Below are positions 1-61,861 of a stretch of 61,861 nt of DNA, piece after piece. The notes beneath the pieces are model-generated. The model saw only the letters and a list, made by a program, of their open reading frames with translations, had not been told where the DNA came from and did not search any database. Both the position numbers and the translations under genes were made by a program. Within the stretch, counting starts at the first letter, position 1. Each line of letters begins with the position of its first letter. The stretch comes from Eubacteriales bacterium (GTDB lineage Bacteria; Bacillota; Clostridia; Oscillospirales; CAG-272): positions 1-61,861 of the forward strand of contig JAZOSN010000042.1 of NCBI GenBank assembly GCA_045657105.1, written 5' to 3'.

Positions 1-75
1 CTCAGGCGAACCGGTGTCGCCCTCGTGCATAGCGTTAGCGAGAATGATTTCCTGCTTTTTTTCCTTTGCGAGCAT
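1..75 (-). CDS. rpsO: 30S ribosomal protein S15, N-terminal part (runs off window)
   Basis: Manual translation MLAKEKKQEIILANAMHEGDTGSPE carries the S15 HxxDTGSPE motif; GAAAGGTG RBS upstream. Confidence 0.95.
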   Translation of the reverse strand, partial: MLAKEKKQEIILANAMHEGDTGSPE

Positions 76-103
76 AGTTTTTCACCTTTCTGTAAATTTA
101 TTC

Positions 104-182
104 TCCGATAAAACCGAGTTCGCGGTCTGGTGAAACCGTTCAAAAAGCGAACGCTTACCCGCAAACCAAGCTATACGGATTA
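104..182 (-). ncRNA. Ribosomal protein S15 autoregulatory leader, Firmicute type
   Basis: Minus strand CCGTATAGCTTGGTTTGCGG...TCACCAGACCGCGAACTCGGTTTTATCGG resembles the Bacillus/Geobacillus S15 leader (GCTTGG..TCACC..CTCGG); lies directly 5' of rpsO. Confidence 0.65.
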
Positions 183-219
183 TGTTTTGCCGTGAGCGTC
201 GCGCTCACACGCGAAAAGC

Positions 220-248
220 ATTATATCATATAAGTAAGCAATTTGCAA
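220..248 (-). promoter_or_regulatory. sigma-A promoter of rpsO
   Basis: TTGCAA-17bp-TATAAT with TG extended -10 on the minus strand. Confidence 0.7.
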
Positions 249-265
249 ATCTACTCGGAATATGT

Positions 266-1543
266 TTACAAATTATTTACAAATCTTTCTTCAAATTCCT
301 TCATATCGACCACAGTTCCCTTGACGCGTGACTCCTCGGCGGCAAAAGCGATGAGGTGATTTTTGCAGGTACGCTCGATCGTGCAGACCGAGTTTCCTCT
401 GTAACTGCCGTCAAGGCACTTGGCAAGTGCCGCAACAATGCCTCTGTCGCCTCCTCCGTGGCCTCCGTCTATCGTCTGATCCATCAGTGCGTCAGAGAGC
501 ATTATTTTTTCGCTCTTGCCGGTAGCAAAGCTGTAAAGCATAACGTGATCCGCGCCCATATTTGCAGTTATTTCTCCGGCAGTTCCCATGATTTTTATAT
601 TTCTCGAGCCCTTGTTGAAGGCGCACATCGTGAAGCTGACCGTTTCGCCGTCCTCAAATTCAAGATTTACCGTCTGATGATCGACTACGTTGTTGTTGCA
701 ACGGAAAACACAACGTCCGTAATCGCCTCGGAGCGCCTCGTCGATATCGGCGTCGGTAGGCTCCTGTTTTTTTGCTATCGCACGCACGAACGCGCTCGTT
801 TTCGACATACTTTTGTAAACCTTCTCCGCGTGATACGGACAACTGTCGGCGTGGGGACATCCATCAATGCAGTGACTCGGAGCACCTTCGGGAGCGTTCT
901 CCTCTTTAAAGTAGCTTAGCGAGCCAAAGCTATGAACACGCGAGCAGTCTTTTCCGATAAGCCACTGCAAAATATCGATATCGTGACATGTCTTTTGAAC
1001 TATCATCGGCGTACTTTCCTCGCTGTTTTTCCAATTTCCGCGTACAAAGGAGTGACTTTGGTGAATGTTGCCGACACATTCGGCGTGCTGAATATGAACG
1101 ATATTTCCGATTTTTCCTGAGTCGATCAGATTTTTAAGTGCGATGAAAAACGGAGTGAATCTCAGGACGTGACATACGAGCACAAAAACGCCCTTTTTCT
1201 TCGCCGCAAGCTCGATAGTTTTGCACTCTTCGGGAGTTGCGCCCATCGGCTTTTCGAGCAACAGATCGTATCCCTTATCAATAGCGGCAAGAGCAGGAGC
1301 GAGATGATCTCTGTCCATTGTCGCAATGATAACAAGGTCGGCAAATTTCGGGCGGGAAAGCAGATCTTCCCACGAAGTGTGGCAAAGCTCCTCAGGCACG
1401 CCAAAGGTATCTCTGATGTAGTTTCTTCTTGTGTCTATCGGCTCAGCGACGGCAACGATCTCGAAGCCTCCGATGGTATTTGCGGCAAGCTCCGAATAGC
1501 AAGTACCCCTGCCTCCTGCACCGATAACAATGATTTTTTTCAT
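266..1543 (-). CDS. Gfo/Idh/MocA family oxidoreductase
   Basis: GAGGRG Rossmann motif, LLEKP motif, CHDID, C-terminal GGHGGGD. Confidence 0.9.
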   Translation of the reverse strand: MKKIIVIGAGGRGTCYSELAANTIGGFEIVAVAEPIDTRRNYIRDTFGVPEELCHTSWEDLLSRPKFADLVIIATMDRDHLAPALAAIDKGYDLLLEKPMGATPEECKTIELAAKKKGVFVLVCHVLRFTPFFIALKNLIDSGKIGNIVHIQHAECVGNIHQSHSFVRGNWKNSEESTPMIVQKTCHDIDILQWLIGKDCSRVHSFGSLSYFKEENAPEGAPSHCIDGCPHADSCPYHAEKVYKSMSKTSAFVRAIAKKQEPTDADIDEALRGDYGRCVFRCNNNVVDHQTVNLEFEDGETVSFTMCAFNKGSRNIKIMGTAGEITANMGADHVMLYSFATGKSEKIMLSDALMDQTIDGGHGGGDRGIVAALAKCLDGSYRGNSVCTIERTCKNHLIAFAAEESRVKGTVVDMKEFEERFVNNL

Positions 1544-1670
1544 AATTTTTGCTTCCTCTCTGAAAAAACTTGACTTTCAACTGCTTGTATTATATAATGT
1601 TGTCAAAGGAAAATCAATTGACTCTTTTGCTAAAAAGGTGTACTTTTTTACTGTTTATGAAAGGAAAGCT

Positions 1671-2495
1671 ATGAATCTGTCATATCACGCATTTGAAAGT
1701 CCTCTGCACGGGATAAACGCCTGCGATCGGGAAAGTAACGACTATCCTCTTATCGTCAACTGTGCGGGACGCTCCGAGATATCCTTCCCGTTTGCTACCC
1801 ATAACAAAACGGGCAGATCGGATATTTACCTTATGTATATTGCCGGAGGCGAGTTGCAGATCGGAGATGCCGCAGTCGGGGCAGGAACACTTGTGATCTT
1901 CGGCGCAAAATATCCGTATAGATACTCTCACACGAGCACTGACGACGTCGTTTATCTGTGGGCACATTTTACCGGCTCTTACGCCGAGCGTCTGCTTGTT
2001 GACCTCGGATTTTCCAAGACTCCGTTTATAAAAAAGCTCCCCTCGGATAATCTTTTGGAGTCGAGATTTCGCTCGCTTTTCGAGCGCTTTGAAGGAAAAA
2101 GCGTCTTTGAAAGGCAAGAGCTTTCTTGTGCGCTTGAGAGAATTTTGCTCGAAGCGGCTCGCTCTGCCGTCGGTGAAAAGAGGGGAGAAAGTCTGCTCGG
2201 TACCTCTCTCAGATATATTCACGATCATTACAACTCAGAGATAAGAATACCCGAGCTTGCGAAAATGGAAAATCTGAGCAATTCACGCTACGTTGCGCGT
2301 TTTACCTCTGCCGTCGGAATGTCTCCGATGCAGTATATAGTTGAGCTTCGCCTCAGGTATGCCTGCGATCTGCTCGAAAATACCGACATGAGCATAAAAG
2401 AGGTGGCGTCGCTCTCGGGATACGACGATCCGCATTTTTTCAGTAAGCTTTTTAAAAAGCATATAGGACTATCTCCGAGCGAGCACAGAAAATAA
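1671..2495 (+). CDS. AraC family transcriptional regulator
   Basis: C-terminal double HTH (LLENTDMSIKEVASLSGYDDPHFFSKLFKK); start moved to ATG 1671 after GAAAGGA; divergent from the oxidoreductase. Confidence 0.9.
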   Translation: MNLSYHAFESPLHGINACDRESNDYPLIVNCAGRSEISFPFATHNKTGRSDIYLMYIAGGELQIGDAAVGAGTLVIFGAKYPYRYSHTSTDDVVYLWAHFTGSYAERLLVDLGFSKTPFIKKLPSDNLLESRFRSLFERFEGKSVFERQELSCALERILLEAARSAVGEKRGESLLGTSLRYIHDHYNSEIRIPELAKMENLSNSRYVARFTSAVGMSPMQYIVELRLRYACDLLENTDMSIKEVASLSGYDDPHFFSKLFKKHIGLSPSEHRK

Positions 2496-2517
2496 ACCGC
2501 GTAAAGGATAAAAACAC

Positions 2518-2546
2518 TTGACATTTAGAGGTGTATTCGCTATAAT
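2518..2546 (+). promoter_or_regulatory. sigma-A promoter of the recX-rimO operon
   Basis: Perfect TTGACA-17bp-TATAAT. Confidence 0.8.
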
Positions 2547-2627
2547 AAAGATGGATATTTTTTTGCTTACAAAAATATCGCGTCGCTCCTGCACGGCGGC
2601 AAAAGAGGTTTACGGAGGCTTTGAAGA

Positions 2628-3083
2628 ATGAAGAAAACGCCCGCTTATTCAAAGGCGATCGCTCTGCTCGCACTGAGCGATATGAGCGAGCGAAAGCTTC
2701 GCGAAAAGCTCCGCACAAAAGGATTTTCAAGTGACGAAATATCCGAGGCTCTCGAAGAGCTGAAAGCTCAGGGATACCTTTCGGACGACAGACTTATCGA
2801 AAATCTCGTAAATTACTATGCAAAACGAAAATATTTCGGCAAATACCGCATAAAGTTAGAGCTGCTCTCAAAGTTTGACAGAGAGAGCGTAGACAGATGC
2901 TTTGATGCGGCTTGTGAGTGTGTCGATTTCAGATCGCTTGCCGCCGAAATTGCAGTCAAAGAGGCTTCAAGGGGCGTCGAGAAGGAAAAGCTCGTGCGAA
3001 AGCTCCAAAGGCTCGGTCACGACGCGACGTCTATAAGACAGGCTCTTGCCGAGGTCAAAAAATCAGAAAATCAGGATACATAA
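2628..3083 (+). CDS. recX: Regulatory protein RecX
   Basis: SERKLREKLRTKGF...GYLSDDR...GKYRIKLEL...KLQRLG pattern of RecX repeats. Confidence 0.85.
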   Translation: MKKTPAYSKAIALLALSDMSERKLREKLRTKGFSSDEISEALEELKAQGYLSDDRLIENLVNYYAKRKYFGKYRIKLELLSKFDRESVDRCFDAACECVDFRSLAAEIAVKEASRGVEKEKLVRKLQRLGHDATSIRQALAEVKKSENQDT

Positions 3084-3099
3084 AGGAGAAAAACTCTCT

Positions 3100-4464
3100 A
3101 TGCCAAAACAGATAAAGGTCGGATTCGTTTCGCTCGGCTGCTCTAAAAACCGTATCGACACCGAGGTAATGCTCCACACCCTGCTCAGTGCAGGATACGA
3201 GATCACCGCAGACGAAACCGAGGCGGACGTAGTTATAATCAACACCTGCGCGTTTATCGAGAGCGCAAAAAAGGAAGCTATCGACAATATTCTTGACGTC
3301 GCGTGGCTTAAAGAAAACAAGGATCTTAAAGGAATCGTCGTTTGCGGCTGTCTTGCCGAGCGTTACGGCAGAGAGATACTTGACGAGATGCCCGAGGTCG
3401 ATGCCATCGTAGGCGTCGGCGGACTCCCCAAGATCGCAGAAGCGGTCGAGGCGGCATACGAGGCAGGATTTCGCAATAAAAAGTCGCAGAGCGTGAAAAA
3501 ATACGCCTGTCTTGACGACAAGAACATAATGCCGCTCGGCGGCGACAGAGTCGTCACGACCCCTGAATACAGTGCATACATAAAGGTCGCAGAGGGTTGC
3601 GACAATCACTGCACCTACTGCGTTATCGGAAATATACGCGGAAAATTCAGAAGCCGTCCTATCGAGGACATCGTGGCAGAGGCAAAAACGCTCGAAGAGC
3701 TCGGAGTCAAGGAACTTAACGTCGTCGCACAGGACACCTCGCGATACGGTCTTGACATTTACGGAGAGTATTCTCTTGCAAGGCTCGTGAGAGCTCTGAC
3801 CGAGCAGACAAGTATCCCGTGGATAAGACTTCTCTACTGCTACCCCGACAAGATAACCGACGAGCTCTGCGAAGAATTCAAAAACAACGACAGACTCGTA
3901 AAATATATTGATATGCCGATACAGCACATCTCGGACAATGTGCTCGACCGAATGAACCGCCACGGCGGAAGCGCGGTAATAAAGGACGCCATCGAAAGGC
4001 TTCGCAAGGCATCTCCCGACATCGTGCTCCGCACGACCGTTCTGGTCGGCTTCCCGGGAGAAAGCGACGAGGATTTTGAGGAGCTTTGCGAGTTCATCAA
4101 ACAGGCAAAATTTGACCGTCTTGGCGCATTCACCTACTCGGCAGAGGAAGGAACGCCTGCGGCAGAAATGGACGATCAAGTCGACGAGCAGGTAAAGCAG
4201 GACAGATACGACCTCGTTATGAGAATTCAGGGCGAGATCTCCGCCGAAAAGAACGAGCAAAAGCTCGGCAGTGTGGTCGAGGTCGTCTGCGAAGGATACG
4301 ACACGGTATCCGAAATATATTACGGCAGAAGTGCCGCAGATGCGCCCGAGATCGACGGAAAGATCTATTTTTCCTCGGACAGAGCGGTCGACGAGGGTGA
4401 ATTTGTAAAGGTCAAGATCGGAAACGTGCTCGACTACGACCTTCTCGGCGATCTTGCCGAGTAA
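3100..4464 (+). CDS. rimO: Ribosomal protein S12 methylthiotransferase RimO
   Basis: SLGCSKN UPF0004 domain, radical SAM CDNHCTYC, TRAM domain with DAPEIDG; ATG 3100 after AAGGAG. Confidence 0.95.
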   Translation: MPKQIKVGFVSLGCSKNRIDTEVMLHTLLSAGYEITADETEADVVIINTCAFIESAKKEAIDNILDVAWLKENKDLKGIVVCGCLAERYGREILDEMPEVDAIVGVGGLPKIAEAVEAAYEAGFRNKKSQSVKKYACLDDKNIMPLGGDRVVTTPEYSAYIKVAEGCDNHCTYCVIGNIRGKFRSRPIEDIVAEAKTLEELGVKELNVVAQDTSRYGLDIYGEYSLARLVRALTEQTSIPWIRLLYCYPDKITDELCEEFKNNDRLVKYIDMPIQHISDNVLDRMNRHGGSAVIKDAIERLRKASPDIVLRTTVLVGFPGESDEDFEELCEFIKQAKFDRLGAFTYSAEEGTPAAEMDDQVDEQVKQDRYDLVMRIQGEISAEKNEQKLGSVVEVVCEGYDTVSEIYYGRSAADAPEIDGKIYFSSDRAVDEGEFVKVKIGNVLDYDLLGDLAE

Positions 4465-4489
4465 AAATACAGGAATTTTGGAGAGAAAA

Positions 4490-5122
4490 ATGGAAAACAA
4501 AAAGCTTTTCAGAAAAGAAAACGTACCCAACATACTGACGGTGATAAGAGCTCTGCTCGTTCCCGTTTTTATGGTGCTTATCATTTTTTCGCCTCGTGAC
4601 GATTCGGACGGCGAGATAGTTATGCGCCTTATCAGTGCCGCACTTTTCGGTCTTATTTCGCTTACCGATATGATAGACGGAAAGATGGCAAGAAAGTATA
4701 ATCTCGTTTCGGATTTCGGAAAATTCCTTGATCCGCTTGCCGACAAGATACTCGTGTTCGGCGCTATGATCTCGCTCATAACCTTTATGGGCGGCGACGA
4801 GGGCGTCCCTTACGTATTCGAAATCTGCATGGTATTTGCAATTTTTATTTTCTTCACGCGCGAGATCGCAGTCACCTCGCTCCGTCTGCTCTTTTCAAAC
4901 AAGGGCGGTCACGCGCTTGCAGCGAATTTTGCAGGAAAAATGAAGACCGTTTTTCAGATAATCTTTATCATCGTCGCACTTATCGAGCCGATATTCTGGG
5001 ATCTCTGGATCGCGACCTTCGTATCCATGGCAGTTATGGCGGCTATGACCGTTATTTCGGGAATTATCTACTTTAAAGAGTACATTCCGCTCATAAAAGG
5101 TCAAAGCGGCGAAAACAAATAA
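4490..5122 (+). CDS. pgsA: CDP-diacylglycerol--glycerol-3-phosphate 3-phosphatidyltransferase
   Basis: PNILT, DMIDGKMARKYNLVSDFGKFLDPLADK CDP-alcohol phosphotransferase motif. Confidence 0.92.
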   Translation: MENKKLFRKENVPNILTVIRALLVPVFMVLIIFSPRDDSDGEIVMRLISAALFGLISLTDMIDGKMARKYNLVSDFGKFLDPLADKILVFGAMISLITFMGGDEGVPYVFEICMVFAIFIFFTREIAVTSLRLLFSNKGGHALAANFAGKMKTVFQIIFIIVALIEPIFWDLWIATFVSMAVMAAMTVISGIIYFKEYIPLIKGQSGENK

Positions 5123-5159
5123 TCAAGGCATTTAAAATTCTGTGAAAGGGGGCTTCGGT

Positions 5160-6188
5160 ATGACCGTAAAAGAGCTTGACGACAAGATCAAACGCGGACT
5201 TGGCGGAGTTTACCTTTTCTACGGAGAAGAGGAATATTTGAAGCGCCGTTATCTCGAAAAGGTGCGTGAGGCGCTCCTTACGGACGAAACGGACGCGGTT
5301 TTCAATCACGTAAAGATAGAAAACGGCGAGGTCGAAAGACTGGGCGACGAGCTTATCGGCACTCCTCTTTTCGGGAGCGCAGGCGGCAGGCTTATCGAGC
5401 TCTGGGGTGTTGATTTTACCGCCATGAGCGATTCGAAGCTCGACGAGCTCGCGGTCGCTTTTTCAGAGGTGACCGACGACACTCTGCTTATCTACTGCAA
5501 GCCCGACGAATTCACAGAGGGCACGAAAAAAGCGCAGAGCGCCCCGTTTAAAAAGTTTTCTTCCTCGGCAAATCTTATAAATTTCGAAAAGCAGACCCCC
5601 GCAAAGCTTATCGGTTGGGCAAGCAGACATTTTGCATCACACGGTTGCGCCGCGGATCCGCAGATCTGCAAGAAGCTTATCGATTACTGTGCAAACGATA
5701 TGTTCGTGCTCGCGTCCGAGATCGACAAGCTCTCCTCTTTTGCAAGACAAAACGGCAAGGTCGTTATAAGCGAGGATATGATATATTTAGTCTGCTCCCC
5801 AAACACCGTTTTCGGAGTTTTTGACTTTGCAAATGCAATGATAGACGGCAACATGCCGCTCGCGCTCAGTATTTTTGCAGAAATGAAGCTTCGCAAGGAA
5901 AAGCCGGAATTTATTTTGTCCTCGGTTTCCAAGATATGCAGTGAGCTTCTCACCGTGAGAATTCTCTCAGATGCAGGATACTCCAAGCAGGATATTGCAA
6001 AGAAAATGAAGATGCACGAATATCCGGTTTCCCTGCGAATGGCGGCGGCATCAAAGAAGAGCGTCGAAATGCTCGAAAGAGCGGTAAAGCGTTGTTGCGA
6101 AACCGATTTGAAGATAAAATCAACAAGCCTGGACGATTACACCGAGCTCGAGATCCTAATTCTTTCGCTCGGCAGAAGGCAGGCGTAA
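5160..6188 (+). CDS. holA: DNA polymerase III delta subunit
   Basis: VYLFYGEEEYL N-terminus, EIDKL, C-terminal DLKIKS. Confidence 0.9.
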   Translation: MTVKELDDKIKRGLGGVYLFYGEEEYLKRRYLEKVREALLTDETDAVFNHVKIENGEVERLGDELIGTPLFGSAGGRLIELWGVDFTAMSDSKLDELAVAFSEVTDDTLLIYCKPDEFTEGTKKAQSAPFKKFSSSANLINFEKQTPAKLIGWASRHFASHGCAADPQICKKLIDYCANDMFVLASEIDKLSSFARQNGKVVISEDMIYLVCSPNTVFGVFDFANAMIDGNMPLALSIFAEMKLRKEKPEFILSSVSKICSELLTVRILSDAGYSKQDIAKKMKMHEYPVSLRMAAASKKSVEMLERAVKRCCETDLKIKSTSLDDYTELEILILSLGRRQA

Positions 6189-6785
6189 ATGAAGATAAAA
6201 ATTGACGAGATCGTGCTCGTCGAGGGGCGATATGACAAGATAAAGCTTGACAGTCTGCTCGACGCGACCGTGATCTCAGTAAACGGCTTCGGACTTTTTA
6301 AGGACGAAGAGAAAAAGGAAACGATCCGCGCACTTAGTGCAAAAAAAGGAGCCATAATCCTATGCGACAGCGACGGAGGCGGCACCGTCATACGCCGTCA
6401 CCTGAACTCGATACTCCCGAAAGAGGCAGTGAAAAATCTCTATATTCCCGAAATTATGGGAAAAGAGCGGCGAAAGGCAAGGGTGTCAAAGGAGGGCAAG
6501 CTCGGAGTCGAGGGAATGGACTCAGAGCTCCTCAGAGATCTTTTCAGACCGTTTGAGTCGAGCGCCGAGAAAAAGGACACGATTCGGGTAACTGCCGCAG
6601 ACCTCGTTTCAGACGGATTTTCGGGCGGAGAAAACTCGTCCGAAAAACGCGCGGAGCTTGCAAAAGCGTTAGGGCTACCGTCAGGTGTCACCACAAAGCT
6701 GCTCGTTGACGCTATCAATATTTTGGGCGGGCGGGAAAGCTATGAGAGTGCAAAGTGCAAAGTTGAAAGTGCAAAGTTAATGTAG
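6189..6785 (+). CDS. rnmV: Ribonuclease M5-like Toprim/DUF4093 protein
   Basis: IVLVEGRYD and DSDGGG Toprim motifs; EGKLGVEG. Confidence 0.8.
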   Translation: MKIKIDEIVLVEGRYDKIKLDSLLDATVISVNGFGLFKDEEKKETIRALSAKKGAIILCDSDGGGTVIRRHLNSILPKEAVKNLYIPEIMGKERRKARVSKEGKLGVEGMDSELLRDLFRPFESSAEKKDTIRVTAADLVSDGFSGGENSSEKRAELAKALGLPSGVTTKLLVDAINILGGRESYESAKCKVESAKLM

Positions 6786-6941
6786 CTTTGCTTCGCAAAG
6801 CAACCTATCAAAGCCTTCCCTTGTGAGGGAAGGTGGATTGCCGAAGGCAAGACGGATGAGTAGTATCCCTGACACGCTTTATTAAGTGCAAAGTGCAAAG
6901 TTAAAAGTGCAAAGTTAATGTAGCTTTGCTCCGCAAAGCAA
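6747..6941 (+). repeat. 57-bp direct repeat (6747-6803 and 6885-6941) made of 7-mer AGTGCAA tandem units plus a GCTTTGC-TYC-GCAAAGC hairpin
   Basis: The two copies differ at 2 of 57 positions; between them lie hairpins CCTTCCCT-TGTG-AGGGAAGG and TTGCC-GAA-GGCAA. Confidence 0.9.
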
Positions 6942-6952
6942 ATTATTAAACG

Positions 6953-7074
6953 CGGGAGGAGCAAGCCCCTCCCCTACGAGCGCAATTGAAATTCTCGCAG
7001 TGGGGGTCGGCGCACGTTTTGCAAGTGCAAAGTGCGAAGCGGCGCCTCGCGCCGATTTAGCCTCTGACGACCCG
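6953..7074. repeat. Divergent pair of GTRG-type REP-like palindromes
   Basis: Minus strand GTAGGGGAGGGGCTTGCTCCTCCCG (6953-6977); plus strand GTGGGGGTCGGCGC...GACGACCCG (7000-7074) with an internal insert. Confidence 0.6.
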
Positions 7075-7092
7075 TAATTACTAATATTTTTT

Positions 7093-7192
7093 AGCAAAGT
7101 TTTTGAAAGAGTGTGAGAAAGCTTTTTCCAAAAAGTTTTCTCGCAGAAAATGTTTTGAAAGGCATGGAAAACTTTTCTTAAAAGTTTTCCGA
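7093..7192 (+). repeat. AAAGTTTTTG-headed palindromic repeat, two tandem units
   Basis: Closely matches the reverse complement of 57200-57300. Confidence 0.9.
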
Positions 7193-7202
7193 GAAAAGAA
7201 AA

Positions 7203-7652
7203 ATGAGATGTCCGATTTGTTCACACGATGACAGCAAGGTAATAGACTCGCGTCCGACAGAAAGCGGAACTATCCGCCGCCGCCGCGAATGTCTGTCCTG
7301 CAAGCACCGTTTCACCACCTACGAGGTCATCGAGGTAATTCCGATTTTCGTAGTCAAAAAGAACGGAACGAAGGAGATTTTCGACAAGCAGAAGCTCCTC
7401 GGCGGACTTATAAAGTCCTGCTACAAGCGTCCGATATCCATACCGCAGCTCGAAGAGCTCGTTGAAAACATCGAGCAGGAGCTTTACAACTCTCTGCGCG
7501 GCGAGATTTCCTCGACCGAGATAGGCGAGATGGTAATGCACCGTCTTAAAGCGCTCGACGAGGTATCCTACGTCCGTTTCGCATCGGTATACAGAGAATT
7601 CAAGGATATAGACACCTTCCTTTCCGAGATAAAGGAACTCATAAAGAAATAA
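7203..7652 (+). CDS. nrdR: Transcriptional repressor NrdR
   Basis: MRCPIC..VIDSR..IRRRRECxxCxxRFTTYE, ATP-cone, [11 protein letters not shown]. Confidence 0.97.
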
Positions 7653-7666
7653 GGGAATAAAATAAT

Positions 7667-7924
7667 ATGACAGGAACTTTTTCGTACAGAACTCGCGGAG
7701 TGTGCTCGCGCGAGATAAACATAAGCGTCAAGGACGGCATTATTGACTCCGTTCAGTACGTTGGCGGTTGCAGCGGAAACACACAGGGTGTTGCCGCGCT
7801 CGTCAGGGGAATGAGCGTTGACGAGGCGATCGAGCGTCTTTCGGGCATAAGATGCGGATTCAGAAGCACCTCCTGCCCCGATCAGCTCGCCGAGGCGCTT
7901 AAACAGATGAAAGAAAACAACTAA
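7667..7924 (+). CDS. TIGR03905 family TSCPD-domain protein
   Basis: GVCSREI, GGCSGN, CGFRSTSCPDQLA. Confidence 0.9.
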   Translation: MTGTFSYRTRGVCSREINISVKDGIIDSVQYVGGCSGNTQGVAALVRGMSVDEAIERLSGIRCGFRSTSCPDQLAEALKQMKENN

Positions 7925-7964
7925 AAATCCAGATATAAGGCAAAACAAAGGAAACTCACACAAA

Positions 7965-9689
7965 ATGAACTACAAAGAAAACTACAAGCGATGGCTCGGC
8001 GAAGAGAGCGTTTCAAGCGAGCTCAAAGAGGAGCTTTATGCAATCGAAAACAACGAGGACGAGATCAAATACCGTTTTTCGAGCTATCTTTCTTTCGGCA
8101 CGGCAGGACTGCGCGGCAAAATGCTCGCGGGCACTAACGCGATGAACGTCCACACAGTGGCTCACGCTTCGCAGGGCTTTGCAAATCTTATAAACAGAGA
8201 GGGCGCAGAGGCGGCAAAGCGTGGCGTTGCCATCGCTTACGATAGCCGCAACAACTCGGTGCTCTTCTCAAAGGTCGCCGCAGAGGTGTTTGCCGCAAAT
8301 GGCATCAAGACCTATTTCTTCGAGTCACTAAGACCGACCCCCGTTCTCTCGTTTGCTATACGCCATCTCGGGTGCATCGGCGGCGTAAACGTCACGGCTT
8401 CGCACAACCCGAAGGAATACAACGGCTACAAGGCGTATTGGGAGGACGGCGCCCAGCTTCCGCCCGAGCACGCGAAGATAGTTTCAGCCTCGATAGATGA
8501 AACCGACATTTTCAGTGGCGTAAAGCGTATGGATTTCGACAGTGCTGTAGAGTGCGGACTTATCGAGATAGTCGGAACGGCAATTGACGACGAATATATC
8601 AAAAACGTAACCGCGCAGGCGGTCGATAAGAATGCAGTAAAGGCAGTTGCGGACGATCTGCGCGTTGTTTACACGCCTCTTCACGGAGCAGGATACAGAC
8701 TCGTTCCCGAGGTTCTACGCCTTTGCGGACTCAAACACCTATATACTGTTTATCAGCAGATGGTTCTCGACGGAAATTTCCCGTCGGTAGTATCGCCCAA
8801 CCCCGAGCACCCCGCCGCACTCGAGCTCGGAACCGCTCTTGCGAAAAAGGTGGACAGTGATCTCGTTATCGGTACCGACCCGGATGCCGACCGCGCAGGC
8901 GTTATGGTACGCCGTCACGACGGCTCGTTCGTTCCTATGACCGGCAACCAGATCGGCGCGCTCCTTCTTGAATATATCATCACCGCTTACGAGAATACCG
9001 GCACGATGCCGACTGATCCTTACGCGGTCAAAACCATCGTTACGAGCGAGATCTGCACGAAGATCTGTACAAGTCACAACGTCGGACTTTTCAACGTTCT
9101 TACCGGATTTAAGTTTATCGGCGAGGTCATCAAGAATCACGACGACGTCGGAAACGGACACTATCTGTTTGGATTTGAAGAAAGCTACGGCTATCTCAAA
9201 GGAACCTATGCGCGTGACAAGGATAGCGTAGTTGCCGTAATGCTTATCGTTGAGATGGCGGCTTACTACAAGGCAAAGGGAATGTCGCTCTACGACGCTC
9301 TGCTTGCTATGTACGAAAAATACGGCTATTACAACGAAAAAACCGTCAACCTCGTATTCGACGGATTTGACGCCACCGAGCGTATGTCCGCATTTATGAA
9401 GAAGATCCGCTCGACGACTCCCGCAGAGATCGGCGGCAAAAAGGTGCTCGCAGTACGCGATTATCTTGCCGAAACGGTCACCGAGGTCGCCACGGGCAAG
9501 GTCACGGGCACCGGACTTCCCGCCTCGGATGTCGTATACTACGAGCTTGAGGACAACAACGTGGTCGTTATCCGTCCCTCGGGCACCGAGCCGAAGATCA
9601 AGCTCTATTTCCTGCTCAACGGCAGCTCGGCAGACGAGTGCTCCGCACTTATGGAAGCCTGCGCTGAAAGCGTCGAGCACTGGAAGTAA
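7965..9689 (+). CDS. pgm: Phosphoglucomutase/phosphomannomutase
   Basis: FGTAGLRG, TASHNP, DPDADR, FEESYG, RPSGTEPKIK. Confidence 0.93.
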   Translation: MNYKENYKRWLGEESVSSELKEELYAIENNEDEIKYRFSSYLSFGTAGLRGKMLAGTNAMNVHTVAHASQGFANLINREGAEAAKRGVAIAYDSRNNSVLFSKVAAEVFAANGIKTYFFESLRPTPVLSFAIRHLGCIGGVNVTASHNPKEYNGYKAYWEDGAQLPPEHAKIVSASIDETDIFSGVKRMDFDSAVECGLIEIVGTAIDDEYIKNVTAQAVDKNAVKAVADDLRVVYTPLHGAGYRLVPEVLRLCGLKHLYTVYQQMVLDGNFPSVVSPNPEHPAALELGTALAKKVDSDLVIGTDPDADRAGVMVRRHDGSFVPMTGNQIGALLLEYIITAYENTGTMPTDPYAVKTIVTSEICTKICTSHNVGLFNVLTGFKFIGEVIKNHDDVGNGHYLFGFEESYGYLKGTYARDKDSVVAVMLIVEMAAYYKAKGMSLYDALLAMYEKYGYYNEKTVNLVFDGFDATERMSAFMKKIRSTTPAEIGGKKVLAVRDYLAETVTEVATGKVTGTGLPASDVVYYELEDNNVVVIRPSGTEPKIKLYFLLNGSSADECSALMEACAESVEHWK

Positions 9690-9705
9690 TATGAAATATT
9701 AAAAA

Positions 9706-9734
9706 CGAAACGGAAGCGAGCGCTTCCGTTTTTT
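9706..9734 (+). terminator. Intrinsic terminator
   Basis: AAACGGAAGCG-AG-CGCTTCCGTTT followed by a T run. Confidence 0.8.
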
Positions 9735-9769
9735 GTGCCATAATTATATTAAAAGATACTATAAATACA

Positions 9770-9798
9770 TTGACACCTTTCTTTTATTATGTTATAAT
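9770..9798 (+). promoter_or_regulatory. sigma-A promoter
   Basis: TTGACA-17bp-TATAAT with TG extension. Confidence 0.8.
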
Positions 9799-9838
9799 AT
9801 GGCAAACGACGGCGTTGCCGCAAAAAAGGAGAAAAATT

Positions 9839-11815
9839 ATGCGACTTTCAGAAAGAGATTTTTTCTTAAACAAGCTTGATACGTCGATAAGCGAGCTCGC
9901 AGACGCCGCGCGTCTTTACGAGAGCGGTGATATTGACGGTGCTCGCAAGACCTTTGCAGACTATATGAAATCGGTGCTTCGTCCCGAAAAAAGATATCAG
10001 ATCGCAGAAGCGTTCGTGGACGGCAGAGGCGATTTCAGCGAGGAAGAATGGACCGAAATGATCCTTGAAGGCTATGTTTATCCCGTAGATTACCTTTACA
10101 AATTTCCCGAAGGCAAGATAATCTGGAACTATAACGCTATGCCCAACGGCTACGTCGAATGGGTTTTCCACCTGCAATATCACACCGAGGTTCTCTATCT
10201 AGAACGCGCATACCGCAGGACCGGAGATGAAAAGTACGCAAAGAGAGCTGTGGAGATGATAGAATCGTGGATCGACCAAGTCGAGCGCCCCGAAAGACAC
10301 GGGCAGGCGACCTACCGCACTCTTGAAACGGGCGGAAGATTGTCAAATGCTTGGCCTTACTTTATTCACGCGTTTTCAAATTCGCCTGCTGTTTCGGACG
10401 AGCTTTGGGTCAAGATATTTATTTCGATCTGGGAGCAGTCAGATTGGCTCTATCTCAGCCGTTCAAACAGAAACTGGCTTATCCACGAGCTTTACGGACT
10501 TATCTCTTCGTGTGTTTATTTTCCCTTCTACAAGGATACCCCTATCTGGCAGGAGCACGCTCTTAAAACACTCATAGACGAGCTCCACGTTCAGATCTAT
10601 CCCGACGGAGTTGCGACCGACCGCTCGTTCACATATCAGCGAGCTATGGTGAGCCAGTACTGCGATATTATAAAGCTTCTCGGTCTTTACGGCAAAAATA
10701 TTCCGTCTGAGCTTGTTAACGGGCTCTACAAGGAATTTGCTATGTACTGCCATATGTCAAAGCCCGACCTTACGCTTGCCGAGCCCAACGACTGTCACCC
10801 TATGTCGTCGCCTCCTATGGCAAAGCTCGGTCTCACACTCTTTCCCGACGACGAAACGCTCAAATATTTTGCAAGCGAGAGAAGCGAAGGAAAAGCTCCC
10901 GACAAGACTATGCAGGTCTTTCCGTATTCCGGCTTTGCGACACTTCGCTCCGATTGGTCAAAGGACGGTATGTGGCTATTTTTCGACTGTGCCGCTCCCG
11001 ACTACAACTCAGGTTGGCACGTTCACGAAAGCTGTCTGAATATTCAGCTATACGCCTACGGAACCGATATGCTGATCGACCCCGGATTTTTCCATTACGA
11101 TACCTCGAAAATGAGAGAATATACTCTCGCCACGAGATCGCACAACTGCGGACTCGTTGACGGTATGGGTCAACTTTGCTTTGCTAAAAACGACGTTTAC
11201 GGCTTCATCGACACCTCGAAAAAGGGACGTCTCTCGCACAGCTCGTCACACGAGCTTGACATTGTCAGCGCATACTACGATTTCGGTTACGGAAAAGATT
11301 TCCGCGCGGACAAATGGAAAAAAGGTCAGATAAGAGACGCTTCGGGTGATGCATACGCAAAGCACACGAGAAAGATCGTTTTCGTCAAGAAGGGGCTCGG
11401 AGATGCAAAGCCGTTCTTCGTTATGCTTGACACCTTTGACACGATGGACGACAAAGAGCATCTTTACGAGATAAGCTTCCAGCTCGACGAGGTAAAAGCC
11501 GAGCCGAGCGCAAACGCCGTCAAGGTGACATATGCAAACGACGCAACTCTCTCGCTGATCTCCACCATCTCTCCCAAGATAATTCTCGGTCAGACAGAGC
11601 CCGAGCTCGCAGGCTGGAAGCCCGAGCTTGATCATCACAAGGACCATCGTCCCGCACCGCTTGTCAGCTTTGAGCAGAGCGGAAAGAGCGCGCTTTTCGC
11701 GACAGTTCTCTACCCTTCGCCAAGCGCCGAAACGCCGAGCATCGCGATCGACTCGTTTGATAAAAACAAGATCGTGCTTATCATAAACGGCGAAAAGCAC
11801 ACGGTTGAATTTTAA
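9839..11815 (+). CDS. Heparinase II/III family polysaccharide lyase-like protein, no signal peptide
   Basis: AYRRTGDEKYA, NWLIHE, QIYPDG, SGFATLRSDW, DPGFFHY, TRSHN; ATG after AAGGAG. Confidence 0.8.
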   Translation: MRLSERDFFLNKLDTSISELADAARLYESGDIDGARKTFADYMKSVLRPEKRYQIAEAFVDGRGDFSEEEWTEMILEGYVYPVDYLYKFPEGKIIWNYNAMPNGYVEWVFHLQYHTEVLYLERAYRRTGDEKYAKRAVEMIESWIDQVERPERHGQATYRTLETGGRLSNAWPYFIHAFSNSPAVSDELWVKIFISIWEQSDWLYLSRSNRNWLIHELYGLISSCVYFPFYKDTPIWQEHALKTLIDELHVQIYPDGVATDRSFTYQRAMVSQYCDIIKLLGLYGKNIPSELVNGLYKEFAMYCHMSKPDLTLAEPNDCHPMSSPPMAKLGLTLFPDDETLKYFASERSEGKAPDKTMQVFPYSGFATLRSDWSKDGMWLFFDCAAPDYNSGWHVHESCLNIQLYAYGTDMLIDPGFFHYDTSKMREYTLATRSHNCGLVDGMGQLCFAKNDVYGFIDTSKKGRLSHSSSHELDIVSAYYDFGYGKDFRADKWKKGQIRDASGDAYAKHTRKIVFVKKGLGDAKPFFVMLDTFDTMDDKEHLYEISFQLDEVKAEPSANAVKVTYANDATLSLISTISPKIILGQTEPELAGWKPELDHHKDHRPAPLVSFEQSGKSALFATVLYPSPSAETPSIAIDSFDKNKIVLIINGEKHTVEF

Positions 11816-11822
11816 AAAACAA

Positions 11823-11855
11823 ACACCGCAAGGAAATTCCTTGCGGTGTCGTTTT
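11823..11855. terminator. Bidirectional terminator between convergent genes
   Basis: ACACCGCAAGGA-AAT-TCCTTGCGGTGT. Confidence 0.8.
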
Positions 11856-11868
11856 ATAAATTCGAGAA

Positions 11869-12990
11869 TTAAAGCGTAACCTTTCCGTCTGCGACGGCGC
11901 GGTCAACGTACGCGTGGATCTTATTGACAGGGTTAAGTATCGAGCTTATCGATTCGTCGTGGTTGAGCGTGTCGATAAGGAGCGAAACGTACTTGCACAT
12001 ATTTACCTCGCGGTACCAGGGCTTTGCTTTGAGCTCGTCCGAACGGTATATGAGGTTAGTGGTGAAAATACGCGCGATGTCGCCGTTTGCGAACGCCTTA
12101 TCTAAGTTTTCGTATCCGTTGCAGAAAAGCCCGAAGGTTGCGAAAACGAATATTCTCTTCGCGCCCATCTTTTTGAGATGTTTGGCAACCTCGATTATCG
12201 AGTCGCCCGAGGAGATCATATCGTCAACGACGATGATGTCCTTGCCTGCAACGTCGCGTCCGAGATACTCGTGAGCAACGATCGGGTTTCTTCCGTTGAC
12301 TATCTTCGTATAGTCACGGCGCTTATAGAACATTCCGAGATCGAGTTTAAGAACCGAGGAATAGTACATAGCTCTGTTCATTCCACCCTCGTCGGGAGAT
12401 ACGACTGCGATGTCGTTCTCGTTGAGAGAAAGTCCTTCGCTATCCTTGATGAACGCCTTTATCATCTGATAGGTCGGGCGAATATCGTCAAATCCGCAGA
12501 GCGGAATTGCATTCTGAACTCGGGGATCGTGCGCGTCAAAGGTAAGAATATTGGTAACGCCCATATTTACAAGCTCTTGAAGTGCCATGGCGCAGTCGAG
12601 CGACTCTCTCGAAGAGCGCTTGTGCTGTCTACCCTCATAGAGCATCGGCATAATTACAGAAATTCTCTTTGCCTTACCTGCAATACTTCCGATAACTCTT
12701 TTGAGATCCTGAAAATGATCGTCAGGGCTCATCGGAACGGTTTGTCCGTACATTGTATACGTTGCACCGTAATTGAAAACGTCGCAGATGATGAACACGT
12801 CGTGTCCTCTGAGCGACTGATGGAGCGCGCCCTTTCCTTCTCCGCTTCCGAAGCGAGGGCAGTCGGCGTCAACTATAAAGCTGTTTGCCGAGCTTCTCCA
12901 ACCCATAAGATAATCGTCAACCTGTTTTGCAAAATCCTCTCCGCCGCGCATGGTTATAACGCTGAGCTGTCCGTACAGTTCGTTTGCCAT
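11869..12990 (-). CDS. prs: Ribose-phosphate pyrophosphokinase
   Basis: RFGSGEGK, FDAHDPRVQ, VSPDEGG, VDDMISSG PRT motif; ATG after GGAGG. Confidence 0.93.
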   Translation of the reverse strand: MANELYGQLSVITMRGGEDFAKQVDDYLMGWRSSANSFIVDADCPRFGSGEGKGALHQSLRGHDVFIICDVFNYGATYTMYGQTVPMSPDDHFQDLKRVIGSIAGKAKRISVIMPMLYEGRQHKRSSRESLDCAMALQELVNMGVTNILTFDAHDPRVQNAIPLCGFDDIRPTYQMIKAFIKDSEGLSLNENDIAVVSPDEGGMNRAMYYSSVLKLDLGMFYKRRDYTKIVNGRNPIVAHEYLGRDVAGKDIIVVDDMISSGDSIIEVAKHLKKMGAKRIFVFATFGLFCNGYENLDKAFANGDIARIFTTNLIYRSDELKAKPWYREVNMCKYVSLLIDTLNHDESISSILNPVNKIHAYVDRAVADGKVTL

Positions 12991-13245
12991 AAATCCTCCG
13001 AAAATTTTATTTTTGCATTTGTAAGGATATTCTATCATATTTTTTTGCATTTGTGAACACGTTTAGGCAAAAAATTTTATTTTTCTACAAATTTGTATCT
13101 TCCGCGCAAGGGGTAGTCGTTTTTATATTCAAATTGTCCAAATATAGTTTCATTTTTCAACCGAAGAAAACTTTTTTCGCGCGAATATAGACTTTTATCT
13201 CGGTTTATGATACAATAAGACAGCACTACTGAAAGGAGCTTTTAT

Positions 13246-14190
13246 ATGAAAATAGTTATTACCGACCGCGCGACGCTTGGCGACGGTGTCGATCTCTCGG
13301 TCTTTGAACGCTTCGGAGAGCTTACGGTCTACCCCTCGACTGCAAAGGAAGAGCTTAGTGACCGCATACGCGAAGCAGATATTCTGATATGCAACAAAAC
13401 GCTTGTCGGGAAGGAAGCCCTCGACAGAGCCAAAAACCTCAAAGCGATACTTCTTTTTGCAACGGGCTACAACAATGTAGACATCAATCGCGCGGCAGAG
13501 CTCGGCATCGCCGTCTGCAACGCCGGGCAGTATTCGACCTACGCGGTAGCTCAACACACCTTCGCTCTGATTCTCCGTCAGGCGAGCCGCGTCGCCGAAT
13601 ATTCGGATTTCGTTTGCGACGGCGGTTGGATCCGTTCTCCGCTCTTTTCGGCGTTTGAATTTCCCACACACGAGCTTTACGGCAAGACGCTCGGAATTGT
13701 CGGTTACGGGAGCATCGGGCGTACAGTCGCGGACGTTGCACTTGCTTTTGGAATGAAGGTCGCAGTCCACACGCGCACTCCGAAGGAGGACTCGCGCGTA
13801 AGCTTTATGTCCTTTGACGAGCTTCTGAGCAGTTCCGATTATATTTCAGTTCACTGCCCGCTCACCGAAAAGACTGCAAAAATGTTTAACGCCGAGGCGT
13901 TTAAAAAATGCCGCGACGGCGCGTTTTTCGTGAACACCTCGCGCGGCGGCGTGGTAGACGAGGACGCTCTTGCCGAGGCACTTAGTAGCGGAAAGCTCTC
14001 GGGAGCGGCGCTCGACGTTCTTTCGACCGAGCCGATGTCAAAGGACTGTCCTCTGATCGGCGCGAAAAATCTCACGCTCACTCCGCACACGGCTTGGATA
14101 CCCGTAGAAACGAGAGAGCGCCTTATCGGGATCGTAGCGTCAAATCTCGAAGCCTTCCTTTCGGGCAAGCCAACCAACAAGGTCAACTGA
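13246..14190 (+). CDS. D-2-hydroxyacid (glycerate-type) dehydrogenase
   Basis: ATGYNNVD, GIVGYGSIG, HCPLT, NTSRGG, LDVLSTEP, TPHTAW. Confidence 0.92.
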   Translation: MKIVITDRATLGDGVDLSVFERFGELTVYPSTAKEELSDRIREADILICNKTLVGKEALDRAKNLKAILLFATGYNNVDINRAAELGIAVCNAGQYSTYAVAQHTFALILRQASRVAEYSDFVCDGGWIRSPLFSAFEFPTHELYGKTLGIVGYGSIGRTVADVALAFGMKVAVHTRTPKEDSRVSFMSFDELLSSSDYISVHCPLTEKTAKMFNAEAFKKCRDGAFFVNTSRGGVVDEDALAEALSSGKLSGAALDVLSTEPMSKDCPLIGAKNLTLTPHTAWIPVETRERLIGIVASNLEAFLSGKPTNKVN

Positions 14191-14204
14191 TCATTTAAAG
14201 TTAA

Positions 14205-14236
14205 AAACTGCAAGAGCATCTGCTCTTGCAGTTTTC
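14205..14236. terminator. Bidirectional terminator
   Basis: AAAACTGCAAGAGCA-TC-TGCTCTTGCAGTTTT. Confidence 0.8.
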
Positions 14237-14268
14237 TTCATTATAATATTATAAATCCCAGATTACTT

Positions 14269-17028
14269 TTACGCGTCTGCGTTTTCGCCGCCTGCGGGAG
14301 TGTTCTCGGGGTTTTCGGGATCGGCAGGCTCGTCGGGATTTTCGGGAGCCTCGGGATCAACCGGGGTTTCGGGAAGCTCGGGCTCGGGAGTGTGATCGGG
14401 AACGTTCGGCGAATAGGTCCAACCGAGAGTAGCGGCTACCGATGCAACGTACGAATCGCCCGATGCATATACGGTTACGCCAGTGCTATCCTTGATAACG
14501 TCGGTACCTATAACGAGCTCACCTGCGATCGCGCCCTGCTCGGCGTCCTCGGGGAGAGTATATCCGGTATCCTCAAAGATAAGCTCTTTGAGGGCGGTGC
14601 AGCCTGCGAATGCCTCGTTTCCAATGGTCGTGAGCCACTTAGGAAGAATTATAACCTCAACGGTCGCGTTATTCTTGAACGCGCCGTCCGCGATCTCCAC
14701 AACGTAAAGATCTCCGATAGCGAGGGTTTCGGGAACGACCACGATAGTAGCGTTTCCTTTATAGGAGAGGATCTTAACCGCTTCCTTGGTGATCGGGACG
14801 ATCGTTTCTTCTCCGGTTTCCTCGTTTACAACCGTTTCCTGACCGACTACGATTCCATCCGGAATTATCTCGTACTCATAATCAGAGAATTCCTGATCGG
14901 CAATAGCGTTTACTCTTCCGAGCGCAACGACCTTGATATTCTTTCCGTACATATCAACGTACGCCTTGGCGTAGGTTTCAAGTCCGGTTCCGAGGTAGCC
15001 GTAAACGGTGAAGTTTTCGTTGATGAGAGGCTTGGAAATTACGCCTTCGATCTCTTCAAGATTTTCGATAAATCCGATAGCGTAGCCCGAAATGGAGCTT
15101 ACGTTCTTTCCAAGACGAAGCTCAGTGAGGCTAAGGCAGTTGAAGAACGCGCCGCGCTCTATGGTAGTAACGTTATCGGTGATATTTACGGTAGTAAGAG
15201 CCGTGCAGTTTCTGAACGCTTCGCTTCCGATAACGGTGATAGTGTCAGAAAGAATTACCTCTTCAAGTGCAGTGCAGTTCATAAACGCACCCGCGCAAAG
15301 CTCGTTTACGTTTGCGAGAACGGTTGCCTTTTTAAGAGATGTGCAACCGTCGAACATACCCGACATAAGCGCACCCATGTTGTTTACACTCATATTGGTA
15401 CAGCTTGCGGGTATCGTGACCTCGACAAGCGAAGTGCAGTTTGAGAAAGCGCACATACCGAGCGTTTCAATGCTTGTGCTTGCAAGATTTATGTTTTTGA
15501 GCGCAGAGCAGTTTCTGAACGCGTAGTTGTTTATGTTTTTAAGCGTTGTGGGCAAAACGATCGTTTCGAGAGATGCGCAGTTATCGAACGCGTACTTTCC
15601 AATATCGGCAACACCTGCGGAAAGCACAATGTTTTTGAGCGCGGTACAACCCGAAAAGATTCCTTCGGGAATAGCCTTCGCGCTTGATTTCAGTGTGACG
15701 CTTTCAAGACTCTCGCAATTCTGGAACATATAGTTGCCGAGCGAGGTGACCGAAGCAGGAATCGTAATCTCAACGAACGCAGTGCCTGCGAACGCCTTAT
15801 TTCCGATCTTGGTGATGTTTCCGCCAAGAGTGATGCTTGTAAGCTTATCACAGTCGATGAACGCCATATCGGGGATCTCGGTAACGAGTGCAGGAATTGC
15901 GAAAGACTTTATTTCAAGTGCTCCGAACGCTCCGCTTCCGATAGTTTTTACACTTGCGGGAAGCGCAAGCTCTTTAATAGCCGTACAGCCGTAGAACGCG
16001 TAGCTTCCGACAGATTCTACCGCATTTCCGAGCAATGCGCTCTCTGCGGATACACAGTTATAGAAAGCGTAGTTTCCGATAGCGGTGACCGCATCGGGAA
16101 GCAGGATCTCTTCAAGCGCCTTGCAACCGTAGAACGCCTTTGCGCCTACCGTAGCAACGCCTGCGGGAATTTCAACGTTTTTAAGATTATAGCAACAGAA
16201 GAAAGCCTCATCGCCAATATTTACAAGAGAATCTGCAAGAGTAACGCTGTTAAGGTTCTCGCAGGAAGCAAACATACCGTTTGCAAGTGCGGTAACTCCT
16301 TCGTCGAAGGTAACCGATGTAAGCTTATCGCAGGCTCTGTAAACGTAGTCGCCGTAGGTTATATGGCTCTCAACGTTTACGCTCTCGACTGCGGTGAATG
16401 CAAAAGCGTTATTTCCGACAGAAACAAGTCCCTCGGGGAAGTTAACACTTTTAAGAGAAGCACTGCTTCTGAAAGCGTCGCTTCCGATAGCAATTATACT
16501 GTCGGGGAGCTTGATCTCGGACGCGTTTGCCTTATAGAACGCCGCGTTTCCGACAACCTTTACGATAGCGGTTTCATAGATCGCCGCCGCATCGTCCTTA
16601 GCGCAGTCCTCGCAGTCATCGTCACCTTCGTCAAGTGCGACCGGAGATGCGCCTTCGCCGTTCTCGTCAGAGCCGCCCTCTTCGGGAGCTTCTTCGTCCT
16701 CGCTCAGCTCGGGCATAATGTACTCAACCGTTCCGGGGATCTCGATCACGTCCTTGTTGCAGTTACAGTTGTAAACGACTGCACCGTTTTCGTAGATGTA
16801 ATACTCTATACTCCTAACGGTAACGCTGGTGATAAACTTTCCGAGTCCGTAATCCGCAGGATTTGCGGGAGTTTCCTTTTCCGGATCTGCAACGATGCCG
16901 TCGGTATCGCCTTCAAGATCAGACGGATCGTCGGGAAGGTTATCGTCCGGCGTATCGTCTTCCTTCTTGCAAGCGAAGAGAGAAAGAGTCAAAACCAGAA
17001 CAAGTAAAATTGCGATTAGTTTCTTCAT
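14269..17028 (-). CDS. BspA-like leucine-rich repeat (LRR_5) lipoprotein
   Basis: Lipobox LFAC; about 20 IGxxAFxxCxxLxxxxLP repeats; acidic insert and Pro/Glu-rich C-terminal tail. Confidence 0.9.
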   Translation of the reverse strand: MKKLIAILLVLVLTLSLFACKKEDDTPDDNLPDDPSDLEGDTDGIVADPEKETPANPADYGLGKFITSVTVRSIEYYIYENGAVVYNCNCNKDVIEIPGTVEYIMPELSEDEEAPEEGGSDENGEGASPVALDEGDDDCEDCAKDDAAAIYETAIVKVVGNAAFYKANASEIKLPDSIIAIGSDAFRSSASLKSVNFPEGLVSVGNNAFAFTAVESVNVESHITYGDYVYRACDKLTSVTFDEGVTALANGMFASCENLNSVTLADSLVNIGDEAFFCCYNLKNVEIPAGVATVGAKAFYGCKALEEILLPDAVTAIGNYAFYNCVSAESALLGNAVESVGSYAFYGCTAIKELALPASVKTIGSGAFGALEIKSFAIPALVTEIPDMAFIDCDKLTSITLGGNITKIGNKAFAGTAFVEITIPASVTSLGNYMFQNCESLESVTLKSSAKAIPEGIFSGCTALKNIVLSAGVADIGKYAFDNCASLETIVLPTTLKNINNYAFRNCSALKNINLASTSIETLGMCAFSNCTSLVEVTIPASCTNMSVNNMGALMSGMFDGCTSLKKATVLANVNELCAGAFMNCTALEEVILSDTITVIGSEAFRNCTALTTVNITDNVTTIERGAFFNCLSLTELRLGKNVSSISGYAIGFIENLEEIEGVISKPLINENFTVYGYLGTGLETYAKAYVDMYGKNIKVVALGRVNAIADQEFSDYEYEIIPDGIVVGQETVVNEETGEETIVPITKEAVKILSYKGNATIVVVPETLAIGDLYVVEIADGAFKNNATVEVIILPKWLTTIGNEAFAGCTALKELIFEDTGYTLPEDAEQGAIAGELVIGTDVIKDSTGVTVYASGDSYVASVAATLGWTYSPNVPDHTPEPELPETPVDPEAPENPDEPADPENPENTPAGGENADA

Positions 17029-17171
17029 TGTTTTCACTCCTGTATAAGTAATCATCTTATTATATAACATTTAGCCTCTTATGTCAAGAGAATTTCCCGA
17101 GTTTTTTCGTTAAAACTCTTGACAGAACTGTAACTTTGTTGTATACTCTATATGAAAATTGCATATCTCGA

Positions 17172-17260
17172 ACAGTCAGGGGTGCTGCATAGCGGCTGAG
17201 ACGGTGACACACCGAACCCTTTAACCTGATACGGATAATACCGGCGGAGGGAGATTTGTC
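17172..17260 (+). ncRNA. TPP riboswitch aptamer
   Basis: AGGGGTGC..GCTGAGA..ACCC..AACCTGAT..GGATAATACC..CGGAGGGA consensus; upstream of thiT. Confidence 0.95.
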
Positions 17261-17276
17261 AGAAAATGTATCTCAC

Positions 17277-17306
17277 GTCCGCACGCTATACGCCTGCGGA
17301 CTTTTT
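17277..17306 (+). terminator. Riboswitch expression-platform terminator
   Basis: GTCCGCA...TGCGGAC-TTTTT between aptamer and thiT. Confidence 0.75.
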
Positions 17307-17358
17307 ATATCACACCGACTGACGAGTGGCAAAATAAAATTTTTAGGAGGGAATAGTT

Positions 17359-18162
17359 TTGAAACATTCCGAAAAACTCAAAAAACTCGTCGTTTGCGGT
17401 CTTATGGTTGCCTTGGCGACTGTATTAAGCTTTGCCAAAATCGACTATCCGCACGGAGGCGGTCCTACCATATGCAGCATGGTTCCTATTGTAATCGTGT
17501 CTTTTATGTACGGACCGTCATGGGGTATCTCTACCGCTTTTGTATATAGTGTCTTCCAGCTCATATTCGGGCTTGACAATGTTCAGTATGCAACAAGCAC
17601 GGCAATGGCGCTTCTCATCGTGCTTTTTGATTACATCATCGCGTATACCGTTGTCGGTCTTGCAGGCTTCTTCAGAGATGAAAAGCGCTCCCCGAAAAGA
17701 GTAATTCTCGCGGCTACTACCGTGCTTATTCTCCGCTTTGTGTGCCATTTTATTACAGGCGTTTTCGTTTGGGATGCTCTCTGGCCAAATGAGTTCGAGC
17801 TCTCGAGCGCACTCTACTCTCTGCTCTACAACGGAAGCTATATGCTACCTGAAATCATTATCACCGCAGTAGTTTCTTATATTCTCTGCTCTTCAAAGCA
17901 GTTTAACACGTTCATCTCAAAAAGCAGCAAAGATACACTTAACTCAAAAAGTGACAACAAGTCCGTTCTCGTTATCGGCATAACTCTGATTGCATTACAA
18001 ATCGCGGCTTATGTAGCAAGTGCGTCAATGAAAACCCTTGTGTTTTTTTCAGCAGACGAAACACTATTCAGCAATATTCTTCATGTGTGTTCCTATAATC
18101 TCGTTGGAATCATCGGTATCGTATTTACAGTGTGTGGTGCCGTCATCAAAAAGAAAAAGTAA
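17359..18162 (+). CDS. thiT: ECF thiamine transporter S-component ThiT with C-terminal extension
   Basis: GGxT..SMVP, LFDYIIAY, RFVCHFITG, YSLLYNGSY; TTG start after AGGAGG; under TPP riboswitch. Confidence 0.9.
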   Translation: MKHSEKLKKLVVCGLMVALATVLSFAKIDYPHGGGPTICSMVPIVIVSFMYGPSWGISTAFVYSVFQLIFGLDNVQYATSTAMALLIVLFDYIIAYTVVGLAGFFRDEKRSPKRVILAATTVLILRFVCHFITGVFVWDALWPNEFELSSALYSLLYNGSYMLPEIIITAVVSYILCSSKQFNTFISKSSKDTLNSKSDNKSVLVIGITLIALQIAAYVASASMKTLVFFSADETLFSNILHVCSYNLVGIIGIVFTVCGAVIKKKK

Positions 18163-18195
18163 ATCTTGTAAAAACTCAAACACAGCCGCTTACAG

Positions 18196-18223
18196 ACGCC
18201 GTCCGATCTCGGGCGGCGTTTTT
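18196..18223 (+). terminator. Intrinsic terminator
   Basis: ACGCCGTCCG-ATCT-CGGGCGGCGT followed by T run. Confidence 0.75.
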
Positions 18224-18377
18224 CACGCGCAAAAAGGCAAATTGTCATTTTTTTAACCAAATTACTCCAAAGCCCTTGATTTTTGTGAAAAAATGTATTA
18301 TTATATGGTAGTATAAAAAGTTTATAATGTCCGCCGTGAGAGCCACGGTGGATTTAAGGAACAAGGAAGGCAAAAAT

Positions 18378-19439
18378 ATGCAAAAATTCAAGAAAATCGG
18401 TGTACTCACCTCGGGCGGCGACGCCCCCGGAATGAACGCGGCTATCCGCGCGGTAACTCTTGCCGCAGAAACCAACGGTGTTGACGTCGTTGCTATATAC
18501 GACGGATATCAGGGACTTATGGAAGGAAACGTCCGTGACATAGAGTCGAAAGACGTAGCCGGAATAATAGGAACAGGAGGAACCTTCCTCCACTCGGCGC
18601 GCAGCCCTGAGTTTATGCTTGAAGAGGGTATGCAGAGAGCTATCGCCACCTGCAAAAAGTATAGCATTGACGGTATCGTCGCCATCGGCGGCGACGGCAC
18701 GTTCAGAGGTGCGACCGATCTTACCAGACACGGTATTCCCTGCATCGGAATTCCCGGCACGATAGACAACGACGTAACCGCAAGTGACTCTACCATCGGC
18801 TACGACACCGCTCTTAAAACGACGGTAACTATGATAGACTGTCTGCGCGACACCTGCGAATCTCACGCGAGATGCAACGTAGTTGAGGTTATGGGCAGAC
18901 ACGCCGGATACATTGCACTCGAAAGCGCGGTCGCTACCGGCGCAGAGGCGGTCATAATCAAAGAGATTGAGCACGACGAGGACGCTATAATAAAGCGCAT
19001 CGCATCTCTCAAAGCCGAGGGCAAGCGAAGCTTCATAATCGTCGTTTCCGAGGGGCTTGGCAACTACAGCGAAATACTCGCTCCCAAGATCGAAGAGGCG
19101 ACCGGAGTTGGAACGAGATTTGCGCGCTTTGCTCACGTTGTCCGCGGAGGTATTCCCACCGTTGCCGACAGAGTTATGGCAACTCAGATGGGCGCAAAGG
19201 CGGTCGAGCTTCTGCTCGACGGCAAGAGCAACCTCGTTGTATGCAAGAGAGACGGCAAGATCGTTTCCGAGGACATTCAGTACGCTCTGACCGTTGACAG
19301 AATGTTCAAGGGCAAGCTTAAAGAAGGCGATCTCGACGGCTTTACAGACGAGCAGATCGAATCTATGAAGGACCTCTGCGCGATTCGCACGAAAGAGATC
19401 CGCAGACTTTACGATCTCGTTGAAAAGGTTGCTAAATAA
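18378..19439 (+). CDS. pfkA: ATP-dependent 6-phosphofructokinase
   Basis: LTSGGDAPGMNAAIR, GGDG, PGTIDND, EVMGR. Confidence 0.95.
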   Translation: MQKFKKIGVLTSGGDAPGMNAAIRAVTLAAETNGVDVVAIYDGYQGLMEGNVRDIESKDVAGIIGTGGTFLHSARSPEFMLEEGMQRAIATCKKYSIDGIVAIGGDGTFRGATDLTRHGIPCIGIPGTIDNDVTASDSTIGYDTALKTTVTMIDCLRDTCESHARCNVVEVMGRHAGYIALESAVATGAEAVIIKEIEHDEDAIIKRIASLKAEGKRSFIIVVSEGLGNYSEILAPKIEEATGVGTRFARFAHVVRGGIPTVADRVMATQMGAKAVELLLDGKSNLVVCKRDGKIVSEDIQYALTVDRMFKGKLKEGDLDGFTDEQIESMKDLCAIRTKEIRRLYDLVEKVAK

Positions 19440-19468
19440 TTTAAAACACATCAATACCACTTTTAATT

Positions 19469-19561
19469 AAAGTTTTTGAAGGGGTTTGGGGGAACTTTTT
19501 TCAAAAAGTTCCCCCAAAAAATGTTTTAGGAGGTGTGGAACCCTTTTGACAAAATGGTTCC
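19469..19561 (+). repeat. AAAGTTTTTG-headed palindromic repeat, two tandem units
   Basis: AAAGTTTTTGAAGGGGTTTGGGGGAACTTTTT-TC-AAAAAGTTCCCCCA, then AGGAGGTGTGGAACC...GGTTCC. Confidence 0.9.
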
Positions 19562-19571
19562 TCTGCGTAAT

Positions 19572-21104
19572 ATGCTTACAGTTCTTCATTCGGCGTCGCT
19601 TTTCGGAGCGGACGGATTCGTAGTCACCATAGAATGCAGCGTGAGCGACAAGATGCCGCTTTTCGAGATAGTCGGTCTGCCGGATAACGCCATAAAAGAA
19701 TCAAAAGAACGAATCCGCGTCGCGTCCGAGAGCTCGGGACTTATCTTCCCCGACTCCGAGATCGTAGTCAACCTCGCACCTGCCGACATCAAGAAGGCAG
19801 GCTCGGCGTTCGATCTTGCGATGCTCATCGGAATTTTTGCAGGTGCAGGAAAGATAAGCTGCGACTTTTCCAAGAAATGCTTTATCGGCGAGCTCTCGCT
19901 TTCGGGTGAGGTCAGACCGGTACGCGGAATGCTCTGTATGTGCATCGCGGCGGCAAAAGCAGGGCTGACCGAATTCTACGTGCCCGAGGAAAACGCTCCC
20001 GAGGCGTCGGTCGTCGAGGGGATAACCGTCCACCCTGTAAAGAATGTCCGTCAGCTTTACGAGGCACTCTGCGGACGCGCCGAGCTTCCGACCGTGTCCT
20101 TTGACAAGAACGCTTATTTCAGCGAGGTGGCACATTCGGATCTCGATTTTTCTGACGTTCGCGGTCAGGAGAGAGCAAAGCGCGCTATTGAGATCGCGGC
20201 GGCAGGCTCGCATAATATTTTGATGATAGGCCCTCCCGGAACAGGAAAAAGTATGCTCGCAAAGCGAATTTCTACCGTTTTGCCCGCGATGACGTTCAGA
20301 GAAGCCATCGAAACTACGAAAATACACTCGATCTCGGGAATTTTGCCACCGAACGCCTCGCTTGTAACGACACGTCCGTTCAGATCTCCTCATCACACGA
20401 TGTCGGCGGCGTCGCTCGCAGGCGGCGGAAGTATCCCCGTGCCCGGCGAGGTTTCACTCGCGCACAACGGAGTCCTCTTCCTTGACGAGCTCCCCGAATT
20501 CAACAAGCAGGTCACAGAAACACTCCGCCAACCGCTCGAGGACAGGCAGATAACGATAACGAGAGCGCTCGGAAAATTCACCTTCCAGAGTGACTTTATG
20601 CTCGTTTGCGCAATGAATCCATGCCGTTGCGGATACTACGGTCATCCGACGAGGCAGTGCACCTGTAAGGCGGACGATATTAAAAAATATCTGTCAAAGA
20701 TCAGCGGTCCCCTGCTTGATCGAATTGATATTCAGATAGAGGTTCCGTCGATCTCCTTCGACGAAATATCCGATCCGACACCTGCGGAAAGCTCGGGAAA
20801 GATACGAGAGCGAGTCAACGCGGCGCGCGATTTTTCGCGAAAGCGTTTTGAAAAGAGCGGCAAGGACGTAAAGTCCAACGGAAGCCTTTCCGCCGCAGAC
20901 GTTCGCGCCTACTGCACGACCGATAACGACGGACACGAGCTGCTAAAAGCGGCGTTCACATCGCTCGGACTCTCGGCAAGAGGTCACGACAGACTTCTCA
21001 GAGTCGCGCGTACGATCGCAGACCTCGAAGAGAGCGAAACGATAAAGGCTCAGCACATCGCCGAGGCGATACAGCTCAGATCTCTCGACAGAAAATACTT
21101 TTAA
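19572..21104 (+). CDS. comM: YifB/ComM Mg-chelatase-like AAA+ ATPase
   Basis: VGLPDNAIKES, NLAPAD, GPPGTGKSMLA, PFRSPHH, LAHNGVLFLDELPEF, SGPLLDRID. Confidence 0.93.
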   Translation: MLTVLHSASLFGADGFVVTIECSVSDKMPLFEIVGLPDNAIKESKERIRVASESSGLIFPDSEIVVNLAPADIKKAGSAFDLAMLIGIFAGAGKISCDFSKKCFIGELSLSGEVRPVRGMLCMCIAAAKAGLTEFYVPEENAPEASVVEGITVHPVKNVRQLYEALCGRAELPTVSFDKNAYFSEVAHSDLDFSDVRGQERAKRAIEIAAAGSHNILMIGPPGTGKSMLAKRISTVLPAMTFREAIETTKIHSISGILPPNASLVTTRPFRSPHHTMSAASLAGGGSIPVPGEVSLAHNGVLFLDELPEFNKQVTETLRQPLEDRQITITRALGKFTFQSDFMLVCAMNPCRCGYYGHPTRQCTCKADDIKKYLSKISGPLLDRIDIQIEVPSISFDEISDPTPAESSGKIRERVNAARDFSRKRFEKSGKDVKSNGSLSAADVRAYCTTDNDGHELLKAAFTSLGLSARGHDRLLRVARTIADLEESETIKAQHIAEAIQLRSLDRKYF

Positions 21105-21180
21105 AAAGCGCGTCCCTGCCGTCAAAACGGCGGCAAGGACGACTTTTTTTGATTTTTTCGAAAAAATTTCAAAAAAACTG

Positions 21181-21209
21181 TTGACAAAGCAAAAAGCTTG
21201 TGTTATAAT
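21181..21209 (+). promoter_or_regulatory. sigma-A promoter of the tRNA pair
   Basis: TTGACA-17bp-TATAAT, TG extension, A/T-tract UP element upstream. Confidence 0.85.
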
Positions 21210-21238
21210 GAGTTTCGCCGTGTGAAACGGGCAAAGTC

Positions 21239-21310
21239 GCTGGTGTGGCTCAATGGCAGAGCAGCTGATTTGTAATCAGCAGGTTGATGGTTCGACTCCG
21301 TTCACCAGCT
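21239..21310 (+). tRNA. tRNA-Thr(TGT)
   Basis: GCTGGTG/CACCAGC acceptor stem, GCTGA-TTTGTAA-TCAGC anticodon arm, GGTTCGACTCC T arm; no encoded CCA. Confidence 0.97.
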
Positions 21311-21347
21311 TTATGAGTCGCAACGCGGCTTAGAATTTAATACATTT

Positions 21348-21430
21348 GGGGGAATTCCCGAGCGGCCAAAGGGGGCAGACTGTAAATCTGTTGTGCATTC
21401 ACTTCGGTGGTCCGAATCCACCTTCCCCCA
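21348..21430 (+). tRNA. tRNA-Tyr(GTA)
   Basis: GGGGGAA/TTCCCCC acceptor stem, GCAGA-CTGTAAA-TCTGT anticodon arm, long variable arm; no encoded CCA. Confidence 0.96.
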
Positions 21431-21434
21431 TTAG

Positions 21435-21469
21435 AAAAAAGCACGTCTGCAATGCAGATGTGCTTTTTT
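21435..21469 (+). terminator. Terminator after tRNA-Tyr
   Basis: AAAAAAGCACGTCTGC-AAT-GCAGATGTGCTTTTTT. Confidence 0.85.
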
Positions 21470-21474
21470 CAACT

Positions 21475-21634
21475 AAATCTGCCTTCTGCGGAAGAAATCC
21501 CGCTTCGCGGGGAGAAATAGGACGGATTTAATTTCATCTGAGTCGGCACGCCAAAGATTTCATCCGAGCGTGCTCGGATTTCACCGTGCGTAGCACGATT
21601 TCATTGACTATTTTGAAAATTTATGATATAATAA
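21475..21634 (+). repeat. GAAAT/ATTTCA hairpin array ending in a sigma-A promoter; 21544-21634 is duplicated at 22663-22753
   Basis: ATTTCA units separated by hairpins; TTGACT(21604)-17bp-TATAAT(21627); 89/91 identity to the second copy. Confidence 0.9.
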
Positions 21635-21652
21635 GCGAAAGAGGTGATTATT

Positions 21653-22000
21653 ATGGCAGAAAACAAACTCGCAGATATGTCATCCGAATTTGCGGTCAAA
21701 ATTTTGTGTTTAACTGATAGCATCAAAGGACATTATTCATTAGCCAATCAACTTGAACGAAGCGGCACAAGTATAGGCGCCAATATCAGAGAGGCAAAAT
21801 ATGCTCACAGCAAAGCAGATTTCGTTGCCAAGCTGCAGATTTCCCTCAAAGAATGCTACGAAACAGAATATTGGATTGAGATTGCACAAAAGGCAAATAT
21901 TATTTCGGAAGAAATTACAAAAAGTGTATTGCATGATTGCGGTTCTATCCGCAGAATGTTGATCGCTTCCATTAATACGGCAAAGGAGCATCAATCGTGA
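21653..22000 (+). CDS. Four-helix-bundle protein (TIGR02436 / 23S rRNA IVP family)
   Basis: NQLERSGTSIGANIREA..A.SKADF..KL.ISLKECYETEYW signature. Confidence 0.93.
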   Translation: MAENKLADMSSEFAVKILCLTDSIKGHYSLANQLERSGTSIGANIREAKYAHSKADFVAKLQISLKECYETEYWIEIAQKANIISEEITKSVLHDCGSIRRMLIASINTAKEHQS

Positions 22001-22416
22001 CAAACAGAATCATTAATAAACGGTGGGCTTTCTTTGTCTTGATTTTTTTGATTTTGATTGCTTTGGGACTTTGGTCTTTAAGCGAAGAACTTGGTATTTC
22101 GATTGCCGTTATCGTTATTGGAATTACTTTATTGCTTGGATATGTATTTGTAATTCCAAATAGTTATGTGATTGATGCTCAAGGAATTGTAATTTATTAC
22201 GGATTTGGTCTAAAGACAAAGGCATATTGGAACGAATTGAAACGTGTCGAAGATCATCATTCGCAATATGGTGTTTTTCCATGGTTTAGAGAATATCAGA
22301 TCGGATATTTCAAAACAAAATTTGCGTTGTGGGAAAATGCGCATATTCCAAAAAACAAGAAAACAAAAGCTTTAATTGAAAAATACTATAAAAAGCATAT
22401 CGAAATTTATGGTTGA
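21997..22416 (+). CDS. Hypothetical membrane protein (2 TM plus PH-like C-terminal part)
   Basis: GTG start overlaps the upstream stop; two hydrophobic segments; AT-rich. Confidence 0.7.
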   Translation: MTNRIINKRWAFFVLIFLILIALGLWSLSEELGISIAVIVIGITLLLGYVFVIPNSYVIDAQGIVIYYGFGLKTKAYWNELKRVEDHHSQYGVFPWFREYQIGYFKTKFALWENAHIPKNKKTKALIEKYYKKHIEIYG

Positions 22417-22472
22417 TCGAACACCTTTTGTTCGCAATTACCTCGATTTTTGACCTTTTATCCGCAACAAGG

Positions 22473-22660
22473 CAACAAAAAAGGAACTTTTGTCTACCAA
22501 AAGTTCCTTTTTGTTTATCCAAGCCGCAGTAGGGGTTCCCAGAAGCGAGCTTGTCGAGCTTTGGGGGTTCCCGTAGGCTTGGCATAGACGCTCGCAGGCT
22601 CGCTATTCCGCCGACTCCGCTCCTTACATCGCCGCACGAAGTGCGGTGCATATCATCAAG
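22473..22660 (+). repeat. Multi-hairpin intergenic element with nested insertion
   Basis: AAAAAGGAACTTTTG..CAAAAGTTCCTTTTT; CCAAGCC..GGCTTGG; CCGCAC-GAA-GTGCGG. Confidence 0.65.
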
Positions 22661-22662
22661 AG

Positions 22663-22753
22663 CGGCACGCCAAAGATTTCATCCGAGCGTGCTCGGATTT
22701 CACCGTGCGTAGCACGATTTCATTGACTATCTCGAAAATTTATGATATAATAA
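22663..22753 (+). repeat. Second copy of the hairpin-array/promoter module
   Basis: Direct repeat of 21544-21634 with 2 mismatches; TTGACT(22723)-17bp-TATAAT(22746). Confidence 0.92.
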
Positions 22754-22777
22754 CGGTGATAGGAGGTGCTACTGACT

Positions 22778-22945
22778 ATGAAAGAAAATAAACTCGTCGA
22801 GCTTTCAATGGACTTTTCCGTTGATATCATAAATCTCGTTACTGCGATATCGACAATATACCCTCACATCGTTTATGGCTCAAGAATAAATTTTCTATTA
22901 GCCCCGTCAAAATGCCTGACGGCTCTATCCCCGGTTCATTCGTAA
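22778..22945 (+). pseudogene. Truncated four-helix-bundle paralog
   Basis: AGGAGG RBS; MKENKLVELSMDFSVDIINLV aligns with MAENKLADMSSEFAVKILCLT, then similarity is lost after about codon 21. Confidence 0.8.
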
Positions 22946-23024
22946 GCTATATTCTTTGATCCAAATAGACTTTGTTTTGATAATATGCAATAAAAATAGC
23001 ACCCGCTCTAACCAGAGCAAGGTG

Positions 23025-23228
23025 CTATTTGTTTTTTCTACCGACAAAGTAATCGGCAGATACTTTGTAAAAGTCACAAAGTTTGATAAGATCTTCAATT
23101 TTTAGCTCGGCTCTTCCCGTTTCGATATGATTATAGCCTTGTTGAGATTTGTTGATAATTTTTGCTACTTCCGACTGTGTTAAGTCATTATCTTCGCGCA
23201 ACGCTCTCATACGCTCTCGATACGTCAT
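23025..23228 (-). CDS. XRE/Cro-C1 family HTH regulator
   Basis: RMRALREDNDLTQSEVA...YNHIETG...LCDFYKVSADYFVG. Confidence 0.92.
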   Translation of the reverse strand: MTYRERMRALREDNDLTQSEVAKIINKSQQGYNHIETGRAELKIEDLIKLCDFYKVSADYFVGRKNK

Positions 23229-23258
23229 AAAACCACCTCTTTTTTAATCATCATACAA

Positions 23259-23304
23259 TACTCTTGATTTGAGTATTGACAAATACTCAATAATTGAGTA
23301 TAAT
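23259..23304 (+). promoter_or_regulatory. Twin 17-bp palindromic operators overlapping a sigma-A promoter
   Basis: TACTC-N7-GAGTA at 23259-23275 and 23284-23300; TTGACA(23276)-17bp-TATAAT(23299). Confidence 0.8.
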
Positions 23305-23338
23305 GTAGTAAATCATTTTTTATTTGGGAGGTATTATT

Positions 23339-23509
23339 ATGGCGCGTTGTCCTTATTTAGAGTATGAATCGAGAGGAGCTTTTTTCTCACAAGGTGATTA
23401 CTATTGCGAGCTTTGCAAAAAAACATTATCCGAATCGGAAGTTAACAACAAATGCAAGTCCGATTGTGGAGATGATTATGAAAAATGTACTGTATACAAG
23501 AATAGGTAG
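23339..23509 (+). CDS. Small Cys-rich hypothetical protein (56 aa)
   Basis: GGAGG RBS; CPY..YYCELC..C..C..C. Confidence 0.7.
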   Translation: MARCPYLEYESRGAFFSQGDYYCELCKKTLSESEVNNKCKSDCGDDYEKCTVYKNR

Positions 23510-23519
23510 GTGAAAAACT

Positions 23520-23957
23520 TTGGGATTATTTAATTTGTTTAAGAAAAAGGCAATTGATACATTAAGCGATACCAAAGAGGAAGATGCCGTTTTTGAACAC
23601 ATATTGCGTGTATTTTTTGAATTTAAAGATAAATTCCCTGACAAAATTGTTTCAATACTCATTTACCCTTCAAGAAGTATCCGCGAATATGTTGCTTTTG
23701 ATATCACATTCCTTTTTAACGGAAAAATCGCTTGGTATAAATCAAATGAAACGAATAATGTGCTCGAAATTTTTGAATTGGTTGAAGATGACGAGCATAT
23801 CCAAACGTTTACATGTGTTCATAATACGTTTGAACCAACGAATGATTACGATTATGTTAACAAAAAGATCAAGGCTTGTATTAGACACTTTTCGGAAGAA
23901 AATCCGGGCAGGAATTTTGATTTAAGCAAAACAGGTGCTACGATAACGTTTTGGTAA
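23520..23957 (+). CDS. Hypothetical protein
   Basis: TTG start after AGGTG; MGLFNLFKKK N-terminus; AT-rich. Confidence 0.65.
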   Translation: MGLFNLFKKKAIDTLSDTKEEDAVFEHILRVFFEFKDKFPDKIVSILIYPSRSIREYVAFDITFLFNGKIAWYKSNETNNVLEIFELVEDDEHIQTFTCVHNTFEPTNDYDYVNKKIKACIRHFSEENPGRNFDLSKTGATITFW

Positions 23958-24097
23958 ATCAATACCGGTTATATAAAAAGCAAGCATCAAAACGATCCGC
24001 CCTCGCTTTCGAGCGAGGGTGTCCTTTTCTTTTCTTGACAGCCGTTCTCGTTTATGCTACAATAAAGAAAACCGATAAAACCAAAAAGGAAAACGCC

Positions 24098-24358
24098 ATG
24101 ATCGAATTTGAAAAACTGCCCTTTTTCGAGGAATATATTGACGAAAAAACAGGCGTGAAAAGCTACATACTTACCGAAAAGACAGTCGATATCTTCTCTG
24201 CCATGCCGAAACCAAAATATCCGAGATCATACTGGCATCTTGATCCGCATCCGCAGTTTACAAGCGACGGAAAATATATCGTGAGCACGACGACGGTAAG
24301 AGGCTCGGTTGACGTAGCCATCACGCCCGTAGAGGAGCTGATTGAAATGACGAAATAA
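24098..24358 (+). pseudogene. Internally deleted oligogalacturonate-lyase-like beta-propeller remnant (86 aa)
   Basis: N-terminal DEKTGVKSYILT joined directly to C-terminal HLDPHPQFTSDGKYIV; own promoter and AAGGA RBS. Confidence 0.55.
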
Positions 24359-24463
24359 TCGGTCTTTCGTCCGTTTTGTTATATAAAAAGGCAAAAGGTC
24401 TTGACTTTTTGCTTTTTTTGTTATATCATATAAAAGATTTTGTAATAAAGGAGAAATGTGTGT

Positions 24464-25822
24464 ATGACACCTGAGATCTTATACTTGGCAGTGGTCTTTG
24501 CCGTGGCAATAATCTGCTTCTGTATCTTAAAACGACCTCTGTACGAAAGTATGTTTTTCTCTTTCATAGCACTGCTCGCGGTTTCCGGAACGTGGCAAAA
24601 CGTCGGCAGTTATATATTTAGCGCTTTGAAAGAGCCTTCCCTGTACGTCATCTTCGCGTTTATCATCTCTGCGGATCTGTTGTCAAAAACATCGGTAATT
24701 GACGACTGTATCGCTATAATTCTTTCTATTTTCGGACGTTTCAGAGGAGGAGCGGGATTCGTTGCCGTGATCGGCAGTACGTATATGGGCTCTCTCTCCG
24801 GATCCGGCCCCGGTAACGTAGCCACCACCGGCGTTTTCACTATCCCCGCTATGATCCGTTCGGGATTCCCGCCTCATCTTGCGGCAAACGTCGAGGCTCA
24901 CGCGAGCACGATGGGTAATATGATCCCGCCTGCCGGAATGATCGGAATTGCATTTTCAATTCTCGACACGTTATATCCGGACACCTATACGATGCCTCAG
25001 TACTGGCTTCTTCTTTGGGGAATTGCCATTTGGTTTATCCTTCAAAGAATCATTACCCTTATGGTTATGTGCCGTTACTACAAGGTTAAGCCGATGCAAA
25101 AAGAGGATATTCCGAGTTTTAAGGAGTCCGTAAAGCACGGTTGGAAAGCGATTTTCCTTCCGATCATCGTGTTCGTTCCCTTTATACTTACAAGCAAGTT
25201 CGACAGCTTCTTCATCTCCCGTCTTGGCGACGGAGCAAAGTCGCTCAACAACAGTCTTCTGCTTATTATTCCCTGCCTCATCGTTATCTGCGGAGCCCTG
25301 CTTTCAAACAGAGCGACAAGATCGAGCCTTAGCATGAAAAATATGTACTCATCGATCACCAAGGGAATGACGAAGGTTGTACCCACCGCAGCTCTCGTTC
25401 TGTTTGCATATTTTGTAAGCAACGTTTTGGCGGATCTCAAAATAGAAACGGCCATCGGAGATATTTTTGCAGATCTGAATCTCAACAAAGTGATGCTTTG
25501 CTTCCTCGTTCCGCTTCTGTGTGCAGTTTTGGGAATGCTCCTTCCCGGATCGTCACAGGTAAAGATCTTCGGCGGAAGTATAATCGTGATTATGGCCGCC
25601 GCAGGCTGCAATCCTATGCTTGTTGCCGCTATGCTTCCCTGCATTTGCGGAGCGATGCACGGAGTTACCCCTCCCTACTGCGCGTGTGTTTATACCGGTA
25701 TGGGAATTGCTCAGTCCGAGCTAAAGCCCACGCTGCTTAACTGCGCTATCTGGATAATTCTTCACTATCTCCTGTCCGTTTTCACTTTACTCGGACTTAT
25801 ACCCGTTTTCGGCTTGATTTAA
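24464..25822 (+). CDS. TRAP transporter large permease (DctM-like)
   Basis: GRFRGG, GSLSGSGPGNVATTGVFTIPAM, GNMIPP, VTPP; about 12 TM. Confidence 0.8.
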   Translation: MTPEILYLAVVFAVAIICFCILKRPLYESMFFSFIALLAVSGTWQNVGSYIFSALKEPSLYVIFAFIISADLLSKTSVIDDCIAIILSIFGRFRGGAGFVAVIGSTYMGSLSGSGPGNVATTGVFTIPAMIRSGFPPHLAANVEAHASTMGNMIPPAGMIGIAFSILDTLYPDTYTMPQYWLLLWGIAIWFILQRIITLMVMCRYYKVKPMQKEDIPSFKESVKHGWKAIFLPIIVFVPFILTSKFDSFFISRLGDGAKSLNNSLLLIIPCLIVICGALLSNRATRSSLSMKNMYSSITKGMTKVVPTAALVLFAYFVSNVLADLKIETAIGDIFADLNLNKVMLCFLVPLLCAVLGMLLPGSSQVKIFGGSIIVIMAAAGCNPMLVAAMLPCICGAMHGVTPPYCACVYTGMGIAQSELKPTLLNCAIWIILHYLLSVFTLLGLIPVFGLI

Positions 25823-25838
25823 GGAGGTACGGAAAATT

Positions 25839-26141
25839 ATGAAAAAGAAAATATTTAATATTTTAAACCACGTATACGGTATTTTGATGTCGCTCTCCTT
25901 CTTCGGCGGAGTCCTTCCGCTCGTTCCGTTCATTATTGCGCTCTGCATTGGAGGAACGTGGGGAGAAAAGATCTCGGTTTTCCTTTACGAGCAGTATTAT
26001 CCTTGGGTGATAATCATTGGATCTGCCGCTCTCGTTATCGGCGTTATCGCTATGTATATCGGCAAGATCGAGGCACTCAGTATTAAAAATATCTCCTCCG
26101 AGGAAAACAAGGAAAAACCAAAAGACGAAAACACGAAATAA
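25839..26141 (+). CDS. Small membrane protein, possible TRAP small-subunit equivalent
   Basis: 2-3 hydrophobic segments; AGGAGG RBS directly after the permease. Confidence 0.7.
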   Translation: MKKKIFNILNHVYGILMSLSFFGGVLPLVPFIIALCIGGTWGEKISVFLYEQYYPWVIIIGSAALVIGVIAMYIGKIEALSIKNISSEENKEKPKDENTK

Positions 26142-26144
26142 ACA

Positions 26145-26187
26145 AAAAGCAGAGATGCTGACGTTCAGTCGGCATCTCTGTTTTTTT
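26145..26187. terminator. Bidirectional terminator
   Basis: CAGAGATGCTGAC..GTCGGCATCTCTG flanked by A and T runs. Confidence 0.8.
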
Positions 26188-26197
26188 GTTTCGTTTT

Positions 26198-27481
26198 TTA
26201 TACTATATAAGAGCCGCCCTTTACGACTGATTCTCCGTTTTCGTCGTAGACCTTATACAGGCTCTCTATGTCTTTTATGATCTGATCGAACTCGGTCCAG
26301 CTTTTCGCCTTTATCCAGACCGAAATCAGAACCTGTGCCGTCGTTCCGTCCTTACCGACAGTCTGCCCGGGGCGAAGCTTTTCGGCAACCTCGATAACTC
26401 CGGGCATTTTGCGAACCTCGTCGAGTCCTTCGGTTTTTGCGATCGTCTTTTCGGGAATTCCGCCTATATGTACCATTCCGCAGCAGTCCTTAAAATGCGG
26501 ATCCTCCTTTTCGGGATCGTAGCTCTTCGTTTCTCCGGTAACGGCGTATTCGATAAGAAGCTCAAGTCCGTTTATACCCGACTGATCGTCAATAAGAGTA
26601 TAATGATGTCCGCCGCTCGGACGGTAGGTCATTTCGCACCAATAAAATCCGTCGTCGTCAACGTAGCCCATAACTCCGACCATGCCATCTCTGAACCCGT
26701 TCTCCTTGAACAGACGCTTCATATTCGCATCCTCTTCGGCGATAAATCTGTCAAGATATGGAGAAGGATATTTGGAAGCGGCAGTGCGCGCGGCACCGTT
26801 TTCCTCGCATTTATATACAAAGCGGTCACAGAACGCCGAAAGATACGCGTTTTCTCCCTCGAACTGATATGAGCAAACTACCGAATCGCAGGTCATAAAT
26901 TTCTCAACTATGACGTTCTTCGACCTTGAAAACGAAAGCGCGTATTCGTAGCACTTTTCAAGCTCGTCCGGCCCCTCGCATTTGATAACGCCTCTCGATC
27001 CGCTATTGTCCGTCGGCTTTATCATAAGAGGATAGCCGTTTTGGTTTGCAAAAGCAAGAACTCCTTCAAAATCATAAGCGTTCGTTCCGGGGATATATCC
27101 AACGCCGCTTTTTATGCAGGCATTTTTAAAGAGCATTTTATCGGTTGCTACTCCGAACGCTTCGTCCGAGCCGTAATAAGGCAGTCCTGCGCTCTCGCAG
27201 ACGGTTTTGTACTGAGCGAGATAGGAATCGGTATATCCGGCAAGAACTCCGTCGATCTTGTTTGCTTTTATATAGTCCACTACCGTTTCGGTATCGAATA
27301 TGCTGATGTCGGAATACGCGTCCGCGATAAGCTTCGCGGGTGAGCGGAGAGTATCGTAGTAATCAAGCACGTGCACCCGGCAACCGAGCTTTTGTGCCGT
27401 TTTCGTGACGTTCACCATCTGAGCTCCGCCGCCAAGCAGAAGGAGCTTCTTTCCGTCAAGATACCGTTCGGTGTTTTTCAT
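26198..27481 (-). CDS. ATP-grasp family ligase
   Basis: LLLGGG, TDKMLFK, GYPLMIKPTDNSGSRGV, IVEKFM, EMTYRPSG. Confidence 0.88.
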   Translation of the reverse strand: MKNTERYLDGKKLLLLGGGAQMVNVTKTAQKLGCRVHVLDYYDTLRSPAKLIADAYSDISIFDTETVVDYIKANKIDGVLAGYTDSYLAQYKTVCESAGLPYYGSDEAFGVATDKMLFKNACIKSGVGYIPGTNAYDFEGVLAFANQNGYPLMIKPTDNSGSRGVIKCEGPDELEKCYEYALSFSRSKNVIVEKFMTCDSVVCSYQFEGENAYLSAFCDRFVYKCEENGAARTAASKYPSPYLDRFIAEEDANMKRLFKENGFRDGMVGVMGYVDDDGFYWCEMTYRPSGGHHYTLIDDQSGINGLELLIEYAVTGETKSYDPEKEDPHFKDCCGMVHIGGIPEKTIAKTEGLDEVRKMPGVIEVAEKLRPGQTVGKDGTTAQVLISVWIKAKSWTEFDQIIKDIESLYKVYDENGESVVKGGSYIV

Positions 27482-27596
27482 TTTATTTCTCCTTTTAAAC
27501 AAGTATAAAGGTGTGTCACGGTAACACAGTAGTATTATATCTTAATCATACCACTTTGTCAAGCCTAAATCAGTTTGACCGTACAAGCACGTATAG

Positions 27597-27627
27597 CAAA
27601 AACCCCGACGGAAACCGTCGGGGTTTT
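27597..27627 (-). terminator. Terminator of sulP
   Basis: AAAACCCCGACGG-AAA-CCGTCGGGGTTTT. Confidence 0.8.
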
Positions 27628-27630
27628 AAT

Positions 27631-28905
27631 TTACTCATTCACTTTTTCGCGTTTACTTTTTATCCTATTAATAATACGCCTTGCCGTAACGATCACCATT
27701 CCGACTGCGATAGCGACCACAAGGTCAAAAACGATGGTCAAAATAAATGTCAGAACGAGCACGATTATATCAAGCGCAGAGGAGGTCTTGCAGATATGCA
27801 CGAACTCTCTCCACTCGCACATATTATATGCAACGATAAAGAGAATAGCGGCGATTATCGGCATCGGTATCCAAGCCGCGAGCGGCATAAGGACGACGAG
27901 TATGAGAAGCAAAACCATCGCGTGCACGATTCCTGCGATTGGAGAGCGTCCGCCGTTTTTGACGTTCGCCGCCGTTCTTGCTATCGCACCCGTTGCAGGA
28001 ATTCCGCCGAAAAGTCCCGAGCAGATATTTCCCACGCCCTGCGCGATAAGCTCGGTGTTCGAGTTATGCTTATCATCAATCATAGAGTCGGAAACGACAC
28101 AGGAGAGCAGTGACTCTATGCCCGCAAGAATTGCTATCGTAAAGGCGTTCGGCAGGAGAGTTATTATCATCTCGCCGTTTATCGACGGGAAAGAAAATTT
28201 CGGAAGCGCACCGTTTATCTCATAAAGATCGCCTATCGTATTTACCGGAATACTGAGAAGCTTTACCGCTAAAACTCCGACGAGCACGGCAATAAGCGAG
28301 CCGGGGATCTTTTTGGAAATATAAGGCCACGCGATAAGAACTGCAAGTCCGATAGCACCGACAAGGAGCGCCCAAGGATTTAGTGTGGTTATCGACTCTG
28401 CGACCGCCTTTATCTTCTCGGTCGTTTCGACTGCATGAGTACCCTCGGCAAAGGTGAGCCCAAGGAAATCCTTTATCTGACCGACGACGATAGTGACCGC
28501 GATACCCGAGGTAAATCCGACAGTTATGGTTTCGGGGATATATTTTATGAGTGCGCCTACGCGGAGAAGCCCCATAATTATCAGTATAATACCTGCCATA
28601 AGGGTTGCGACGACGAGTCCGTCAATTCCGTGCTGATAGACGATGCCTGCGACGATCGTTGCAAAAGCGGCGGTCGGTCCCGAAATGTTTACGCGGCTTC
28701 CGCCGAGAAGCGAGATCACAAAGCCTGCGACGATTGCGGTATATATACCCTTTTCGGGCGAAACTCCCGATGCGATTGCAAGAGCTATCGAAAGCGGAAG
28801 CGCGATTATCGCTACGATGAGTCCGGCAACGACGTCAGATACTAGCTGCTTTACAGTATATCCCTTCATAGCGTCAATGATCTTCGGTCTGAAAATCTTA
28901 TTCAT
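27631..28905 (-). CDS. SulP family anion transporter lacking a STAS domain
   Basis: DVVAGLIVAIIALPLSIALA, ISGPT, IESLL, ELIAQG, ATGAIART; ends just after the last TM. Confidence 0.88.
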   Translation of the reverse strand: MNKIFRPKIIDAMKGYTVKQLVSDVVAGLIVAIIALPLSIALAIASGVSPEKGIYTAIVAGFVISLLGGSRVNISGPTAAFATIVAGIVYQHGIDGLVVATLMAGIILIIMGLLRVGALIKYIPETITVGFTSGIAVTIVVGQIKDFLGLTFAEGTHAVETTEKIKAVAESITTLNPWALLVGAIGLAVLIAWPYISKKIPGSLIAVLVGVLAVKLLSIPVNTIGDLYEINGALPKFSFPSINGEMIITLLPNAFTIAILAGIESLLSCVVSDSMIDDKHNSNTELIAQGVGNICSGLFGGIPATGAIARTAANVKNGGRSPIAGIVHAMVLLLILVVLMPLAAWIPMPIIAAILFIVAYNMCEWREFVHICKTSSALDIIVLVLTFILTIVFDLVVAIAVGMVIVTARRIINRIKSKREKVNE

Positions 28906-29142
28906 TAAAACATCTCTTTTCTTGAAAGTCATTTGAAAACGTTATGATTATACACCATTACCGAGCAAGTTTCAAGTGCTTTTGGCGATTTATTTGATAA
29001 ACAAAATAAGCACCCGAGCGTTTTTCGCATTTCGGGTGCTTATTCTTTTCGGATTTTACAGTATCGCGCCCAATCTCGCTTGACATCTCGCGCAAGTAGT
29101 TGTATAATAAAGGAAAAGTTTTCCCGAAAGGACTTATACATT

Positions 29143-29787
29143 ATGAAAAAAGTAATTCTCATTGGCGACTCGATCCGTCAGGGCTATGACAAATTCGTAA
29201 AAATGGCGCTCGAAGGCTCGGCGGAGGTCTACTTCCCGCAGGAAAACTGCCGTTTTGCTCAGTACGTTCTGCGCAACTTCAACGAATGGGTAGGACAGAG
29301 TAAATTCGGCGGCGCAAACGTTGACTGCGTACACTGGAACGCGGGACTGTGGGACTGCCTTACGATGTTTGAGGACGGTTGTCTGACTCCTATCGAGGTA
29401 TATGAGCAGTTTATGGAGCGCGTTTGCAAGAGAATAAAGCTTATCTGCCCGAACGCCAAGGTCATCTTCGCAACGTCAACACCGGTAAACGAAGCGGGCT
29501 ACAACCCCAAGACCTTTATGCGCTACAACTCCGACATTGAAAAGTACAACGCGGTAGCTGTCGAGGTGGTGAAAAAATACGGCTTTGAGATAAACGATCT
29601 CTACGCTCTTCTTGCGGACAAGCCCCTTAGCTATCACTCTGATATGACTCATTTCTACACCCGTGAGGCGGCAGAGCTTATCACAAATGCGGTCGTAGAA
29701 AAAATAAACGGGGCGATCGGAACCGAGTCAAATACCGTTGATTTCGACGCTCATTTCGTCAAAAAAGAGGACGCAATTGGAATTTGA
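29143..29787 (+). CDS. SGNH/GDSL hydrolase
   Basis: LIGDSIR block I, NAGLWD block III, DMTHF block V. Confidence 0.88.
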   Translation: MKKVILIGDSIRQGYDKFVKMALEGSAEVYFPQENCRFAQYVLRNFNEWVGQSKFGGANVDCVHWNAGLWDCLTMFEDGCLTPIEVYEQFMERVCKRIKLICPNAKVIFATSTPVNEAGYNPKTFMRYNSDIEKYNAVAVEVVKKYGFEINDLYALLADKPLSYHSDMTHFYTREAAELITNAVVEKINGAIGTESNTVDFDAHFVKKEDAIGI

Positions 29788-30030
29788 ATGAATAAATCCT
29801 GTATATTCACGCTGAATATACAGGATTTTATACATTTTATTCGTTTTAAAAATTATCTATCGGGCGCGCTCGCAGGTCGGGCGTGCTCGGTTTTTTATTT
29901 AAAATTGCGAACTTTCGGCTCTCAAAGTTCCGAAAAGGTCAGGTTTATTGTGCAGATTGGACAAAAGGCGCGCCCACAATATCACACATATTACAAAAAT
30001 CAACAAAGTTGAAAAAAATTCAAAAAACCT

Positions 30031-30079
30031 CTTGCATATTTATACATTTTGGTTTATAATCATAGCATAAACATTCACC
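30031..30079 (+). promoter_or_regulatory. argG promoter with two ArgR/AhrC boxes
   Basis: TTGCAT(30032)-17bp-TATAAT(30055); TGCATATTTATACA and AGCATAAACATTCA resemble ARG boxes. Confidence 0.7.
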
Positions 30080-30104
30080 GATATACAACGGAGGACATAC
30101 GAAA

Positions 30105-31337
30105 GTGGATAAGAAAAACATCAAGAAGGTCGTTCTTGCTTACTCGGGTGGACTTGACACCTCGATAATAATTCCCTGGCTCAAAGAGAATTACAACAAC
30201 TGTGAGGTAATCGCAGTTTCGGGAAACGTAGGTCAGGCAGATGAGCTTGAAGGACTCGAAGAGAAGGCTCTCAAAACCGGCGCTTCCAAGCTCTACGTTG
30301 AGGATCTCACCGAAGAGTTTGTAAACGACTACATAATCCCGACAGTCAAGGCAGGCGCACTTTACGAGGACTATATGCTCGGCACCTCGTTCGCAAGACC
30401 TGTAATCGCAAAGAGAATTGCAGAGATCGCTATCGCAGAGGGCGCGGACGCTATCTGCCACGGTTGTACCGGAAAGGGTAACGACCAGGTAAGATTCGAA
30501 CTTACCATCAAGGCTTTCGCTCCCGATATGCCGATCATCGCTCCTTGGAGAGAATGGGACATCAAATCGAGAGATGAAGAGATCGACTATGCAGAGGCGC
30601 ACAACATTCCTCTTAAAATAACGAGAGAAACCAGCTACTCCAAAGACAAAAACCTCTGGCACCTCTCTCACGAAGGTCTTGACCTCGAAGATGCGGGCAA
30701 CGAGCCTCTTTACGACAAGGACGGATTCCTTGAAATGGGCGTTTCGCCTATCAAGGCTCCCGACAAGCCGACCTACATCGAGCTCGACTTTGTAAAGGGT
30801 ATCCCTACCGCGCTTAACGGTAAGGAAATGAGTGCTAAGGAGATAATCCTCGAACTCAACAAGCTCGGCGGAGAAAACGGCATCGGACTTCTCGATATCA
30901 TCGAGAACAGACTTGTAGGTATGAAGTGCAGAGGCGTTTACGAAACTCCCGGCGGAGCGATCCTCTACGAAGCACACAAGTATCTTGAAACGATGACTCT
31001 CGACAAGATGACCGCTCACAAGAAGCAGGAGCTTGCAGTAACGTTCGCCGACCTCGTTTACAACGGTCAGTGGTTCACACCTCTCAGAGAAGCTCTCTCG
31101 GCATTCGTTGACAAGACTCAGGAGAACGTTACCGGTAAGGTTCGTCTCAAGCTCTACAAGGGCAACATCATAAAGGCGGGCGTTTGGAGCGACTGGTCGC
31201 TCTACTCCGAGGAGATCGCAACCTTCGGCGAGGATAACGTCTATAATCAGGCTGACAGTGCAGGATTTATCAACCTCTTCGGACTTCCGATCAAGGTTCA
31301 GGCACAGGTCAACGCAAAGAATAACAAGAAAAACTAA
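30105..31337 (+). CDS. argG: Argininosuccinate synthase
   Basis: [35 protein letters not shown]; GTG start after GGAGG. Confidence 0.97.
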
Positions 31338-31376
31338 AAACAAATTATAAATTCAGATTTGAAAGGAATTAAAACA

Positions 31377-32141
31377 ATGAAAAAGATTATTGCACTCATT
31401 CTCGTAGCAGTTATGCTTACACTCACATTCACCGCCTGCGGCGCAAAGGGCAAGACTCTTGCAGAAGTTAAAGAAGCAGGCAAGCTCACTGTTGCAACCT
31501 CTCCCGACTTCCCTCCCTTCGAAAGCCTTGAAGGCAACGAAGTAGTCGGTATCGAGGTTGACATTATGGAACTCATCTGTGCAGAGCTCGGCGTTGAGCT
31601 TGAAATCGTTCAGATGGACTTCGACTCGGTTCTTATCGGTATCCAGTCTGCTAAGTACGACTGCGGTATGTCGGGTATCACGGCAACCGACGAGCGTAAA
31701 GAAAACATGCTCTTCACCGTTCCCTACTACAATGCCGCTCAGGTTATCGTAGTTAAGGAAGGCAGCTCGATCGCTACCAAGGCAGACCTCGAAGGCAAGA
31801 AGGTTTCGGTTCAGACCGGTACCACCGCTGACGAAGGCTGCACCGAGGCAGGATACGACGTTAAGGCGTTCAATGCAAATGCAGACGCTAAGGCAGCTCT
31901 TACCACCGGAAGCGTTGACGCTTGGGTAGTTGACAATCTCACCGCTATTCAGATGGTTGAGGAAGGCGACGGACTCAAAATTCTCGACGAGAACATGACC
32001 GACGAGCCCTACGCATTCTCCTTCGCATTCGGTTCCGAGGACCTCGTTGCAGAGATCAACTCGATCCTTGAAGGTCTTATCGAGGACGGCACCATTCAGG
32101 CTATCTTCGAGGCACACGGCGAATCCTACGTTAAGCCCTAA
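31377..32141 (+). CDS. Polar amino acid ABC transporter substrate-binding lipoprotein, probably arginine
   Basis: Lipobox FTAC; SPDFPPFE, TDERK, VQTGTT; located in the arg operon. Confidence 0.9.
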   Translation: MKKIIALILVAVMLTLTFTACGAKGKTLAEVKEAGKLTVATSPDFPPFESLEGNEVVGIEVDIMELICAELGVELEIVQMDFDSVLIGIQSAKYDCGMSGITATDERKENMLFTVPYYNAAQVIVVKEGSSIATKADLEGKKVSVQTGTTADEGCTEAGYDVKAFNANADAKAALTTGSVDAWVVDNLTAIQMVEEGDGLKILDENMTDEPYAFSFAFGSEDLVAEINSILEGLIEDGTIQAIFEAHGESYVKP

Positions 32142-32234
32142 GCTTAATAACAATTAAAAAAGCAGCGGCTCCGCAAAACCTGCGGAGCTGCTATCTGCTT
32201 AAAAGAATAACTTTTTAAAGGAATTTTAAACTAA

Positions 32235-32918
32235 ATGAACTGGTTTGACAAGCTTCACCAGACCTTTATAGAGGGTAATCGCTACGAGTGGCTCTTCGAA
32301 GGTCTGTTAAACACACTTATAATAACGCTCGGCGCGCTTGTGATCGGTGTCGTCATCGGTACCGTGATCGCCGTTGCAAAATATTTCTGCGAAGGAAACA
32401 AAAAGCTTCGTTTCGTGACCTGGATCTGCGATCTCTACACGACCGTTATCCGCGGAATACCGATGACCGTTCTTCTGCTCGTTTTCTTCTACATAATCCT
32501 CGTTTCGACCGACGGCGTTATCGTCGCAGTTATCGCGTTCGGTATCAACTCGGGCGCTTATATGGCAGAGCTTATCAGAAGCGGTATCAACGCGGTTGAC
32601 AAGGGTCAGATGGAGGCGGCTCGCTCGCTCGGACTTTCCAAAGGTCAGGCGATGGCGAAGATCATCTTCCCGCAGGCTATAAAGAACATTCTCCCTGCAA
32701 TCGGAAACGAGTGCATCGCGCTTCTCAAAGAAACGTCGGTCGCAGGATACGTTGCGGTCGTTGACCTCACCCGCGCGGCAACCAACATTCGAAACAAGAC
32801 CTTTGACGCGGTAAATCCGATCATTCTTCTTGCTCTTATGTATCTCATTATGGTCGTATTTATGACCAAACTTCTCTCCGCACTTGAAAGGAGGCTGCGT
32901 CGAAGCGATGGAAAATAA
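32235..32918 (+). CDS. Polar amino acid ABC transporter permease
   Basis: [31 protein letters not shown] motif, LLKETS. Confidence 0.93.
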
Positions 32919-33657
32919 TATTTCTCAAAGCACGATAATAAGCGTCAAGGATCTGAAAAAGAGCTTTGACAGCAACGAGGTCCTGAAAGGGATAGACATT
33001 GATATAAACAAGGGCGACGTCGTCTGTGTTATCGGCGCGTCCGGATCGGGAAAATCAACCTTCCTGCGCTGCCTCAATCTTCTCGAAGAGCCGAGCGGCG
33101 GAAGCATTTTCTTCGAGGGCGAGGATCTGACAAATTCCAAGGTCGATCTCAATGCCCACCGTCAGAAAATGGGAATGGTTTTCCAGCAGTTTAACCTCTT
33201 CCCTCACCTGACTGTAATGAAAAACCTCACGCTTGCTCCTATGATGCTCAAAAAGCTCCCCAAGGAGGAAGCAGAGGCAAAGGCTCTCGCGCTTCTTGCA
33301 AGAGTAGGTCTTGCGGACAGAGCGGATTCTTATCCAAATCAGCTCTCGGGCGGTCAGAAGCAGAGAGTTGCTATCGTCCGTGCGCTTTGCATGGAGCCTG
33401 AGCTCATGCTCTTCGACGAGCCGACCTCGGCACTCGACCCCGAAATGGTCGGCGAGGTTCTCGACGTTATGAAGGAGCTTGCCCATGAGGGAATGACCAT
33501 GGTAGTTGTAACTCACGAAATGGGATTTGCGCGCGAGGTATCAAACCGCGTTATCTTCCTTGACGAGGGCGTTATCGCAGAAGAGGGCGCTCCCGCCGAC
33601 GTTTTCGGCAACCCTCAGTGCGACCGACTCCGCTCGTTCCTCGCAAAGGTTTTATGA
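32908..33657 (+). CDS. Polar amino acid ABC transporter ATPase (GlnQ-like)
   Basis: [33 protein letters not shown]. Confidence 0.95.
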
Positions 33658-33660
33658 TTC

Positions 33661-33783
33661 CTGAAACCCTTTTTTGAAAAAAGGGTTTTCAGACTTTCCC
33701 AAAAACTCTACTTAAAATAGATTTTATTGTTTTATTTAAAGTTTTTGAAGGTTTTAGTGAGCTTTTTCAAAAAGTTCCCTAAG
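33661..33783. repeat. AAAGTTTTTG-headed palindromic repeat, inverted pair (33661-33709 minus, 33738-33783 plus)
   Basis: Same head plus TTTTT/AAAAA hairpin as the other loci; AT-rich spacer. Confidence 0.85.
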
Positions 33784-33796
33784 AAAGGATATTATT

Positions 33797-34780
33797 ATGA
33801 ACTTAAAAAACAGAGATTTTTTGAAGCTCCTTGATTTCACGAGCGAGGAGATCTCCTATCTTATAGACCTCGCCGCAGAGCTTAAAGCGAAGAAAAAGGC
33901 GGGAGTTCCGCATAAAATGTGCGAGGGTAAAAATATCGCGCTTATATTCGAAAAGACGAGCACTCGCACGAGATGCGCGTTTGAGGTCGCCGCGCACGAT
34001 CTCGGAATGGGAGTTACCTATCTCGATCCGAGCGGCTCGCAGATCGGCAAAAAAGAGAGCATCTCCGACACCGCGCGCGTTCTCTCGCGTATGTACGACG
34101 GTATCGAATACAGAGGCTTCGGACAGGAGATCGTTGAAGATCTCGCAAAATACTCGTCCTGCCCCGTTTGGAACGGACTCACAAACGAGTTTCACCCCAC
34201 CCAGATACTTGCAGATTTCCTCACCATAAAGGAACACTGCGGCGGACTTTCCGGTAAGAAGCTCGTTTATATGGGCGACGCGAGATACAATATGGGCAAC
34301 TCTCTTATGGTCGGTTGCGCGAAGATGGGTATGCATTTCGTTGCCTGCGCTCCAAAAAAATATTTCCCGAACGAAACGCTTGTAAGTGAGTGCAAGAAGA
34401 TTGCCGAAAAGACCGGAGCGATCCTTGAATTCATCGAGGATCCGATGATAGCGACAAAGGGCGCAGACGTTATCTACACCGACGTTTGGGTTTCGATGGG
34501 CGAAGCCGACAGCGTATGGCAGGAGCGAATCGACGATCTCACGCCTTACCGCGTAACGAAGGCTCTTATGGATAATGCGGGAGAAAAATGCCGCTTTATG
34601 CACTGTCTGCCCGCATTCCACGATCTCGGAACGGGAATCGGAAAGCAGATAAACGAAAAATTCGGGCTCGACTGCATGGAGGTTACCGACGAAGTGTTCG
34701 AGAGCGAGCAATCGATAGTATTTGACGAAGCCGAAAACCGTATGCACACGATCAAGGCGGTTATGGCGGCGACGCTTTAA
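33797..34780 (+). CDS. argF: Ornithine carbamoyltransferase
   Basis: [33 protein letters not shown]. Confidence 0.97.
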
Positions 34781-34784
34781 AATC

Positions 34785-34897
34785 GAGATAAATCCCCGAC
34801 GGGATTTATCTCATATCGAATTTTCGCGAAGCGAAAATATATCGACAAAAAAAGAGAGCAAGAACGGAAGGTTTTATCCTTCTATTCTTGCTCTCTC
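34785..34897. repeat. Hairpin cluster between convergent argF and XRE gene
   Basis: GAGATAAATCCC/GGGATTTATCTC; ATATCG-flanked ATTTTCGC-GAA-GCGAAAAT; GAGAGCAAGAA/TTCTTGCTCTC. Confidence 0.65.
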
Positions 34898-34925
34898 TGT
34901 TTTTATTTCCAAGGCGGCGCGACGG

Positions 34926-35120
34926 TTATTTCTCGTCGGTCAAACCCAAAATATAGTCGGTTGACGTATTATAAAACCTTGCCAAAGCAACGAGGCACTC
35001 TATCGGAATCTGCCTCTGTCCGTTTTCATATTGACAATATGTGTTTTGCTTTACATGTAAGTAGTCTGCTACTTCTTTCTGTGTCAAATCTTTATCTTCT
35101 CTCAAATCACGAAGCCTCAT
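34926..35120 (-). CDS. XRE/Cro-C1 family HTH regulator
   Basis: RLRDLREDKDLTQKEVA...YCQYENG...LARFYNTSTDYILG. Confidence 0.92.
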   Translation of the reverse strand: MRLRDLREDKDLTQKEVADYLHVKQNTYCQYENGQRQIPIECLVALARFYNTSTDYILGLTDEK

Positions 35121-35160
35121 AATATTCTCCCTGCTAAAATATATCTAAGTTATTTTAACA

Positions 35161-35206
35161 TATCTCGTTTTGAGATATTGACTTTTATCTCAAAATGTGA
35201 TATATT
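35161..35206 (+). promoter_or_regulatory. Twin 17-bp palindromic operators overlapping a sigma-A promoter
   Basis: TATCTC-N5-GAGATA (35161-35177) and TATCTC-N5-GTGATA (35186-35202); TTGACT(35178)-17bp-TATATT(35201). Confidence 0.78.
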
Positions 35207-35236
35207 TATATATCATCAACATATAGGAGATTAACT

Positions 35237-35512
35237 ATGAGAAAAATAATCGAAGAACTTTGGTACGGCAACATAGATCCGAGCGTAAAATGCCGTGAGC
35301 TAAGTAAAGAAACAAAGGAACTTATGGGATACGTTGCAAGACATCACGACGATCTGAATGCAAGTCTAACCGATGATCAAAAAGCCATCTTGGAAAAATT
35401 CGACGATTGCTACGCCGAGCTGACAAACATAAACGAGCAAAAGATTTTCGTGTACGCGTTTCGACTCGGTGCAAAGCTCGCCATAGAGGTTATGACAGAC
35501 AAGTTCGAGTAA
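35237..35512 (+). CDS. DUF6809-like small helical protein
   Basis: IIEELWYGNIDP ... FVYAFRLGAKL pattern; AGGAG RBS. Confidence 0.75.
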   Translation: MRKIIEELWYGNIDPSVKCRELSKETKELMGYVARHHDDLNASLTDDQKAILEKFDDCYAELTNINEQKIFVYAFRLGAKLAIEVMTDKFE

Positions 35513-35661
35513 TATAACGGGCACCTCCTCCAAAGTTCAAGATAATTTCTGCAATCGGTCATAATTTATGTATTGACAAATCTCTTGCTTGGAATTATAA
35601 TCAAGGTAGGAAATATTTTGAATTTTAAGTCTTTTCGGACTTTTACTATACGGAGGATAAA

Positions 35662-38532
35662 ATGTTTACAAAGCTCCTTGCACGCGGACTTGCACTTTTG
35701 CTCGTCCTCGTTACGCTTCTCTCGCTTATGACCGCCTGTGTGCAAAACACCGGCGAAAGCACCGACACCGGCGAAGGTGACCGCACTCAGAACGACGGCA
35801 CAGACGGCACCGATACTCAGACGCCGCCTGCTCCCGAAGCACCGGTCGTCGAGGAAAACCCCGCTATCAAGATAACCGAGCTTATGGTCGTAAACACCGT
35901 CGGCGCAGAGGACTTGGGCGGCAAGACCTCGCCTTGGATCGAATTTTTCAACACGAGCGATGCCGAGGTCGATCTTTCACAGTATTCTATTCGCGTGGAC
36001 ACGAGCGCGGATACTCCCCTGCCTGCCATAAAGCTCGCTTCGGGTGAGTATGCTCTCGTTTTCGCAAACGGCGAAAGCACCGAAAGCTCGATTGCACTCA
36101 CGCTTGCCTCGAAGGGCGTCGTTACGCTCACACACGGCAAGGCGATATGCGAAAGCTTCCTTTACGTCAACAAAACCGCAAACCACTCGTTCGTAAGAGC
36201 AAACGGAAGTGAAACTCCCTTCCCTACGCCCGGATACGAAAACGTGCGCGAGAAGGACAATCTTATAATCAGTGAGCTTATGTCGACAAACTCGCTATTC
36301 CCGATAAACGGAGTGGACTGCGACTGGATCGAGCTCTACAACGGCTCGGACTACGCGATCGACCTGTCAGACTACTATGCCGCGACAGACTCGACAGAGC
36401 CCTACAAGGCAAGACTGCCCGAGACAATTCTTGAAAGCGGTCAGTACACCGTTCTCGCCTGTGAAAAGGATCTCCCCTTCAAGCTCTCAAAGGACGGCGA
36501 GAGCGTCTATATTACCCGTAACGACGGCGTTCTTGCCGCATCTGTCATCTACGAAGCGATGGAGAAAAACACCGCTTGGACATACGACAGAGGCATCGTT
36601 GACTACCCGTCGCCCGGATACGAAAACACCGAGAGCGGCTCGACTCTCGCCATAACCTCGCGCAAGGGACTCGTTATATCCGAGGTCGTTTCCTCGAACA
36701 CGAAATATTCGCCCTTCAACAAAAAATACTGCGATATGGTCGAGATATACAACGCGTCGAGCGAGCCGATCGACCTTTCAAAATATTTCCTCTCGGACAA
36801 AGACAGCACGCCTCTTCTCTACCGTCTGCCCGAGATCACGCTTGAAAGCGGTGCTTACTACGTTATCTACTGTGACACCGAAGTAAGCGGTGCGGCACCC
36901 ATCGGAATTTCGTCCGACGGAGAGAACATCTGGCTAAATCGTGAGGATGGATACGTTTCGGACGCGCTTGCCGTTCCCGACATTCCTGTAAACCGCGCTT
37001 GGGGACGCTACGGCGACAGACTCATCTATTTCGCAACTCCTACGCCCGGAAAGGCAAATCCCGACGGATATGAAACCATAACGACAACGCCGCTCGCAAG
37101 CTCGCCGAGCGGCATTTACACCGACACCCAGAGAGTAACTCTCTCGGGCGAGGGCACGATATATTACACCACCGACGGCACGAAGCCGTCTACCGCGTCG
37201 GCAAAATACAACGGAGAAACGATAGAGGTCAGTAAAACGATGGCGATCCGCGCGATAGCCTACTCGGGCGACAAGATCCCCTCGTACTCTGTGACCTACA
37301 ACTATTTCATCAAAATTCCCGAGTACACTCTGCCGGTCATCAAGATCTCGATGTCAGACGACGATCTTTTCGGATCAAACGGAATATACACCAGATACAA
37401 TTCCAAGATCGAAAGACAGGCGAACTGCGCCTTTTACGTTGACGGAAACGAGGAGTTCTCTATCGACTGCGGAATAAAGGTTTTCGGCGCGTACAGCCGA
37501 AGATTTCCGAAAAAGAGCTTTCAGCTCGAATTCCGTGCAAGCTACGGCAAGGGACGTCTTGAATATCAGGTCTTCGAAAATATGAGCCTTGACAGCTTCA
37601 ACAACATCGTTCTGAGAAGCGGCTCGCAAAACTGCTACGCTACCGACTCGATGATGGCGGACGAGTACGTCGCCTCGCTTGCCGCGTATAGCGGATATAT
37701 GTCCGAGGTGCTCGTTCAGGCGTACAGACCTTGTCACCTCTATCTCAACGGAGAATACTGGGGAATATATTTTATCCGCGAAAAGGTGGACGACGATTTT
37801 ATCGCAGACCATTTCGATGTACCCAAGGACAGTGTGACGATCATCGACTGGACGAACACACTGAACACGGGCAGTTCGAGTCAGGGTTGGAGCACGATCT
37901 GGAAGAACGTCTATACCAAAAAGCTAAATTTTGCAAACGACGACAACTACAAGTGGCTTGCCGATCAGATAGATCTCGAAAGCTTTTCGGATATGATAAT
38001 AATGAGAATGTGGGCGGGCGACAAGGATCTCCCGAACATCAGAGCGTTCAAATCTCCCTACTACGACGACGGAAAATGGCATTTTATCCTGCACGACAAC
38101 GATATGAGCCTGCGCGCAAACTGGACCAGATTCAACCTGTTTTTAAACGATAGCAGTACGAAAAAGACTCACGCGCTTTTCAGAGCTCTTATGGAAAACA
38201 AGCAGTACCGCATATATTTCCTCGACAGGCTTGCTTATCAACTGAGCACCACGCTTTCGGTGGAAAACGCTACGGCGCGCCTTGACGAGATGGTCGCCGA
38301 GCTCGAAAATGATATGCCCTATCAGATCGCGCGTTGGAAAAACGACAACAATTCTTATATGACTCACCTGCCGAATATGGCGAAATGGAGAGAAAATCTC
38401 GATTATCTCTATTACTGTGTGAGCGATCTCAAAATACAGAGATTCGTTCAGGACGCCGCAAATGCGCTATCTCTGAACAAAGAAGGGATCGCGAAATATA
38501 TGGGCGAGGAATTTGCGAAATATATGCCCTGA
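35662..38532 (+). CDS. CotH kinase-family lipoprotein with three lamin-tail domains and a chitobiase/FN3-like domain
   Basis: Lipobox MTAC; 3x I(T/S)E(L/V)..N..W/MIE.YN; IYYTTDG; KKSF, LRSG, LYLNGEYWGIYFIREK, W.FIL.D.D. Confidence 0.85.
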   Translation: MFTKLLARGLALLLVLVTLLSLMTACVQNTGESTDTGEGDRTQNDGTDGTDTQTPPAPEAPVVEENPAIKITELMVVNTVGAEDLGGKTSPWIEFFNTSDAEVDLSQYSIRVDTSADTPLPAIKLASGEYALVFANGESTESSIALTLASKGVVTLTHGKAICESFLYVNKTANHSFVRANGSETPFPTPGYENVREKDNLIISELMSTNSLFPINGVDCDWIELYNGSDYAIDLSDYYAATDSTEPYKARLPETILESGQYTVLACEKDLPFKLSKDGESVYITRNDGVLAASVIYEAMEKNTAWTYDRGIVDYPSPGYENTESGSTLAITSRKGLVISEVVSSNTKYSPFNKKYCDMVEIYNASSEPIDLSKYFLSDKDSTPLLYRLPEITLESGAYYVIYCDTEVSGAAPIGISSDGENIWLNREDGYVSDALAVPDIPVNRAWGRYGDRLIYFATPTPGKANPDGYETITTTPLASSPSGIYTDTQRVTLSGEGTIYYTTDGTKPSTASAKYNGETIEVSKTMAIRAIAYSGDKIPSYSVTYNYFIKIPEYTLPVIKISMSDDDLFGSNGIYTRYNSKIERQANCAFYVDGNEEFSIDCGIKVFGAYSRRFPKKSFQLEFRASYGKGRLEYQVFENMSLDSFNNIVLRSGSQNCYATDSMMADEYVASLAAYSGYMSEVLVQAYRPCHLYLNGEYWGIYFIREKVDDDFIADHFDVPKDSVTIIDWTNTLNTGSSSQGWSTIWKNVYTKKLNFANDDNYKWLADQIDLESFSDMIIMRMWAGDKDLPNIRAFKSPYYDDGKWHFILHDNDMSLRANWTRFNLFLNDSSTKKTHALFRALMENKQYRIYFLDRLAYQLSTTLSVENATARLDEMVAELENDMPYQIARWKNDNNSYMTHLPNMAKWRENLDYLYYCVSDLKIQRFVQDAANALSLNKEGIAKYMGEEFAKYMP

Positions 38533-38557
38533 CCTTTAAGAAAGGATCAAAACAGAT

Positions 38558-38770
38558 ATGCAAAGCTCAAAAAAGCCGCCTCAAAAGAAAAAGCGGCAGT
38601 CAAGCTGCGAAAGCTGTGAATTTTACGATTACGACGAGTTTTATGAGTCCTACTCTTGCCGAGTAAATCTCGATCAGGACGATCAGATCCGCTTTATTTC
38701 GGGAGATAGCGCGTCCTGTCCTTACTATCGCTATTACGACGAATACAAGAGCGTCCAAAAGCAAAATTAA
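38558..38770 (+). CDS. DUF6472-like small Cys-rich protein
   Basis: SCESCEFYDYDE..C.VNLDQD..CPYY..DEYKSVQKQN. Confidence 0.75.
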   Translation: MQSSKKPPQKKKRQSSCESCEFYDYDEFYESYSCRVNLDQDDQIRFISGDSASCPYYRYYDEYKSVQKQN

Positions 38771-38780
38771 GGAGAATTTT

Positions 38781-39572
38781 ATGATACAGTTTAACGTTTT
38801 TCCGGAAGGCAAGAAAAGAATAGTCACGTTCAGTTATGACGACGGTCATACAAACGACGCCCGCCTCGTTGGGCTTTTTAACAAGTACGGCGTGAAGGGC
38901 ACCTTTCATTTAAACGACAAAAGGGCGGACTTTGACAGACGCAAGGACACGCTTCGCGAGCTCTACCGCGGTCACGAGATCTCCTGTCACACCTCGACTC
39001 ACGGATTTCTTAACAACATGCCCGCGTCGAGCATTATAAACGAGGTCTTTGAAAACCGCCGCGCGCTCGAAGAAATCGCGCTATACCCTGTCGTTGGTAT
39101 GTCATATCCGTCGGGCGACTACTCAAAAGAGGTTGAAAACGCCCTCTCTGCCTGCGGTATAGTTTACAGCAGAACAACGGTGAATACCGAAAAATTCGAA
39201 TTTCCTAAAAACTTTCTCGAATGGCACCCCACCTGCCATCACAAAAACGCCGTTCCTCTTTGCGAAAAGTTTATGGCTGCTCTTGACTCCCCGTGGGAGC
39301 GACCGCTTCTCTATATTTGGGGACACGCTCACGAGCTGAGATGCGAAGAGGATTGGGAGCATATGGAGAAGATTCTTTCTCTCGTTTCGGGCTCGGGCAA
39401 GATCTGGTACGCTACGAATATAGAAATCTACCGCTACCGACAGGCGCAGAGGGCGCTCGTCGTATCGGCAGACGAAAAGATCCTTTACAACCCCTCGTCG
39501 CTCGACGTCTGGGTTGAAAAGGACAAGACCGACATTATCTGTATCCCCGCAGGAAAAACGGTAACTATCTAA
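38781..39572 (+). CDS. Polysaccharide deacetylase (NodB/CE4) family protein
   Basis: TFSYDDG, GHEISCHTSTH, YPSG, WGHAHE. Confidence 0.88.
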   Translation: MIQFNVFPEGKKRIVTFSYDDGHTNDARLVGLFNKYGVKGTFHLNDKRADFDRRKDTLRELYRGHEISCHTSTHGFLNNMPASSIINEVFENRRALEEIALYPVVGMSYPSGDYSKEVENALSACGIVYSRTTVNTEKFEFPKNFLEWHPTCHHKNAVPLCEKFMAALDSPWERPLLYIWGHAHELRCEEDWEHMEKILSLVSGSGKIWYATNIEIYRYRQAQRALVVSADEKILYNPSSLDVWVEKDKTDIICIPAGKTVTI

Positions 39573-39582
39573 TCACACAAAA

Positions 39583-39618
39583 CAAAAAAGCATAGAACCT
39601 TTCGTTCTATGCTTTTTT
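39583..39618. terminator. Bidirectional terminator
   Basis: AAAAAGCATAGAAC..GTTCTATGCTTTTT. Confidence 0.8.
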
Positions 39619-39649
39619 GATTTTAACAGAAATTAGTCAGCTTTTTCAA

Positions 39650-39892
39650 TTACTTAACAATTGCGAAAAACTTCAAGAAGCAAAGTACTATTCCTACGAT
39701 GCTGTAAATTTCCATAAGGCTACCGATGATACCAAATATCCAGCCTATAATGGGGAATTGCGCAAGGATGCCGATAAGGAATCCAACAAGCACGCAGATT
39801 ACAAGAAAAATAACAATCTGAATGATAAGCGATGCGATATCCTTTTCCTTTACGTTAAAAGGCGTAGGCCAAATTTTCTTCAAAAGATCCAT
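39650..39892 (-). CDS. Small 2-TM membrane protein
   Basis: AAAGGAGG RBS; two long hydrophobic segments. Confidence 0.75.
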   Translation of the reverse strand: MDLLKKIWPTPFNVKEKDIASLIIQIVIFLVICVLVGFLIGILAQFPIIGWIFGIIGSLMEIYSIVGIVLCFLKFFAIVK

Positions 39893-40038
39893 TTCAGAAT
39901 CCTCCTTTCGTGTTTTATATATTCATTATACACTCGCGGTCACTAAAAATCAATAGTTTATTGCAAAAAAATCCATTTTTCGTCATTGTTTAGTCCCGAA
40001 AATTCAAGGCTTCACAACATTATATTCGCGCACGTCGA

Positions 40039-42111
40039 TTATATTCCGCCGCTTGCCACCGATCTTGCCGCGTCAAACGCGCTATGCAGTATGTCAATAT
40101 CGTCGCAAAGATTTGCCATACGGAAGTTGGGCGCTCCGTGTTGACGAAGATCTCTGCCTGCCGATGCAAGGAAATCTCCGGGGCCTCGAAGGGCGAGGTC
40201 TGCCTCGGCTATACGGTAGCCGTCGTTTGTCGAGCAGAGCGAATCAAGACGCTTTTTAGACTGCTCGGCAGGGTTGTCGCTCACGAGTATACACCAGGAT
40301 TTATGCTTGCCGCGTCCGACTCGCCCTCTTAGCTGATGAAGCTGAGAAAGTCCGAAGCGCTCGGCGTTTTCGATAATCATAAGCGTAGCGTTCGGCACGT
40401 TAACTCCAACCTCTATAACCGTCGTCGATACGAGCACCGAGATATTTCCGGAAACGAACTCCGACATTATCTTATCCTTATCGGCGGACGGCATTTTTGA
40501 GTGCAGACAGGCAATTTTAATATCGGGAAATTCGTCCGCGAGAGCCTGAGCATACTCGGTCGCGTTTTTGAGCTTGCCTGCGCCCTCGTTTATCGGATTT
40601 CCGAAAAAGTCAACCAGAGCCGAGGTGTCGGTTTCGCTATCCTTCAAATCGCTCGTGCTAGCCTCGATAGACGGGCAGACGATATATACCTGACGTCCTT
40701 CGAGCGCCTGCTTATGAACAAATCCTTTCAGGCGCGCTCTGTACTGCTCGTCAACGAGGAAGGTCGAAACCTTCTGTCTGCCTGGCGGCAGAGTATCCAC
40801 CGCGCTATGATCGAGGTCGCCGTAGATCGACATCGCGAGCGTTCGCGGTATCGGCGTTGCGCTCATCGCGAGAACGTGCAGATCCTTTCCCTTTGCGGCA
40901 AGGCTTTCGCGTTGATTAACTCCAAAGCGGTGTTGCTCGTCTGTAACGGCAAGAGCAAGATCTGCAAACTCTACACCCTGCGAAAGAAGCGCGTGCGTTC
41001 CGATCACAACCCCCGCCTCGCCCGAGGCTATCTCGGCACAGGCGGCGCTTTTCTTTGTCTTTGTCATACTTCCGACGAGAAGCGTACATTTTATTCCAAG
41101 CCTTCCGAAAAGCTCGGAGAGATCGTTATAATGCTGGACTGCAAGTATTTCGGTAGGCGCCATAAACGCTCCCTGACGCGAGCTTTTGGCAGCAAGATAG
41201 AGTGCCGCCGCCGCGCAGATCGTCTTTCCGCTTCCGACGTCGCCCGAAACAAGGCGATGCATCGCCTTTCCCGAGCCCATATCCGAATATATATCGCGTA
41301 TTACCCTTGCCTGTGCATCGGTCAGAGTAAAGGGAAGCACGTTTAAAAATGCGCGTTTATCCGCGTCCGAAAGCGTGAGCACAGCTCCCGGGCGTCCCTC
41401 GCGCTTTTTCGCGTTCTTCATTATCGAGAGCGCAAACTCGAAGAGCTCCTCGAACACAAAATACCTTCTCGCCTTATCAAGCTGTGCGAGATTTTGCGGA
41501 TCGTGTATTATCTTTATCGCCTCAAAAAGGCTTATAAGCGAGTTTTCCTGTCTTATATTATCGGGAATGACCTCGTCGCCGACCTCAGCGCTCTGAATAG
41601 CAAGCGAGATAGTGTTTCGGACGATCTTTTGCGAAAGTCCGGCAGTCAAGGGATATATAGCGTAAAAATCGGGGAGCGCACGCGAAAGCGCGGTCGATTC
41701 AAAATCAGGTGAGGACATATTCCACGAGCTTTTGCTTCTCGTGACCTTTCCGTAAAAGCGGAAGGTTTCGCCCGTGTGGAAAAGCTGCTTTACGTATGGT
41801 TGATTGAAAAAGACGATCTGACATTTTCCGCTATCGTCAAATGCAGTGAATTTCGTAAGCGTCATTCCTCTTTTAACGCTCACCGACTTCGGCTCGCAGG
41901 AAACGGTGAGTATCATCGACGAGGTTTCGCCCGACATCGCCGCCTCGCAGAGAGTCTTGACGTCGCCTCTGTTCTGATAGGCCCTCGGAAAGAAGCGGAG
42001 CAGGTCACCGACCGTGAAAACTCCGAGCGTTGCAAAAAGCTGAGCGCGTTTTTCGCCGATCCCCGAAAGCGCCGTTATCGGAGAGGTCATAGTTATCTTT
42101 TTGTCTGCCAC
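40039..42111 (-). CDS. recG: ATP-dependent DNA helicase RecG
   Basis: GDVGSGKT, APTEILA, DEQHRFG, SATPIPR, QLRGRVGRG, RGPGD; GTG start after AAGGAG. Confidence 0.97.
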   Translation of the reverse strand: MADKKITMTSPITALSGIGEKRAQLFATLGVFTVGDLLRFFPRAYQNRGDVKTLCEAAMSGETSSMILTVSCEPKSVSVKRGMTLTKFTAFDDSGKCQIVFFNQPYVKQLFHTGETFRFYGKVTRSKSSWNMSSPDFESTALSRALPDFYAIYPLTAGLSQKIVRNTISLAIQSAEVGDEVIPDNIRQENSLISLFEAIKIIHDPQNLAQLDKARRYFVFEELFEFALSIMKNAKKREGRPGAVLTLSDADKRAFLNVLPFTLTDAQARVIRDIYSDMGSGKAMHRLVSGDVGSGKTICAAAALYLAAKSSRQGAFMAPTEILAVQHYNDLSELFGRLGIKCTLLVGSMTKTKKSAACAEIASGEAGVVIGTHALLSQGVEFADLALAVTDEQHRFGVNQRESLAAKGKDLHVLAMSATPIPRTLAMSIYGDLDHSAVDTLPPGRQKVSTFLVDEQYRARLKGFVHKQALEGRQVYIVCPSIEASTSDLKDSETDTSALVDFFGNPINEGAGKLKNATEYAQALADEFPDIKIACLHSKMPSADKDKIMSEFVSGNISVLVSTTVIEVGVNVPNATLMIIENAERFGLSQLHQLRGRVGRGKHKSWCILVSDNPAEQSKKRLDSLCSTNDGYRIAEADLALRGPGDFLASAGRDLRQHGAPNFRMANLCDDIDILHSAFDAARSVASGGI

Positions 42112-42199
42112 TCGGACGTCCTCCTTTAAAGAAATTTCTTAATAAAATGATACCATATAATACCCTCTTTGTCAAGACAAGCGATTTTTGCAAAAAACA

Positions 42200-42228
42200 T
42201 TGACAAAAGCTTCTCTTAGTGCTATAAT
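42200..42228 (+). promoter_or_regulatory. sigma-A promoter
   Basis: TTGACA-17bp-TATAAT with TG extension; predicted TSS near 42235. Confidence 0.85.
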
Positions 42229-42234
42229 GTTCCT

Positions 42235-42388
42235 GTCACACAATTCAATAATTTTGCACCCTTAGGGAAACTATATCTTTGTAAAAAGATGTTTCTCTCT
42301 TTTCTGTGTCCCTATGGGTGATAGAATTGTGTGACGACAATGAGAGATTCACTTTTTCGTGCGTCTCTTGTTGGAGACGCACTTTTTT
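42235..42388 (+). ncRNA. Unassigned structured 5' leader with terminator/antiterminator
   Basis: 12-bp P1 (42235-46/42324-35), inner 12-bp stem with 1 mismatch, GUAA-capped hairpin, terminator 42359-42388 and alternative helix 42338-52/42359-73. Confidence 0.7.
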
Positions 42389-42414
42389 ATTTTACATTCA
42401 AGGAGGAAACAGAA

Positions 42415-45400
42415 ATGACGAAAAAACTGATTTTGTTGTGCGTTGCTTTTGTGGCAGTGCTCTCGGCAGTTATATTGTCGGCAGTACTGACTATGTCGGC
42501 AGAGGAGGTGACGGAGTATAGTATTACATTTACAGACACCGAATACTCGGAGTACCTTTATCTTTATACCGGCCTCGAAAAAGACAAAGCCACCGAAGGG
42601 ACGGAAGTGTACGTATATTTTGATTGTTATGACGAAGAGTCCGAGTATTACAATTATGTACTTGCAGGAATACGTGTAAACGGCGGAGAGCTTATAAAAG
42701 CAGTTGGAGCCAACTACTATGCCAGCTTCACAATGCCTGCGGAGAACGTTGAGATTGAGGCTATACTTGAAAAGACGTATGGCATCACGTTTACGGGTAC
42801 AGAATATTTGAGCTTTTCTAGATCATATTTTTACGAGGACGAAGACGGAAATATAACAAATGTATCCATCAGTGGAGTAGACAGAGCCACTGAAGGGGCG
42901 GAAGTGACGGTATGGTTTGAATGTAATGACGAGGAATCTGAGCATTACAATCACGTACTTACAGGAATACGTGTAAACGGCGGAGAGCTTATAGAAGCAG
43001 TTGAAGACACCCACGGCCTTGCCTACTTCACGATGCCCGCAGAAGACGTTGAGATTGAGGCTATACTTGAAAAGGCGTATACCATAACGTTTACCGACAC
43101 AGAATACTCTGAATATATTCATACCCGTCACGGTATAGCCACCGAAGGGACGGAGGTGACGGTATGGTTTAATTGTGATGACGAAGAATCCGAGTATTAC
43201 AATTATGTACTTGCAGGAATACGTGTAAACGGCGGAGAGCTTATAAAAGCAGAGATGCACGACTATACCGACTTCGAAATGCCCGCAGAAGACGTTGAGA
43301 TTGAGGTTGTGCTTGAAAAGGCGTATGACATAACTTCGCCGGATTATCCTGATCTGCGGGTGTCCTACGAAAGCGCAAACGGTGGGTGGTATGTTTGTAG
43401 TTCCGCGCCCGAAGGCACAAAAATAAGAATCAGAACTCGCAGCTTGGAAATTCCCGAAGAACATCGCGTTGTCGGTGCATATATCAACGGGACGAAATAT
43501 TCCGTTGATGAGGAGGGATATATATACTTCACCATGCCTGACGAGGATGTTGAGATTGAATTTGTCGTCTCGCCAAAGAGATCTATTACGGTAGTCGGTG
43601 AAGGTTCGGAGCATATTAGGTTAAATGTACTTGATAACAGTGCTTTCGCAGGCACGCTTGTTAATGTTTATTATTATAAGTCTACATCTCGTCTAGAAGA
43701 GATAATAGTTGACGGCGAAACGATTCCCGCAAATGAAAACGGAGACGCCTACTTCACAATGCCCGATCACGACGTAGTGGTTACTCTGGTATCCGCTGAC
43801 AAATATCAAATTACTGTTAATCTTGATAATGCAAGCAGTGTAATTTTGGATAACCTCGATTATATAGGCATAGCATGTAATAACTTTGTTGTCGAAGTTC
43901 AAAACTCTGATACTGTTGCGGCAGGAAACACCGTGAATATAATCAGTCCTATATATAGAGTTGGATCAGACATTTTCGGTTTTTCCGCCCCTGTTATTTC
44001 CTACATTTATGTAAATGGCGAAAAAATCACTTCAAACAGTAATGTGTTCGAATTTACTATGCCGAATGAAGACGTTGAAATTGTTCTTGTCACCGAGCTT
44101 TACAAGCTGACAACAGCCAATGAAGACATTGAATTTCTAATCGAAATACATGAAGATTATTGGCAACCTACAATTTGCGCAAAAGAAGGTTCTATTATAG
44201 CCATTCTGTATAATGGTGATGAAGAGCTTGCCGGCGCATATGTAAACGGCGAAAAGATCAACGCAGACGAAAGCGGCAATATAGAATTTACCATGCCCGC
44301 AGAGGACGTTCAGGTTGAGCTTATATTTGCCTCCGTCTATGAGATCACCGTAGACGAGGATTTCGAATATGACTGCAACGTTTGGATAGATTTTTGGACC
44401 GATAACGGTTACAACTGCTTCGTTGCGGGACAAGAGGTCGAGTTGAGATACTTTAAGGAAGCCGGTTGGGTAGGCTTCACGGTAAACGGTGAAGAAATTG
44501 ACTTTACCGTGATCGAAGAAGACGACTATAATATAACGGTCATCTTCATTATGCCGGACAACAACGTTCTTATCGAAGGAATCTACGACGACACTCCGTA
44601 CACTATAACCGTTGATTCCGATTATGGCGTGTTCGTTCCTTCCTCAGCACTCGTAAATGAATATATATTTATTCAGGCAGAGCACGTTCCCGGATACACG
44701 CTGTCTATGACTCTTAACGGAATCGGTTACGACGAATTCACCGGTGGCGATCCGGACGGATTCCATATGCCTGCCGAAAATCTTTCGATAGTTATCACCT
44801 ACACCGCTAACGATACTAATCCCGAGGAGATCACCTTTGAGGCAGACATAGATGCTCTTCCGTCCGTGGGCTTCGGTTATGATTATACTCCCGACATCAA
44901 GCTTTCGGATAGTATTCTCGCCGCTATTCCCGAGGAAATGCGTGATGAAATAGAATTCATCTGGTTTGCATCAGACGAGGCGTTCCCCACACTTACATTT
45001 GATAATTACGAGGAATTCTTTACACTATATCAAATGGGATACGATCAAGCTCTTTCGACATTTGTTGATGGCTATAACTATGGAGCAGCATTTGCGATAG
45101 TCACCGACAAAAACTATGTTTTCGCATCTGACTTTGCAATAATCAACGGAGTAGAAGTCCCGATAACCGTTCTTCGTGTAGATATTGGAGTCGAGGAGAT
45201 CTATGGAACGGTAGTGTTCTTCGAGTTCGAACTCGCAGAGCTTGTCGAAAAGGACGTTTCGCTCGACCTCACGGTTAAAGACCTTCCTTCCGAAGGTGAT
45301 TCAGTTTACGACAGCGAAATAGATTTCGAGCTTCCTATCGATGCGGATTACGTTGTAGAAGATTTCCTGTGGCTTTACTCCTCTGACGGAGAGTTCCCCG

Positions 45401-45864
45401 AGATCAACAGCTTCGAGGATTTTAATTCTCTTGAAGACTTTATGGTAGAGTACGACGCAGTGTTTGTAAGCGAAGGAAAATACGCTATTCTACTTTTAGT
45501 TTCGGTTGATTACGGCACAAACATCACCGACGGAACGATCATCTTCAACGGTAAGATAATTACAGCAAGGGTAATTACTCAGGAAGAGCTTGAAGCTTCT
45601 ATGATGGCAAGCGGAAACCTCGTATACGTTCTCGTTGAGTTTGAGATTTCCGACGACGGCGCCATAGTTCCCGCAGAAATTCTCGGTGACGCGCCTGTCG
45701 GAGATGAGGACAATGACGGAGATCAGGAAAACATCGGAAACAATCCCGAAACCGGAGATGGAAATTACACATCACTGTTTGTATCTATTCTCACGGCTGT
45801 AATGGTTTTTGGTGTGTTTGTAATTGTTATGTCCGTAAAAAAATCAAAAAGAAATAGAACCTGA
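42415..45864 (+). CDS. Large acidic cell-wall-anchored protein with tandem InlB-B/Flg_new-like repeats
   Basis: Signal peptide; about 9 repeats ending F.MPxE(D/N)V; C-terminal NPETGD + TM + KKSKRNRT sortase-type signal; ATG after AAGGAGG. Confidence 0.85.
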   Translation: MTKKLILLCVAFVAVLSAVILSAVLTMSAEEVTEYSITFTDTEYSEYLYLYTGLEKDKATEGTEVYVYFDCYDEESEYYNYVLAGIRVNGGELIKAVGANYYASFTMPAENVEIEAILEKTYGITFTGTEYLSFSRSYFYEDEDGNITNVSISGVDRATEGAEVTVWFECNDEESEHYNHVLTGIRVNGGELIEAVEDTHGLAYFTMPAEDVEIEAILEKAYTITFTDTEYSEYIHTRHGIATEGTEVTVWFNCDDEESEYYNYVLAGIRVNGGELIKAEMHDYTDFEMPAEDVEIEVVLEKAYDITSPDYPDLRVSYESANGGWYVCSSAPEGTKIRIRTRSLEIPEEHRVVGAYINGTKYSVDEEGYIYFTMPDEDVEIEFVVSPKRSITVVGEGSEHIRLNVLDNSAFAGTLVNVYYYKSTSRLEEIIVDGETIPANENGDAYFTMPDHDVVVTLVSADKYQITVNLDNASSVILDNLDYIGIACNNFVVEVQNSDTVAAGNTVNIISPIYRVGSDIFGFSAPVISYIYVNGEKITSNSNVFEFTMPNEDVEIVLVTELYKLTTANEDIEFLIEIHEDYWQPTICAKEGSIIAILYNGDEELAGAYVNGEKINADESGNIEFTMPAEDVQVELIFASVYEITVDEDFEYDCNVWIDFWTDNGYNCFVAGQEVELRYFKEAGWVGFTVNGEEIDFTVIEEDDYNITVIFIMPDNNVLIEGIYDDTPYTITVDSDYGVFVPSSALVNEYIFIQAEHVPGYTLSMTLNGIGYDEFTGGDPDGFHMPAENLSIVITYTANDTNPEEITFEADIDALPSVGFGYDYTPDIKLSDSILAAIPEEMRDEIEFIWFASDEAFPTLTFDNYEEFFTLYQMGYDQALSTFVDGYNYGAAFAIVTDKNYVFASDFAIINGVEVPITVLRVDIGVEEIYGTVVFFEFELAELVEKDVSLDLTVKDLPSEGDSVYDSEIDFELPIDADYVVEDFLWLYSSDGEFPEINSFEDFNSLEDFMVEYDAVFVSEGKYAILLLVSVDYGTNITDGTIIFNGKIITARVITQEELEASMMASGNLVYVLVEFEISDDGAIVPAEILGDAPVGDEDNDGDQENIGNNPETGDGNYTSLFVSILTAVMVFGVFVIVMSVKKSKRNRT
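42588..43326 (+). repeat. Three recently duplicated intragenic repeat domains
   Basis: Near-identical DNA blocks (e.g. CAGGAATACGTGTAAACGGCGGAGAGCTTATA x3) alternating with divergent loops. Confidence 0.9.
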
Positions 45865-45883
45865 ATTTTGATTTAAACATTCG

Positions 45884-45920
45884 GCGGTTGCAGGCAGATA
45901 CCTGCAACCGCTGTTTTTTT
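45884..45920 (+). terminator. Intrinsic terminator
   Basis: GCGGTTGCAGG..CCTGCAACCGC followed by T run. Confidence 0.85.
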
Positions 45921-46001
45921 AATATATTTGTCAAGAACCCTTGAATAAGCGAAAAGTATTTGCTATAATAAAAAGGATAATGCATCTACGGAGGAAGCCC
46001 T

Positions 46002-46526
46002 ATGGAATTTGACAAAAGTGCAAGCTGCTGTTTCACAGGTCACCGAAAAATGTCGGACACTGAGAAGCAGTCGGCTTCCGACGAGATAAAAAGAATAGTC
46101 CGTACGCTCGTGCGGCATAGCGTGCGCCATTTTATCGCGGGCGGTGCGCTCGGCTTCGACACGGTCGCCGCAGTCACCCTTATAAATATGCGCGATAATG
46201 AACAGTTGACAGACGAAAACGGAAACGAGGTCAGGATCTTCCTGACGCTCGCAGTCCCCTGCCCTGAGCAGAGCGCAAGGTGGTCGTTTGCAGACCGCAC
46301 GCTTTATAACAGTATTCTCCGCTCTGCCGACGAGGTGGTAACTCTGTCCGATCACTACACGCGCGAATGTATGTTTATCCGCAACAGATATATGGTTGAC
46401 AGATCTGCCTACTGCATATCTTACGTCACACATCGCGGCGGCGGATCATATTATACTATGAACTATGCAGAAAAATCGGGGCTCGGCGTTATAAACATCG
46501 CTCCTGCCGTAAGGGGAGAAAAATGA
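46002..46526 (+). CDS. SLOG family protein (DUF1273/YpsA-like)
   Basis: CCFTGHR, GGALGFD, RNRYMVD, GGSYYT. Confidence 0.85.
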   Translation: MEFDKSASCCFTGHRKMSDTEKQSASDEIKRIVRTLVRHSVRHFIAGGALGFDTVAAVTLINMRDNEQLTDENGNEVRIFLTLAVPCPEQSARWSFADRTLYNSILRSADEVVTLSDHYTRECMFIRNRYMVDRSAYCISYVTHRGGGSYYTMNYAEKSGLGVINIAPAVRGEK

Positions 46527-47248
46527 ACGAAAGAGAAATTATACTCGATTTTTACAAAAACGATGCGGACTCCGCGCGCGGCGCTCTTGCGCGGCTTGAT
46601 GCAGGAGAGCACGCGGCTTACATTATCGGCGAGTGGTATTTCTGGCGGCACACGTTCAAAGTAAACCGCGCCTGCCTTATACCGCGTCCTGACACCGAGC
46701 GTCTTGTCGAGATAGCTATCCGCGATCTGCCGAAAAACTCGGTTTTCGTTGATTTCTGTACGGGAAGCGGCTGCATCGCGCTCTCGATCCTCTACGACCG
46801 TCCGGATCTCAGGGCTATCGCGATCGATCTGTCAAGTGAGGCACTCGATGCGGCAAGGGAAAATGCAAGACTGCTCGGACTCTCGGACAGAGCTCGGTTT
46901 TTGTGCGCCGATCTACTGACTACGGATCCGCTCGGAGAGCGGCTTTTCCCTGCTATAATCTCAAATCCGCCGTACATCAGAACCTCGGTGATAAGCGATT
47001 ATCCCGAGCTTTCCTGCGAGCCGATGATCGCGCTTGACGGCGGCGAGGACGGGCTTGTGTTTTACAGGCGTTTCGTTCGGGATTTTGCGAAAAATCTTGA
47101 AATCGGCGGAAAATTCATCTTTGAAATCGGCTTTGATGAGCGTGAGGACATAACCAAAATTGCCGAAGATCACGGTTTTTCCTGCACGGTGATAAAGGAC
47201 TACGGCTCAAACGACCGCGTGGCGGTTTTAGAAAAAAACAAAGTATAA
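46523..47248 (+). CDS. prmC: Release factor glutamine methyltransferase (N-terminally short)
   Basis: AYIIG, LIPRPDTE, DFCTGSGCI, SNPPYI, ALDGGEDGL. Confidence 0.9.
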   Translation: MNEREIILDFYKNDADSARGALARLDAGEHAAYIIGEWYFWRHTFKVNRACLIPRPDTERLVEIAIRDLPKNSVFVDFCTGSGCIALSILYDRPDLRAIAIDLSSEALDAARENARLLGLSDRARFLCADLLTTDPLGERLFPAIISNPPYIRTSVISDYPELSCEPMIALDGGEDGLVFYRRFVRDFAKNLEIGGKFIFEIGFDEREDITKIAEDHGFSCTVIKDYGSNDRVAVLEKNKV

Positions 47249-47255
47249 TCTTTTA

Positions 47256-47307
47256 AGCAAAGTTTTTGAAAGGGTTTGGGAAAACTTTTTACAAAAAGTT
47301 TTCCCAA
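47256..47307 (+). repeat. AAAGTTTTTG-headed palindromic repeat, single unit
   Basis: AGCAAAGTTTTTGAAAGGGTTTGGGAAAACTTTTT-AC-AAAAAGTTTTCCCAA. Confidence 0.9.
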
Positions 47308-47316
47308 GAAAGAAAA

Positions 47317-48357
47317 ATGAAAAACGTTTGTCTGATATTCGGGGGAAAGTCCTCCGAGCACGAGGTATCGCTCAGAAGTGCGAGCGCAATACTTAGCGGA
47401 ATTGATCCGAAAAAATACTCGGTCACACTCCTCGGCATTACCAAGGAAGGAAAATGGTACGTCTTTGAGGGCGAGAGCTCGAAAATTGCCGACGGAAGTT
47501 GGATCTCGGACGAAAAAAATCTCACCGAGGCAGTCCTTTCGCCGTCCTTTGGAGAAAAGGCTCTCTGCCTCGCAGACGGCAGAAGCGTAAAGATCGACGT
47601 TATGTACCCTGCCGTTCACGGCGAAAACTGCGAGGACGGACGTCTGCAAGGACTTTTCGAGCTTGCAGGTATTCCATTCGTCGGACCGTCCTGCCTTGCA
47701 TCTGCGATCTGTATGGACAAAAGCGTAACGAAAGCGATCCTGAACGGAGTCGGAATTCCTCAGGCGAGAGCTTTCGTCGTACTCGACGCTCACAAGGAGA
47801 GCTCCTATGCAGAAGCGTTTGACTGGGCGCGTGAGATGGGATATCCCCTGTTCGTCAAGCCGACCTCGGCAGGATCCTCCGTCGGAAGCTCCAAGGTCTG
47901 CTCTGAAAGCGAGCTGGGCAAGGCACTTGACGACGCTCTCGCATACGGCGGAAAGGCTCTCATCGAGGAATATATAAAGGCGCGCGAGATCGAGGTTGCC
48001 GTCCTTGGAAACGAAACGCTTAAAATCTCGGTCTGCGGAGAGATCGATCCGGGCGCGGACTTCTACGACTACGACACCAAATACAAAAACGACACCGCGT
48101 CCTATCATATCCCTGCGAGAATTTCGGACGAAACCTCGCAAAAGATCCGTACTTACGCCGAAAAGATCTTCAAAACACTCGGTTGCAGAGGTCTTTCGAG
48201 AGTTGACTTTTTCGTAACTGCAAGCGAGGAAATATTCTTCAACGAAATAAACACCCTTCCCGGATTTACCTCGATAAGCATGTACCCAAAGCTTATGATG
48301 AACGAAGGCATGACCTTTGAGGAGCTTATCTCCTCGCTTATTGAGCTTGCAAAATAA
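47317..48357 (+). CDS. ddl: D-alanine--D-alanine ligase
   Basis: FGGKSSEHEVS, HGENCEDG, GSSVG, FYDYDTKY omega loop, NEINTLPG. Confidence 0.95.
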   Translation: MKNVCLIFGGKSSEHEVSLRSASAILSGIDPKKYSVTLLGITKEGKWYVFEGESSKIADGSWISDEKNLTEAVLSPSFGEKALCLADGRSVKIDVMYPAVHGENCEDGRLQGLFELAGIPFVGPSCLASAICMDKSVTKAILNGVGIPQARAFVVLDAHKESSYAEAFDWAREMGYPLFVKPTSAGSSVGSSKVCSESELGKALDDALAYGGKALIEEYIKAREIEVAVLGNETLKISVCGEIDPGADFYDYDTKYKNDTASYHIPARISDETSQKIRTYAEKIFKTLGCRGLSRVDFFVTASEEIFFNEINTLPGFTSISMYPKLMMNEGMTFEELISSLIELAK

Positions 48358-48360
48358 AAG

Positions 48361-49608
48361 ATGAGAAGCACAAAAACAACCGAGATAGCCTGCTACGTTG
48401 GATACGTTACGCAGGCTATCGTTTTGAACCTCACGCCGCTGTTTTTCGTTATTTTTCAAAACGACTACGGAATTTCAAGCGCAAAGCTTTCACTTATTAT
48501 ATTTCTGACCTTTTTCGTACAGATCGGCATAGACCTTTTCGTGGCGTCGCTTGGCGAAAAAGTAAATCTCCGTTTACTTGCAGTGCTTGCACACGTCACC
48601 TCCGCCTCAGGACTTATTTTTCTCTCCCTTCTTCCTATGATGATCGATCCGTTTATCGGAATAATCATCGCGGTCGTCACCTATTCGGTGGGAAGCGCAC
48701 TGCTTGAAGTTATGATAAATCCGCTTTTCGACAGACTCCCTCAAAGAGATAGCAAAGGCTTTTCCTTCGCTCACTCATTTTACTGTTGGGGACAGATGGC
48801 GGTAATTCTTCTGAGTGCTCTGGCACTTAAATTTCTCGGAAATCTCTGGCAAATAATCCCGCTCGTCTGGTCACTGATCCCGATAACAAACGCGTTCGTT
48901 CTCGCTTTTGCTCCAATACCCGAAAAAACCGCGCCCTCTGCCGAGAGTGCGACCGCAGGCGCGACCAAGAGAACCTTCGGAAAATTCGCGATGCTTCTTT
49001 TCATTATCGTTATGATATGTGCAGGCGCGTCCGAGCAGGGCGTTGCTCAGTGGGCGTCGTATTTTGCCGAAAAAGGACTCGGAACGGGCAAGCTCGTCGG
49101 CGATCTTCTCGGGCCCTGCACCTTCGCCTTCTTTATGGCGCTCAGCAGGACTCTTTTCGGAATATTCGGTAAAAGGATCAATATATCGAAGGCACTTACA
49201 GTCTGCGCGATCTCCTGCACTTTCTGTTATCTTGCAATAGCCTTCATACCCTCTCCGATGTTTTCGCTTGCCGCCTGCGCGATAAGCGGCTTCGCGGTCA
49301 GTATAATGTGGCCTGCGACGCTTGATCTTGCAAGCTCGTCCTTTTACTGCGGCACCGCCGCGTTCTCTCTGCTTTCGGTCGCAGGTGACGTCGGTTGCAC
49401 GCTCGGTCCGAGCGTAAACGGCGTAGTTTCCGATCTTTTTTTAGCATCGGACTCTGCCGCGCGCATCTCAGAGGCAGTCGGTATCCCGTCAGAGCAGGTA
49501 GCCATACGCCTCGGATTTGCGCTTGATGCGCTCTTCCCTCTCGTTATGACCTTTGCACTTATCTACATAGCAAGAAAGATACTGCCAAAGCCTCAGGAGT
49601 CGCTTTGA
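48361..49608 (+). CDS. MFS transporter
   Basis: About 12 TM; HSFYCWG, GASE..WAS. Confidence 0.85.
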   Translation: MRSTKTTEIACYVGYVTQAIVLNLTPLFFVIFQNDYGISSAKLSLIIFLTFFVQIGIDLFVASLGEKVNLRLLAVLAHVTSASGLIFLSLLPMMIDPFIGIIIAVVTYSVGSALLEVMINPLFDRLPQRDSKGFSFAHSFYCWGQMAVILLSALALKFLGNLWQIIPLVWSLIPITNAFVLAFAPIPEKTAPSAESATAGATKRTFGKFAMLLFIIVMICAGASEQGVAQWASYFAEKGLGTGKLVGDLLGPCTFAFFMALSRTLFGIFGKRINISKALTVCAISCTFCYLAIAFIPSPMFSLAACAISGFAVSIMWPATLDLASSSFYCGTAAFSLLSVAGDVGCTLGPSVNGVVSDLFLASDSAARISEAVGIPSEQVAIRLGFALDALFPLVMTFALIYIARKILPKPQESL

Positions 49609-50090
49609 TCTATCTTTGGTCGGGAGATAATATCGACCGTCATGTTCTTATAAACAAGGCGTAGCGGTGCGCCGCTTTGAGAATCGGTATAGACCGTCGC
49701 GCCGTCCGAGGTTTCAAGAACGCTCACGTCCCTGCCGCTTATCTTTTCGTGCGAAACGTGCGCAACAAGCCGGTGTGCATCGAGCACGAGAGAAAAAATC
49801 TTATTTACGTATTCGTTATTTACCTCGCTCTCCTCACCGAGCGAGGTAAATCTTTTTACCGTGCCGTCGGCAGAACGAGTGAAATACCAGTCGCAAAGCG
49901 AAGACTCGCTCGGAAAACAAAGCCTTGCCGACATATCGTCGCTCAGACTGATATTTACGTCGTAAGTGATCTCACCGATCCTGCAAGAAAGCAGATAATC
50001 GCCTGACGGCGGAGTGTATTCCTCCATACCCTGTGTGCAGGAAGAAAACAAAACCAAAAGCAAAGCTAAAAATACCGTAATTTTTCTCAT
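49593..50090 (-). CDS. Hypothetical lipoprotein
   Basis: Signal peptide with FSSC lipobox. Confidence 0.65.
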   Translation of the reverse strand: MRKITVFLALLLVLFSSCTQGMEEYTPPSGDYLLSCRIGEITYDVNISLSDDMSARLCFPSESSLCDWYFTRSADGTVKRFTSLGEESEVNNEYVNKIFSLVLDAHRLVAHVSHEKISGRDVSVLETSDGATVYTDSQSGAPLRLVYKNMTVDIISRPKIDQSDS

Positions 50091-50205
50091 AACGCCACTT
50101 TCCACTTGATATGTAAAATGTTATATGCTATAATTATATTGTAAATTGGCTTCGCTTATGCCTTGCCGCATCTTAAAGATACAGGCAAAAGAAAGGATAC
50201 TAACT

Positions 50206-50916
50206 ATGAAAAATCTTATTAAAAAAAGCATCGCCGAGTTCTTCGGTAGCGCGTTTCTCGTCCTTTTCGGTTGCGGAACTGCGGTATTTGTCGGTTGCAA
50301 TTCCTCGCTCGGCGTCGGATACCTCCTGACCGCTCTCGCTTTCGGACTCACTCTCTCGGCGCTCATCTGCATAATCGGAGATCTCTCCGGTTGTCACGTA
50401 AACCCTGCCGTTTCGCTCGCCATGCTTATAAACAGAAAAATGAAGCTTTCGGAATTTTTCTCGTACATTGCCGCCCAGTTTCTCGGCGGAATTCTCGGCG
50501 GAGCGATACTTTTTCTGATAGTCAAAACGGGGAACGTGGTCGATCTGTCGGGAGATTATCTCGACGGCATCTCAGCGCTCGGCTCAAACTCGATCTCAAA
50601 CGTCGGAGATAACGTCTGGCTTGCCGTTTTGGTCGAGGCACTTCTCACCTTCGTTTTCGTACTTTCAGTTCTTAAAATCACCGAAAAGCCGTCAAACGGA
50701 CTTCTGTGCGCTTCGGCGGTCGGTCTTTCACTTACTCTCGTTCATATCGTCGGAATAGCGCTCACCGGAACGTCTGTAAACCCTGCGCGCAGTCTTGGTG
50801 TTGCGATCTTCGCAGGTGGCGATTTCCTTTTAAACGTCTGGGCGTTTATCGTCGGACCTTTTATCGGAGCTCTGCTCGCGGCGTTTGTTTATCCCTTGCT
50901 TTCGGACAAAAAATAA
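50206..50916 (+). CDS. MIP family channel (aquaporin Z-like)
   Basis: AEF, SGCHVNPAVS, GTSVNPARS. Confidence 0.93.
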   Translation: MKNLIKKSIAEFFGSAFLVLFGCGTAVFVGCNSSLGVGYLLTALAFGLTLSALICIIGDLSGCHVNPAVSLAMLINRKMKLSEFFSYIAAQFLGGILGGAILFLIVKTGNVVDLSGDYLDGISALGSNSISNVGDNVWLAVLVEALLTFVFVLSVLKITEKPSNGLLCASAVGLSLTLVHIVGIALTGTSVNPARSLGVAIFAGGDFLLNVWAFIVGPFIGALLAAFVYPLLSDKK

Positions 50917-50926
50917 AACAAAAAAA

Positions 50927-50966
50927 CAAAAGCTCCAAGAGGTTTAAGACCTCTTGGAGCTTTTTC
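50927..50966. terminator. Bidirectional terminator
   Basis: AAAAGCTCCAAGAGGT..ACCTCTTGGAGCTTTT. Confidence 0.85.
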
Positions 50967-50975
50967 TTGATCAGA

Positions 50976-52421
50976 TTATTCTTCGTAATTAACAGCGTTA
51001 TCGAAGAGCTCTTCAACCTCTTCGCTCGGCTTTTTAGTGCAAAGCGTAACCGCAACCGCCGCAACCGCACCTGCAACAAATCCGGGAAGTATCTCGTAAA
51101 TTCCGAGATCCGAGAGGAACGCGAGCCAAGTAACGTCAACGACCGCTCCGACAAGTATTCCCGCGAGCGCGCCTTGGAAGTTAAAGCGCTTCCAGAAAAG
51201 CGAGAGGAGAATAGCAGGTCCGAACGCCGCACCGAATACGCCCCAAGCGTTCGAAACGAGAGCCATTATCGAGCCCGCATTCGGGTTTGCGGCGATAACC
51301 ACCGAAACGATCGCGATTGCCATAACTACCGCACGGCTTGCCCAGTTCATTTCCTTGTCGCTTACCTTGTTCTTTCGGATTATCGGCTTATAAACGTCAC
51401 TTGCAAATGCAGAGGACGCCGCAAGGAGCTGACTGTCCGCCGTACTCATTGAAGCGGCAAGAACCGCCGAAAGAAGAATTCCCGAAATCAGAGGGGGGAA
51501 TATTTTTCTTACCATATTTATAAAGACGAGCTCGCCTTCAACAACCGACTGGTCAAAGCCAAGGAACATTCTTCCGACGATACCGATAATAGCCGCAAAG
51601 GTAACTATAATCGCCGTCCATGCAATTCCGATCTTTGCCGATTTTTTGAGCGATTTCTGCGACTCGATCGACATAAATCTTATAATGATGTGAGGCATAC
51701 CGAAATATCCAAGACCCCAGGCAAGTCCGGAAACTATGGTCTTCCAGTCAGAAAATGCATTCCAGTATCCTGCGGTTTCGATCGGTTGAGCGGAGCCGCC
51801 GCCAAGCGCGAACGCCGCAAATATAGGGGCAATGAGCATCGCGCCGAGAATGAGCATTCCCTGGAAGAAGTCGGTCCAACAAACCGCCGAAAATCCGCCG
51901 AGGAAAGTGTAACCGATTATAACGATCGCCGCTATGTACATGGCAACGGTAGGATCAACTCCGAGAACCGTATTGAAAAGAGTACCGCAGGCCTTGATGC
52001 TCGACGCCGAATAAATCGTGTAAGCAACGAGGAAAACTACCGCGCAGATTATTTGAAGAGCCTTAGATTTCGAGAGAAAACGGTTGGTCAGATACTGCGG
52101 AATAGTTATCGAATCGTTTGCAACTATCGAAAATTTGCGGAGTCTGGGAGCCTCTACGAGCCAGCTTATCGTGTAACCGATAGCAAGTCCGAGAGATACC
52201 CACACCTCACCGACGCCTGCCGCGTAGATCGCGGTCGGAAGTCCCATAAGCACCCACGCGCTCATATCGGACGCGCCTGCCGAAAGTGCTGCTACCCACG
52301 CGCCCATTTTTCTTCCTCCGAGGAAGAATGTCTTTTCGTTGCCGTTTTTGTTTTTCCAGAAGAAGAACACTCCTATTCCAAGCATAAACAAAAGATATAC
52401 GACAAAAACTGCTATTTCCAT
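50976..52421 (-). CDS. putP: Sodium:solute symporter, PutP-like
   Basis: ALSAGASDMSAW, GGFSAVCWTD, WGLGYFGMPHI, AASMSTADSQLL. Confidence 0.88.
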   Translation of the reverse strand: MEIAVFVVYLLFMLGIGVFFFWKNKNGNEKTFFLGGRKMGAWVAALSAGASDMSAWVLMGLPTAIYAAGVGEVWVSLGLAIGYTISWLVEAPRLRKFSIVANDSITIPQYLTNRFLSKSKALQIICAVVFLVAYTIYSASSIKACGTLFNTVLGVDPTVAMYIAAIVIIGYTFLGGFSAVCWTDFFQGMLILGAMLIAPIFAAFALGGGSAQPIETAGYWNAFSDWKTIVSGLAWGLGYFGMPHIIIRFMSIESQKSLKKSAKIGIAWTAIIVTFAAIIGIVGRMFLGFDQSVVEGELVFINMVRKIFPPLISGILLSAVLAASMSTADSQLLAASSAFASDVYKPIIRKNKVSDKEMNWASRAVVMAIAIVSVVIAANPNAGSIMALVSNAWGVFGAAFGPAILLSLFWKRFNFQGALAGILVGAVVDVTWLAFLSDLGIYEILPGFVAGAVAAVAVTLCTKKPSEEVEELFDNAVNYEE

Positions 52422-52458
52422 ACTTTTTTTCCTTTCACTTGCCATCGGGCAAAAGCTT

Positions 52459-53130
52459 TTATTTAGTCATCTTTTCCTGTTTTACCTTTTTATCTATAAC
52501 GTGACGGGAAGCGAGCTCGTCGCGGATCTCGTCAAGCGATATTCCCATCTCGATCATAAGCACCATAACGTGATACGTAAGGTCTGCGATCTCGTATACG
52601 GTTTCCTTTTTATCGTCTGCCTTGCCTGCGATTATGACCTCGGTGCACTCCTCGCCGACCTTTTTAAGAATTTTGTCAATTCCCTTTTCGAAAAGGTAGG
52701 TCGTATACGAGCCCTCTTTTTTCTCGATCTTACGTCCGATAAGCATCTTCATAAGTCCTTCGAGCGAAAATTTGCTTTCGAGCTCTTCGAGATTTTCCTC
52801 GTTTTCATATATCCTGTCGTTGAAGCAAGAGTCCTTACCCGTGTGGCAGGCAGGCCCGTCTTTGAGCACCTGAACCTCGAGCGCGTCACCGTCGCAGTCG
52901 GCGGTAATACTTACGATATGCTGATAATTTCCGCTCGTTTCGCCTTTGAGCCAGAGCTCCTGACGCGAACGGCTATAAAAGCAGGTCAGTCCCTTTTCCA
53001 TAGAGATTTTAAGACTTTCTCTCGACATATACGCGAGAGTGAGGAGTTTTTTCGTTTCAGCGTCGATAACGACAGCAGGGATAAGTCCCTTTTCATCAAA
53101 TTTGAGCTTTTCTATATCAAAATCAAACAT
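52459..53130 (-). CDS. hisIE: Bifunctional phosphoribosyl-AMP cyclohydrolase / phosphoribosyl-ATP pyrophosphatase
   Basis: [40 protein letters not shown]. Confidence 0.96.
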
Positions 53131-53157
53131 TTTCTTTCACCTTTCGTAGTTTTAAAG

Positions 53158-53916
53158 TTAAATCCTCATACTTATTCCGCTTTCGGCAAGCTCTTTTTTG
53201 AGCTCCGGAATCTTTATCTGTCCGAAATGGAACACCGATGCGGCAAGTCCTGCATCGACCTTCGGAAGTGTTTTGAACAGAGTTTTGAAATCCTCTACCG
53301 ATCCCGCTCCGCCCGATGCGATGACCGGAACGCTGACCGCCTCGCAGACCGCTTCAAGCATTTCAAGGTCAAATCCGCCCTTGACTCCGTCGGTATCTAT
53401 CGAGTTTACGACTATCTCTCCCGCGCCGAGCTCAACTCCGCGCTTTATCCATGAAATTGCCTCTATTCCGGTGTTCTCGCGTCCGCCCTTGGCAAAAACG
53501 CGGAATGTTCCGTCAACTCGCTTTACATCGACCGAAAGCACGACACACTGGCTTCCGTATTTTTCTGCCCCTTCCTTTATGAGAAGAGGGTTTCTTATTG
53601 CGCCCGAGTTTACGCTTACCTTGTCCGCTCCGCATTTGAGCACGCGGTCAAAATCGTTTATCGTGTTTATTCCTCCGCCGACTGTGAGCGGTATGAATAC
53701 CTTTCTCGCCGTTTCGCAGAGTATATCGGTAAATAGCGCTCTGCCCTCGGCAGATGCCGTTATATCGTAGAAAACGAGCTCGTCCGCTCCGTTTTCGCTA
53801 TAAAACTGTGCAAGCTCGACGGGTGATGACACGTCGGACAGTCCGAGGAAATTTACTCCCTTTACTACCCTTCCGTCCCTCACGTCAAGACACGGTATTA
53901 TTCTCTTTGTTATCAT
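53158..53916 (-). CDS. hisF: Imidazole glycerol phosphate synthase cyclase subunit
   Basis: RIIPCLDV, GADELVFYDITAS, NSIDTDG, IASGGAG. Confidence 0.97.
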   Translation of the reverse strand: MITKRIIPCLDVRDGRVVKGVNFLGLSDVSSPVELAQFYSENGADELVFYDITASAEGRALFTDILCETARKVFIPLTVGGGINTINDFDRVLKCGADKVSVNSGAIRNPLLIKEGAEKYGSQCVVLSVDVKRVDGTFRVFAKGGRENTGIEAISWIKRGVELGAGEIVVNSIDTDGVKGGFDLEMLEAVCEAVSVPVIASGGAGSVEDFKTLFKTLPKVDAGLAASVFHFGQIKIPELKKELAESGISMRI

Positions 53917-53929
53917 TTTTTATCCTTTC

Positions 53930-54062
53930 TCAGAACCCTTTTTGAAAAAAGGGTTCCGAACCTCCCAAAAACTTTACTTAACTGTTTTTATCTGTTTAAA
54001 TTAAAGTTTTTGAAGATTTCAAGGGCAAGCCCTTGGCTGGTCCTTAGGGCAGAGCCCTAAGC
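53930..54062. repeat. AAAGTTTTTG-headed repeat, inverted pair; the plus-strand unit ends in CTTAGGGCAGAGCCCTAAG
   Basis: 53930-53975 minus; 54003-54062 plus; last 24 bp identical to 57364-57387. Confidence 0.88.
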
Positions 54063-54773
54063 GCGCCCCTTGGCGATAGCCTCGGAGAGCTTAATCGCGC
54101 CCGTATAATACGCCTTGCCGATTATTGCACCGTAAACGTCCATTTCACGGAGTGCTATAATGTCATCGAGAGAAGAAACTCCGCCCGAGGCGATAATATT
54201 CATATCGTATTTTTCGGAAAGCTCCTTGTAGAGCGCAAGGTTTGTGCCGCGCATCGCGCCGTCGCGCGAGATGTCTGTGCATATTACGGTTTTCACGCCG
54301 ATCTTCTGCATTTTATCAAAGAAATCGCTACTTTTTACTCCGCTTTTTTCGATCCAGCCCTTAACGGCGATCTCGCCGTCCTTGATATCCGCGCCGACTG
54401 CGATCTTGTCGCCGTATTTATCGACCGCACGCTCAACAAATCCTTCGCTTGACACCGCCGCAGTGCCGAGAATAACGCGTTCGACACCGATCGAGAGATA
54501 TTTTTCAACAGTTTCCATATCGCGGATACCTCCGCCGATCTCTACGAACATATCGGTAGTGCTCACGATGCTTTTCACCGTTTCAAAGTTGGGCGTATTG
54601 CCGTCGCGCGCGCCCTCAAGGTCGACCATATGAAGATGATCCGCACCCTCGGAAATGAATTTTTTCGCGGTATTTATCGGGTTTTCGTCATATACGGTGA
54701 GCTGAGCGTAGTCGCCTTTATAAAGTCTTACCGCCTTGCCCTCGTACAGATCTATTGCAGGGAAAATTATCAT
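54057..54773 (-). CDS. hisA: ProFAR isomerase
   Basis: IFPAIDL, HMVDLEGA, GGGIR, TDISRDG, IASGGV. Confidence 0.97.
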   Translation of the reverse strand: MIIFPAIDLYEGKAVRLYKGDYAQLTVYDENPINTAKKFISEGADHLHMVDLEGARDGNTPNFETVKSIVSTTDMFVEIGGGIRDMETVEKYLSIGVERVILGTAAVSSEGFVERAVDKYGDKIAVGADIKDGEIAVKGWIEKSGVKSSDFFDKMQKIGVKTVICTDISRDGAMRGTNLALYKELSEKYDMNIIASGGVSSLDDIIALREMDVYGAIIGKAYYTGAIKLSEAIAKGRA

Positions 54774-54798
54774 TTTTTGTTCCTAAACTATCCTTAAA

Positions 54799-55416
54799 CT
54801 ATATTTCGGCGAACGCTTTTATGATCGAAAGTCCGACGCTTCCGCTCTTTTCGGGGTGGAACTGACAACCGTAAACGTTGCCCGACGCGACCGCCGCCGT
54901 AAGAGGCGCACCGTAAGAGGTCGTCGCGATGACCGCCTCGTCGCAGTCGCTTGCATAAAACGAGTGAACGAAATAAACGAAATCTCCCTCGTTTATATAT
55001 TTGAATATCTCGTTTTTCGCCTTACTTTCGGGAAAATTCAGACTATTCCAACCGATATGGGGGATTTTCAGGTCGTTCCCTATAACGTCGGCTATCGGTC
55101 TGACGCTTCCTTTTATAAGCCCCAGACCTTTATATCTGCCGAACTCATAGCTCTCGTCGAAAAGAAGCTGCATACCGAGGCAGATGCCCATTATCGGCTT
55201 GCCCTCTGCCGCAAGAGCTCTGAGAAGTCTGTCAAAGCCCTTCTCTGCGAGCTTTTCGGACGCATCTCTGAACGCTCCGACGCCCGGCAGAATTATCTTA
55301 TCCGCAGCTCTTATCACGCTTTCGTCGTCGGTAACGACCGTTTCTACACCGAGGGCGGAAAGCGACGAGGAGAGCGAAAAAAGATTCCCGACTCCGTAGT
55401 CAATTATTGCTATCAT
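54799..55416 (-). CDS. hisH: Imidazole glycerol phosphate synthase glutaminase subunit
   Basis: IDYGVGN, LPGVG, GICLGMQ, PHIGWN, YFVHS, QFHPEKS. Confidence 0.97.
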   Translation of the reverse strand: MIAIIDYGVGNLFSLSSSLSALGVETVVTDDESVIRAADKIILPGVGAFRDASEKLAEKGFDRLLRALAAEGKPIMGICLGMQLLFDESYEFGRYKGLGLIKGSVRPIADVIGNDLKIPHIGWNSLNFPESKAKNEIFKYINEGDFVYFVHSFYASDCDEAVIATTSYGAPLTAAVASGNVYGCQFHPEKSGSVGLSIIKAFAEI

Positions 55417-56003
55417 CAGAGAACTCCCTTGGTCGAGGGTATCTCGCCTGCTCTTGCAGAGTCGATCGAAACTGCCGCGCGAAGTGCCGCCGCAAACGCC
55501 TTGAACATTCCCTCGATTATGTGGTGTGTATTCTCGCCCGCGAGCTGTCTTATATGCAGAGTCATCTCGGCATTTCTGACGAGCGCAAGGAAGAATTCCT
55601 TGACGAGCTCGGTATCGAAATCGCCTACCTTTTCGGTGAGTCCTTCGGTGGTATATGCAAGAGTCGATCTGCCCGAAAGATCAATAGACACGAGCAGAAG
55701 TGCCTCGTCCATCGGGATTATCGCGTTTCCGTAACGTGCGATCCCCATTTTGTCGCCGAGTGCGGCTTTTATCGCGGTACCAAGGCAAATTCCAACGTCC
55801 TCGACCGTGTGGTGGTAATCGACCTCGATATCGCCCGTACATTTTACGTAAAGCGAGCATCTCGAATGCTTTGCAAAAAGCGTGAGCATATGATCGAGAA
55901 ATCCACAGGACGTGTCTATCTCGCTTTCGCCCTTTCCGTCGAGATCAATTCTCAGTTCAATATCTGTTTCCTTCGTTTTTCTAAGTATCTCACTTGTTCT
56001 CAT
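55416..56003 (-). CDS. hisB: Imidazoleglycerol-phosphate dehydratase
   Basis: RKTKETDI, FLDHML, HHTVED, PMDE, N.HHIIE, PSTKG. Confidence 0.97.
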   Translation of the reverse strand: MRTSEILRKTKETDIELRIDLDGKGESEIDTSCGFLDHMLTLFAKHSRCSLYVKCTGDIEVDYHHTVEDVGICLGTAIKAALGDKMGIARYGNAIIPMDEALLLVSIDLSGRSTLAYTTEGLTEKVGDFDTELVKEFFLALVRNAEMTLHIRQLAGENTHHIIEGMFKAFAAALRAAVSIDSARAGEIPSTKGVL

Positions 56004-56013
56004 TTTTTCTTTT

Positions 56014-56103
56014 CGGAACCTTTAAGAAAGGTTCCATACCTCCAAACGTTTTTTGGGAGAAAACTTTTTAAAAAAAGTTTTGTCGCGCTCTTTCAAAAAC
56101 TTT
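56014..56103 (-). repeat. AAAGTTTTTG-headed palindromic repeat, two tandem units
   Basis: Minus strand AAAAGTTTTTGAAAGAGC..hairpin..TTGGAGGTATGGAACCTT..AAGGTTCC. Confidence 0.88.
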
Positions 56104-56135
56104 TATTAAAAATATAGACTTTTTTGTAAAGCTTT

Positions 56136-57191
56136 TCAACCCAGTATCTTCTCTGCGGCGAACAGGAACGCTTCCATTTCGGCTCTCGTACCGATAGTTA
56201 TGCGGTTATATTTTTCAAGCCTCTCGCCCGAAAAATGACGGATAAGTATTCCGCGTTTTTTCATCTCCTCGGCAAATTTCGAGCCCGAGATGGCATCGTG
56301 ACCTGCAAGAACGAAGTTCGCCGCAGACTCAATGACCTCAAAGCCCATCGCTCGGAGCTTTTCGGTGACGAAAGCCCTCGTTTCGATTATCTTTTTCGCG
56401 TTATCATCGTAATATTTGCCGTTTCTCAGTGCCGCCTCGCCCGCTATCAGGGTGAGTCGGTTGATACTGTATGGGTTAGTCGAGAATTTAATTTTATTCA
56501 AATCCGCGATTATCTCTTTGTCGGCGAAGGCAAATCCGAGTCGCGCGCCTGCAAGACTTCTCGATTTTGAGTAAGTCCGCACGACGAGCAGATTTTTGTA
56601 GCTATCGAGCAGTTTTATTGCACTCTCGCCACCAAAATCTATATAAGCCTCGTCGATAAGCACCACGCTATCGGGGTTTGCGCAAAGTATCTTCTCGATC
56701 TCGCAAAGCGGCTTGAAAATTCCTGTCGGCGCGTTCGGATTGGCAATAACGATAAGCTTGCCGTTTTGGTCGAGATAATCCTCGGTCTTTATCGAAAAAT
56801 CATTGCAAAGCGGCTTTTTTTCGTAATTTGCGCCGTGAAGCTTTGCATACACCTCGTAAAATCCGTAGGTTATATCGGGGAAAACGACGCCCTTTTCGGA
56901 AAACGCCATGAATGCAAAGTTCAGAATATCGTCCGAGCCGTTCGAAACGAACACCTCGTCGGTATCGCGGTCGTAAAACTCGCCGAGTGCTTTGCGGAGT
57001 CCGAGGCAGTTTGGATCGGAGTACAGTCTGAGGTCGCAGAGCTCGCCGTGACCGATCGACACGAGCACTTCGGGTGACGGCGGATAAGGCGATTCGTTTG
57101 TGTTCAGTTTTATGTATTTTACGCCGAGCGGTTGTTCTCCCGGTGTATACGCCGTAAGCCCCTCGTATTTTTTATTTATAAATCTACTCAT
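56136..57191 (-). CDS. hisC: Histidinol-phosphate aminotransferase
   Basis: YTPGEQP, KLNTNESPY, NGSDD, NPNAPTG, DEAY, TYSKSRSLAGARLG. Confidence 0.96.
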   Translation of the reverse strand: MSRFINKKYEGLTAYTPGEQPLGVKYIKLNTNESPYPPSPEVLVSIGHGELCDLRLYSDPNCLGLRKALGEFYDRDTDEVFVSNGSDDILNFAFMAFSEKGVVFPDITYGFYEVYAKLHGANYEKKPLCNDFSIKTEDYLDQNGKLIVIANPNAPTGIFKPLCEIEKILCANPDSVVLIDEAYIDFGGESAIKLLDSYKNLLVVRTYSKSRSLAGARLGFAFADKEIIADLNKIKFSTNPYSINRLTLIAGEAALRNGKYYDDNAKKIIETRAFVTEKLRAMGFEVIESAANFVLAGHDAISGSKFAEEMKKRGILIRHFSGERLEKYNRITIGTRAEMEAFLFAAEKILG

Positions 57192-57199
57192 TGTTTTAT

Positions 57200-57387
57200 C
57201 GGAAAAACTTTTGGGAAAAGTTTTTCCATACCTTTTCAAAAGCTTTACGTGAGAAAACTTTTTTCAAAAAGTTTTCTCACACTCTTTCAAAAACTTTGCT
57301 AAATTTTTTCTTTAAAGTTTTTGAAGATTCCAAAGAAACTTTTTACAAAACGTTTCTTTGGCGGGTCCTTAGGGCAGAGCCCTAAGC
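57200..57387. repeat. AAAGTTTTTG-headed repeat cluster (two minus units, one plus unit with CTTAGGGCAGAGCCCTAAG tail)
   Basis: 57200-57300 matches 7093-7192; 57314-57387 matches 54003-54062. Confidence 0.9.
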
Positions 57388-58643
57388 CCTACGCTGCGAG
57401 CGTGAGCGGAGAGTCCTTCCTTTTCGGCAAAGGCGATAACGTCGTCTGCGACCTCGGAAAGAGCGTCCTTTGTGAAGTAGGTGTACTGCATCTTTTTAAC
57501 GAAATCGTCGACCGACAGGGGGCTCGAAAAACGCGCCGTTCCGCTTGTCGGGAGCGTGTGGTTGGGTCCTGCGAAATAGTCGCCGAGTGCCTCGGGGCAA
57601 TATCTTCCCATAAACACCGAGCCTGCATTCTTAACTCTGTCGAGAACCGCAAACGGATCGTCAAGACAAAGCTCAAGGTGCTCGGGAGCGATGTCGTTTG
57701 AAAGCTCGATCGCCTCGGCAAGATCGTCGGTAACGATTATTTTGCCGTTATCATCGACAGATGCGCGTGCGATATCGGCTCTCGGAAGGAGCGGTATCAT
57801 TCTTTCGATCTCGCTTGATACTGCTTTTGCAAGCGTAATACTGTCGGTGATAAGCACTGCGGTCGAGTTCTTGTCGTGCTCTGCCTGCGAGAGCATATCT
57901 GCGGCAACGTAGGTGGGATTTGAGTTTTTATCGGCAATTACAAGGATCTCGCTCGGTCCTGCGATCATATCTATCGCGACCTGTCCGTATACCTGTCTTT
58001 TTGCCTCGGCAACGAACGCGTTACCCGGTCCGACGATCTTATCTACCATCGGAACGCTCTCGGTTCCGTATGCAAGAGCCGCCACCGCCTGTGCTCCGCC
58101 GAGTGCGAAAACGCGGTCAACGCCTGCGACGTATGCCGCCGCGAGAATTGCGGGAGCTATCCTTCCGCCGCTCGCAGGGGAAACCATAACGATCTCGGGA
58201 ACTCCTGCGATCTTTGCAGGTATCGCATTCATAAGCACCGACGAGGGATATGCCGCCGTTCCGCCCGGAACGTAAAGTCCGACTCTTGCGAGAGGTATCA
58301 CCTTTTGTCCGGTAACTACGCCGTTTTTCTCATTTATAATAAAGCTGTTTCTTACCTGTCTTTTGTGGAAATTCTCGATGTTTTCTGCCGCGCGGCGGAG
58401 AATACCGACGAACTCCTCGCCGACCTCTTCTACCGCTCTTTCGATTTCCTGTCTTGAAACCTCTATCGAGTCAAGCTTTGCGTGGTCGAAGCGTTCGGTA
58501 TACTCGTAGAGCGCCGCGTCGCCTCTCTTTCGCACGTTTGCGATTATATCACTGACAATATCCTCAACGCCCGACGCCGAAAGCGAACGGTTGAAAAGCG
58601 TCCTTTTGTCAATATTCTTTATATCCTCAAATATTTTTATCAT
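57369..58643 (-). CDS. hisD: Histidinol dehydrogenase
   Basis: GLYVPGG, GGAQA, GPGN, AGPSE, SQAEH, APEHLE, GPNHTLPT. Confidence 0.97.
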   Translation of the reverse strand: MIKIFEDIKNIDKRTLFNRSLSASGVEDIVSDIIANVRKRGDAALYEYTERFDHAKLDSIEVSRQEIERAVEEVGEEFVGILRRAAENIENFHKRQVRNSFIINEKNGVVTGQKVIPLARVGLYVPGGTAAYPSSVLMNAIPAKIAGVPEIVMVSPASGGRIAPAILAAAYVAGVDRVFALGGAQAVAALAYGTESVPMVDKIVGPGNAFVAEAKRQVYGQVAIDMIAGPSEILVIADKNSNPTYVAADMLSQAEHDKNSTAVLITDSITLAKAVSSEIERMIPLLPRADIARASVDDNGKIIVTDDLAEAIELSNDIAPEHLELCLDDPFAVLDRVKNAGSVFMGRYCPEALGDYFAGPNHTLPTSGTARFSSPLSVDDFVKKMQYTYFTKDALSEVADDVIAFAEKEGLSAHARSVGLRALP

Positions 58644-58654
58644 CGTAAGACCTC

Positions 58655-59284
58655 TTATTTTACTATCTCGGCAAGCGAGGAATATATCCTCTCGATCGCC
58701 TCGTTCTTGAACTTGTAGCTCGCCTTGTTTGCAATAAGACGCGCGCTTATATCGACTATCTTTTCAAACGGAGCAAGATGGTTTTCATAAAGTGTCTTGC
58801 CCGTTTCGACGATATCGACGATAACGTCCGAAAGTCCGAGGATCGGCGCGAGCTCTATCGAGCCGTTGAGCGAGATTATATCTATCTCTCTGCGCTGTCT
58901 GTCGTAATATCCGCGGGCAATATTCGGGAATTTCGTCGCAACGCGGAGCGTTTTGTCGGGATCTGCGCGGTAGTCCTCCATAGCGGCGACCATCATTCGG
59001 CAAATGCCGACGTTAAGATCGAGAAGCTCGTAAACATCGGGCGAGTATTCGAGCAGAATGTCCTTGCCTGCGACGCCTATATCGGCGGCTCCTCTCTCGA
59101 CGTAGATCGAAACGTCAGACGGCTTTACCCAGAAATATCTGACTCCGACCTCGGGATTTTCATATATAAGCTTTCTGTTCTGCTCCTTGATCGAAGGACA
59201 GGGGTATCCTGCCGCCTCGAACATAGCGTAGACCTTTTCTCCAAGCCTTCCCTTTGGAAGTGCTATATTTACAAAATCAGACAT
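58655..59284 (-). CDS. hisG: ATP phosphoribosyltransferase, short form
   Basis: IALPKGRL, G.ADIGVAGKD, VATKFP, GSIELAP, DIVETG; ATG 59284 after GGAG. Confidence 0.96.
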   Translation of the reverse strand: MSDFVNIALPKGRLGEKVYAMFEAAGYPCPSIKEQNRKLIYENPEVGVRYFWVKPSDVSIYVERGAADIGVAGKDILLEYSPDVYELLDLNVGICRMMVAAMEDYRADPDKTLRVATKFPNIARGYYDRQRREIDIISLNGSIELAPILGLSDVIVDIVETGKTLYENHLAPFEKIVDISARLIANKASYKFKNEAIERIYSSLAEIVK

Positions 59285-59288
59285 CTTT

Positions 59289-60413
59289 TTATTCTCCAAG
59301 CTTTCTTATATCAACGACCTTCGAGCATCTTATATCGCTCGGCTTTTCTCTGCCCGACATCACGCTTTCGCCGTTTATGCTCAGTTTTTCAACTGCTTCG
59401 AATACTTCGGCAGGCGTGTTGTTCTCCCCGTAAATGAGGAAAACGTCGGCGTCGTACTCTGCCGCGCGAGAGTCAAGGCGTTCGAGCAGGTCAAGGTATA
59501 CGGCAAAGCCGATAGCTTCGCCCTCGCGTCCCATTTTTGAAAGCAGACTGTCGTATCTTCCGCCCGAGAGCACTCTGGTTGGGATCTTATCTATAAATCC
59601 TCTGAACGCTATTCCGCTATAATAGTGCATATCGTTTATGCCCGAAAAATCTATCCAGACCTTAGACGCCGCTCCGCTGTTTTTGAGAGCCTTGCAGATA
59701 AGAGCGAGCTCTTCAAGTGCTTTTTTTGCCCTGTCGGTCAGGCATATTTCGGGAAGAAGAGGAAGAGTGTCCTCGATTTTTCCGTAAGCGGAAACGAGCT
59801 TCGCAAATCTTTCTTTAAGCTCGGTAGAAACGCCTGCTTCCTCGCAGACGACTGCAACGCCGGCACGGTTTTTCTCTCCGATGCAGGCAAGCATTTTTGC
59901 TTTGAGCGCGCCCGAAAGTCCCGCCTCGCCAATAAGCTCGGAAAGAATTCCCATATGCGAAATATCGAGTATGTAATTATCGCTTATCTTTTCAAGACTG
60001 CGGACTGCGAGCATAATGACCTCGCAGACGTTATAGCTGTCAAGCTTTCCGAAGCATTCGAGTCCTGTCTGCATTATCTCTGCAAAATCCCCATGTCCGC
60101 CGACCGCAGATGCGCGGTAAACGGTTTCATTATAGTATATCTTGTTTACTCCCGTCGGGGATTCGGGCGTGTTCTTGATTATCGAAAGAGTCACGTCCGG
60201 TTTGAGTGCAAGCAGCTTTCCGCTCTCGCCCGTAAAGGTGATGACTCTGTCGCTTACAAGAAAATCCTTGTTGCGAACGTAAAGGTCGTACTCCTCAAAC
60301 TTACTCATCTTATACGGCTTATAGCCGAACGCTCTGTAAAGTCCGCGCAGAGAAAGCGACACCCTCTCCTGAGCCTTGAATATATTTTCACTTGTGCGGA
60401 TAATACCGTCCAT
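59289..60413 (-). CDS. hisZ: ATP phosphoribosyltransferase regulatory subunit
   Basis: ALKPDVT, Q.GLE, YYSGIAF, GGRYD, AIGFA (HisRS-like). Confidence 0.93.
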   Translation of the reverse strand: MDGIIRTSENIFKAQERVSLSLRGLYRAFGYKPYKMSKFEEYDLYVRNKDFLVSDRVITFTGESGKLLALKPDVTLSIIKNTPESPTGVNKIYYNETVYRASAVGGHGDFAEIMQTGLECFGKLDSYNVCEVIMLAVRSLEKISDNYILDISHMGILSELIGEAGLSGALKAKMLACIGEKNRAGVAVVCEEAGVSTELKERFAKLVSAYGKIEDTLPLLPEICLTDRAKKALEELALICKALKNSGAASKVWIDFSGINDMHYYSGIAFRGFIDKIPTRVLSGGRYDSLLSKMGREGEAIGFAVYLDLLERLDSRAAEYDADVFLIYGENNTPAEVFEAVEKLSINGESVMSGREKPSDIRCSKVVDIRKLGE

Positions 60414-60452
60414 TTTATTATCTGCCTTTCGCTTTTGTCTTTGATACTTGAC

Positions 60453-60481
60453 ATTTTACCACTTTAAAGCGATAAAGTCAA
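60453..60481 (-). promoter_or_regulatory. his operon promoter with a HisR-type operator
   Basis: Minus strand TTGACT-17bp-TAAAAT; palindrome CACTTTA-N6-TAAAGTC at 60460-60479 matches the Firmicute HisR box pattern ACTTTA-N6-TAAAGT. Confidence 0.75.
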
Positions 60482-60561
60482 TATAGATATTGTACAAATT
60501 TTGAGCCTTTTATATGTGAAATCATATAAAACCCATAAAATCGGTAGGCTTTTAAAAAATC

Positions 60562-60996
60562 CTACGCGTTTTCATCAGGTGCCGCGCTCTCGCAGTAGAT
60601 GCAGCGGTAGACGCGTCTGTCGCGGTCCGAAAGTCTGAACTCCTGACGAAGATCGGGCTCGACCGAGGTGATACATCTCGGGTTTTTACATCTTATAACC
60701 CCCGAAATTCTCTCGGGAAGCGTGAGCTTTTCTCTTTTTGCGAGCTTGCCGTCCTCGATTATATTTACAGTAATTCCGGGATCAATAAATCCGAGCAGGT
60801 CGAAATCGAGGTCGATTATCTCGCCTATTTTGATAATATCCTTTTTGCCCATCTTGGTACTGTCGGCGTTCTTTATCATGGCGACGGTACCTTCGAGCTT
60901 TTCGAGTCCGAGAATATTATAGATATATATTCCCTTGCCTGCGCTTATGTGGTCTATAACGATACCGTTTTTGAGTTGTCCGATAATCATATTCAA
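60562..60996 (-). CDS. pyrI: Aspartate carbamoyltransferase regulatory subunit
   Basis: NGIVIDHI, KKDIIKI, CKNPRCIT, CIYC; start may be TTG 60996 or ATG 60990. Confidence 0.95.
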   Translation of the reverse strand: MNMIIGQLKNGIVIDHISAGKGIYIYNILGLEKLEGTVAMIKNADSTKMGKKDIIKIGEIIDLDFDLLGFIDPGITVNIIEDGKLAKREKLTLPERISGVIRCKNPRCITSVEPDLRQEFRLSDRDRRVYRCIYCESAAPDENA

Positions 60997-61008
60997 AGCC
61001 CGCCTTTC

Positions 61009-61861
61009 TTATATTCTGCCTGCTTCTTTAAGAAGCATAAGAATAAGTGCCATTCTGATATATACGCTGTATTTTACCTGCTTGAAGTAGCAAGCTCGGG
61101 GATCATCGTCAACTGCAACCGAGATCTCGTTTACTCTCGGAAGCGGGTGGAGTATCGCCATATCGCTCTTTGCATGCGCGAGCTTGTCCGGACTCAGAAT
61201 GTAGGTGTCTTTGAGTCTTATATAATCCGCCTCGTTGAAGAAGCGCTCTCTCTGAACTCTCGTCATATAGAGTATATCGAGCTTGTCTATCGAGCCGACG
61301 AGATCGCTGGTTTCCTCGAACTCTGCGCCCGAAGGAATTATGACCTCATCTCTGATATAGTCGGGGATTTTAAGCTCCTCGGGAGAGATAAGCACGAATT
61401 TCACGTTCTTATATCTCGACATTGCCGAGATAAGAGAATGTACGGTACGACCGAATTTGAGGTCGCCGCAAAGTCCGACGGTAAGCCCGTCAAAGCCGCC
61501 CTTTTCGAGCTTTATTGTAATAAGGTCGGTAAGCGTCTGCGTGGGGTGATTATGACCGCCGTCGCCCGCGTTGATGATCGGAACCTCCGAGCGGAGCGTT
61601 GCCGCGAGAGCCGCACCCTCCTTCGGGTGGCGCATCGCGATTATATCAACGTAGTTCGAAACCGTTCTGACGGTATCCGAGAGGCTCTCGCCCTTGGCAG
61701 TCGAGGAGCTTTGCGCCTCAGAAAATCCGAGCACGTTTCCTCCGAGCTGATACATAGCCGATTCGAAGCTGAGTCTTGTTCTCGTAGAGGGCTCGAAAAA
61801 GAGTGTTGCAAGTCGTTTGCCCTTGCAAATTTCCGCATATTTTGCGGGATTTTTCATTATG
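61009..61861 (-). CDS. pyrB: Aspartate carbamoyltransferase catalytic subunit (5' end outside window)
   Basis: [45 protein letters not shown]. Confidence 0.97.

What the first reader, a model, noticed from the sequence alone, without database searches (positions are those of the whole stretch)
42235..42388. Orphan riboswitch/attenuator candidate controlling a large surface protein
Seen: the predicted TSS coincides with the first base of a perfect 12-bp helix GTCACACAATTC/GAATTGTGTGAC. It encloses an asymmetric loop, an 11/12-bp helix CACCCTTAGGGA/TCCCTATGGGTG, a GUAA tetraloop hairpin and a pyrimidine tract. Downstream, the terminator GTGCGTCTC/GAGACGCAC-T6 is mutually exclusive with a 15-bp helix CAATGAGAGATTCAC/GTGCGTCTCTTGTTG (1 mismatch, 3 GU). 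TCTCTC (42294-99) can also pair with GAGAGA (42342-47) as an anti-antiterminator pseudoknot. It does not resemble riboswitches or T-boxes I recognise. Inference: a ligand-, protein- or antisense-controlled transcription switch for an adhesin; alternatively a 154-nt sRNA.
Basis: partly seen in the sequence, partly recalled or inferred. Interest (0 to 1): 0.8.

Follow-up and report, generated by a model that had tools for sequence, protein, structure and literature searches.

The report
Widespread Clostridial leader RNA attenuator
The candidate is real and belongs to a large, apparently uncatalogued family of self-promoted, structured leader RNAs with a built-in terminator switch that sit in front of surface-protein and accessory genes in gut Clostridia and in their phages.

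Summary
The 154-nt RNA folds far better than shuffles (z = -7.5).

It is not an orphan. A covariance model finds full-length copies in:
- 85 of 151 genomes of the same family
- 56 of 151 of the order
- 42 of 150 of the class, with up to 20 copies per genome
- 0 of 147 genomes of other classes of the phylum
- all 80 phage-contig loci fetched

No Rfam 15 family matches.

P1, P2, P3 and the terminator covary strongly. The segment after P1 is specifically complementary both to the terminator 5' strand (antiterminator) and to the P3 3' strand plus pyrimidine bulge (anti-antiterminator).

Most copies carry a near-consensus promoter that places the start at the first base of P1. An SD and ORF follow 13-34 nt after the terminator in 62 of 102 copies.

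The best reading is a new family of transcription-attenuation leaders whose effector is unknown. A trans-acting or dual role is not excluded.

The parts
42200..42228 (+). Sigma-70-type promoter: TTGACA, 17 nt, TG-extended TATAAT
   Evidence: 12 of 12 match. Across the family, 84 of 100 copies match at least 9 of 12. The -10 hexamer ends 6 nt before P1 in 78 of those 84.
42235..42246 (+). P1 5' strand; inferred transcription start at 42235
   Evidence: Perfect 12 bp with 42324-42335. Family P1 is 98.7% paired, and 10 of 11 pairs show changes on both sides.
42247..42256 (+). 5'-side internal loop (AAUAAUUUUG) holding the conserved (A/C)AUA
   Evidence: Unpaired in the MFE. AAUA or CAUA is present in 98 of 102 aptamer domains, but this is a short, weak motif.
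42257..42268 (+). P2 5' strand
   Evidence: Pairs with 42309-42320. Family test: a copy's own strands pair at -13.87 kcal/mol against -5.48 for strands from different copies, z = -33.9.
42270..42292 (+). P3 hairpin with apical GUAA (42281-42284); family consensus UUGGUAAAA
   Evidence: MFE. P3 pairs covary (helices 3-5). [GU]G[UC]AAA is present in 90 of 102.
42293..42305 (+). 13-nt pyrimidine 3' bulge (UUCUCUCUUUUCU). Its 5' part, with the P3 3' strand, is the anti-antiterminator partner (region A)
   Evidence: Unpaired in the MFE. The most common bulge length in the family is 14 nt. A:B complementarity is specific to each copy's own strands.
42309..42320 (+). P2 3' strand
42324..42335 (+). 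P1 3' strand
42338..42352 (+). Segment B. It is the antiterminator 5' strand, and it can instead pair with region A (GAGAGA 42342-42347 with TCTCTC 42294-42299)
   Evidence: A vs B duplex in the window is -12.3 kcal/mol. Family A:B z = -10.1 and B:T5' z = -14.8.
42353..42358 (+). U-run (UUUUUC), the loop of the antiterminator hairpin
   Evidence: Conserved UUUUUCGG ahead of the terminator in the alignments
42359..42388 (+). Intrinsic terminator (10-pair stem, UUGU loop) plus U6
   Evidence: Terminator scan. Family terminator is 99.6% paired, and 5 of 9 pairs show changes on both sides.
42400..42417 (+). Shine-Dalgarno AAGGAGG and ATG of the downstream gene
   Evidence: There is no room for another promoter between the U-tract and the SD.
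42415..45864 (+). 1149-aa secreted or surface protein with an N-terminal hydrophobic segment and a divergent InlB B-repeat match. It ends before a strong terminator at 45882-45913.

Best explanation
Window 42200-42414 is one copy of a large family of self-contained 5' leader cassettes, restricted to the window's taxonomic class (public records label the holders Clostridia). A cassette has four parts:
1. A near-consensus sigma-70 promoter.
2. A roughly 100-nt rod-like RNA that starts at +1. It runs P1, a 5' internal loop, a P2 of variable sequence, then P3 stacked on P2 with a GGUAAAA/GUAA apical loop. A pyrimidine bulge of about 14 nt lies on the 3' side.
3. A purine-rich segment B.
4. An intrinsic terminator just ahead of the SD of the regulated gene.

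Five segments form a relay of mutually exclusive helices: P3-5':A, A:B, B:T5' and T5':T3'. With P3 and the antiterminator (B:T5') formed, RNA polymerase reads into the gene. With the anti-antiterminator (A:B) and the terminator formed, a roughly 150-nt RNA is released.

Shown here: the family, the promoter position, the helices and both alternative pairings.

Inferred, not shown: the single-stranded bulge serves as a toehold from which B invades P3, so termination is the default. An unidentified effector (a small ligand or a widely conserved host RNA-binding factor) would lock the P3/bulge module and allow read-through. The direction of the switch and the effector are unknown.

The cassette drives variable surface, lipoprotein and membrane genes and accessory genes in chromosomes. 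It also drives moron-like cargo genes in temperate or other phages of the same hosts.
For: Structure
- z = -7.49 for the window copy.
- On 102 aligned copies, 93.6% of cells are paired against 77.0% when shuffled. 29 of 34 pairs change on both sides. The covariation score is 0.460 against 0.044-0.102 for slid controls.
- P2: a copy's own strands pair at -13.87 kcal/mol against -5.48 for strands from different copies, z = -33.9. A copy's own partner is the best of all in 56 of 102.

Switch
- B against T5': own -13.12 against other -8.99, z = -14.8, 0 of 5000 permutations as good.
- A against B: own -11.13 against other -8.46, z = -10.1, 0 of 5000.
- Negative control, 5' half against B: z = +0.3.
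- State energies are nearly equal: P3+AT -26.6 against AAT+T -27.4 kcal/mol.

Leader position
- 84 of 100 copies have a promoter match of at least 9 of 12, against 3 of 95 control segments. The gap to P1 is 6 nt in 78 of the 84.
- An SD-ORF starts 13-34 nt after the element in 62 of 102 copies and within 350 nt in 94 of 102.

Distribution
- 85 of 151 genomes (family), 56 of 151 (order, 20 of 30 families), 42 of 150 (class), 0 of 147 outside the class.
- 76 of 80 genome loci found by a DNA pattern were confirmed by the model.
- 80 of 80 phage-contig loci were confirmed.

Not a known family.
Against: - No expression data. No RNA run holds the stretch, and 0 reads were laid in 4 runs, so nothing was tested.
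- The effector is unidentified, and the downstream genes point to no metabolite. 45 of 87 have no Pfam match.
- Column-by-column counts are much weaker than the energy tests. The antiterminator is 77.6% paired. The 6-bp anti-antiterminator, in the window's register, is 65.1% paired against 62.6% when shuffled.
- Part of the A:B signal comes from base composition: the reversed-B control still gives z = -5.1.
- Thermodynamically, P3 and the terminator can coexist with B free. This is the MFE, the terminator is more stable than the antiterminator in 95 of 102 copies, and the platform alone folds to the terminator in 79 of 102. The relay therefore matters only kinetically, which was not tested.
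- Tandem units that each have their own promoter are not what a purely cis-acting sensor predicts.
- 8 of 102 copies have no nearby ORF by my heuristic, although 3 of the 8 have only 86-185 nt of DNA left downstream.
- Copies are related, so the permutation z-scores overstate the number of independent events.
Confidence: 0.6

Rival explanations
1. The roughly 150-nt terminated transcript is itself the functional product: an abundant trans-acting small RNA or protein or RNA decoy. Read-through into the downstream gene is secondary, or the RNA has both roles.
For: - Every unit carries its own strong promoter and terminator.
- Tandem arrays of 2-3 complete promoter-RNA-terminator units occur in many genomes. 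Examples: G017:C88 with 3 units and G178:C125 with 3 units, G223:C186 with 3 units and G049:C8, G355:C5, G380:C6, G436:C125.
- Some copies lack a nearby ORF (8 of 102).
- Copy number reaches 20 per genome.
- Phages carry the element.
Against: - In 62 of 102 copies an SD and start codon follow within 13-34 nt, with no room for another promoter. The gene therefore depends on read-through.
- The antiterminator pairing covaries, and an sRNA would not need one.
- No conserved single-stranded seed was found beyond the bulge, and the bulge covaries with an internal partner.
- No Hfq or CsrA was found in the window's genome, which is 83% complete.
Confidence: 0.22
2. A constitutive expression cassette with no sensing. 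A strong promoter, a 5'-terminal helix that stabilises the mRNA, and a leaky terminator together set a fixed low read-through. The alternative pairings only tune that leak.
For: - A helix beginning at +1 is a known type of 5' stabiliser (established knowledge, not tested here).
- The MFE keeps both the aptamer and the terminator, with B free.
- The downstream genes share no metabolic theme.
Against: - Sequence is conserved in unpaired or apical elements: [GU]G[UC]AAA in 90 of 102 and CUCU in 74 of 102.
- Two mutually exclusive long-range pairings are maintained through many compensating changes.
- The two state energies are balanced.
- All three features are hard to explain without switching.
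Confidence: 0.1
3. A mobile repeat: a MITE-like element whose P1 arms are terminal inverted repeats and which carries an outward promoter. It would be spread by transposition rather than kept as an RNA.
For: It is multi-copy, the ends are 11-13-nt inverted repeats, and it occurs in phages and beside accessory genes.
Against: - Copies within one genome are diverged (74% identity between two copies in G000), with compensating changes in the arms.
- Orientation and spacing relative to promoter, terminator, SD and ORF are fixed.
- Only one strand scores well. The reverse-strand hits are 35-38 bits against 138-152 for the forward strand.
Confidence: 0.03
4. A diverged member of a known riboswitch or leader class, for example c-di-GMP-I/II, T-box, a PyrR site or a leader-peptide attenuator.
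For: - Clostridial c-di-GMP riboswitches are likewise multi-copy, lie upstream of surface proteins and occur in phages (recalled knowledge).
- The best Rfam near-miss is the Phe leader.
Against: - Nothing reaches the gathering score for the window or for 20 diverse members.
- The Phe_leader hit scores 19.7 bits against a cut-off of 55, and its well-aligned part is the terminator.
- The AUG inside segment B is not conserved across subfamilies. Some read AAUGAGAG and others AAUCGGAG.
- No GGDEF domain was found in the genome.
Confidence: 0.03

Closest known systems
Terminator/antiterminator/anti-antiterminator attenuators: the B. subtilis pyr operon (PyrR) and the S-box (SAM-I) expression platforms
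   Same: Three or more mutually exclusive helices decide intrinsic termination in a 5' leader. An upstream element sequesters the antiterminator 5' strand so that the terminator can form.
   Different: - There is no sequence or model match.
- The anti-antiterminator here is a long-range, pseudoknot-like pairing between an internal bulge plus the P3 3' strand and the tail. It is neither a local hairpin nor P1.
- The relay has five segments.
- The effector is unknown.
- The PyrR and S-box mechanisms are cited from recalled knowledge.
E. coli trp-type leader (segments 1:2, 2:3, 3:4)
   Same: A chain of overlapping alternative pairings ends in an intrinsic terminator.
   Different: There is no conserved leader peptide. 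The AUG in segment B is not conserved and has no usable SD. Coupling to translation is therefore unlikely.
c-di-GMP-I (GEMM-I) riboswitches of Clostridia
   Same: Multi-copy per genome, placed upstream of surface or adhesion genes, also carried by phages, with a GNRA-type apical loop (recalled knowledge).
   Different: There is no Rfam match to RF01051 or RF01786. No GGDEF cyclase was found in the window's genome. The architecture is one unbranched rod in 81 of 102 copies, not a two-arm aptamer.
Phage 'moron' cassettes (a gene flanked by its own promoter and terminator)
   Same: In phage contigs the element plus one variable cargo gene sits at a fixed place between conserved phage genes.
   Different: The terminator lies before the cargo gene, not after it. 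It belongs to a conserved structured RNA that chromosomal genes also use.
Multi-copy sibling sRNAs with CU-rich motifs (Listeria LhrC1-5, streptococcal csRNAs)
   Same: Several copies per genome, some in tandem, each with its own promoter and terminator and a pyrimidine-rich motif (recalled knowledge).
   Different: Most copies here are fused to a downstream ORF, and the pyrimidine motif covaries with a partner inside the same RNA.

Membership tests
Any Rfam 15 family | Covariance-model score at or above the family's gathering score | tested here: not met
   Whole window: only TPP and two tRNAs, all elsewhere. Region 42100-42500 at E up to 10: the best hit is Phe_leader at 19.7 bits against a cut-off of 55. 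20 diverse members: none.
Intrinsic-terminator transcription attenuator (kind, not family) | A GC-rich hairpin plus U-tract between promoter and start codon, and a competing antiterminator pairing | tested here: met
   Terminator. Family terminator 99.6% paired. B:T5' complementarity specific to each copy's own strands, z = -14.8. Actual termination and read-through were not measured.
Riboswitch (metabolite- or ion-binding) | Direct, specific ligand binding by the aptamer that changes expression | not testable with these tools
   Needs in-line probing, ITC or in vitro termination assays. The gene context gives no ligand lead.
Riboswitch (metabolite- or ion-binding) | A conserved structured aptamer with invariant unpaired nucleotides upstream of functionally coherent genes | tested here: inconclusive
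   Structure and apical-loop conservation are met. The downstream genes are heterogeneous: LRR surface proteins, lipoproteins, SLOG, XRE, defence and phage cargo.
c-di-GMP riboswitch | The organism makes c-di-GMP (GGDEF cyclase present) | tested here: not met
   0 GGDEF matches in G000, which is 83% complete. The control genomes did give matches.
Leader-peptide attenuator (Phe/trp type) | A conserved short ORF with regulatory codons, translated within the leader | tested here: not met
   The AUG at 42340 has no SD and is not conserved. Other subfamilies read AAUCGGAG at that place.
LoaP/RfaH-type specialised NusG antitermination | A NusG paralogue encoded in the genome | tested here: not met
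   Only one NusG N-terminal domain was found in G000, which is 83% complete.
MITE or other mobile repeat | Near-identical copies with terminal inverted repeats and no strand-specific context | tested here: not met
   Copies within the genome are 74% identical with compensating arm changes. Promoter, terminator and ORF context is fixed.
Hfq- or CsrA-dependent sRNA | The chaperone or partner protein is present | tested here: not met
   No Hfq or CsrA match in G000, which is 83% complete.

The most novel reading that the evidence does not exclude
This is a new riboswitch-like class, or the target of a new, widely conserved RNA-binding antiterminator. It would act as a master switch for variable cell-surface proteins in gut Clostridia. 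Their phages have captured it, either to put cargo (moron) genes under the same host signal, or to titrate that signal with decoy copies and so remodel the host surface (receptor control or superinfection exclusion).
Probability: 0.2. Interest if true: 0.9.

Novelty: new variant of a known kind. Interest (0 to 1): 0.8.

Why it matters
If this reading holds, one RNA family controls up to 20 genes per genome in roughly a third of the sampled genomes of the window's order and class, a large and mostly uncultured group that public records label gut Clostridia.

The controlled genes are mainly the variable surface repertoire: BspA-type LRR proteins, Listeria-Bacteroides repeat proteins, ChW and SLH proteins, and lipoproteins. 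Accessory and defence genes are also controlled, and the same cassette is used by the hosts' phages.

That gives three things:
- A handle on how these organisms switch their surface, which is otherwise unknown.
- A candidate new ligand or protein sensor.
- A clear five-segment folding relay that can be tested by compensatory mutation.

It also adds a high-copy family to RNA annotation. No Rfam 15 model detects it.

Tried and rejected
Expression
- No RNA holder was listed for window 42000-43200.
- Four RNA runs with the same species label gave 0 laid reads. This is no test either way.

Earlier findings

BLAST-level search
- It found matches in only 4 of 61 genomes, G000 included. A covariance model was needed.

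Alignment limits
- MAFFT with RNAalifold does not recover P2, because its sequence varies. I replaced it with an alignment-free duplex test.
- Column-based counts for the 6-bp TCTCTC:GAGAGA register are weak, because the register shifts between subfamilies.

Rejected pairings and readings
- J1/2 pairing with the freed P3 5' strand: no signal specific to a copy's own strands, z = +2.5.
- The second test (J1/2 against the distal bulge) failed. Its energies were contaminated by no-duplex values, so I discard it.
- Leader-peptide reading.
- c-di-GMP, LoaP-type NusG paralogue, and Hfq or CsrA partners. All four were checked in one genome that is 83% complete.
- MITE reading.

Literature
- Five searches of titles and full text found no description of this motif.
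- I read passages only, by term search, in PMC8040213, PMC11109978, PMC8632094, bioRxiv 10.64898/2026.10.21.760802 and PMC10690425. None describes it.
- I did not see the supplementary catalogues of PMC8040213 and PMC10690425, which hold thousands of unnamed candidates. They could contain it.

Full report
**1. The observation**

The region reads exactly as described.
- A 12-of-12 TTGACA-17-TATAAT promoter with a TG extension lies at 42200-42228.
- The -10 hexamer ends six bases before G42235, the first base of a perfect 12-bp helix (42235-42246 with 42324-42335).
- Inside that helix lie a second helix (42257-42268 with 42309-42320), a hairpin capped by GUAA (42275-42290) and a 13-nt pyrimidine tract (42293-42305).
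- After the outer helix come CAATGAGAGATTCAC (42338-42352), a U-run, a 10-pair terminator (42359-42382) and T6.
- AAGGAGG and the ATG of a 1149-aa ORF follow 12 and 27 bases later.
- The 154-nt RNA folds at -59.5 kcal/mol against -30.1 +/- 3.9 for 200 shuffles (z = -7.5).

**2. It is a family, not an orphan**

- The window's own genome holds a second copy at 74% identity, with compensating changes in P1 and P2.
- I built a covariance model from four copies. It found full-length matches in 85 of 151 genomes of the same family, in 64 of 97 genera, often several per genome.
Nearly all are gut or rumen MAGs labelled Clostridia, Oscillospiraceae, Acutalibacteraceae, Ruminococcus, Eubacteriales or Christensenellaceae.
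- The model confirmed 76 of the 80 loci fetched from that scan. Two of the four unconfirmed loci are obvious chance hits, in Bradyrhizobium and Kaiserbacteria.
- A second model, built from 102 aligned copies, gave these counts:

| Sample | Genomes with a match |
|---|---|
| Order | 56 of 151, in 20 of 30 families |
| Class | 42 of 150, up to 20, 17 and 15 copies per genome |
| Other classes of the phylum | 0 of 147 |

- The last row also serves as a specificity control.
- G000 itself has five copies.
- No Rfam 15 model reaches its threshold on the window or on 20 diverse members. The best sub-threshold hit, Phe_leader at 19.7 bits against a cut-off of 55, aligns mainly through the terminator.

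**3. Anatomy of the family**

- *Promoter.* Of 100 copies with enough upstream DNA, 84 match the sigma-70 consensus in at least 9 of 12 positions, against 3 of 95 control segments. 95 have a TG-extended -10. The RNA is therefore inferred to begin with P1.
- *Aptamer-like domain.* It folds as one unbranched hairpin in 81 of 102 copies. The order is P1 (11-13 bp), a 5' internal loop starting (A/C)AUA, a P2 of free sequence, and P3 stacked on P2 along a continuous 5' strand with an apical UUGGUAAAA. The motif [GU]G[UC]AAA is present in 90 of 102. A 3' bulge, most often 14 nt, begins YCUCU.
- *Covariation.* On the 102-row alignment, 93.6% of cells are paired (77.0% when shuffled). 29 of 34 pairs change on both sides. 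The score is 0.460 against at most 0.102 for slid registers. P1 is 98.7% paired and the terminator 99.6%.
- *P2.* Sequence alignment cannot place it in register. I tested it without an alignment, by comparing each copy's own two strands with strands taken from different copies. Own strands pair at -13.9 kcal/mol against -5.5 for strands from different copies (z = -33.9). A copy's own partner is the best of all 102 in 56 cases.

**4. The switch**

The segment between P1 and the U-run (B) is complementary to the terminator 5' strand. B is also complementary to the P3 3' strand plus the first bases of the bulge (A).

Both pairings are specific to each copy's own strands:

| Pairing | Own strands | Different copies | z | Permutations as good |
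|---|---|---|---|---|
| B:T5' | -13.1 | -9.0 | -14.8 | 0 of 5000 |
| A:B | -11.1 | -8.5 | -10.1 | 0 of 5000 |

- The 5' half of the aptamer gives no signal against B (z = +0.3). Reversed B keeps part of the signal (z = -5.1), so some of it is compositional.
- Different subfamilies use different words for A and B. Examples are CUCUC/GAGAG, GCAUGCUCU/GGAGCUAUGC, GUACCUCU/GGAGUGUAC and CGCUC/GAGCG.
- Column-based counts are weaker, because the register shifts between subfamilies.
- The summed energies of the two global states are nearly equal: P3+AT -26.6 and AAT+T -27.4 kcal/mol.
- The terminator alone is more stable than the antiterminator in 95 of 102 copies, so any decision must be kinetic.

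I infer a five-segment relay. If B can use the single-stranded bulge as a toehold to invade P3, the terminator forms. If the P3/bulge module is locked by an effector, B pairs with the nascent terminator strand and polymerase reads through. The direction of the switch and the effector are inferences, not results.

**5. What it controls**

- By a simple SD-plus-ORF rule, 94 of 102 copies have an ORF within 350 nt. In 62 of 102 it starts 13-34 nt after the element, so those genes depend on read-through.
- Of 87 downstream proteins scanned, 45 have no Pfam match. The rest are dominated by secreted or surface proteins:
  - 7 BspA-type LRR proteins plus 1 other LRR protein
  - Listeria-Bacteroides repeats, ChW, SLH and CAP
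  - PASTA/DUF4839 and zinc-ribbon membrane proteins
- Accessory genes also occur: SLOG/YpsA-like, XRE, WYL, SHOCT, T5orf172, GmrSD and EcoRI methylase.
- The genome with 20 copies shows the same picture. It adds AbrB/MazE-like and HicA-like genes.
- The five copies in the window's genome precede these genes:
  - the 1149-aa protein
  - a 687-aa lipoprotein
  - a 170-aa protein
  - a 76-aa membrane protein
  - a 91-aa zinc-ribbon protein

**6. Phages**

- All 80 loci fetched carry the element, 79 at full length. They fall into 23 clusters at about 90% identity.
- In contigs of 30-80 kb the cassette sits among phage genes. Neighbours include Thoeris inhibitors Tad3 and Tad8, NrdD/NrdG and a roughly 900-aa protein with a C-terminal HTH.
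- It precedes one variable cargo gene: a PASTA membrane protein, a DUF4839 or DUF6591 lipoprotein, two unknown families of about 170 and 350 aa, an ECF sigma factor or a small membrane protein.
- This looks like a moron hot spot. The effector, if there is one, must be common to many hosts.

**7. Effector leads checked in the window's genome (83% complete)**

No GGDEF domain, only one NusG, no Hfq and no CsrA were found. c-di-GMP, a LoaP-type paralogue and the classical sRNA chaperones are therefore not supported.

**8. Rivals**

- *Trans-acting or dual-function RNA.* Tandem arrays of complete promoter-RNA-terminator units are frequent, and some copies have no nearby ORF. Both keep this role plausible.
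- *Non-sensing expression cassette.* Possible, but it does not explain two covarying, mutually exclusive long-range pairings.
- *MITE, leader-peptide and known-riboswitch readings.* All failed their tests (see Membership tests).

**9. Novelty and limits**

- I found no description of this motif in five literature searches.
- I also found none in term-matched passages of five papers. I did not see their supplementary catalogues, which could hold an unnamed entry.
- There are no expression data.
- E-values from the shortened calibration are rough. The genomes are samples. Related copies inflate the permutation statistics.

Verdict: this is a real, strongly supported new family of attenuator leaders. 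The mechanism is of a known kind, the effector is unknown, and the family is unusually widespread and shared between hosts and phages.

Noticed in passing
window 17168-17269 (+): A TPP riboswitch at 71.8 bits. Two tRNA genes lie at 21239-21310 and 21348-21430.
   Followed up: no
window 42175-42147 (-): An 11-of-12 sigma-70-like promoter with a TG extension points the other way, towards the divergent recG gene (40039-42090, minus strand). The intergenic region therefore holds back-to-back strong promoters.
   Followed up: partly
window 35662-38532 (+): A 956-aa protein with lamin-tail domains, a CotH kinase domain and chitobiase/Fn3-associated domains. It is another large surface or spore-coat-type protein near the finding.
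   Followed up: no
window 46002-46526 (+): A YpsA/SLOG-family gene lies just downstream of the regulated ORF. SLOG/YpsA-like genes are themselves a recurrent cargo of this leader in other genomes: L022, L034, L052, L077 and L113.
   Followed up: partly
L022 (G017:C88) 1501-2087; also G178:C125, G223:C186, G049:C8, G355:C5: Two or three complete promoter-leader-terminator units stand head to tail, with only about 50 nt (the next promoter) between them, ahead of a single ORF.
   Followed up: partly
G000:C28:31491-31708 (L367) and L006 1352-1565: Long variants (214-218 nt) carry an extra hairpin inserted inside the P1-enclosed domain. They keep P1 and the expression platform.
   Followed up: partly
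L024, L026, L017, L045, L085, L086, L087 (downstream ORFs): A recurrent family of 56-70-aa cysteine-rich proteins with a motif of the form ...CCCDECDY.LLCFPEFD. It has no Pfam or PHROG match and follows the leader in several genera.
   Followed up: partly
L289, L293, L285, L339, L330 (IMG/VR contigs): A conserved phage neighbourhood has one variable gene slot behind the leader. Upstream lie Tad3 and Tad8 (Thoeris inhibitors) or NrdD/NrdG. Downstream lie a roughly 200-aa gene and a roughly 900-aa gene with a C-terminal HTH.
   Followed up: partly
L094 and L042: Contigs filed under a Corallococcus MAG and a Mailhella MAG carry full-length copies of this class-restricted (Clostridia by record labels) element. 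This suggests mis-binned contigs in those assemblies.
   Followed up: no
L015 1057-1323 (-): A bacterial large SRP RNA lies about 180 nt upstream of one family member.
   Followed up: no
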